A DNA stretch of 48,952 bases, the filler included, from Sphacelaria rigidula (taxonomy: Eukaryota), in NCBI GenBank assembly GCA_964200075.2. It is 3 parts of 3 records of this genome, joined end to end, with 100 filler letters (N's around TTAATTAATTAA, not from the genome) between each part and the next. Parts side by side here need not be neighbours in the genome. Positions count along the whole stretch, not along the records: positions 32,703 to 48,952 come from CAXNAA020001428.1; 2 more parts are not named here. One strand, given 5' to 3'. Both the position numbers and the translations under genes were made by a program. This document shows positions 1 through 48,952 of this stretch, piece after piece. The stretch's first letter is position 1; each line of letters opens with the position of its first letter. The notes below the pieces were generated by a model. The model ran no database searches. It had not been told where the DNA came from and saw only the letters and a list, made by a program, of their open reading frames with translations.

Positions 1-1087
1 GTGCGCTAGCGGGAGGTAGCGTCTTCATCTTTTATAAATCGTCATAGGGCTGAAAAGTGGTTCGGCAGACCCGCAATCGCATCACCCTATAGCCTTCTAT
101 TCAGGGTCATCATCCACCCTGTAACACAGTCGTAGTGTACTGTTCTACTGTGCAGTAAATGTAAATAAGTACCAGCATCATATCGGGGTGAATCGCAATA
201 CAAGTATCATACTGTACCATACATGTATGATAGAGTACACACCGGTAAAGTAGAGAGGGAATAACAACGAACAAAAGATGCAGTCACAGCCCATTGTATT
301 CACTGTATGTACGGTATACTGGTACGTATGCTGTACATTCCACGGACAACAATACGGTTCCATTTGTCATACTTTGTCATGCTTGGTACCTGATGGGTCA
401 TATTACATTGTTTGATGGGACTGACTTGGCCGCCCCCCTTGGGACACAGCGTTTTGGATTATGCATCTTAACTAGCAAAGCACAAGTTAGCCTGTACGCC
501 AATAATACAAGAGCATCTACGCCATCATGGACTGCTATCTCAGAGGATTCTCTGGTCTTCACAAATGTAAGCTGACCTTCATGCAACACATGTTGTGCTG
601 CAGCCTGCCCGGCTCATGGCATGCCACCTGACCACTGGTGCGATGGCTGACTTTACACTTGGTAACGTCGAACTCAATGGCTTCGATACTAATGATGGTG
701 TTTGGGCCTGCTAGCCCCGGTGCCCACTGAACTGGCACCTCCCTACCTAGGTGGTGAGTATCGTACCATGACAGTACTCTGCACCGCAGCCACTGCAGCC
801 AATCAAGCTTGAAGCTCTACATTGCGCACGTTCGGCCTCAATGTTCTCCCGGAGTTACTAGTACGCACTGCCGTTCTTCCCACTCCTACTCCTGAATCTG
901 CAGAGTGACTGTTCTGCCCTCCATTTTCAGGTGTACCCTCGGCGTGCCTTTCCTGGTTCCGCTCTAGCAAAGCCCAAGCACCCAACGCTGCGCTGGGGTC
1001 TGTGGTGTATCTGTATAACGGGAGCCTCATGCTCCGTGTACTTTTGTCTTCCTCTAGCTACACACGGTAGTCGTGTACATGACTAGT

Positions 1088-2472
1088 CTACTCCTGGGAC
1101 TTACGCGTGATGTACCCACTAAACCACCCCATGATCAGTCTCAGTACGACCCGACGCTTCACCAAAGAACTATCTAGTACAGCCGGTCTTGAAGCTTGCA
1201 GGTAAAATCCATCGGAAATCACCATGTCGATGACACCGTCTTCCTCCACCAAGTCATCATCATCCAGCAACGTTTGTTTATCTTTGTCAGAAACATCTGT
1301 TTTGCACCAGGACACATGACAGGATCAAGCGACATGAAGAGGCGTACCAGGTAAAGATGAGAAACACCTAGAAAGAGGTGCAACGAGCACAGCATACAGA
1401 AGTAAACGCCGCGGACTCCTCCATGGGCACCGCACCCCGCCCTTGCATCGAGCCCTTTCGAAAGCAGCGCTTGGCCCATGGCACGCAGAACTCGCTGTCG
1501 GTCCAGGCGTTTTTCTGAAAGAACACGTCTACTCGATTGTCATATGCTGCTCTCTCCACCTTCGAGATCCGCTTACTGCTGCCTCTAAAAATGAGGGCAC
1601 ACCGCATGATCTTCCCACCGGGTCCATTTGTAGGTTGAACCGTAATTGCCTCTTTTCCAGTCCAGCAGATGGTTGCATGAAGGCGACACAGCCCTCGCCT
1701 CCCGGGGTCCAGGTCCAGGTCAGGCCGTTCACGAAAGATAGAGGCACCTGGTCAGAGTCAAACCTCTGGTCCAATTGGAACCGTCCGTACATCGCATCTC
1801 GCGCCTGAACAGCCGGCAGCCCGGCTTCCGCCTCTGAGAACACCGTACGCCTTCGACGCGCTGGCTCCTGCATAAGCTTGCGATATCTCCGGGGAAACTT
1901 CCTGATCTTCGGGAGACGCTCCTCCACAGACATGTTTTGGAGTTCGGCCCACCTCTGCGCCCATCTGAAGGACGGACAGAACGTTAGCGCCTTCGAATCG
2001 TTAGGATACTTTTCCTCCAGTAGTAGCTTCTTAAACGTCACCGAAATCCACAGCGTAGATATACCTTCAACTTTCTTCTGCGGCGTGCCATCAGTAACTT
2101 GTAGAGTTCCGTTTCTGCAGTAGGAAACCACTTTTTGGGCTGTTGCTTGGCGAAGAAGGTCACCGTCACTTCCTCTGTCGCACATTTTACGATGTTGTCC
2201 TCGTCTGCTGCCCACTTGCAGATGTTAGCGGTGTTAATGCTAGTTTCAGCCTGTAGAAATTGCTGCGGGCTGAGACCCGATGCTGCATACACCTCCTCCT
2301 CCTTGGCCCCCAGTGCCCGCAGCTCTCCGATTATGTAAGCATTTTCCCTGAACGTGTACCGCCTGCGCACAGTAGCGCCCCCTGCCTTCTTCTGCTTGTT
2401 TTTCTCTCGTGAAAAGCCGTTGTCACCCAAGTCGCCAGGCTTTGCGGAAACCTTAGGCTTTAGAACGAGCAT
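1088..2472 (-). pseudogene. Decayed pogo/Tigger-like (CENP-B HTH + DDE_1) transposase
   Basis: Three frameshifted ORFs carry RRRYTFRENAYII (psq-like HTH), FPTAETELY...LWI...FCPSFRWAQRW (CENP-B HTH), FDSDQVPLSF (first catalytic D), GLEKRQ, LIFRG..KRIS and VDVFFQKNAWTDSE. The region of the second and third catalytic residues is missing (internal deletion near 1400), followed by an acidic C-terminal tail. Confidence 0.85.
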
Positions 2473-2965
2473 TGCAGCGCTATTTGGGCGAGGGTCGGAA
2501 ATACTACCCTCCACAGAGGGGAGGAAACGCCACACCCAACAACGCCCATACGCTTGGCCTTTCCATGGCAGTATTGACTTCCCACCCTTGCGCAGCTGCC
2601 GCCCCAGACGCGCGCCCTGGTTCCACTGCGCGGCGCCGTGCACCGCCTATTCGTGCAAGCCACGACCTTGCGCTGCAAAAAATGTTTGAGGGCAAAACCG
2701 ACAGGGGATCCTCATTGGTGCGGGCGACGACCGGCTCTGGATGCTGGTAATTTTTTCAATGCGGCTTCCAGTAGTCGTCACAATCTGTCCATCACATATG
2801 AGTACAAACCGTGCGGGAATCCATAGCGTTCTAAGTCATCACCACTGAATTTGTCAACCCGAGCAGCACGATCGACAGCACAACAGCATGCAGTACTACT
2901 GTTGAACTGCACGGAAGCAGCACAAAAATGAGCCAAACGGTGGAAGCTGCAACAGAGTATTTCAG

Positions 2966-3217
2966 CAATGCGGTTCGTATACAACACGCGATTTTCGAAG
3001 TGGGGGATTGATTGTGTATGAGGATGGGCGAGGAACCTTCCAGTAGTCGGTGTACGAAATTCAAGTCGGGCTGAAAGTGAGATGATCCTCCTCTAGTTAG
3101 ACATCACAAGCAACAGAGATTTGTCATCGTTTCAAAATACCAAAAGGGTTCCCTCGCCCATCCTCATACGCAACCGATCCTCCACTCTCCTAATCGAATG
3201 TTACACGCGTGTATTGT
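2966..3217. mobile_element. Degenerate MITE / inverted repeat
   Basis: gtgggggattgattgtgtatgaggatgggcgaggaacc (about 3000-3038) is the inverted copy of ggttccctcgcccatcctcatacgcaaccgatcctccac (about 3147-3185). Weaker similarity extends outward. Confidence 0.55.
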
Positions 3218-3409
3218 CCATACATCATACATACTGTATGGTGAAACAATTGTGCATCATGATTTTACAGCCCTCTGTCCTTGTGGAGAACAGTGGGACC
3301 TGATACTTCTGTATTGTACTTTGGACAGTACATGTACGGTCTATTGATAGTAGTAAGGTCCAAAGCTGCAATGATTTAATTTGTCCATAAATATTCTACA
3401 TTACTATAC

Positions 3410-3610
3410 TAATTGCTGAACCCGTCTCGCGATGAAAAAATAAAAGGCAAGTACCTCAGAAGGATGGTGGGGTACTAAAAACAAATAAAAAAGAAAACGT
3501 TCCTGTGTTGACCTTCCTCCTGTGTGACCCNNNNNNNNNNCTGATGCGCCCACATATACCGAAAGGTGTAGACTGGCGTCCAGAATAGATGGGACGACAA
3601 CACAACACAC
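3410..3610 (+). mobile_element. 5'-truncated copy of tRNA-derived SINE
   Basis: Shares body and CA-rich 3' end (gcgcccacatataccgaaaggtgtagactggcgtccagaatagatgggacgacaacac) with the copies at 26251-26567 and about 39170-39417. Confidence 0.75.
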
Positions 3611-3668
3611 ACTGTACTACTGCACTGCACTGCACTGTACTGTACTGTACTGTACTGTACTGTGCTGT
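3611..3668 (+). repeat. (CTGTA/CTGCA)n pentanucleotide microsatellite
   Basis: Direct tandem repeat immediately after the SINE 3' end. Confidence 0.9.
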
Positions 3669-3747
3669 AGTTACAAAAACAACCGATACACAGTCCTGAA
3701 GTGCTGTGCGATACTATAGCAATGTACGTACTCAGGACAATCATGGA

Positions 3748-4365
3748 TCAAACCTGGAAAAGCACAATCAGCATGGAGAGATTTCTCACCGGACGGCCGT
3801 GGGCGCTGGCCCAACATCCTATGAGGTCGCCGCCCATGATGTTCTCTGCAGCTTGCTTACGCTCCCCCACGTCTCGCTTGACTTGCTTGCTGCTGGGTGT
3901 TGACACTGATCCGGCGTCGGATGTTTTCCGCTTGCCGCTGGCATGAGGCCGAGGACGTGATTGACAGCTTGCCGAATTTTGCGCGCTGCTGTTGCCGAGT
4001 ATATCGGCAACCTTGTTGTCAACTTGCTCTTTGTGCTGCGATTCCGATAGAATACTCATGCCCTTGAGCTCCGATTACAAGCAGAAACCCTCCAAACTAT
4101 CATCCTTCAGAGAGGAGCCTTGCATGATGTGTCCCTTGAGCTGCTCGAAATATCGCTGGAGAATCATACCGTCAATTTGGATCTTGGCGAGTGCCTGCAG
4201 GTCTCGCATAGCCTGATTGGACAACGTCATCCCTGCGGATTGCAGCCCGCGCTGCTGCGATATCCAAAGGCGATCACTCTGGGCACTGCGGTGTAATACA
4301 ACGGTATAGAGGTATGCACTACCGCAGGTAGGTGCGTACCGCGCATTGTCCAACTGATCGCTCAA
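3748..4365 (-). pseudogene. Interrupted reading frame of unknown function (possibly TE-associated)
   Basis: ORFs 4365-4075 and 4059-3748 are in the same frame, separated by a single TAA (about 205 codons in total). A further charged frame lies upstream at about 4900-4560. Confidence 0.4.
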
Positions 4366-7300
4366 CCAGCGAGCACATTCTTGTGCGCCGACAGCAGTCA
4401 GTCATCTTCCGATCATCTACACGAAAGTGTATTATTTCTTGTACAATTCCTGTGCTGTAGTACAGTACTGTATTGCACTGTACAGTACAAGATATATACA
4501 GACAATAATGTACCGTATATTCTCTACGGGGGGGGGGGGTGTAGAGAGGGGTTGGGCATCCTCGCTTCGAGGGGCTGATGGGCCTGGGACCAGTTTCTTA
4601 ATTCCCAAGGTTGCAGTGTTGATGACAGATTTCTTACCCGCCGAGCCTCTTGCATCTTTCAATCTCTTATTCTTATTTTCGCTCCGATCTGAGCAAAATT
4701 TCTTGGCATCAATTTCTTCAAATCTGAAATTTTTGAGTCTCGATTTCTTAAGTGGTTATTTCTCAAGTATTATCGCCACCTGTAGCTCATGTTCCGCAGC
4801 ACTGTCCTTGCGACAGGCTGACTACCGTTCAGCGAACAGTAGTGTATGGCAGAGGTTGCACCGTGGTTGTGAGACCACTTGTTTTTGCAGCATCAAATAA
4901 GAGCCGATGAGACAGATGGTTGATTAAACTCTTCACTTGGCCGAGACAAAACAGACCGCACAGTCTCTTCTCAAAGCAGAGAACTGAAGGTGGTGAAGGA
5001 GAGTGATTGCCGGCGGGTGGTCAGGTTGACCAAGCTCAGCGCACTCAGTCCTTGGAACAAAAAGAACCTCTAAATGTACGTGAGGCTAAAACGCATCCTC
5101 AACACTGACGTGTTGGTTTGCCAGCTCACGGACTAGATTATCCCCAACCTACGTGAGTACAGTACGCTACTCACAAGCAATGGCAACACACTATCGTATC
5201 CAACGAGGTTACGTGGCTAAGCTTGAAAGATATCTACCATCAAGGATTCGCATGAAACGGTACTGTACCCAGCGTCATTGGTGGGGTTGGGGCCCTTTTT
5301 GAACCGGAACCTATTGTGCCGCTAACTTACTACAGAGTCGAAAAGCCGGAAGGACACGAACAGCTAGATTACTGGCTGTATAATTTTTCAATATCTAGAT
5401 CGGGGGAAGCATTGCTTGTGAGTTGAACCTCATCTTTTGTTCAACCCCATTTTTGTGAATCCGCTGGTTTGTCTGAGAGACCTTTCACGTAGGATATTGC
5501 TGGAGTAGGCGTGTTGCCATGATTTGGCACAAAAAAAAACTCTAGCTGAGTATCTAGGCCACTTGACCCTTGTGGGACCGACCACCCACTGACACAGGGT
5601 TGACCCTGTGTTTGTGAAATAATTGAAACTAAGTCTTCGAGCGACCTGCCCAATCACGACGAGGCGAGATTTATCGACCAGCGCGGGATTTTTGGCGATT
5701 GTGATGCTACTGCAAAGATCGCGTGCATCCTATCCTTGGCCCAGATAAGTCTTCCCAGGTTTCCAAGTGCAAGGCGGTCGGAACTTGGTTATGTGATATT
5801 ACTTGCACTCAGTACAGCTTTCCCGAGTTTTCCGGTGGGTTTTCTGGGTCACAATTTTATACTAAAACGCAGGAATTACACAACCACATGGTGGACCGGA
5901 ATAACCGGGGAGGAGTGCACATGCTATACCGTGTGATCATTTTCACGAGGCACTAAACCCCAGGTGGGCCGTGGAAAGACAAGGAGCTACCGTCATGGAT
6001 TCTGCTTATCCCTCTGCCGATGACTTGCAGTGTGCAGTTACTATTATATGGCATGGATGAAGAAGTGGTATGTAGGCAGTTGGTCTCAGTAGCTGAGAAT
6101 TGCCCAGAATGTGCAAGGGAGTATACAGCGGCAGCTGCTGCTTTAGTCGGAGAGGCGTACTACACTACTGTACTGTACTATACTGTTGCATGCATGCGTG
6201 CCGCAACACTGATACCGTTCGAAGAGAATTCGCCGCATGCAAAACAGGGGGAAATGGCGGCCCACCCAGACCACAAAGGGCTGTGTGGCAAGGTGATGGG
6301 GGGAAAAGTACTATACAAAGCCACAAGTGGCAGGCGGTCCGCCGGTCGCCGTATCCTGTTGAAAGCTCTCTACCGCGACCCATACTGCTTGCTCAATCAG
6401 ATGTACACCAACCTAATACGCATCCAGCACCTGGAAATAGACTAGATGGAACTTTCGGTCTTCGTCATAACCCTGCGGTTACATACCCGGATTTTCACCA
6501 ACACGCCACTGTTTCGTGCAGGCGCCAGACACGTCATTCCTGACCAGCCTCACTGGTCGTTCTGCAGGCCCGGTTCCAAAAGGGTTAAGCTGAAGGATAT
6601 CTCGTGTGTGTGAGATTGCAGTTGATCAAAGCTAAGAGCTGGTATGGCTACCGTGTCAAACAACGTTTTCGTGAGATTGAGAGTAGAGCACTGATTGAGA
6701 GTGGCTTTGATCATTCGCTCTAACTTATCCAATTTTTCATTTCGTGTGTTGTGCTTTTCTTTGCCTCCATTATGGACATGTGCTTACACCTATACGTCGA
6801 TATCCTACTCGGGGATATCAAGGGCCTCAGTGGCAAGCTACTACAGAAAGCATATCGGGCCTCGTGGCGGGTCATTTCGGAACTGAAACGACTCATTCAC
6901 TAATTGACCGCTTTTACTTTGGTTGCATCCTCTACTCTCAATCTTACGAAAATATTGTTGTGAATATTAAACAGTGTTTTCGTAAGATTGAGAGTACCAC
7001 ATCGGATTGAGAGTAGAATTTGCATTCGAAAGATGGGTCAGTTGTGCCTTCCCGATTAATGGACGAAAAGCTTAGGTAGGACATTGATGGAAAAAACTGC
7101 CCTTCAAGATGTTGATGTTTCATGAACATGAAGCTGTCGTGAGATAGAGAATAGCAGATGTGATTGATGTGAAAATGTTCCCGTGTCAGAAAACACTTGT
7201 TTCGAATGACTTCGGACCATTGGCCGGCGAGGAAAGTTCTGCTGTTGAATCAGAATCAATCGTCTTGACTGAGTGATTTGTTCAGACTTTTATTTTCCCT

Positions 7301-8861
7301 CGACTTGTCTGAAAAACAATCTGAAAAGACTTCCGATGTTATATTCTCAGAGAAATCTGGAGTCAGTCTTGAATTCATAAATCGTCTGAAGTGGATAAAG
7401 TCCCTACATCACATTTTTTAAAAGAAGGTAGAAAATGTCTAAGAATGTCGGAGATTTTGGAATATAAAAAACATCACCAGTGAATTGATACATACCCCTA
7501 ACATGGATGAAAATACACGACCCTTGTCCTGGAGGATCCTCGGTTGGTAGACTGGGAGGGGACGTGAGAGGCACAAACGTTGTGCCACGTCCTCTCCAGA
7601 CGAAATAGCAGGAGAAGCAATAAAAAAACACTTCACGCCTCCTGAAAGTCAGCATGAGCACACGAGCAGGCAAAAACAGCGGTTGCCCTCAGATGCGAAA
7701 CGGCCTCTAGTCTAGTGCAGGTAGTGGTGCGCGTGAGGTATTGGGGCGGAAACGTGCTGGAGAAGAGTTTGCAAACCAAGGATCCGAAAAACCCTTCATA
7801 AGAACCAGGCAAGTTCATCGAGAGTGACCGCGGTTCAAAGAGGATTTGCCCCTCCGGACCAAGTCGTTGTCCCACCACATGTCATTAATGTACGCAGAGT
7901 TACACTGAAAAGCACGAACTCATGTAGCACCGCTTGAAGGCTCTGTGCGACACACACAGCCCTGATTGGCGAAATGCTATCTCATGAACAAATTCGGGTA
8001 TTTCTGTGGAAACACGCTCCCGAAAAAGGGTCTGAAGGGGCACATGTTCCACATATCTATTGCCAGGTAACGTGCAAGTGCTGTGTATCCGCTGACGTGG
8101 AAACCCGGTCCACCAAGTATGTGGTCGTTGATGCTTACTTTTATCTAGGCCAAGTGTGGGAGGTACGTAGATATGGATGTTCAATATTCGACTGCAGTAG
8201 AAGTGGACATATGGTGAAGACAGTATCCTGTAGCACAACTACACACTGTATACGATTTCTTCAAGCCTAAAGAGTATGCACGATCACAAGAAGATTGATG
8301 GGTCCGTTTTCGCGCGATAACGACGGTCTACACATCCAGCTCGGGAGTCAGAAACCCTTATCGTGGCCAGTCAAAGCTATCTTTCTTACCATTCCTCCCC
8401 TGCTTGAGACCATCATGACAGATGACATCAACATCCCACGTGGAACCTGACGTCGCAAAAGTTGCGTCCAGTACCGCCGGGAACTCTTCAAGTTTTGCAC
8501 TCGAATCAGGGTGGATATTGCTGTTTAATCGACGAAGCTTCACCCCCGTCCCGACCCGGTGTTATGTCAGACCAATCCTCGGCCATTCAGCTGAGCCGTA
8601 AAAAGCCATTCCATAGGTTGAGTACAGTTCAATCTTGAGGATCGCACGGTACCTCGCGCTCGGTTCGGTGCACATCCCGAGCTACTGTTCCCTCCTTTCT
8701 CGACTAGCACCACCCCGATACTTCTGAGAGTATTGCAGACAGCCTCTGCGCCAACCCAGCAGCCATTCAGCACGAATGATCCGCGTTGACTGCTACTGTC
8801 CAGTCGCCAGCCGACTCCACCTGATCTTCCCACGATATTCGTCTACAGTACTCCTCAGTGC

Positions 8862-8979
8862 TCATGATGTACCCTCTCCGTCCAGCCGATCCATCTCTGC
8901 CCTCAGGTCCATGGAGGCCTTGAGGGTGGCCTTGCGGAGGCGTTCATTCGGCGCGTTCTCGCAGGCTTCCCTGCACCGC
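8862..8979 (-). CDS. Probable terminal exon of the E2 gene
   Basis: After the acceptor ccCAG|G it reads RCREACENAPNERLRKATLKASMDLRAEMDRLDGEGTS*. Codons are GC3-rich like the other exons and the amphipathic helical tail is typical of this E2 class. It needs phase 2, whereas exon D as assembled gives phase 1. Confidence 0.6.
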
Positions 8980-9758
8980 CTGGGTAATCCAACGATAGTG
9001 CGCGTGACGGGTGGAGGAAGAACGTCTTATTGATCCTCGGTCCAACTTGTGGGAAACTAATAAATGTACCGAGATAGGCATCATCACACCTCGACATCCC
9101 GATATATTCCGACCTTTCCGAGGCGGCAGCAGTGTAGCACTCGTCTATTGCCACCTACTATCGTGGTGTAAAAAAGCAAGTAGATAGCAAATCGCGGATA
9201 CTTCACTCGTCGACTCGGAAGTGCTTTACCCCGGCCTTCTGACTCATGTCCTTCTTCATTTTTTTCGGAACGCAAAGCCCATCCTAACCCCACATCAACC
9301 CAGATGACCTTCACCCACAATTGGCAAGGCGACTCAAATCTTGGTTCACAACTTGGATATCAACGCCTGGTGAGACGAAGTGAACCTCTGTACAGTAGCA
9401 CGCCGAAGGCGCGACACTCTTTTTTTTGTTAATGCGGAGCCCCAGTAACAATTATATCCTATTTCGTTGTTGGCTTTCACCACTAGAACGTATGATTTAC
9501 CAAGGAGGATTTCTATTCACAAGCACACACAAATGACCCTGCAACAACCATGGATCATGCTCACCGTCTGATTTTTCCGATAAACACGAAAAGAAGATGC
9601 TGTGTTGAAAAACATCGGCTCGACTACTTGAACTGTAAATTGGTGGAAACCGATATCCGAATTCAACAGTAGCCTATACTATACTTTTTATTGTGAACGG
9701 TAAATAGTTTCGACGGGTTAACCGGAATACTATAATTCAAGTGCGCTGTGCCACCGAC

Positions 9759-10307
9759 TTACGCAGCAAGGCATGGCGCGGCGCAAGCATACAGCATTGC
9801 CGTCACGCGGCACAGCACACTTGCACACTTTGCACGATGCACGCCTTTACAGCAAGCACTCTTAGCTTGTTGAGCAATGTTCCGAATGTCGACATGTGTG
9901 ATATCAAGTATCTCAGCAACACGAGCTAGCTCTATATCAAGAGAACAACCAAACTGCCCAAAGGCTGTATTGAAGATATTGGACATCACTTTCACAGATT
10001 GCCACGCCTTCATCTCTAACCTGGTCCGCGGGAACACATCATCTAAGAGCAAATTCTTCATAAACAGGAATTTACGCGGACACACGGTACAGAGCAGCTC
10101 TCCAAAGCTCGAAGAAGTTTTTGAGAACTGTGCGCCACGAATGAAAGCTTCGTTCGATACGCCTGAACGCATGTACAAGCTTCGTAGTCTCCGGGTGCTG
10201 TTTGCCGTTCCATCAACAAGCCGAAGCACACCGGTCATTGATGAGTGTAAGAGATGGGTGAGCATATTTTCACCGGTTTTGTCCCGTATCGGCAGAAGAC
10301 AGAACAC
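9759..10307 (-). other. 182-codon intronic ORF of unknown origin (possible TE remnant)
   Basis: Long stop-free frame inside the last intron of the E2 gene. No confident family motif. Confidence 0.3.
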
Positions 10308-11227
10308 AATCTATGGCCATACTGCACCGTCGGCGCATGTACATGTGGTCGAGGAGTTTGATGCCCGTACATATAGTCAAGCAATTTTGCGTTTTTCACA
10401 AATGTAAGACATATTTCATATTACTGGTTGTGTATCCATGTGCTTCAGTTTATGCCGAGGTTGTCAAGACGTTAAAAAAAGTCTCCAACTACGAAGCTGG
10501 TGCGTCACCCATTATAACCCCTACTACGTACACCTCTGAAGGTATGTGGAGGCCTCGACTCTTGGTACCCTCGTGTAACTCATCTCCTACCGTGCTACCG
10601 CCAGTTGGAGGTATTGCCTATAGGGTCGTGTACGTTACGATTGCGGTTTCGCAAGATTGATGACAACAAACCGTGTCACTGGTAGGTGGTGCTTTCTCCT
10701 CTGTGCTAGGCGACGCTTTTGCCCCTCAATCAGATAAAGGGGCCTGGGGTAAGTCTCCAACCAAAAGCAAAACGCATACACACAAACACGAAGCACGCTC
10801 TACGAAGCTCAAATGTTTTTCTTTCTGCATGCCAGCTTTTCAACCACTTCACGAGCTCGAATTGGCTTACAGGTGCGCGCCCAACGGTCCTCATTGTGCT
10901 CCAACCTTCCGCATGCTGGATTGAATCCTGAGCCAGAGAACTACTCATCAGGAAGCGGGTGTACAGTGCTTCACTGTTCGATTCAGCCAGTTGCCAAGAC
11001 GCTAGTGCTATTCCTGCGTGCTCGTGGCGGATCGTTTTGCGAAAACAACTTGTGTCAGAAATCCATGGCGCAGAAATCGGGTGAAAACGAAATGAAAGGT
11101 TCCTAACTTCCAGAGAAGCAGAACGTCGCAAAAAAAGTCCCAAAAACAATGTACCCGCATTTTAGGAGGAACGACAACGCCCCCCCCCCCCCCCCCCCCC
11201 ACACCCCCCTTCCCCCCCTTTCCGTAC

Positions 11228-11419
11228 TCCCCCTTCTTCTCCTTTCCCCCGCCCCCCGGAAAGGGGTCTCCCCGAGCTCGTCGCAGCCTGAGGGGGGGTT
11301 ACGCAGGTTGGCAACGGCAGCGTGGCGGATTGTCTCGAGCATAATGCGCGCGTTTTCGTCGGCGGAGGCTCGCTTCGTCTGTGCCGTTTCCTGTCCCTTC
11401 ATGTTGCTCCGGCCCCCGC
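11228..11419 (-). CDS. E2 UBC gene exon D (3' boundary uncertain)
   Basis: The acceptor tatCAG|GC completes a Gly codon in frame, giving GGGRSNMKGQETAQTKRASADENARIMLETIRHAAVANLRNPPSGCDEL. This matches the 'S..YN..I...TIR.A....LRNPP.G' C-terminal helices. The end is G-rich and looks low quality. Confidence 0.8.
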
Positions 11420-12252
11420 CTGATATTTATTTTGGATAATTAGGAGAAAGAAATGCACGAGGTTTGGTTTCGGGTAGGGCTAATCGCATGATTGGGAGTC
11501 TTTTTTTTTTTTCGTGCCCATATGCTGCTGCTTGGTGGGGGTACGCTTGTACTCACAGCTGCTAGTAAATTGTAGAAAGGAGGGAGACGGGAAATGATGT
11601 GCTTGCATTCTTTGTTGTTTGCGTAGCTCACGTTGGCTGAATAGCGGTCGGTATTCTTGGTACAATACCACACGGTGGTTCAACGCCACAGCTGCCAGCG
11701 AAGGATTACCCACACCCCGAACATGGCGCACGTATCATGTAGCGGCGGAAGAAACGAACGCAACCTTACCGGTGAATGTCGGTTCATACACGCACCGATT
11801 GTCTTGAGTACACCACACTGGCACCACTCATATTTTGAAGCCAAGCTCACCCCCGTCCTACGGAGCAACGTAGGGGCGCACTTTTTGCGCGAAATCTTGT
11901 CTGGTTCAGGGACTCCCAAAGGTTCTACACGCACAATAATATGGGTCAGGGCACTCCCGTTTGTAAATTCGTTCGGCATATCCCTACGAGTAGCTCATTG
12001 GAATAGTAATCCTGGCGTACTCTCACATATTTCATAAGTCGTGTTTTGCATGATATGAAGGGCTCCCAACAATTATGATCTCAAAAAATATTCGTGCACC
12101 CCTACCGTAGCATCCCTCCAAGAGAGGGAGGGCACAGCTAGCCCGGCGTCAACACCCATCCGGAGGTAAGCAAATCTCAACATGTACTACCCAGCCGCGT
12201 GCGTGTACACCCGGCCGATGGCCATGCGACCGCTGCACCGAGCAAGACTTGC

Positions 12253-12307
12253 CTTCGTTGTAGTACGGGTCTTTCACGAGCACCAGGGTCTGGATGGACG
12301 CAAAAAC
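12253..12307 (-). CDS. E2 UBC gene exon C
   Basis: Encodes VFASIQTLVLVKDPYYNE(G), matching the UBC 'QVL.SIQ.L.LV..PY.NE.G' helix. Acceptor is CAG and the donor is non-canonical AAG|GCAAGT. Confidence 0.88.
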
Positions 12308-12831
12308 CTGCGGGGTCAGTAAACGTGCCGTGCTTGTATGTATGACAAAGTGAACGTGCCACGGGTTAGTATGCGTTAAGATGCCAACTAAAGGACTCAC
12401 TCTTCATATACGCTGGTCGTAAACCCTCAAAGACAGTATATATCTCTTTCTCGGCCATCGCCGTGCTCCGCCAGGCGGTGCCAACGCTCAGGCAACTGGT
12501 ACATCTGGACCATGGTTGCCCGAACTGCGGCGTTTTTACAGCGCTGTCTAACCTAGTACATACTCTTGTACCGCGGAAATACAGGACCACCTGGTACCCG
12601 TACACGACGGCAGTACTGTAGTGCGAGGAAAAACCGCTGTCGCCGCGAATTTCGTATGGAAACCGTTCAGAACCGCAGCAACTGGACGCCATCACTATAG
12701 TAGTTCTCGAGCAAGTGCAAGCAGTTTCGAGTCACGTAATTTCAAGCAAGGCCTCTCGAAATATTTGTTTCTGAGGAGAAAGTAATAGCTAAGGTGCCCA
12801 ACTGCGCCGTTCCGACAAAGCCGCACAGCAC

Positions 12832-12949
12832 CTGCCACAGCGAGCTCGTATCCGGGTTCCACTTGTCCGTTCCGACGACACTCGCCCCGGTGTCCTTACC
12901 GAGCAGGCTCAGGCACACCTTGCCGTCCGTGTAGAGGTTGGCATTGAAC
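12832..12949 (-). CDS. E2 UBC gene exon B (catalytic Cys)
   Basis: A phase-2 join gives R-FNANLYTDGKVCLSLLGKDTGASVVGTDKWNPDTSSLWQ, matching the RFNPNLY..GKVCLSLL..W motif. Acceptor is CAG (AG at 12951-12950) and donor is CAG|GTGCTG at 12831. Confidence 0.93.
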
Positions 12950-13140
12950 CTGTTCATCCAGGACCAGATCGGGGTATGAGGGGTAGCAAACAACCGACAC
13001 GGTACGATAGGCTTCAATTTGTCGTTTTCTAATTAAGGGGCAAAGCCAACAACACGTAAAAATCACAAGAAGAGTGACAAAAATGGTATGTGGTACTCAA
13101 GATACCATGAGCATGCGAAGAATAAACAATAAAAACGTAC

Positions 13141-13379
13141 CTGACCGTTCCCTGGCCAGTGGTAACCATGTTCACCATCGGCGGGTCCGCCGGGTAGTTC
13201 TGCGGCAGGAAAACGTCGAACACAAACAGCCCACACTCGTAAGGGGTGTCTCGGGGGCCAGAAATGACGAAGCGACAGAAGCTCAGGGCCTCTTCGTCCA
13301 CCACCGCGAAAACGGCCGAGTCCGGGTGGGGGGGTCTCGGGAGCATCTTGGGGAGCTTCCGCATGAGTTCGGTGGCCAC
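13141..13379 (-). CDS. E2 ubiquitin-conjugating enzyme (BIRC6/UBE2Z/UBE2O-like UBC domain), exon A (upstream exons not located)
   Basis: Encodes VATELMRKLPK...SAVFAVVDEEALSFCRFVISGPRDTPYECGLFVFDVFLPQNYPADPPMVNMVTTGQGTV, which contains the UBC motifs 'GP.DTPY..G.F.FD...P..YP..PP' and 'TTG.G.VR'. Acceptor is CAG|GTG (AG at 13381-13380) and donor is AG|GTACGT at 13140. Confidence 0.93.
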
Positions 13380-13589
13380 CTGTTGGGAGGTTGGGGGGCA
13401 AACGTAACGCTTGTGAGACGGCAGGTTACAGAGAAGAATGGGGCGATACAGTTCGATACCGTCGAACGGAGTGACCTTCATGTCCCATTCGGCTGGCCAA
13501 GTAGTTGTTTCAACACGAATATCATAAACCATATGTGTGTGTTTGTGTGTGTGGGTATTGATTTTCTGCTTGCCTTAGTCGTTTGACCA

Positions 13590-16160
13590 TTGACCATGTA
13601 TCCCTGTTGAGACAGAGCACCGTTCCTACTCCTAATAGAGCCACCTTCAACATTCCGGTGCTCATTGCGTTCCTTCCATACATCACATGAAATTTTTACA
13701 TATGTTATCCCTGTCCTGTTTCGCCGTCTGTGGCCATCACCTATCTCGTAGTATAACAATCGTTTTCTCTATACTGCCCAATGTATCAAACGATTCCATG
13801 CTACCTTCGTTCACGTCCCGCATTTCCCCCTCTCTCACGTCCCGTTGCTCCTTGTATAGTTCATATTCTACCACTATATGACTTCTGCTCTCTATTGCTT
13901 TGCACAGGGGCAGTTATGTGCATCTGCTTCCTCCTCCACACGACCACTGGTGTATTTCTGTCTTCTTTCTGGCAGGCCCAGCTCCTCCACCCAAACTCGC
14001 AATTTCACTTTTTTCGCCGCGTTCATTTGGCAATGCAGATATCTTTTCATCTATATCCTCTATGTCAACCCCCCGTATATCTCCAGGTGTTCTTCCTCGT
14101 CTACTTTACGTCTCAGCGCTCCTTTTCCCCTTGTTTCTATCATGTCTCTTACTTTTGTTTTGTACCCCGCGCCTTCACCTATGGACAGTATTTCGTCTTG
14201 GTTTCCTCCGATCTCCTTCCATGCTTTCTCGACTTCTTAATATCACCTTACTACAGCCTTCCCTTTCGTACTTTTCTTTCATACAGCCCTAGTAAGCACA
14301 GTTGACAATCTCTTCCTCTGCATGTGCTTTACGCTATATTGCCACCTCAATTTCCTCATGTCTAAGCTTTAAGGGAATACATTCCCAACCCTGCTCTCAA
14401 TACTGTATTACTCGTCGCTTTCGAGCATCCCAGTATCTTCTTAGCTGCTGCCATCTGTACTGTTTCCAACTTCTTCGCCAACTTCACGTTCTCCTCCCAT
14501 ACTCTTCCTGCATATTCCAGCTTTGGTACGATCACGTTCATCAGGATACATCTATCAATCCTAGTGTCTAGGTACGAATCACTGAGGACCACGTCCATCC
14601 TTCCTATCCATGCCTGACCCTTTGCTATTACTTTATTTATCTGTGCATCCCAAGACCAGTTTCTTGACATCTCGACGCCAAGGTATGTATATTGGTGTAC
14701 GACCGGCAGTTCCTCTTACCTCCACTTCCATTGAAACTTTACCGGATTTTTCTTATCTTCGTTCCATACGAGCACCGCGCATTTGTTAACGTTCGTTGTT
14801 ACTTTCCATACCTTAGTGTATTCTAGAGCCTTTTTGTTTGTTTTTGCAATCCTTGTGTTATTCCTAGAATTCCCACAAAATCATCCGCGAACATCAATCC
14901 TGATACCATATCTTCAGCCACCTTGACCCCTTGCTTTGCTGCTTCTACAGTATTGCTATCATCAAGTCATTAATAAATACCTTGAACAAAGTGGATGATA
15001 ACGCACATCCTTGTGCAACTCCTTGTAAGATATATCGAAATATTTCGATATTTCGCCGTCTAGCATCATGTCATTTTTGGCACTTTCTGTCATCTTCTTT
15101 ACCATTCTCCACACCTTTTCTTTGATCCCCGTTTCCCACAACTTTTTCCACAGCCCATTTCTTCATACTGTGCCTTGGGTCTTTTGCACGCCCAGAAAGA
15201 AACAGCGCGTTGTCAGCCCCGGGTCTTTCCTACCTTGAATAATCTCACCTAGTGTCTATACATGGTCTACGCAACTACGGCTTAGCCTGAAACCTGCTTG
15301 TCCCCCGCTGTTCTTTCGTCCTTCTCTAGCATAGTTCCTACTCTGTCATTCATAATCGGGCGGTGCTACGATAGGTGTTACACTTTTTGTTTCTGGGTCT
15401 TGTTTTTGTAGGAGCCCACATATATGGGGCTTACTGTGGAACCCAAATTTCGGGGGACAGGACATGAAGATGCACACAGGGGCCTTTTCGTGAATCGGCA
15501 TCATTTTCAGTCTTTTTCATGTGAAGATAATGCCGATTCTCGAAATGATGCTTGCAACACCGTGAGAAACATTTTCGCTCATAAAGGGCAACCCTATCGT
15601 AGCATCACTCAATCTTACAGAACGTTTTCCCTACCGTGCTCAGTAGCGTTATCCCCCTGTAGTTCCCTGGGTCAGCCTTGTCTCTTTTTTTGAAAAGATT
15701 GATGATCACTCCTTCTCTCTACGTCTTGGGTGTGTACTCGCTTTCCCATATCCAATTATATAGCGTCATCACCATGGCAACATCATTCCTTTCCCCCTGT
15801 ACTTCAAAAACTTATTCACTATTCCGTCTGCCCCTGCTGCCTTTTAGTTCTTGAGTTTAGTCACGCACTCCTTCACTTCATCTCTGGTGGATTCTCTCTG
15901 CAATTATTTCGAGCCACTATCCTCCCGTTTCCATGTCTCAATATTTGCTCACGCCCGCTCATTTATGTCGTTTCCGAATTCCTTGTTGAGCTTCGTGTTA
16001 GTTTCTGGTGTTCCTAGTCTACGGTAGTGCTCGACTAGCACTCTTCTCTTCCCCTTCGAACTACTGACCTTTCTATCATTATGTGCCCGTAGTGTGGTTA
16101 TCCCGTTGTCTGTCTTTCTTGCCTGGTTTCCCATAACCCCTCTTATCGCTGCCGATATTT
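13590..16160 (-). mobile_element. Decayed non-LTR retrotransposon (LINE) reverse transcriptase region
   Basis: Frameshifted RT motifs are present: GKAAGADG..SE, LSTVGKTFCKIMNDRV, QAGFR..RSCVDH, GVAQGCALSSTLFKVFIND, VSGLMFADDFVG (about 14905-14870), YTYLGVE and LETVQMAAAKKILG. Confidence 0.92.
15358..15610. mobile_element. Sola2-type MITE inserted in the LINE
   Basis: TIRs are GGGCGGTGCTACGATAGG and GAGTGATGCTACGATAGG (GRG termini), with a 4-bp TSD AATC (15354-57, 15611-14). Excision restores the in-frame LINE peptide GKTFCKIMNDRV. Confidence 0.8.
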
Positions 16161-16179
16161 GTTTCATCCCGCCATCGAT

Positions 16180-16252
16180 GGGGGGGGGTGTACTAATGAT
16201 CATGCATGCCATAGTCATGAGACCATTGACTTCGCATCCCTACAAAGCCGGG
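16180..16252 (-). mobile_element. Poly-C-targeting retroposon-like repeat, 3' end (runs into gap)
   Basis: Reverse complement of the family 3' end (...CATGATCATTAGTACA) abutting a G9 tract. Confidence 0.75.
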
Positions 16253-16352
16253 NNNNNNNNNNNNNNNNNNNNNNNNNNNNNNNNNNNNNNNNNNNNTTAA
16301 TTAATTAANNNNNNNNNNNNNNNNNNNNNNNNNNNNNNNNNNNNNNNNNNNN
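16253..16352. other. Assembly gap with TTAATTAATTAA linker
   Basis: N runs flank an artificial all-frame stop linker. Confidence 0.97.
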
Positions 16353-16496
16353 GACTCGCCTGACACACCACGGCGCTTCGCGCTTGGTGATCGATTGCGA
16401 ACCTGGTCCGGCGAAAACCCGGCGTGCTCCGTCCCGGCTTTGCAGGGATGCGAGGTCACTGGTCTTGCTACTGCAGCATGCAAGATCATGAGTACA
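16353..16496 (+). mobile_element. Poly-C-targeting retroposon-like repeat, 3' end
   Basis: cccggcgtgctccgtcccggctttgcagggatgcgaggtc...gatcatgagtaca followed by C6. Confidence 0.75.
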
Positions 16497-17146
16497 CCCC
16501 CCAGAAAATTGACTGGCTTGCGGAGGCCGAGCATACCGAGCAGCTGGGTGTCCCATGCTTGGGGTCGGTTTCACCGATATCGCCCATATGAAGCGCTTCA
16601 CGCATTGTGAATTAAATGCGATGTATGGACATTTTTTTCGTGATCGTTTCGAGGCTAGTGTTGGCAAGGGCTATCGCGGCACCACTCGATGACGATAATT
16701 GGCGCGCAGAGGTAGACGCTCTGTCAAGCAACATATACAAGTTGGCGTTCATGGATATCTAGTGCAGTTTACACCCACAAGGTCGTCGCCATGTGTGTGT
16801 GTGATGATGCATGTACCAGATATTCCAGCAAGCAATCACGTTTATTGTTGTTCCTTTACCTGTTTGCTCGTTAGTTATATTTCGACTTTTGGGATTTTTT
16901 TCCTGTGTTGTTATCGTTGTTCGCTTCGTTTTGCTTGTATTTTCCCTCGTTTTGTTATGGTTATTTTCCATCTAGTGTTTTCTCTCTTCCCCCTTCCCTC
17001 ATTTTTTTCTTTTTTATTGTTTCCTCGCTTGATCTATTTTTCTTTTCTCGCCTCATTTCGTTCGTATTTTCCCGTTTTTTTGTTGTTATTTCACCTCGTT
17101 GTGCTTGTCTTCTCCCATGTGTTTTATCACCCCCCCAACCCCCGCT

Positions 17147-17190
17147 AGGTCAATGGTCTTATGACTATGGCATGCATGATCATGAGTACA
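17147..17190 (+). mobile_element. 44-bp 5'-truncated copy of the same family with 13-bp TSD
   Basis: Flanked by identical CCCAACCCCCGCT at 17134-17146 and 17191-17203. Confidence 0.85.
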
Positions 17191-18055
17191 CCCAACCCCC
17201 GCTCATCCCCCCCCCCCCTTCCCGCCCTGTTTTCCTCCGTTCTGTTTTCAAGGTGCGCATGGTATCTTTGCTACTTTTAGCCTCCATGGTTTTGAAGACC
17301 ACATCCGGATTGGGAAAAATCCAGTCTAGAGCATCCAAGGTCGTTGTCGATCCGCCCAGGTTCGTTTCTGTTGACCCATATAATCAATATCACACCAGTT
17401 CCAACTGTTCAGACCCGTGGTCAGTACTGTAGTAGTTGACGCGAGTAGTTACCCCCTGAGCGCGAAACTCGGGCGAAGACGTGTGGTTTCGTGGGATCTT
17501 TTGTGTCTGAAACGTCTACAAATACAGAGTATTTTTGTAATGTACTTCACAGTGCATTGCTCGCAGGAGTACTCGGAACGGGCTGATTTATCTTTTACGT
17601 AATACAGTGCTGAAGCTATGATAAGGGGCTGTCGGGATTTGCTCCGACGCCGGCAACAAATCATCTATACTCCGTATATATATTTACAAAAGTGAGTCAA
17701 AATGTACCCAATTTTGGCCCATTTGTGTATACCTTGAATATATATACATGAATGCTTTTACTTCCTAGTATCACGTTTCTCGCAGATCTTGACGGGAGTT
17801 ATTTGTGCTTTCACCTCCTGCGAAGTGTGGGGATAGATGAAGATCTACTTTACGATGAAAGTGGGACTTCTTTCCTTTTGAACCAACCGAATCAGTCAGT
17901 GACTCAGTGACTCAGTGAGCCAATCCTTGGAGTTGGAAGTTGGCTTAATTGAGTGTCATGTATGTCCACGCAAAGGTTCGTAACGTTGTGTGTTTTGAAT
18001 TTTGCGATAACTCCTTGATCCATTGATTGATCGTTGCACATTTTCTGATATTCAA

Positions 18056-18440
18056 GGGACCTAGCCGTGGTCATTGTCCACAAAATAGACGTACCCCCAA
18101 GGTAAACAAAAACGGAAACGTTCGCTCAAGAAAGTTAAGCGTGGGTAGGAGTAAAAGATGAAAAAAACCGAAAAAAACGAGAAACCAACAAAACGAGTGA
18201 TAACCGAAGCAAACCCAAGCAGAGTAGGAGAATGGCAAAAACAAGAAAAGAAGAAAACGGTCTCGATTATAACTAGATGAGTAACTGACGAACAAAACCT
18301 AGAAATGGCCGGTCCCTGTAGCATGACTTTAGATGGGGGGAAACTAAGGCCGTGCGCAAAAACAAAAAATTACCCATACATGAAACAAAAAAGCCGTGGG
18401 AGAAGATTGCCGCTCAGCTATTGTGGACCATACTCCTGCT
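18056..18440 (+). repeat. Degenerate dispersed repeat family (other copies about 18781-18910 +, 20380-20655 -, 29640-29900 +)
   Basis: Shared head GGGAYC(C/T)AGCCGTGGTC...GACGTAC...AAGGT...GAAAC..TCGCT(G/C)AAGAAA. Shared distal motif GAAACAAAAAAGCCGTGGGA..A.ATTGC.GCTCAGCTATT (18381-18423 vs reverse of about 20399-20440). Confidence 0.65.
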
Positions 18441-19539
18441 TTCAAGAAAAAAAATAGTAATGGTAGTCGTAGGGTTGATCTTCGTGCTTTGCCCATTTTT
18501 TGTACGTTGCAGATGAAGCGGTTTAAAACGAATTTGATTTGCACCGAATTCGTATGCGCTTGAAGAGCTGCCGTCGAGCATTTTTTTTGTTTTTTTTTCC
18601 TCTTCCCCCATCTCCGAATTTTTCGTATAGAAGTGGATTTGATAATGAAGTAAACGCGGATGGACCATCGTTTTGGATGGAAGCGGAATACTTGCTTGTG
18701 TAGGAAGTATCCGACAGGGACCCTCGAGGTATTCTACCGCTGGTTTGATTGACTTTATCGTCGCGCTTTAACTGACCCCCCAGGGATCCAGCCGTGGTCC
18801 CATGATAGACGTACGGGAGACAAGACAAAACTGAAACACTCGCTGAAGAAAAGAAAAAAAAGGTAGAACAGAACAACATGGTACACTAAGACATGAGAAG
18901 AAAATCAAGAAATATGAAGAAGAGACCGCCGCGCACGACGACCTCTATGTATGATATGCTGAGCATGTATTGTTTCCAAACCTGACGTGATTCGTAGTAC
19001 TAGGGCGCGACAAGTCTCTTCCTCACTGTGAACGAACTTGCACCTACAATTTCCAGTACGTGTCTCGTATCGAAATCCCACGTGTTCCGATCCGATCTCA
19101 AAACTCTTTCGTAAATTGTATGACTCTCGTTCACCATTTTATTCAGTGTACGTCGCTTCTTGTGTGTTAATCTTGCATGCTTTTACGCCTTGATACTAAT
19201 GCACGGAATGTTGTCTACAAATCGCGTTCCCCGGGTGTAGTATTACGGTCCCCCGTTTCGAGTAATGGATGTTTTTTCAGTCATCATTTAGCTTTCACGT
19301 AGCTGGTCATGATGTCAACATAAACAACAAATACTTTCATCCCCGAGTAAACCGCACGCCGTAGGACACAACACTTGTTCGTCCCCTTCCTATCACCGGC
19401 CCCTAAATGAGTTTGTCACTTTGGAATTATTTTGTGTCATTTCGGAATACTTTTGACAGCTTCGCGGCAGGGAAGCACAACTGGGTAGCCGCCCCGTCGC
19501 GATGGGATCCGCACTACTGTGTTGTGTGCGATACCGCAA

Positions 19540-20250
19540 TCGCTTGGGTCTCCGACCCTGGTGTCAAGTGCACGGTGAGTCCGGGCTTTCGGAACAGTTT
19601 TGTTAGAGTAATATCTCGCGACCTGTGTTTGGCGTCCCAGTATAGGCTGGTACTGAATGTATACTTTTATTTGGTGTCGATGGTGTGTTTGACGCTTTTG
19701 CCCTGTGAATCCATATTTCGGAACTATTGTTAAGCATGCTTTCTCGCAAGCTTTTCTGTGGCGTGTTCTGATATAAGTAGCGAAATAGTCTAGGTGTCCG
19801 ACGGTGTGTTCGGGGTGTTATGTACCGTGACTCCGGATTTCGGAACAACTATCAAGCATTTTCATCTCGTAGTATTGTAGGTGTATGGCATACTGATGAA
19901 GGTAGTATCGCAGTCTCCCTGGGTAACGATGGTGTGTTCGGCGTTCACGATACATGGCTATGTTGCGGAATATTATTTATCAGGCACGCCGTGTCTTCAC
20001 TTGTGTGTCCATGCTGTAATGTTGATATACAGTAGGCTCAAAAGGTATGACGATGATTGCGTTCGGCTTTTATGCTCGGTGGAGTCCGGGGTTCGGAACA
20101 GTTGTTTCGCATATGACATTTCGGCAGGTGCGGCCTTTCGGCTTACCGATACCACATAGTACAGCACGGTAGTCTAGACGTTTAATGAGTGCGTCTGGCG
20201 CTTGTGCTCTGTGAATCCAGATTTCAGTACGGTTATCAAGCACGGTGTCT
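19540..20250 (+). repeat. Diverged ~127-bp tandem minisatellite (about 6 units)
   Basis: A core resembling GTGA(A/G/C)TCC.GATTTCGGAAC recurs at about 19575, 19706, 19827, (19954), 20079 and 20211. Confidence 0.7.
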
Positions 20251-20816
20251 CTCGACTTCTGGTCACTCTTTTTTCCCTGTCGCACTCTTGACCACTCCTC
20301 GTAGCCGGTTGGAGTCCCTAGTCTGAGGGGATCGACCCATATTTACTCCGATATTTCGCGTCATAGTTGAGGGATCATATCCAAAATAGTGTGGCCGAAA
20401 TAGCTGAGCTGCAATTTGTTCCCACGGCTTTTTTTGTTTCAGTTTAGATATGAGTTCGTATTGTAAAAGGCCTTTTTCGCCCCAAGCCATGTTGCAGAGG
20501 CCGACCATTTCTATTTCGTTTAGCTCTCTCTTTTCACTCTTTTTTTTCAGTCCTTACTCTGTTTTATCTGTTGTACATTTCTGTTTCATTCACTTTTCTT
20601 CAGCGAGTGTTTCCGTCTTGTTCACCTTGCGTACGACCACGCCTGGGTCATGACTACCTCGGGGATCAGAAAATGTGTGACGAATCTGATCGAACCGTTT
20701 TCGCATCGCATATTGGATCAGTCTTCCCGCACTGTGTCGCCTCTAGCCAAATGAAGTAATCTGTGGGTTTCATCACATGAAGGGGGAAAATTCCCACGAG
20801 TGAACGTCGAGGAATC

Positions 20817-21226
20817 CAAAGTTTTGTTTGATAGGGTATGGTTTTTCGTTTATTCGGGGTATTTACCGTACCCGACATTTTCATCTCGGTACCCGACAGT
20901 TATGTAAACTCTGTAAGACTTTCATACCCTTACCCGAATTTTCTGTGAGTTCCGTGAGCCTCCCGTACCGTTACCGGGGGGTACGGGTATGTTCTTCATA
21001 AGATACCCGGTTGCAGGTACGGTTTTCTGAGCAGCCTCCACACCCTGCGCGACAGATAGGTGCGCTGGTATACCCTTGGAGAGATACCTGATCGCCGGTA
21101 CAGCTTTCTGTAAGCCTCGCATACCGTACGCGACAAGTTCTGTAATTTCTGTAAGACTTCCATACCGGTACCCGATATTTCTGTAAGTTCTGTAAGGAAT
21201 CCCATACCCTACAGAACACAACCTCG
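20817..21226. mobile_element. hAT-type non-autonomous element
   Basis: Perfect 8-bp TSD GAGGAATC (20809-16, 21227-34). TIRs of 25 bp are CAAAGTTTTGTTTGATAGGGTATGG and CGAGGTTGTGTTCTGTAGGGTATGG. Internal TACCCG and TCTGTAAG subrepeats. Confidence 0.85.
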
Positions 21227-22013
21227 GAGGAATCACCTTGTCACACTTCCCCATATTTTCAACGACAGAGATCAGCTTATTCTCAGAATCAAATCGTAGA
21301 TGTCGGGATTCGCACCCTCAACGCCCCACCCTTAACCTACTTGAGATGCACCAGTTAGACGACCGGGGCGCGGTTGCTGTCGTTGTGGATAGTATAGTAG
21401 TCTGTCTAGACGGTCTATGGTGTACTGGTGTTCACCAACATGCCCTCCTCAAGACATACGTGCTTTGATACGGGACCACCAACTCTACTTGTTTGGGGTC
21501 ATGCTCCAACGGAGTATGTTTCATCTTGTGCTTGCTCATTGTTTTGTTTGTCCGGCTCTGAACAGACTTGCGGATCTTATGCACATGTGGGCTGCAGCAA
21601 GCGGGCACACAAGGAGGGGCTGATGTGTAAGGCGCTATGCAGGGCCGATGTCGAGACTGCTCATAAGAGACTCCACTTCCCACTGGTGCGTTATTTCGGG
21701 GTCATACTCCAAACGTGCGGTGGCGACGGCCTCACGTTCCCTTTCCCTTGAACTGTTTCATTAATCCATCACCATAAATGTTATGATTGATATTGATACC
21801 ATTTTTATTCTATGAGTAGTAGTAAGAGTAGTGGTAAGGTTACCACTACTACTACGATCATTTTAATGTATGTTTTTTGCTGTTTTTTTCGCTCTTTCCT
21901 CGCTTTGCCTTTATTTATCATGTACATTCTTTCCTGACGGCTCTTCGCTTTTCCTGGGCATAGCGTCGCCCGAGTTTTTTACACCCGACACTTTCTGCTG
22001 ACCGGTATCTTAA

Positions 22014-22113
22014 CCCTTTGACCGGGACGGTAGGCCACCTGCTGAATCGGCATCAATTTCATTTGAAAAAAGTATTGTGATCCAGATGGACTACTCGCAT
22101 CGCCGTCCAAGGT
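22014..22113. mobile_element. piggyBac-type MITE
   Basis: TTAA|CCCTTTGACCG...CGTCCAAGGT|TTAA. Same family as the 33889-34363 cluster. Confidence 0.75.
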
Positions 22114-23349
22114 TTAAGTCACTGCGCGGGAGCAAAGCCTTTGCAGTTCGTTGCTGAGGTGCTGTATCCTCGACCGGAAGAGTAACGTCTGAATGCGTCT
22201 GTACCTCGGGATCTTGTGTCCTTCCATTGGCATGAATTGACAAGGCGAATGCGATTTAAAAAAACATTTTTTTTTTCTAGACTTCGATTTCTCGTCATAC
22301 TTTGAACTTACCCTCTTGCTCAAGACGAGTCGCTAGTCACAGATCAACCCATCTCTCCTCGGTACCTAACCTACTTGCCTGACATCTTGGTGTGGAGGAT
22401 TGGATCATGACCATGAGCACTCCCTTATCGCGTCGAAACGCGTCGAATTTTCATCCGCATCACACGTACATCCTCACGTCTGCAGCACACACTCACACAC
22501 ACACACACGTCTGCCGATTCCAGCCCCTACCGTATACCACCTGACCAGGCGCATGAATCCCTCAAACGTTATCTCAAATACAGGAGGTGAGCATACGCAG
22601 ATATGCTACAATATATCAAGGACTTCTGCCGCCCCAGAACGAGTGATGGCAGTTCGCACTATTATAGCATGCATGGACTTATGATCGCAATTATTTTGAG
22701 TTCTCGACTCTAATGGAGAGAATTGTGCCGTTCTGAAGCAATAACACGTGATGATAGTCCACATCAGGATGCATGGTTGATCCTTTTGAGGGCCCAGTCT
22801 TTATCTTCCGAGAATTTACTCAGAAAATCTCGCAACTTTTCGGAATTTTGTTTTGGAGAGGGTGGGGTGGTATAAGGACATGGCACGCTTGGCAGGAGTG
22901 TTGGTTGCGAAATGACACACCGTGGACAATATATTACGTTGTTAGAAAGTGTACTGTATATAGTGTAGGATATTTTGTCTATTGCAGTAGACGTGATAGT
23001 CGATACTGGACGCTGTACACCTTCTGACAACGGAATCCATTGTCCAGGGTGTGCAAAATAACATTTTTATAGCCAATGACCTTTTGCCATAGTTTTTTTA
23101 TGGAGGAGAATATGCCCATTTTTTTGTGCGTGTCTATGCGTCTGCGTCTGTTCATGCACATCATGCTGCCGTCTGTGCTGACACACGTCTTCGTATACCG
23201 CACCAGGAACAATAGCCAACATCAGCGAAAAATGTACTGCGTGTAGTATCCAGTATCACGTACTTGGTAAATTGACGAGTAGATCCGGTACGGTACGCAG
23301 TGCCAATCTATTGTCATTGTCCAGTTTTTTTTCTTCTTTCCTTGAAGGA

Positions 23350-23520
23350 TGGAGGAACCCTGACCCTAAAACCCTGACCCTCACCCCAACGAAGGCATAC
23401 CGAGAACCCTCGGGTTAGGGGAGTGCAAAGTGTTCCCTAGGCAGCGTGTGCGTTGCCACACCTCAAGTCGGCGCATGCGGCGCCGGTTTCGACGCGTTCT
23501 GCGCACGCTAGGAGCACAGC
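23350..23520 (+). mobile_element. Degenerate partial copy of the telomere-repeat hAT MITE
   Basis: accctgaccctaaaaccctgaccctcaccccaac...gcataccgagaaccctcgg...gtgcaaagtgt matches about 25680-25800. Confidence 0.65.
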
Positions 23521-24052
23521 CCCCATCGAAGATGCGGCTTTCGGTGTCCACACTAAAAACAAGTCTAAAATTACATGCTTACCAAGTGGTAAAGTCTACT
23601 GGTATTGGTTGACATGTTAACCCATACCGAAATGTGCAGCGAGCATTCCGGTGTTGTTGAGAAAGGTATGGAGCCCTGTTCTGAACACTCCGGTATGGTC
23701 CAAAAGCGTATTCATTTACCGATAGAGGATCTATTTCATACTTCCGTAAATGCCCGAATTTCAGCCGGTGTGCCCTACAGACAACAACATTTGAAATGTT
23801 CGCTCGATGAACAAGTCCGTGCAGGCGTTATCTGTCCGCCAAAAAAAATTCTCTGAATGTGGAGAGCTTTCTCTTGACGTTCTCCGAGTTCCGTGATTCC
23901 GGTCCTGTAATCGAGAGTCATGCATCATGAGGATCATTCCCCACGACCAACGGCTTGCTCGAAATTGCAAAACGAGTAAAAATTCGCGCACGATGCCCCC
24001 CCCAATGAGTACGCCCCCCCCCCTCCTCCCTATGCTCCGTCTCGAAAGGGAT

Positions 24053-24591
24053 CGCAGTTAGGACGAATAAAATCGTGATTCAACTCATGTTCATCATTCC
24101 AACGAATAAATCATACGATCCGTATCATTTGTAATTTACACAGGTTTTGAGCTCGTGACTCGTGCAGTGCACCGTTAAAGGTACTTGTTTCCCACCTCCC
24201 GTTCATGCGGGGTAAATCATGGGCACATATTTATTCCCTGTAGTTCATGTGGAATGAATCGATTGTACATGCCACGAACTCTTTATTTCATGAAGCGTGA
24301 ATGACATGTAAATCAATAACATGTGTGATCCGTGCGAGGTGAGCGCCCGTTTATTTTTTCCCCACCGTCGGGTTCATGCGGGACGATGAGTCGGCACATT
24401 GTTGAATCCTCTCATTGCATGGGCCTTGAATCGCGCGTGTACTTTTGTTCCATCTGTAATGCGCCAGAGATGACTCCACTGCATATGTTATCCACCCTCG
24501 GGTTCATGCGGGACCAACAGTCGGCATATGGTTGAATCCTGTCATTTCATGGGGAGTCAACTCATATGAACTCTGATTCGTCCTAACCGTG
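24053..24591. mobile_element. hAT-type MITE
   Basis: TIRs are CGCAGTTAGGACGAAT and CACGGTTAGGACGAAT. TSD is AAAGGGAT / AGAGGGAT (7/8 match). GTTCATGCGGG occurs three times internally. Confidence 0.75.
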
Positions 24592-25626
24592 AGAGGGATG
24601 CGTGGTCAATGGTCGAACGACGGAAGCAAGCAATAAATTAGTACACCCCCCTCCTCCTACCCGCGAAGCCTGCCTGGTGCGCGTCTAAGCGTCTCAATTG
24701 GGACCCTGTGGGCTTACTGTGGGTATACTTTGTTCAGATAAGGCAAATCAATCGGTCCATCGTAGGACCTCTGACGTAACCTCCATTTCCTCCCGAGTAC
24801 CAGCTTTGTAGTGACTGCAAGTGTAGTAGGACCGATGTCAAGCGAGCACTCGCCCACGTCCATGTGTCCGGGGTTATTCCGACATTTCTCCTCTCCCCTG
24901 AAGGATTAATCTGATGTCTTCGTTCGTTTTTGCTGTATTTTTTTTTTAATCGTGAGGGTTAGATTTAGGTTGGACTCAAAAAGGATGGGTGTATGATGAT
25001 ATTTATTTGAAGTATGGAGGATGATATACCGTCATGTTAGGGGTATGGAAATGATGACACCGATCATTTTCCACACGTCGTGGTTGCATAGTACAGTAGG
25101 GGGACCAATATGGATGATGGCACATACGGACAAGGTAGCCTTATTGCTGGTAGGTACACTGGTTAACAAAAAACAGGCTCTTATGTAAGATGACCTATAT
25201 ATCAAGAATTAGCGATCCATGTAATATGTGCCGTGGGGCTGGGAACCACCACACTTTTAAGACAGACACACGTACCGTTACCTTTTTACCTTCTTGTGTC
25301 TTACAGTAGCTATGTATTCTCCTCATTTCCTGTGAAAAAAGACGACAACAAAACATTTGGTATCGATGCGTGTGTTGCCGCATGTCATACTCCAGGAAGA
25401 AGAAGAACCAGAGGATGCTTGTTTGGTGGAGCCAGACTTGGACATCAAGCCCCCGCCGGTCATGAGGCATCAGTGGATAAGAGGAAGCATCGACGGTGCA
25501 CAGGCAAGGGAGGAAAAAACAAAAAGCTGAAGCGGAACAGAACAAGCACAAACGACAAAAGCGAAGATAAAGTTGGAAATTTTGATGCAACATCTCTGTT
25601 CCTTGAACTAACCCTCCTATTTTTGG

Positions 25627-25976
25627 GAGCGGATCTGAAGAAATGTACGCGAGCAATGGTTGGTACTATGGAGATGCCGCCAACCCTAACCCTAACGCTA
25701 ACCCTAACCCTAACCCTAACCCCGACCAACGCATACCGAGAACCCCCGGGCAAAGGGGTGCAAAGTGTTTCGTGAGCAAAGTGTGCGTTGCCAGAGCTCA
25801 GATCGACGCCTTTGAGCCCCGATTTTGGACCACAACACATTCTGGACGAGCTGGGTTTACTGCTCACCACTGCTCACCTGCCCCAGATAATAAATTTTCT
25901 CAGAACTTTCTTTAGTCTGAAATCAAGTAAAGGCGAGTACTAACTATTGTATACGTACATTTCATTAGGTCTACTG
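25627..25976 (+). mobile_element. hAT-type MITE carrying (CCCTAA)n
   Basis: Perfect 8-bp TSD ATTTTTGG (25619-26, 25977-84). TIRs are GAGCGGATCTGAAGAAATGTACG and CAGTAGACCTAATGAAATGTACG. Telomeric tract at about 25682-25722. Confidence 0.88.
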
Positions 25977-26250
25977 ATTTTTGGTCCGCTCGCCCCCCGT
26001 CCTCTCCTCGGCTTCCCCTTCTGGAGATGCGTTCGCAGTCTCCAGCAATCACCCATCCCCGTCCAGGTGGTTTCCTTGGACTGTAGGAGTAAGAAATCAT
26101 ACGCCGTTAAGGGCCCGTACAGCAGTGATCAAGCAGACTTTTGAGACAGAGGAAGTGTATACAAGGTGTACTTGTTGGATGTACATTCGACGCTAGCTGC
26201 TGCGGGCCAAAAAGAGTACGCAGGTGAACCCTCAGGCGTCGGACAGCCCA

Positions 26251-26567
26251 TGTGTGTGTTGTCGTCCCATCTATTCTGGACGCCGGTCTACACCTTTCGG
26301 TATATGGGTGCATCAGCCGGCGCCACACAGGAGCTTTTTATTTTTTATTTTTTATTTAGTATCTCACCTTCCTTCTGCGGTGCTTTCTTTTTTTTATTTT
26401 TATCGCGAGAGGGGTTTAGCAGTCCTTTTCCCTCGTCGACCGTTAAGTCGAATTTTGTGTACCCACGACGTAGTCGCTCTCCACTGTCCCAGATCGCTCC
26501 GAGAATTGATCCCACGACGCAAGCGTTAAAATATTTCGAGGTTACCAACTGAGCCACCGGGGCGACC
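26251..26567 (-). mobile_element. tRNA-derived SINE (near full length)
   Basis: The 5' head GCCCCGGTGGCTCAGTTGGTA (Pol III A box) is followed by GGGATCAATTC (degenerate B box). The body is shared with two other copies and the 3' tail is CA-rich. Confidence 0.75.
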
Positions 26568-27093
26568 ATGAGCTACCTGCATATAAAGTCTTATTAGTGT
26601 ACCGATCCGGATCATTAGCTAGCTCATTTGGCTGGACGCCGGGCACCCGGAGTAGCGCAAAAATAGCGCTTTGACTTCTCGGACCCCGCTGTCATGTATT
26701 TTGTGCTCTTCGATTATTATAGTTGTTTCAGGTAGGTCTACGATGTGAACACGCCGACGATAGGACAATCATCGAGAGTCACGTGACAGCACTGCACAAG
26801 CCAGGCGTTCAATTTTTGCGGTACATGATCGTAGGAGATTGATGTGTATTTTTCGATGGATCACATGGATTGTTTTTGTGCTTTTATTCTCTGCATTGCT
26901 TTTTTTTTCTTCACTTTTTCGCTTTCCCCCCCCCGTTTTCTCGCTTTTTTCGCTTTTTTTCATGCAGTCTTGTGCAGGTTGCGGTGGATCTTGTGCGGGA
27001 AGCGGGACCACCGGACTGCACGGCTTCACATGCGCGTGGTGCAAGCTGCAGGTGTGTGCTGTGTGTAGTCTGCACATCCTGGACAACGGACGG

Positions 27094-28695
27094 CATCTAT
27101 TGCAATAGCAATAGAATCTACCGCAGTAGATGCCAATATTGTCGTCCGTAATGGCCATCAATCGACAAGTTTCTCTTTCTACGTATTGTCATCGGCAATG
27201 TCTATCGGCAATGCCCGGGCAGCAGTCTATTGTGGACCTACACCTAAAACTATTGCCGCCGACCGAATACATCGATCGATAGCTTTCCAAATATATTGAT
27301 GACGGCAATGGCTATCGATAGACGGTGTGCCAAATCTATTGATGACGGCGATGACTATTGATACATTGTTTACCAAACCTATTGATGACGGTGATGGCTA
27401 TTGATGAAGTGTGTGCCAGATCTATTGAGGGCGGCAATGAATACCGATAGATACACCCCAGAATCTATTCTGGTATACAATGCCGAGCGATATTCTCTGT
27501 CGTCTATTGCCACATCTATTGTACATTGCAATATACCATGTATAGAGCATATTATACTTTGTTGAAGCACGGTAGGGGAGCCGCGGGTGAACATGCAGTG
27601 GGTATATTATAACACTACTTGTGTAAATATGACGTCACGATTCTGCAAGTTTGGAACGGTTGTGTGATGTAGGAATCCGCAATATGTATCGACAACTTTC
27701 CACAAGTTTGTAGTTAGTGTGATGTCGATCCTTGGGGTTGGTTCCTCTGATGTATATGAGCGCTTACATAACCTTTTTGCGTGGGTGGAATGGGCTTTTA
27801 CTCTGGGCAATATACTATGTAATGAAACATTGTGGCTGCAAGAGCCTCGAAAACTTGACCGTTAATGTTCATCGTCAGTCATAATCGACTGGCATCACTG
27901 TCTATCGATAGCTATTGGAGGCGACAATAGATTCGGGACAAGGGGCCGAGTGCATCATTGCCGGTATCTAAAAAGCGCCCACCAATGTCTATTGCTGGTC
28001 ACAAAATAATCTGAATCGCAACCGCCAATGTCTATCGCTGGTCACAATGCAATCTGAACCGCCGCCACCAATATCTATTGCTGGCGACAATGGGAGCTGA
28101 ATGGCGTCGATCACTAGCTGTGTACGTCGTATGCACATTGTCGGTAGGTGTTTCTACCTTATTCCACAGAAGCTATGGCCAACTACAGCCTCAGGTAGTT
28201 GCGTGTTCATGTGTGAGAGATACTACCGTTGATGCCATAAGACCACTGCAGTGAGCTATATATTTACCAAAACCCATCTTTGGCGTCACTGGCTATCGAT
28301 AGAAGGTCCCTGAAACAATCAATTGTTGATGGCAATGATTATTGGACGGTACCCCAAATCCTTTGCCGGCGGCAGAGGCTATTGATAGATTGTTCACCAA
28401 CCCTATTAATGACGCCGAAGGCTACCGATAGACGGCTCACCAAATCTATTGATGACGGCTATTGCTATCGATAGATGGCTCACCAATTTTATTGATGATG
28501 ACAACGACTATCGATGGATGTTTCACCAAATCTATCATGTGTGGCAGTGGCTATCGATAAACACGCCCCGAATCAATCCATTGCGGTTAACGATGTCCAT
28601 CGACGGCTGGTGACCTTGACTTTTTTGTTATTGCCGTAGACTATCGATTGACTCTTGCACCATCTATTGTTCATTGCAATACATATCAATAGATG
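27094..28695. repeat. TCTATTG/CAATAGA subrepeat-rich element(s), probably a non-autonomous DNA transposon
   Basis: Many AAATCTATTGATGACGGC-like units. Blocks at 27280-27545 and 28290-28695 are related direct copies. Outer ends CATCTATTG...CAATAGATG are inverted. No TSD seen. Confidence 0.6.
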
Positions 28696-31020
28696 TGTTT
28701 CACCTTCTATCGTGTTCGACAATGTATATTCATAGGTTGTCCCCCGGGTCTATTACTCCAGCAATGGAATATTTTTTGTGTCCATTGTCCGGAGTGTGGT
28801 GGTCTGTGTGGAAAGTTAGTGTTTTCCTTCCTTAAGATCCCTCTGCACGTGGTAATTTCATCATTCATAGCGTCGCGTTGCGGCCTTTAATGGGAGGGAT
28901 GGGGGGGGGGGATAGAAGCGAAATATTATCACGTTATTTGTCACTGGATATTTCACGTCCTTAATAATAGCACGTGTGAGTTTGCCTTTGTTGAATGTAA
29001 TTGCTTCTTTCGTTTTAGGGTATGGCATGGTATTCAGCATAGGCATTAGGTTCCACCGCGCCACGGTGGTTTTCATTGGTCGACCTTACAGCCGATCGTT
29101 CAGGGGCGGAGCTGATGGTTTGAATCTCAACCGAAACTCCTTTCCGTGGATACAGCTTCTGCTGGCAATGTTCACCTATGTACATTTTTCCCCATCATGC
29201 TATACACCCCGACCTCTTTTCGGGACGAGCCCCTTGTGTCAAGGGACCAAGAAACTTATCTCTCTCTTTCGGTCCGCACGTGCCTAGTATTTTCGTACCG
29301 CGGGTTGGATCAGTACTCCCTCGACCCGTGTCACTGTCGTCAACCTCTGTTTCGGTAAGTATGACACCCTGGACATCATGTGGTCAATAGTTACAATATA
29401 TCTATTATTCAGCTTTTCACCATATATTGTCCAGGGTGTGATGAGTATTCGTGTGCTCACGTTCTAATTAAACTATTTATAGGGGAAGCCAGACTCTTCT
29501 CGAGACATGGAAACCGCAATCTGTGTATGTGTCAGGTTTGGATCAGCAACCGTCCGCCCTAGTCGGCTTGAAGTGGACGAGTTGATCCACGGGTGGCGCA
29601 ACGGCAGATTGAATGAGCGTCGTACAAAAGCGGACCCCCGTGGAATCCGGCCGTGATCATACTAGATTAAGGGACGTACCCAAGGTGAAGAATATTGACA
29701 AGCACTCGATGAAGGAAGCTCGAGAAAAAGGAAAAATAGAGATCGGCGAAGCAAGAGGATGGATCGATTGATTACTGTTTGATTGGTTGTCGCACATGAG
29801 TTGATCCCCGAAGGACCCAATCGTGGTCACAGAGGGTGGAAGTACCCAAGGCGAACAAAATGGAACCCCCCGCCGAGTGAAACGGTCGAATTGAAGGAAA
29901 ACAGAAAAAAATAATTAGCAAACGGAGAAACTCGGAAAGCTAAGACCAAAACCAAACAAAACAAGATGAATCAAGAACATGAGTTATGCTACGGTAGGTG
30001 GGATTATTGTGGGCCGTTTTCTTTCGCGAAATTCTACTTGAAATCGTCGTGAAGAGCAGCAACGGTTGTTCAAACGCGCTTGCTTGCGATAATCCACGCT
30101 TATTCATACTGCTTGACACCGCTTGTACCCAAATACAAGCGCAAGCATTCATGAGCCCATTTTCTCTAGCACACGTTTCCAGTGGACGATATGATATCAA
30201 TGTGCGCCATCTCATGCTGCCCAAAGAGGTACTATTGCATAAAACTCTTTAATCGCTACTCGTAGGCTTTGTCATTTGGTAAATCGGCATGCATCATTTT
30301 CATTTACAAAAAAAGGCCGTCGGGACCCAGATGACCCACCCTGGCGGTGGCTCATGGGATCGGACCCTGTCGGGTCGTACAAATAGGGCAAGTAAGGTGA
30401 TGAACGGGTTCATGGAATAAAAACAGAGCAATCTTGCAAGGGTATTGTTGGTTACAGTAGGGCATTTCGCGCATTTGGGTAGTTTGAAAAATTGTATTCC
30501 AAGTATCCAAATATTGGGTAATAATTGCGATCGTGCCTAGTGCCACCCTATATTTAGGTAGAGTTCGTAGATCGGACTATCGCAACTCAAATTCGGGAGA
30601 AGGAATACCCGGGTTTTACTTCAGCAAGTATTTTCCGTCTTGTTTACGTAGGAAAGATAACATGCATGTTGTGGATCATGACAGCAGGAAGATCCCTCGG
30701 AGATGAGTTAATGTGCGACAATCGATCAACCAACCAAATCAAAGTCATCAAGGGTCGAAGGAATCACGATTCGCGTGAGAATCCCTTTCTTTTGGTGTAA
30801 TTGATCCGTGCGGTACGAACCAATCCTTGTGCTGTGTTTGCAGCGTGGCACCCCAGATATGCGCACCCAGGCACGCGGAATGGCAAAAAAATTGCGTACT
30901 CGTAGAGATTTCTTTTCGATCTGCCGCTCAATTGTTTCTCTCTTTCGAGCTATCAGGCTCGTTCAGAATAAGTAGGTTTGGTTATCCGAACCAGCGATGA
31001 TTCGTCCTACCCTTGAAAAG

Positions 31021-31257
31021 CAATCAACCAAACGAAATAAAATCAGTCAACCGAATCAAGTAATGAAATTAATCAACCGAATCAAGTAAAATGAACAAAA
31101 TTAATCAACGTAATCAAATCAAATCAATCAACTCAATCAGATAAAGAAACCACATCAAATCAATCAACCCACCCAATCAATTGTATCAACCAACTAAATC
31201 AAATAAACCGAACCAAGCCAAGCAAAATCAGATCAGCAATATCTCATCAATCAACCG
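31021..31257 (+). repeat. Degenerate AATC/AACC-rich low-complexity tract
   Basis: Repeated aatcaa and aaccaa units. Confidence 0.8.
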
Positions 31258-32232
31258 ATAAACGTTCTATTCGTGAGATCGGAGGCGCTGAACTACGAGG
31301 CATATGTACGATAATCTTCAGGTTCAGATACACTGACTGCTTGTACGCGCCGGAACATGAACTAGTCTTGGTTGCTGCTGTCATTCAGGTGCACGAACGC
31401 TGTATTGGGCGGGTCGCAGAGTCGGAGTGCACCTTGGGTAGACACAGGCGGCTCATCTTGCCACCTATCGCTGTGCTCAAGGACCAGCAGCCGCGGAAGA
31501 AAGGTAACAACTTGCGGGGTCGTGATGCGTTGTCTTCGAGGACAGGAGTCTTTTGTAGCCGAAAAAGCGAAGTGTATCTTCTCTGCGCCGCGATCGATAT
31601 ACGTATGCTGGCGTTGAAGCCGGTATTCTGAGTTTGTTTGCTTCGTTCTGTTGCAGGCTCTGTTTCTGTTTCTGTTGTGCGCGTGCACATGTACGGGTAA
31701 AAACAACGTATTTTTTCTGGGTCATATTCCACTTTTCCACCCTTGTGTGTATTGTTGATATAATCTTTCATGTTGATGAATTTTGTCTTGTATTTATCCG
31801 AGGTCGTGTTTCTGTTATTGTGTGAAGGGGAGCAGAGTGTTCATCCTGTGAAGAGAGAAACTTTGAGATTGTTTTTTCTTTCATGTGGTGGTATCCACAG
31901 TTCTAAATGTTGCATAGTGTTGAGGCCGTTCGTTCTGTAATCTGTTTTTATTTTTATTTTCTTGCTGGAAGGTCATTGCGTCGTTCCATTGTTGTGTAGT
32001 GCTCTATTCTTTCAGTTTGACATCGTTTTCCTTTTTATTTTGGCAGTGTGTCTGGTTCCATTTTTTCATTGTTGTTGTCGTATCATTGCTTTATTTACTT
32101 TGATACTGTCTGTTTCAAATTCCCGGAGTTCGTCATCTATTTTTGCACTGTTGTGTAGTGTTTCTGATCTAATTCTTGTTCCATCTGCAGCCATCGAAGG
32201 GTGAGAAAAGTATACCCCCCCCCTCCCCCCCC

Positions 32233-32600
32233 TATCCTGGTCCGGCGAGAACCCGACGTGCTCTGTCCCGGCTTTGTAGGGGCGGATCCCCGATGGGGTT
32301 GGCGTCGGTTAGCGATGGCGCTGTGAAACACGCCACTCACTACGTGAGCTAGGCGACCAGGTTACCGCTTTTTTCTTTGCGCGCTTGCATTTTTTTTGCG
32401 GTAACCAAAATGGCGGTCGAGCTAGATCATGTTGTGCGGCGTGGGAGAGCCTCAACTCCGCACAATGGGGGTGATCATTCCACGTAGTGTTGAAATGGTA
32501 AGGCACCCATGAGGCAGTGGCTGCCTCAGGGAGTGGCGATACCACAGAATAAAGCAACTCATTGTAGGCTGTCATCCAAATGCAAGATAATCAGTAGGCT
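32233..32600 (+). mobile_element. Poly-C-targeting family, longer copy (3' end lost in gap)
   Basis: Begins right after the C-tract at 32216-32232 and aligns with 42821-43156. Confidence 0.75.
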
Positions 32601-32602
32601 TC

Positions 32603-32702
32603 NNNNNNNNNNNNNNNNNNNNNNNNNNNNNNNNNNNNNNNNNNNNTTAATTAATTAANNNNNNNNNNNNNNNNNNNNNNNNNNNNNNNNNNNNNNNNNN
32701 NN
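32603..32702. other. Assembly gap with TTAATTAATTAA linker
   Basis: N runs plus artificial linker. Confidence 0.97.
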
Positions 32703-32730
32703 GCGCGGGGGCCGGCGGCCGGGGGGGGGT

Positions 32731-32768
<38 letters not shown>

Positions 32769-33381
32769 AATATCATGACCGGTCGATTCTTTCAAGGTGA
32801 GATCAAAGAGTAGCGGGATGTGAGGTTTGGGGATCAGGACGAATCCTCAAAAAAGGCGAATGATTGAGCGAAGTGAGGAATGATAGCTGGACAGCGAAGT
32901 AGTCCACCTGCAGTCCACCTCCAGGGGAACCAAATGACCATTTTGATAACCCTGATTGGTCAGAGTGATCACTCGCCTCCTTTCGGGTCCCGTTCCTGCC
33001 TTGTAATTTTCCGCGGGAAACTTCGCAACACACGAGTTTGAATAGGTGAGCTTTCCGGCTATTTTGGGAACAGGCTCCTACCTTCCCATAATGTCTTTGC
33101 TGTCAGACCGGCGAGTCTGCTCAAACGTGCCGTAAAACTGGTTTTGTCCTACAGGCAGGTTTTGTGAATCTGCCTGTACAGGCAGATATCCGCCGACCGC
33201 TGTAATAAAACGCACCCCCACCCCTTGAAAACCCCCGGATGTTCCTGGACTGTCAGTACTTGAAACTGTTCCGAGGCGACGCTCGCTGTCTTAAAACTAA
33301 ACCAATTTATAAGTGGGATCAGCGGCACCTCTCAAAGCCTCTGATCGAAGTCACAACTGTCAGCACTGGCATATTTTCATG

Positions 33382-33639
33382 CTTGGTTGCATACGTCGGA
33401 CGGATCATGATCTGTCTGAAATAGATAATGGAGGAAGACGCTCGGATCCGTGGGTCCAAAACGAAATATGCGCCCGCGGAGTCAGAAGAGTAAAATCATA
33501 AAGGTTGGTGCTGCTCAGCGTCAGGGGCTGTAGGGAGCAAATATGGAAAAGGGGGGGCAAATGCTCCGGATCATGATCCAGATCAGTATGCTGGGAGGAA
33601 GTCATCTTCAGACAGGTCATGATCTGTCCGACGTGCCAA
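33382..33639. mobile_element. MITE with ~28-bp TIRs
   Basis: ACGTCGGACGGATCATGATCTGTCTGAA is inverted relative to TTCAGACAGGTCATGATCTGTCCGACGT. Confidence 0.6.
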
Positions 33640-33888
33640 GTAAAGCTCATCCCAACCATCGCAATTTTTTTTTGTCCAATTTCGGGTTGCACCATCGCAT
33701 TCAGATTTATGGAAGCCGACAGTCCCGGGAGCTTGCGCTTCAGGGTGCAGAGAACATTTTGTTACTCGGAGTAGCACCGAGTCAAGCTTTGGCAACATAC
33801 GTTTGCGGCAGCTCGGGGCAGTCATGTTCGCAAAATCATAAGTGTGCACCATCACCGGATTCGCCATGTAACGGATAGCGTAATGATG

Positions 33889-34363
33889 TCAACCCCAGAC
33901 GGAGATTATCTCAACCCCTGAACGGCGACAGTCCTGGGTAATCCGTTGAATCAATATCACGATCCAGATAGACTACCCTCGTTATCAAAGGGTCAACCGC
34001 TCGACCGCGAGCATAGATCGTCTGGTAAATCAGCATTTATCAAACTCGAACAGTGAACACATGAGCCAGGAATCCTCACCCTCGCGCTTAACCCTTGGAC
34101 CGCAAGGTTAGTCTTCTGTTAAATCGGCATCAATTTCAAGTGAAAAAAAGTATTCATGATCCAGAAAGACTAATCTCGCCGTCTAAGGGTTATGGGCTCA
34201 AGTGGAACCTCCGACGCAACCACCTTGTACTTGATCATTCCTGATTCACTCTTAACCGTTAGACCCTGGTGCGGGTATATTAGTCCATCTGGATCATGCT
34301 TTCTTCGGGTGAATATTGATACCGATTCAGCAGGTGACCTACCCTCGCGGCCAAAGGGTTTAA
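33889..34363. mobile_element. Cluster of ~100-bp piggyBac-type MITEs
   Basis: Successive TYAA|CC...GGG|TYAA units at about 33911-33996, 33997-34087, 34088-34193 and 34252-34363 (inverted), plus a stub at 33889. Confidence 0.7.
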
Positions 34364-35072
34364 TGTTAATGCCTTGAAAAAAGAGGTTGCCGTGACTCAT
34401 TATAGCATCGAGCCTCGACAGGTTTTGATACTGCACTTCAGCGGGTGCCCATGCATGTACGCAGGCTCTCCGTCCGTGATGGGAGAGTCGACTATTTCCA
34501 AATAATTAAAAAATTATACACGGAACATGCTCTCTTACACACTTATTGGATTCCCCAGACACAACAGTTACTTTAAAAAAATCTACATACAGTAGTCGAT
34601 TACCGTCCGCTATCCCATGCCGTCTGCCCCAGGTGGACGGCTTCGTGGCACCACGGGGCAGCTGCATGATTTTGCCCGGACAGCAAGAGTTTTTAACTCC
34701 ATACACACCGTTCACATCGTAAGATTTTACTTCCACACGCAGTTCATCTGCGCACAACAGCCTTGACCCCGTACCTTACTCAGGTTACAATATGCTCATG
34801 GTTGATATTACTTGATTTGAGGATTCACAACGAGAATCTGATCTTTAGTGGGGCTGACAGTCCCGTGTGCTTCTGGTGTGCTCCGAACGCGTTTTCGTTT
34901 GAATCGGCGCCACCGATTTGGGGTCTACCAAGCCGCACTTTGCCTTGGGAATCATAACCATATGTACCTCCCCTGCCCTAGGGTTTTCCGTATGCCTTAA
35001 TTTGGGGTTAGGGTTGGGGGTAGCGATAGCTGTTAGATGCATCAACCATGAACATGTTGTAGCCCAACCCTG

Positions 35073-35178
35073 ATCAACACTTCGACCGCGAGGGAGGGTC
35101 ATGTAGCCATGCATTATTTTTTAAAGTGAAACTGATGTTGATTCAACGAGTGATATATGCTCTCGGTCAAAGGGTTGA
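35073..35178. mobile_element. piggyBac-type MITE (degenerate copy)
   Basis: tcaa|cacttcgaccgcgaggg...cggtcaaaggg|ttga with the family core in reverse orientation. Confidence 0.6.
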
Positions 35179-37829
35179 CCCACCTCACCTCACGTTACCT
35201 TGTTCGTTCGGCCGGTCAGGCCCCCGGAAAAATCAACCATTCATATGAAGAAGCTCGGGAAGGCAAACCAAGACTTTCATGCCGCGACCAGGATTGTTCT
35301 GCCCAGGACGTGAAGAGTCGATAGGAGTTTGCCTGGGCTCCAACTCAATATTTTCATCAAGACAGGAATTACTCGTAATAGTTCTGTGACGTACGTTCTA
35401 CTTTTCATCTATGTGTCAATACCATCTTCCTATCTGCACCGACTACTGACTGTACCGTCTTTACATGTTACTTGTAGGACAGTATGAGTATCCGCTGGCC
35501 CGTATGACCAGCCTGCAGTCATGGGCGGCGATCCCATCGCGACCTGCCGTTGCGAGAAAGTTTGTGATTTTTTGTTGATGGATATCTCGAGATCCCCTTA
35601 CCTCGGTGATGATTGCATTCCACGCGATTAACCCCACAGCTGCAAGCATAGAGACAACTTCCGGCAGCACCGCCTGATTTGTTTTTCGTGTTTCGACCAA
35701 CGTGAAGAGAGGACACGACAAAAAAACAAACAAAAAGGTCGACAGTCGACAGGGTCATGAGTATCGTAAATGACGCTCATTGCAGTCACTTGTGGTGAGG
35801 TATTTATCTTCCACGAAACTGCTGAACGTGCATCGTCAAGTGTACCCCCCTCCCCCATCTCCCTCTGTTCGTACCCCACCGAGCTTAGGTCGTTTCCGAC
35901 GATTGATTCGTCTGTTTTCGGCAAACATCTATGAAGTAATTATGGGTTATGCCTGCACCGAGCTTTGTGAGAGGGGAGGATACGGGCGTCGATACGGGCA
36001 TAATATGAGGGTTGGCGGATCAGACTAGCACGACTTGTACTTGTGGAGGTGTCTCATATTCAAGGTTGCCGGTGTAATTGTAATTACAGGACTGTCAAAC
36101 CTATCTCTGTAAATCACAGAAACCTCGAATATGAGATCCCTCTACCCAAGGTCGGGGGTCAAGAAAAATAGGAGGTTACTCGTGAGTGACTCTTCTCAAG
36201 CGCAAAAAGGGGGAGAGCTTAGGCCCATCGTAGGCATGGCTCTTGAAACTTATTGGCGCCTCAACAGTTCTTGGGGTATATTTGTTGTTTGAAGCGGGAC
36301 TTGCTGATGACGGAAGGAACGCACGCGCGAAGACAATTGATACTGTAGTATGTACAAAGCAGACAGGAAACGAAGGAGCAACGTTTGAGCTCACCAAACG
36401 AAAGGAAGGCGCTGAAACACGAAATGGGAATAAAGGAAACAGCAAGTTTTTTCTCTCCTCTGCTTGGCATCGTTTGCTTCAAGCGAAAATTCTCCCATCA
36501 CTTGCGCGGTAACAACGGACAACCGAGAGCTAGGGATGACATCCTTTCAAACTCAGACTTCACAGACGTCCTCCAGGATCGAACCCACCCTCCCGCCGCC
36601 GCCCCCCCGCCGAGCACGTCCTCACCGATTTCTCCCCTCTTGAGCACTTGTAGCTTAGATACACAAACACCAGACCCTCGCTGAACCCAGGGATGAACGA
36701 CACTTGGCCCTGACAGACAAGTGTTCGGGCATTCTTTTTGCCTCGAGACCAATCTCTCCATCGCTTGCATTATCACTCTGTGTCGAAAGAACAACCTTGG
36801 AAGCCAAGCCAAACAAACACCAGGCATGCCCCCCGAGCCCTCATGTTTCCGCCTGAACGCCACCCTCCCGCTTCCCTGGGTGCACAGGACGGAGTTGATC
36901 CCGCACCCGCTCTAACTGCTAGTTGCGCTTGTGATGGGGAACCACGGAAAACAGAGGACGCACACTTTCAGTAAAAGCAAACGGCACACGTACAGCACAC
37001 AGGTTTTACTCACCATGGTAGCAACAGTACGGTTGTACCCGCGGGTTCGTGCTCGGCACTATCAGCAGCCGTCTCCGTAGTCGTCCTATCACGTGTGCTG
37101 TACTGCTGTTGTTCTATTCCCCCCGCGTTGATCCTTAGTCCGTGACCCTGCCCCCCGCTCGGACCTGGCTGAATGACCGACGGCGTACCGCGCACGGAAA
37201 ATTAGTGGATCTTCCAAAATGAGGAAGGCCACAAACCCACCTCTTTTTTTTTTCGGAATCCGATGCACTATATTGTAGTGTAGAGTCCTGCATATATACT
37301 CAGATTTAGATCTTGGATATACAAAGTGAAGGTGTCCTGTACACAAGGATACACGGACAGAACAGAACTGTTCTGTACAGAACGCTACGAACAATGAACC
37401 GAAACCTGTGTGAACTATTATTCTAAACCTGAACGGAAATCTGTGAATAATAGGTATATAGTAGTGAAGAGTAACTGGTGATATGTGACATCGCTTCAGC
37501 ACTTTCAGTAGTTGATGATTGACGATGGGCTGCAATATTTCAACATGCGGTCGCGGTTCCTATTTAAAGAAAACGCCTTATTTTGCATGTGGAGCTGGCT
37601 ATGTCCTTTTTCTGCTCCTCTTTTTCGGTAGGCCTCTGATGTTGCAGCTTTTATATTATCTTCTTCACATATATCATCATATATATCGCGTCGTCCCGAG
37701 AAGGAAAAGGGGTTATTATTGGAACAAAAATAGGCAACAGACCGTTTCGCAATTACAATTTGTTGCACATGCGTTCATCATCCATCCAGGATATTATTAT
37801 TTTAGATTCTACATGTATCTTTGGGAACG

Positions 37830-38127
37830 GACTCTCTGAGAACTGTCCTTATTTTTTAACCTTGCATCCCGGATTTTTGACGAAATGCGGGCCTTGGCGG
37901 ATTGGGCCTCCTCCGCGAAGATGGAGTGTCGAGAAGAAATTCCTGCAACTAACTAATAAATCGGAAAGCTGGTCAAAAGTAAAACTGGGCGCACGAGGAA
38001 TCGGGAAAGGGCGCCAGAATCCTCTTTGAAATATGAGCAAATTTTTCCGAGGAGGTCCAATCCGCCAAGCCCCGTATCCCGTCAAAAATCTGCGATGAAA
38101 GGCTCGAAATAGGGGAGTTCTCAGAGC
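37830..38127. mobile_element. MITE with ~85-bp TIRs
   Basis: ctctgagaact...gatttttgacg...cttggcggattgggcctcctc is mirrored by gaggaggtccaatccgccaag...cgtcaaaaatc...agttctcagag. Confidence 0.7.
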
Positions 38128-38521
38128 AGAGGGTGTTTTCTGAGTACAACAATCAGCTAAATACTTTTTGGTGTATTTATTACACACACATGTATTTGCA
38201 TATATATTGCACGTTTATCTGCACTTCAGCACAACAACAAACTTGTATGATCATGTTACCGGTTGCTCGAGGAACTTAGCTTCAGGCTGGCCCAGCTCAT
38301 AATAATTTGATTTGCATTGTCAATTGGCATCACTTGAAGATTATGTGCCGTGGCAAACCGCACTGAACAGCAATAAGTTGGACAATAATTTTGCAACACG
38401 CGAAGTATTTTCCAATCCATCGCGCGTTTCAAAAGTCATAATCCAGCACTCAACCCGTCGTCGGCCGGGCATCATTTCCCCTTCCCACAGTCAGTACAGC
38501 TGCCTTACGACTTGCAGTAGC

Positions 38522-38751
38522 ATGATAGTGGATGGATGTACAACAACAGCGACATGTTTCGTGCTCGTCTTTCTTGTGGGAAGTTCAGCTATCACCACTA
38601 GCAGCGGTTTCGTTCTTCGGTCGCCCTTAGGTATTGTACATCAGCATCATCAGCATCGTCCACGGTGTGCCGGTTTGGGATACCCAGAAGCAGTAGCGGG
38701 AGCGCGGAGTGGAGACAGGACAAGGACAAATGTGGCCATGTCAGCATCAAG
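38522..38751 (+). CDS. Candidate first exon of a plastid-targeted/secreted protein (bipartite presequence)
   Basis: M...TATCFVLVFLVGSSAITTSSG^FVLRSPLG...ARSGDRTRTNVAMSASR has a hydrophobic signal peptide, Phe at +1 (ASAF-like) and an Arg/Ser-rich transit peptide. It ends at a strong AG|GTATGT donor. Confidence 0.55.
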
Positions 38752-39169
38752 GTATGTTCTCTACGGTGGCTCTGCACTCGAGAGGTGTTTCGTTGGTATG
38801 GATTTTCACCATGCTGCTGTCCGTCTATTACACCCAGGATATTGAAACCCGACAGCTGCTTCGTGCGGGCAGAGAACAAATCGCCCCGCTGTTCATTGAC
38901 CCGTAAGTTATCATGTCTTCAAATTCAACATCAATGTTCTCCCAAAAGCTTCGCGAAACAGGAGGCTAATGAAACCTCATCCAGTCAGGCTGCCGATTTA
39001 TGGCACTACGCTTGAGGTAATTCTTCTATTTGTAGATGGCAAGAGCGTTTAGGATAGCAACGGGGTACTCGCTACCGTGAAATTGACCAACAGTTGGGAG
39101 TTCGTGTGTGACGTTCACTGTACTGTAGAAACAAACTTCAAACTTCCGCCGGAAACGCCAGAAGTCAGA

Positions 39170-39417
39170 AATTTCCGCGAAAAGGGGTGCGTGCAGGCAA
39201 ATTCAAATTTTCGATGTACCAGGACTAAACCCCTCTCGCGATAAAAAATAAAAGCAAGCACCGCAAAAGCAAGGTGGGGTACTATTATCAAAACAAATAA
39301 AAAAGAAAAAGCTCCTGTGTTGACCTTCCCCCTGTGTGACCCCGGCTGGTGCGCCCACATATACCTAAAGGTATGGACCGGCGCCCAGCATAGATGAGAC
39401 GACCACACACACACACC
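39170..39417 (+). mobile_element. tRNA-SINE copy
   Basis: Matches the body of the 3410-3610 and 26251-26567 copies and ends in gaccacacacacac. Confidence 0.7.
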
Positions 39418-39465
39418 AGGACAGAATTGAGTCACAGTAATTACAAGATTTTGTACTACAGTAGT

Positions 39466-40086
39466 AGGCGGTCTAACCATTCATTCTGTGGCATTTTGTG
39501 GTTTTCTCGTGATCGGCGATTTTCTTGGGCTCTTTTTGCTTGCCACCGCTTAGACTCACTTTTATGTCAACGAATCTCGATTTGTACAAATATGGGGATA
39601 TCAGCCCGTCTACAGGCGGGTTTCTCCCTTGGAATGATTTTTCGTACTCCAGTCCCTTGGGTCATTCTGGTGATTCTCCGATTTTCTGGGCGTTGGCTTT
39701 CGATACATCACCTTTCTGTTGAATCCGGGACACTCCCGCATCTCCCCCGATTTTTTCCCCATTAAAAAAAAAAAAATCGGGGGAGATGCGGGAGTCTCCC
39801 GATTTGAGGAGAGAGGTGGTATACCGAAAGTACACGTCCAGAGAATCGGAGAAGTGATCTAGCTTGCTCACAGCTAGTCGAAAAACATTGCCCAACCGAA
39901 TGGGGTCCGAAAAATCAATCCACGGGAGAAAATCACCTGTAGACGGACTGAAATCCTCATATTTGTACAAATCGAGATTCGTTGACATAAAAGTGAGTCT
40001 AAGCGGTGGCAAGCAAAAAGAGCCCAAGAAAATCGCCGATCACGACAAAATCACAAAATGCCACAGAATGAATGGTTAGACCGCCT
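39466..40086. mobile_element. Young fold-back element with ~180-bp TIRs
   Basis: AGGCGGTCTAACCATTCATTCTGTGGCATTTTGTG...(to about 39643) is a near-perfect inverted copy of 39909-40086. Internal hairpin at 39726-39801. Confidence 0.9.
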
Positions 40087-40817
40087 CTTATAGACTGAAA
40101 CAAGTCTCTGAGGAAAGTCGTTTCGGTCAGTCTCCAGAAAATGTTCTCAGAACGCGATCTTATAAGGCCATTTTTCATGAAAAAAGTCTCTGGGAACTGA
40201 CAACAATTTGCAGACAGCGGGATTTTGCCGAATCTCTCTGCGAAAAGCCATCGATTCGCAGAGACTTTTCTCTGTCTGGGAATTGTCGTTCCATCACACA
40301 CTCCTCGCATACAAGCGTAGTAGAGACAGTGCAAAAATAGTTGTCCATGTTGTATGTACAGTACCGTGGCAACAGCAAGCTGCTGCAGCACTCCGTGCAT
40401 CCTCTTCATGACCGTAGGACCAGGGACAGACAGTACAGACAGTGCAGTACTTTTTGCCGGCAGCGCTACTACCGTAAAATAGCACGATGTCACCCCTGCT
40501 GGCTGCGTTGACTGCTCATATCGTTTCATGCTCGTCGTGCCCGCCACCGAATGCGGACCCTGCAGTATTCTGCGTACTCAGACGGTTGCTACCGCACTAA
40601 CAATCACGTGAATTGTTGTGTGCGGTATGGCACAAACCGTCTGCTGCACACATTGCACCGCTTGCTACACGACTACTGTACCAAGCGGCGATCGGCTGAA
40701 GTAAGGGTGAATACGCCCATCATTTCAATCCCTATTAAACCAGCAGCTATCGTGCGTATGCGTGTGCGTATGCGTATGCGTGTGCGTGTGTGTTGCCATC
40801 CCATCCATCCTGTACCC

Positions 40818-41603
40818 TGACGGGATTATTTACGTGTAGGTTTACCGCACGATCACTTTTCAAAAAATCACTCTTGGAGAAGTGATTGCCCCCAGAATAA
40901 CCAGTGCTGAGTCTTATCGACAAGCAGTTTTGTCCAGAGAGAAGCCCAGATCTGCACAAAATTGAAAAATGCGGCGGTTTTGAAAGTGGCCGTTAGTCCA
41001 ATATCTCTGTACTGCTGCGGACAAGACTCAACGAGGTAGCACAGCGCCGACACACCGAGCCACGAAAACCGACGCACAGACACCCACCACTCACGCTCAT
41101 TAGATCAAGCGCTAGCTCTTCATCTACACACGACAGCCCTTTATTGACGGAAATCCGCCCAGCATTGGATGAAAGGTGGCCGCGTGCGTGTCGACTAGCA
41201 ACCGAACTCGTGCTGTTGCTGACTGTTTATGAGGGTGTACTATGTGCGCGTCTCACGCGAATCATCATTTCTCACTGAATTCTGAACCGATTCGAGCAAG
41301 GTCATGGACAGCATGCTCAGCTGAGGAGCAGCAATGAATGGAGCGGTGTGTTTTGGTTTGGGGAGGCAATGCGATCCCCAGATTCACGTCTGATTGTGTT
41401 GACTTGTCTATCAAGACTTCGGTTATGCCCCTGTCAACGGGATGTTTCGTGTTCCCGTTCGAGGTGTCACAAAATCACTTTTGCAAAAGTGTTTTTTCGC
41501 ACTTTTCGGGGGGGGGTGGTATCGCGGCAACCAATCATGGGTCGTTTTTCAGAAAAGTGATTTCTTGGAAAGTGATGATCACTCCTGATAAGATCCCGCC
41601 TCA
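40818..41603. mobile_element. Old MITE-like element with degenerate TIRs
   Basis: GACGGGAT...GATCACTTTTCAAAAAATCACTCTT corresponds to the reverse complement of AAAAGTGATTTCTTGGAAAGTGATGATC...ATCCCGCC. Confidence 0.45.
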
Positions 41604-42748
41604 TCACAGTGGGGATATTAACATATTTGTATCCGCTCCACATTCCGAGAATGTATATATATATATATATGTACTCAATAGTGGGTGACTTACGGGCTGA
41701 CCGGTCATCGGGGGTCCTGCCACGTCTCAGCCCATATTCTTACTCTTCGGTATTTTCGGTCGATCGAGCCTGTCCCGATCATATTTGCGAAGAAATGTAC
41801 AGTTTTATTTTTTCGAAATTCTATCTACTCATTGCGCTAGAGCCGGGAAACCATGTTTCATTGTCAATAACACTCTTCTGCTAAACGCGGTGTTTACCCG
41901 TATCGCCCGATAACACCAACTAACACTGACTTGAGCACTACGTTTCGAGGATGATCAGTTTATTGTACCAAAAATCACCGACACTAGCAATTTCGAGTTC
42001 TATCGACGAGTAGTACGCGAGGAAAACCCCAAAACACCCCTGAATAGTTCGACCGCCCACTGCTGTATCTTAAATTAGCGGTCGAAGTCCGTAACAAAAG
42101 GCATACCTCCCACAGATAAGGATTGCCCAAAGTGAATTGAAATATTTCAACGAGAAGCGCGACTGTGGCCGAGCGTTTAAAATCGGCACCCGGCCAAGAT
42201 TAATGACCTGTTCAAAATCAGGCGAAGGACTAAAACGTGGGACATGTCCTGTTTCACTGCAGTGCAGCACAAGCACATTCGCGCCTTCTCTCATGTGCTG
42301 ACATTGCGAAGACGGTCTGGTCCCAGCTGGGATTGCGTGGGCTGCGATATTGCGGTTGTGTTCGTCTTTGCAGAAAATGGTATTGACGGCGCGCAGTGCT
42401 GTGTACACACTCACTGTTAAATACTTCATGGTTCGTTTGCTGTCGAGTTTTCCGTAAAACTGTCAAGGCGCTGCCCGCTGCTGTGGCAGTCTGTTTGGCT
42501 GGTGCCGTGCGTTGGTGTCATGAGGTTGGAAGGCGTTTAATGCCAGACCAAGGACTGCGGGGCTGCTGATCTGATCTGGCTTGATCAGACCGAATATGAG
42601 TTTGGTAAAAGTGTATAGTCAGCTAGCGTCTCAGTTCCCGAAGCACCTACGATCGAGGAACGCTTGCAAGCCAGCTCGTTCGGTGAGATGTGAAAAGGCA
42701 CTAAACAGAAGGCACTTTCTGCGATAGCCCCCCCCCCCCCCTCCCAAA

Positions 42749-42800
42749 GCGAGCGAGGTCAATGGTCTGATGACTATGGCACGCATGATCATGAGTACAT
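42749..42800 (+). mobile_element. 52-bp 5'-truncated poly-C-targeting copy with 15-bp TSD
   Basis: CCCCCCCCTCCCAAA at 42734-48 and 42801-15. Confidence 0.85.
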
Positions 42801-42820
42801 CCCCCCCCTCCCAAACCAGC

Positions 42821-43237
42821 TTGGTCCGGTGAGAACCCGGCGTGCTCTGTCCCGGCTTTGTTGGGGCGGACCCCCGATGGGGTTGGCGTCGGTTGGCGAT
42901 AACGCCGTGAATAACACCACTCACTGCGTAAGCTAGGCGACGAGGTCACCGATTTCGTTTTGCGCGCTTGCGTTTTGCTTGCGGTAACCATAGTTGTAGT
43001 CGAGCTAGATCATAATGTGCGAAGTGGGAGAACTTCAATTCCGCACAATGGGGATGATTGTACTACGTGGTGTTTAAATGGTGAGACACCCATGAGGCAG
43101 TATACAAGCCGTCGCTGTCTCTGGAAATGGCGATACCTGAAAATAAAGCAACTCATNNNNNNNNNNCCCGTCCCGGCTTTGTAGGGATGCGAGGTCAATG
43201 GTCATACGTGACTATGGCATGCATAATCATGAGTACA
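42821..43237 (+). mobile_element. ~417-bp poly-C-targeting copy with TSD
   Basis: Flanked by CCCCCCTCCCAAACCAGC (42803-20) and CCCCCCTC--AAACCAGC (43238-53). Ends CATAATCATGAGTACA and contains a 10-N gap. Confidence 0.8.
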
Positions 43238-43939
43238 CCCCCCTCAAACCAGCCTAAAACTGTCACGAAGGAAAGGGTCATACAGCGCCTGATGTTTGGT
43301 TTCGGGCTGCATGAAGCGCCTTATGTGGGCGATATTGGCGAAAACGAACCCAACTGTAAGAATTCCCAGCTGCTCGTTGTGCTCGGCTTCTTTCACTTTG
43401 ATTTACGTGTAGATTTTGCCTCTCCAAACCAGCCAATTTTTTGGGGGGATGCTATCGCAGAAAGTGCCAGAGTGATAGAGAATACGAGTAAATCAGAGTC
43501 TTGAAGAATCAAGTGGATATTAACCTATCATTGTGTGAAGCTATAACTCGGGTGCTGACTTGTTGTGGACACGATAATAAAATTCGAAGCAGGTTGTTGG
43601 ATCAACCACCCTGCCTTGTTTACCTGCGTGTTTGTCGTGCATGAGCGTTTCCCCATTTTATTGGGGGACTGTTGTACTTTGTCTGTTTTGTGTCGAAACA
43701 TGTGAGTGGGAGCGTGATCGGCCGTGAGATGATACCGCACGAACGCTAGGTTCTAGGCTGCTCTGATGTCGTTTCCAAGTAGAATGGTGCAATCTGATTG
43801 GCAGTTACCGAGTAAAACAGCCCCGCTTGCTTCATGTCCTTGCTTTAGTGTACAACCCCTGTGCCATCACAATATACACTGCAGTATGCTGCACCGTACT
43901 GCAGCGCAGTGTACTGCACTCCCTGTTTCCTCTCGTTCG

Positions 43940-44129
43940 CGCTACTGTTACTCCGTTGCTGCCGTTAGCCCTCGGAGCGCCCTCGGCCTTCTGTTCCGAG
44001 AAACCGGCATCCACCAGCTCCTCCAGTCTCGCGGGGGATGACCATGATAGTTTAGGCTTTAGAACGAATTCGCACATTTTCTGCCTCGACCAGTAGGGTT
44101 GCAGGCGGGAGTGTGAAGCATCGCCCAAC
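43940..44129 (-). other. Possible exon with UBA-like motif
   Basis: CAG acceptor near 44130. Peptide RLEELVDAGFSEQKAEGAPRAN resembles UBA 'L..L..MGF....A..AL'. Confidence 0.3.
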
Positions 44130-44697
44130 CTGCATGTTCAAAACCCACAAGCCGTCCAAGATCATTCTCCATCCCACAACTCTAAGCGCCATGTACCCCC
44201 GCTTGGACAACACGGGGACGCGCTCCCCGCCGCGGTTCCATGCGCCCTGCTTGTGTGTGTGTGTGTGGTGTGTGCGCTTGTTGTGATAACCCCGCACTGT
44301 TGACTCTAGAATTGGGGGCGACCGTTTCCCTCTACCTCTCAAACGCAGGCTAAACACCATCGGAGCACATGACAACACCCACCGCCCGCAATCTCCAGCA
44401 AGTACGCCTCGCCGGGCAGCTGTCTCATAACACTACTCTTTGCGCGATCACGACGACCATATTGTTGTATCGTTCAAAATTCACTGTCCTGGGACGGCAA
44501 TGCCGCTGGCCGCGGCTTCACGCGCGAAAATCCTCCAACACGCGATACGCGCATGCCAATATAATTATCAAAACAAGATTATTGCTCAACCAATCCTCCG
44601 CGATAAAAACAATAACAACACGAGAAAACATGTTGAACGAAGAAGCAAGACACCTTGGACTTCGCGCAGCGGAGGGCAAGATCGTTTCGAGCGCAAT

Positions 44698-45273
44698 TCA
44701 GCGTAGAGGTTTGAATATATTTTGTATAAAAAAGACGGAGTGCGAGTATCTAGACTTGTATGATCGGGGGCGTACGAATAAAAAAAAGGTGATGGAAGCA
44801 CTCTCATGGCAGACCACCATCAATAGAAGAGACGTGAGGCCTAATGATAGCTCTCGCGGCGTTTGCAAGCGACCCTCCGCCCAGGAAATTGAATCGTTTG
44901 TTCCCGCCGTGGTTGGAATCTCTCTAACTTTGTCGTTTCCTATGTCGTCGTGTTCACCTTCTGGTGTAGCTGTTAGCTCGACGCTTTTCATGATGAGCTG
45001 ATATCTGAACACGGCCTCATGGTTGAAAACTCCGTCGCCTCGCTGGCAAGCTCTGAACTGACCATCTTCGACGAGGGCACCGCCCTGCATGTCTATCTTT
45101 GAATCCAGAGGGTGGTACCTGCAACACTTACATGGCAATCTTTGCAAGGATCCGACAAATAATGGTTCGTCTGAAAAATTCTTGCTTCTAGTGTAGTTGA
45201 TTTGCACGGTACGAATCAAACCTTGCGGTTTGTTTTCAGCGTTGCACACAAGGTACGGGCACCCGAGGCCCAT
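44698..45273 (-). other. 191-codon ORF of unknown function
   Basis: Long open frame with a globular-looking central region. No family recognised. Confidence 0.25.
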
Positions 45274-45710
45274 GGAATAAAATAAAATAAAAACGTACTG
45301 TAGGTACTTTCAGACCCGCGATCAACGTTTTCCTCTCTTTCGAGCAACCAGGTCTCAGAATTCGGAATTCGTATTCGCGGTGATCCGAATCAGCGATGAT
45401 CCGTCCGACCATTGAATGTTTGCAAACGGGCATAGCTGTCACACATGTCGAAAAAAATTAACCAAGCAACGCTACCATGCAAGTATGTTCGGATCGGTCC
45501 CAACACCTGAACGTGTGAAGAGGACGCGTTCAACGCCGGTCGTGTGAAAAGCTCTGCTTGAGTGTCTCCCAAAAAGGTGCGTTCATGCACAGAAAATGTA
45601 GATGCTTGTGACGTCGGAAATCACGAGTTCGCATAGGGAATGAGTGACACGCACTGGAACTTTACGCAACATCATCATTTTTCAATTAAAGTGTGCCCAA
45701 ATCTGGGGGG

Positions 45711-45726
45711 TGTACTCATGATCATG
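45711..45726 (-). mobile_element. 16-nt terminal fragment of the poly-C-targeting family with 8-bp TSD
   Basis: CTGGGGGG|TGTACTCATGATCATG|CTGGGGGG. Confidence 0.7.
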
Positions 45727-46188
45727 CTGGGGGGGGGCGTGCTCATCTGTTGCTTGCCTTGGCCATTGCACGATTGACCGTGCACCCCTTTCGAAACAGA
45801 GGACGATTTCTGCTCCTTATAGAGACACCTACGAATTTTTGGGTGCTCATTACGTGTCTTCCGTACACGACACGAAAACCTGTACATATATTTTCCTCTC
45901 ACTGCCTCGTCTTCCGTGGCCACAATCTATCTCCTAGTATGGCGACCATTTTCTCGCTAACATCTTTTGTACCAATCGATTTCATTCCACCTGAATGGGG
46001 AGGGTGGAGGGGTCCTCGAATTCCTAAACATTGAGGTAACGAGCGTAATCAGACCTCTCGAACTGAAATTGTTTCGCGTGTCAAAGAGTATATTTCTGGA
46101 CTAGGAGCGAGAATGCAGACTGTTTTCGAGAGAATGGTACGGCTTGACCGCGAATGGAAAATATCGAATGGAAATGGTGGTTGAAAAC

Positions 46189-46523
46189 CAGTAGACCCGA
46201 AGAAATATACGTATGGTTGGTACTCGATTTTACTTGATTTCGGACTGAAGAAAATTATGAGAAAATTCATGATTTGGGGCAGGTGAATAGTGAGCAGTAG
46301 ACCCAACTCGTCCAGAACGTGTTTCGGTCCAAAATCGGCTCGAAGGCGTCGATTTGAGCTCTGGCAATGCACACTTTGCTCATAAAACCCTTTGCATCCC
46401 CCTTACTCGAGGGTTCTCGGTATGCGTTGGTCGGGGCTAGGGTTAGCGTTAGCGTTAGCGTTAGGGTTGGCGGCATCTCCATAGTACCAACCATTATTCA
46501 CGTACATTTCTTCAGGTCCCCTC
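46189..46523 (-). mobile_element. hAT-type MITE carrying telomere-like repeats (second full copy)
   Basis: Perfect TSD TTGAAAAC (46181-88, 46524-31), TIRs of about 38 bp, and a TAGGGT/TAGCGT tract at about 46438-46468. Confidence 0.88.
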
Positions 46524-46692
46524 TTGAAAACGGCCAGTTGGGCGGCGCGCTCAGATGGGCACCTGAGTTCGGTACTCATTTTTTACGTGGCAAATGCAGT
46601 TCAGACTAGGAAGAACTACCCACTAGATCACGCGGTCGGCGCTGATTGAGTGAGGGGTCGCTAGTGGGTAGACTCTTCTAGCTAACAAAATA

Positions 46693-47263
46693 CAGTACCA
46701 CCTCTGTTCCGTAATGTAAGCGAGGTCCGGACAAGTATATGGCGGCATAACTCGGGCCCATTGTACTCTTTTCCCGAACGTTTTTTTTCTTCGGAGGAAC
46801 CGCGCTGCTGTACAACCCATCTAACCGGCCTCTTTTCGAGGCCCCACCTAAAGAGTTGCTTCCACCCCAGCAGAAGTCGCTCGATATCACCACCCCAACT
46901 TTGCCGCCCCGATGAAAAGCATTCCCGTCATGGACTGGAACATGTCTGCTGCTGGGGGTGTCTCTCAGGGGGCGAAACGCAAGAATTTCAGCGGTTCGGA
47001 GAGAGATGCGCTGATCCGGTACCTTCTTTCAGGCAGCAAAGATGGTGTACGAAGAAGCCGGAAATTTTCCGGATCAGGGGATAATAACGCACCATCCCCG
47101 CCTGTGTATGTATTTTTGAAAATTCCAATGTGTTACCTGATCACACACAAAAGTTGTTCCACCATCGACAGTGCCCAAATGTCCTGGTTTTAACTATTTC
47201 AGACAAGCCTTGCTAACATTCTGGACATCGTAACCTTGCTTACATTACGGGACAGAGGGACTG
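46693..47263 (+). mobile_element. Internally deleted mariner (DD39D/Stowaway-like) element
   Basis: TA|CAGT..CCTCTGT(T/C)CCGTAATGTAAGC(G/A)AGGT TIRs with TA TSD. The internal peptide KRKNFSGSERDALIRYLLSGSKDG resembles the N-terminus of DD39D-type transposases. Confidence 0.75.
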
Positions 47264-47743
47264 TATATTTTTCAATGAGCTCGAGAGCTCTCCGGTCACG
47301 ATACCGCGGCATTCTCTTGCCCCTCGCCAGCATCTCTACCAGCGTCCCCCAGGCTTGAACTCACTGACTTCTCCTCGTCAAGTTAGATGGAAACTAGCCA
47401 CAAATCGGCCCAGTCCTCGCTGACTTGAAAGGTATGTATTAGTAGGTAAATAGCTTTCTTTTTTTCAACGAACAAGAGACGTACTGGAGTTCGAGTGCCA
47501 CTTGCTTGTGATGTGTCGTTTTCTCTATCCCGAGCGAGTGTCCCTGATAGTCGCAGAAAGTGAGCCGGTTCAAGCCCTGGAATAATACTTCCGGTGACGC
47601 TGATGAGGGGTAAGGGCGCATCGGAATCGCGACCGGAGAGTATTCGTGCTCGATAATGAATACTTAATACAAATATAAACAGTGAATATGATGCTGATTT
47701 CACGTATGAATAGATACAGGCAGTCGAAAAGAGTTACAACTGT

Positions 47744-47745
47744 GC

Positions 47746-47777
<32 letters not shown>

Positions 47778-47784
47778 CTGTTGT
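47744..47784 (+). repeat. (GCTGTT/GCT)n microsatellite
   Basis: Tandem ctgttg and ctg units. Confidence 0.85.
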
Positions 47785-48133
47785 TTTCCAACAATTTGTC
47801 AAACGCGGTAGCGGCAACGGTGATCGAGGTGGAGCGGGAGGGGGGAGAGGAGGAAGGGGTAGTCTAGGCGGGGGAGAGCGTTTCAGCTGGGACAAGGACG
47901 CCTTGACCAGGGACGTGAAAAATCTCTTGTCCGAGCGTGCGGAGGATACTGTGCGGCACTACTGGGCTGAAACGAACGGTCAGAAGGAAGCAATTTTTGA
48001 ACAGAAAACGGGAACGGAGAATGAGCACAAAAAAACGAATAGGGGTTGATCGATCGATGTTCATTCGCTTGGTTGGTCTCTTTTTTTTTTCGTCAGGCGT
48101 ATGTTTTTTCTTCTTCGTTCGTTCAGACTATTT

Positions 48134-48136
48134 CTC

Positions 48137-48177
<41 letters not shown>
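48134..48177 (+). repeat. (TCTG)n microsatellite
   Basis: About 10 perfect units. Confidence 0.95.
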
Positions 48178-48952
48178 ACTTGTTTTTTTCACACCCTGGA
48201 TGATGACCATATATTACAGTGTCAAAAAGTGTAATGTGTACAGTATGGAATCTATTGTCTACTGCAAAAGACGCAATAGTCGATGCTTTACGCGGTATAC
48301 TTTTTGACAATCAAATCTAATGTCATCATCCAGTTTTTTTTTTTCTTGTCCGCCTACCTAGATAGACGAAACAGTGTCTGCTGTGTTATTTTGTGGTATA
48401 CTTGACATGACTTTACTGTACTGTGGTATACATGACATGAAAAAACGTGGTACACAGACATAGACACACGTCGGAAGCAAGGGCGTCCTGTGTAAGCAAA
48501 AAATAACGGAACTCTGTCTTGCGATAGTTAGCCAGGCCGAAATTTGAGTAGTATGCAGTGTAATGAGTGTGTTAACTGAGCGACAGGCTCAAAGATAGCA
48601 TGAGAGACTTGTGTCTGGTTTGGTCATCCGTTGGTTTGTTCGTGCCCCCCTCCCTGTAAATGCCGGGGCCGCAGACGATTAAGAGAAGTTTCCTAGGGGC
48701 TGTAACTTTTCTATGTAATTTATTTTAGCTTGCATGTACCAATCTATGCGGGGAAGGTGACTAAATTTTCTTGTGGTGGCGGATAGCAGTTCGGTGAATT
48801 TTTGCGGCTCAATAAATCAGATACTGTAAACACAAAAGCCCCACGCTGAATGACATGCCCAAAGAAGACATCAACTTCCTCCGTATACGTTTTTTTTACC
48901 TTCCCCCCCATATCCAAGCCGACAGCTCTCTCGACAACCACACCCACAACAC

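Follow-up and report, generated by a model that had tools for sequence, protein, structure and literature searches.

A non-coding retroposon family inserted at C-runs in the genome of the brown alga Sphacelaria rigidula, and a LINE that shares its ends

The genome of Sphacelaria rigidula very probably contains a non-coding, non-autonomous retroposon of about 560 nt (family A) that is mobilised in trans by a LINE with an AP-type endonuclease and a reverse transcriptase (LINE B). The identity of family A and of LINE B as its partner can be given with high confidence. Their junctions show that an APE-RT system inserted them at C-runs by target-primed reverse transcription, and the ends of the elements, the target site duplications (TSDs), the C-runs that existed before insertion, the domains of the partner and the ends common to both families were all observed directly. 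The analysis started from a stretch of 48,952 nt (assembly GCA_964200075.2, referred to as the window), in which N-TTAATTAATTAA-N spacers at 16253-16352 and 32603-32702 join separate contigs; both spacers lie within family A copies. The genome searched comprised 244 Mb in 27,214 contigs.

Ends, structure and window copies of family A

A sequence-only reading of the window had described a retroposon with a fixed 16-nt 3' end, variable 5' ends and four visible TSDs. The 16-mer and the cited copies were all present, and the four TSDs lay where they had been placed; the window held six matches at no more than two mismatches, compared with none in 100 shuffles. The genome-wide search called for by that reading returned 3072 exact matches and none for the reversed pattern used as control. 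CC, which has a frequency of 5.8% in the window, directly followed 2623 of the 3072 exact matches. For the junctions, 90 of the first 100 listed sites were used, the other 10 being left out as they stood at contig starts. The first base past the element was C in 83 of these 90 and A in one, so that abutting a C-run is the usual condition but not the invariable one that had been claimed, since some copies end at (CA)n (e.g. L162).

The consensus of family A, built from nine full copies, has 561 nt, is non-coding and contains no ORF. Alignments of at least 300 nt were 78-95% identical to it, with a median of 90% (67 alignments, some of overlapping loci). In the full-length form the first ~47 nt regularly recur in the stretch between ~100 and ~50 nt from the 3' end, a direct terminal redundancy that leaves out the last ~50 nt. 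The 5' ends were scattered, with clusters at positions 455-471 (12/74) and 255-265 (8/74) which could represent short subfamilies, stalls of the reverse transcriptase or processing sites; the first cluster corresponds to a 3' module of 100 nt, the length that RTEX-N2_Ec32 shares with RTEX-N1. No tRNA was detected at 10 loci with full or near-full copies, no Rfam family matched family A at six loci scanned at E<=5, and comparison with the proteins P0001-P0050 gave a match only in the last 15 codons. Family A did not show what defines a SINE in the strict sense, a Pol III promoter within a 5' head derived from tRNA, 5S or 7SL RNA. An HDV-like ribozyme suspected by eye was dropped, as the canonical order was not matched.

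The inverted pair at 16183-16252 and 16433-16502 might suggest that the 16-mer is the terminal inverted repeat (TIR) of a DNA transposon or MITE. However, this pair spans a contig spacer, and it is no evidence of TIRs because the two copies face each other across N/TTAATTAATTAA filler between contigs. The 5' and 3' ends of full copies are unrelated, neither TIRs nor a fixed-length TSD were found in family A, copies are 5'-truncated with TSDs of 8-18 bp, and the real MITE at this place is the host of the insertions, with a fixed 4-bp TSD. A DNA transposon is therefore extremely improbable. The 5' truncation, the variable TSDs and the fixed 3' end bear out the earlier interpretation of a target-primed retroposon without poly-A.

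Table 1. Copies of family A and LINE B and their target sites in the window
Feature	Position	Strand	Remarks
Host MITE (~250 bp without inserts)	42711..43468	.	29 paralogs; TIRs at 42711 and 43468; 4-bp TSD
Pre-existing C-run and left TSD (42734-42748) of short copy	42728..42748	+	run also in empty paralogs; TSD 42734-42748 = 42801-42815, 15 bp exact
Short family A copy, 5'-truncated	42749..42800	+	matches the family over 47 nt (42753-42799, where the element ends), with a few untemplated bases besides; one extra T at 42800
Right TSD of short copy (42801-42815), overlapping left TSD of full copy (42803-42820)	42801..42820	+
Full-length family A copy	42818..43237	+	middle lost in 10-N gap (43157-43166); first ~47 nt recur subterminally; ~42880-42920 homologous to LINE B 5' head; 3' stem-loop at 43194-43218
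Right TSD of full copy	43238..43253	+	against 42803-42820, 16 vs 18 bp, 2-nt indel
44-nt family A copy (17147-17190)	17134..17203	+	TSD 17134-17146 = 17191-17203, 13 bp exact
16-nt family A copy (45711-45726)	45703..45736	-	within C-run behind LINE B 3' end; TSD 45703-45710 = 45727-45734, 8 bp
Family A 3' end at G9 (16180-16188)	16189..16252	-	directly upstream of truncated LINE B; cut by contig spacer
Family A 3' part adjoining C6	16353..16496	+	cut by contig spacer
5' two thirds of full-length family A copy, behind C-run	32236..32602	+	cut by contig spacer
5'-truncated LINE B 3' end	45736..45990	-	blastn 72%; tblastn with P0001
5'-truncated, frameshifted LINE B (RT and C-terminal CCHC)	13562..16180	-	tblastn 57-77% identity, E 2e-139; residues ~570-1360 of P0001; 3' end adjoins CCC(AC)n; 5' limit approximate
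LINE B 3' ends adjoining C-runs (24004-24013, ~24033-24052, 24591-24642)	23996..24650	+

The copies in the window are listed in Table 1. At two of them the earlier description had to be changed. The copy given as 417 nt is there with its TSD, but it is a full-length element of ~560 nt interrupted by the 10-N gap, and contigs of three sequencing runs continue past 43156 with the missing family A sequence. Position 32233 had been given as a further copy abutting a C/G-run; it is actually a 5' end, and the C-run there is thus a left flank. Contigs of four sequencing runs (from two studies, one of them possibly the source of the assembly), consulted for orthologous empty sites, break at the repeats and provided none. 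One contig (X3) bridges the copy at 45711 and contains the insertion; contig joints across 42733-43272 were left uncounted as their short sides lie in multicopy DNA.

Other features of the window were recorded beside these copies. An exon of a ubiquitin-conjugating-enzyme-domain gene (UQ_con, Pfam, E 3e-10) lies at 13029-13574 on the minus strand, directly downstream of a LINE B 3' end. A G36 run at 32721-32766 and a C21 run at 11180-11218 have no A or B end adjoining, arrays of a 43-nt tandem unit occupy 27230-28578, and inverted repeat arms of 196 nt, 92% complementary, at 39466-40086 surround a second internal palindrome and probably form a foldback or MITE element.

C-runs present before insertion

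Flanks were usable at 74 sites, 16 having been dropped because a flank was missing or consisted of N. A strict TSD was defined as at least 8 nt with at least three non-C, and was found at 26 of the 74 sites (lengths 8-18), compared with 0-3 of 74 in 20 flank swaps over the same sites. The other 48 had no strict TSD; since copies have a median identity of 90% to the consensus, many TSDs are expected to have decayed or to be all-C. The left flank carried C5+ in 49 of the 74 sites against a background of 2.8%, which was taken at loci of a nested ~248-bp MITE and is if anything too high, hence conservative, because this MITE carries C-runs itself. Among C7+ runs at the background loci, one in 73 adjoined an A or B tail, a figure set aside as biased by the same MITE C-runs. 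At the 26 TSD sites the left C-run was longer than the right one in 17, equal in four and shorter in five, which places the nick mostly inside the run, a comparison weakened by the unreliable homopolymer lengths of a short-read assembly. Extra C's sometimes appear at the right where the left run is shorter. The distance from the junction to the end of the TSD was 9-19 nt, and in 10 of the 74 sites an older A or B tail immediately preceded the family A copy.

The MITE that hosts two of the window insertions provided empty sites for comparison. Its subterminal C-run was the target of both the short and the full copy. In nine of 11 copies inspected this MITE had its 4-bp TSD, the other two being mis-delimited by the script. 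Among 29 paralogous copies, C5+ was present at the insertion site in 23 and C4+ in 26, and a retroposon was found there in only one. The C-run therefore belongs to the target and not to the element, as the first reading had supposed. The same run has been struck independently by LINE B (L323) and by family A (L185 and L028), besides twice in the window. The ~248-bp MITE is abundant (L102-L130, L313-L341), its subterminal C/G runs form a repeated landing pad for retroposons, and copies of it in turn interrupt LINE B (L095, L202).

These junctions also bear on whether there is true targeting at all. The C-run might be a tail of the element's own, as the C behind nearly every 3' end would allow, or a fragile site, broken at G-quadruplexes and patched by RNA, and the four-tract G4 motif does occur in eight of the 26 rebuilt empty sites. 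The form in which the run is only the element's own tail is refuted: C-runs lie left of the element, beyond the TSD, and in empty paralogs. Furthermore, the orientation of the element to the run is fixed, the range of TSD lengths is narrow and 18 of the 26 sites are without the G4 motif. Absence of targeting is thus hardly probable in either form. As to recognition of G-quadruplexes by an endonuclease, a variant proposed at the outset, the 18 sites without the motif show that it is not needed; a G-quadruplex requirement was rejected, the longest run being only 4-5 C in eight of the 26 rebuilt sites.

LINE B and its relatives

The search for an autonomous APE-LINE by upstream extension, which the sequence-only reading had proposed, was successful and led to LINE B, which shares the 3' end of family A. 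LINE B is ~5.8 kb long, summed from C4819 positions and L095, and CC directly follows its end in 3209 of 3662 exact matches. The sequence upstream of this end was found to encode a reverse transcriptase and an AP-type endonuclease, together with a CCHC motif on the C-terminal side, in an ORF that reaches the last bases. Pfam identified RVT_1 in the genomic fragments of LINE B (E 1e-15) and, weakly and under the curated cut-off, Exo_endo_phos(_2) (E 6e-4). The nearest homologs, P0001 and P0003, are full-length single EN-RT ORFs of 1360 and 1328 aa, 73-75% identical, which end as LINE B does. The cluster of P0003 as well as P0005 carry Ectocarpus names, and the nearest named relatives of LINE B are Ectocarpus proteins at 70%. 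LINE B is provisionally assigned to the RTE-X clade by homology to Ectocarpus proteins and matching annotation; the formal criterion for this clade is an RT phylogeny that groups an element with RTEX reference elements. The nearest solved structure to the LINE B-type protein was that of L1 ORF2p (E 7e-21).

Both ends connect family A with LINE B. The last 52 nt of family A are 81% identical to those of B-type LINEs, and positions 63-103 (41 nt) match the 5' head of LINE B at 78-85%, so that both the head and the tail of family A are LINE-like. Its ~350-nt middle gave no match to LINE B. All 30 LINE B loci inspected had the same 5' end, which by eye followed a C-rich flank almost throughout and in six of the 30 stood right behind an A or B tail. 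The 5' UTR of LINE B contains a tandem array of ~64-nt units with variable copy number (L223-L226, L232-L234). In the head common to family A (positions 60-108) and LINE B (L236-L265) a hairpin is possible, with a loop complementary to a stretch past an A-rich linker, which might make an H-type pseudoknot; in the two families compared there were no two-sided changes, and there was no Rfam match. None of the LINE B copies read had an intact ORF, and the tail is only ~81% alike; family A may thus in fact be driven by another paralog, or by one that is extinct. A search with P0049 for a paralog having family A's own tail led to family-B-like RT matches.

A driver of another kind, a Chlamys-type Penelope-like element with GIY-YIG endonuclease and RT, would be compatible with some of these features. 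Such elements target (CA)n and (C)n, and the pLTRs that they form carry a tail on one side (PMC8557442), Ectocarpus does have Chlamys (PMC12477816), and family A has a ~47-nt redundancy without the last ~50 nt, tandem copies and some (CA)n targets. However, both ends of family A match an APE-RT LINE with the same target, its TSDs of 8-18 bp are clear, and the row for Ectocarpus Chlamys-1 reads (A)n at the 3' end (PMC12477816). The shared ends largely refute a Chlamys driver, which is very unlikely.

Sixteen loci with relatives were collected from metagenomes, five of which reach the 3' end. The close relatives L296, L297 and L303 end like LINE B, and all three adjoin C8+. At L303:2715-2805, in another sample, the C-run of a third LINE paralog is followed at once by an A-like element, and hence the non-autonomous family occurs outside this genome as well. 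The distant relatives L298 and L299 (37-40% identical to P0001) contain the subterminal motif nearly letter for letter as in family A, followed by T/A repeats and not by C-runs. The 5-bp stem of this motif was paired in 95% of 40 cells, in an alignment for which the analyst had chosen the structure and in which one row was mis-registered. Two pairs were changed on both sides in L298 and L299, which count as one event since these loci are related. Folding support for the stem-loop was weak (z +1.3 to -1.8), and the two family A copies folded prefer another hairpin. The motif also appears as a conserved peptide: of the 33 homologs in which the CCHC motif is retained, 25 have this peptide within their last 45 residues. 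The motif's survival in non-coding family A and across a change of frame (P0033, P0034) favours a role in the RNA. A distant homolog, P0046, has a ubiquitin-protease-type domain (PF00443, precomputed) ahead of the endonuclease. No relative of the elements was found among viral contigs.

Proposed priming at G-runs and comparison with known elements

From these junctions a course of insertion can be proposed. Family A would be transcribed with the help of its LINE-derived 5' head, the transcript would read a few bases into the flanking C-run, and its RNA would end in oligo(C) and not in poly(A). The ORF protein of LINE B may bind a small stem-loop that A and B have in common, ~20-35 nt from the 3' end, as sequence conservation suggests, a recognition like that in stringent LINEs. 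Judging from the junctions, the AP-endonuclease would nick the G-rich strand within a run of about four or more G; the freed G-rich 3' end would pair with the oligo(C) of the RNA and prime reverse transcription, which would often stop early. The second strand would be cut ~9-19 nt further on, and the product is the observed TSD starting with C's. As part of the run is duplicated with every insertion, the target is renewed and copies pile up head to tail.

Pairing of the nicked G-strand with oligo(C), an L1-like priming with C/G in place of A/T, is the best mechanism at hand and is moderately favoured. Its main rival is pure endonuclease specificity, in which the same elements would insert at G-runs solely through the endonuclease and the RNA would end at the last templated base. 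The right C-run is no longer than the target run in 21 of the 26 TSD sites, where no RNA-derived C is needed, and the loop before the conserved S-I/V-L/I-D-Y/F motif of the endonuclease differs between the algal proteins (P0001, P0003) and the distant relatives. In APE LINEs this loop sets the choice of target. However, in five of the 26 sites (e.g. L005, 7 vs 4) the right run exceeds the target, as templated C's or slippage would give, and donor copies have C's behind them which a read-through RNA would carry. Specificity by the endonuclease only is accordingly considered rather unlikely.

The sequence-only reading had known of no family that targets C/G homopolymers, and had named an existing annotation of such targeting as an argument against its proposal. 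Such annotations exist: RTEX-1, -2, -N1 and -N2_Ec32 are entered for Ectocarpus with (C)n ends and C-rich TSDs (PMC12477816), and Chlamys PLEs target (C)n (PMC8557442). According to Dinatale et al. 2025, RTEX-N1_Ec32, of ~600 bp and with more than 6000 copies, is the most abundant family of Ectocarpus, and its 3' end is common to RTEX-1 and -2 (PMC12477816). The table entries read "(C)n 3'", "(C)n termini/TSD", "C-rich" TSD, "weak homology to 5' of RTEX-2" and "can be present in tandem", and for RTEX-N1 "60 bp 3' end 83%"; among the Ectocarpus LINE rows, C-rich TSDs are given for RTE-X only, with (CAA)n in RTE rows and (CA)n in CRE (PMC12477816). RTEX-1 has also been reported from Saccharina (PMC4421812).

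The pair of family A and LINE B is most probably the counterpart of RTEX-N1_Ec32 and RTEX-1/-2_Ec32 of Ectocarpus sp. 7, a correspondence made through published descriptions and not by sequence alignment. Both systems have a non-autonomous element of ~600 bp with thousands of copies, tandems and C-rich TSDs, a 3' part of ~60 bp ~83% like the LINE (here 52 nt at 81%), weak homology to the LINE 5' end, and a partner with a single EN-RT ORF, 5.5-5.9 kb (here ~5.8 kb) and a (C)n 3' end (PMC12477816). They differ in the length of the non-autonomous element (561 vs 604-607 nt), and in the present genome the copies are older (median 90% to the consensus) and no intact LINE ORF was seen. The parts of PMC12477816 at hand contain no junction analysis or mechanism, and in the literature covered, which excluded Repbase Reports and most subscription journals, no paper was found on junction geometry or oligo(C) priming for these LINEs. 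Added here are the pre-existing C-run, the nick usually inside the run, the dispensability of a G-quadruplex, the LINE-like head and tail of family A and the shared 3' stem-loop.

Several other systems are alike in part. Chlamys PLEs share the targeting of (C)n and (CA)n, 5' truncation, tandems and a short direct terminal redundancy, but they have GIY-YIG and a PLE RT with TSDs mostly not discernible, whereas LINE B has an APE and a LINE RT (PMC8557442). The bipartite non-autonomous LINEs Bov-A, RTESINE1/2 and WALLSI3 likewise combine a LINE 5' part with a 3' tail and lack an ORF and a small-RNA head; as producers of such elements, the available text names only RTE, Ingi, Vingi and R2 (PMC5786205). 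Family A has both LINE parts, but its short head (41 nt, positions 63-103) is set back from the extreme 5' end by ~60 extra nt, which start with a copy of the subterminal segment. In L1, the T-run of the nicked strand pairs with poly(A) for priming. The proposed nicking of a homopolymer strand, and its pairing with an RNA that ends in a homopolymer, would be shared with human L1, as is a TSD of ~15 bp (PMC4245944), and a 3' stem-loop is shared with ZfL2-1 and ZfL2-2, in which ORF2 recognises it (PMC4176376). The present elements differ from L1 and ZfL2 in having a C/G instead of an A/T run, no poly(A), and a stem-loop within the last ORF codons with almost no 3' UTR. We tentatively propose, as a possibility somewhat short of probable, that brown-algal RTE-X LINEs are a C/G mirror of L1: the stem-loop would have been kept in the last ORF codons, and the algal branch would have switched from A/T-rich targets to nicking of G-runs, with an oligo(C) RNA end made by read-through without polyadenylation, so renewing and spreading its own target.

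For the genome of S. rigidula, more than 6,700 exact ends of A and B, many of them at contig edges, indicate that the pair shapes both the genome and the gaps of its assembly. For the homologous Ectocarpus system, (C)n ends and C-rich TSDs had been recorded before, as remarks in a supplement (PMC12477816); the junction data, namely the pre-existing run, the nick inside it, the TSD of 9-19 nt and the self-renewing target, turn these into a testable mechanism. The 3' stem-loop shared with distant relatives that have another flanking repeat offers a natural comparison for target change in LINEs. If the C/G mirror of L1 is true, these LINEs would provide an AP-endonuclease/RT pair with a homopolymer-G preference, whose specificity loop could be tested.
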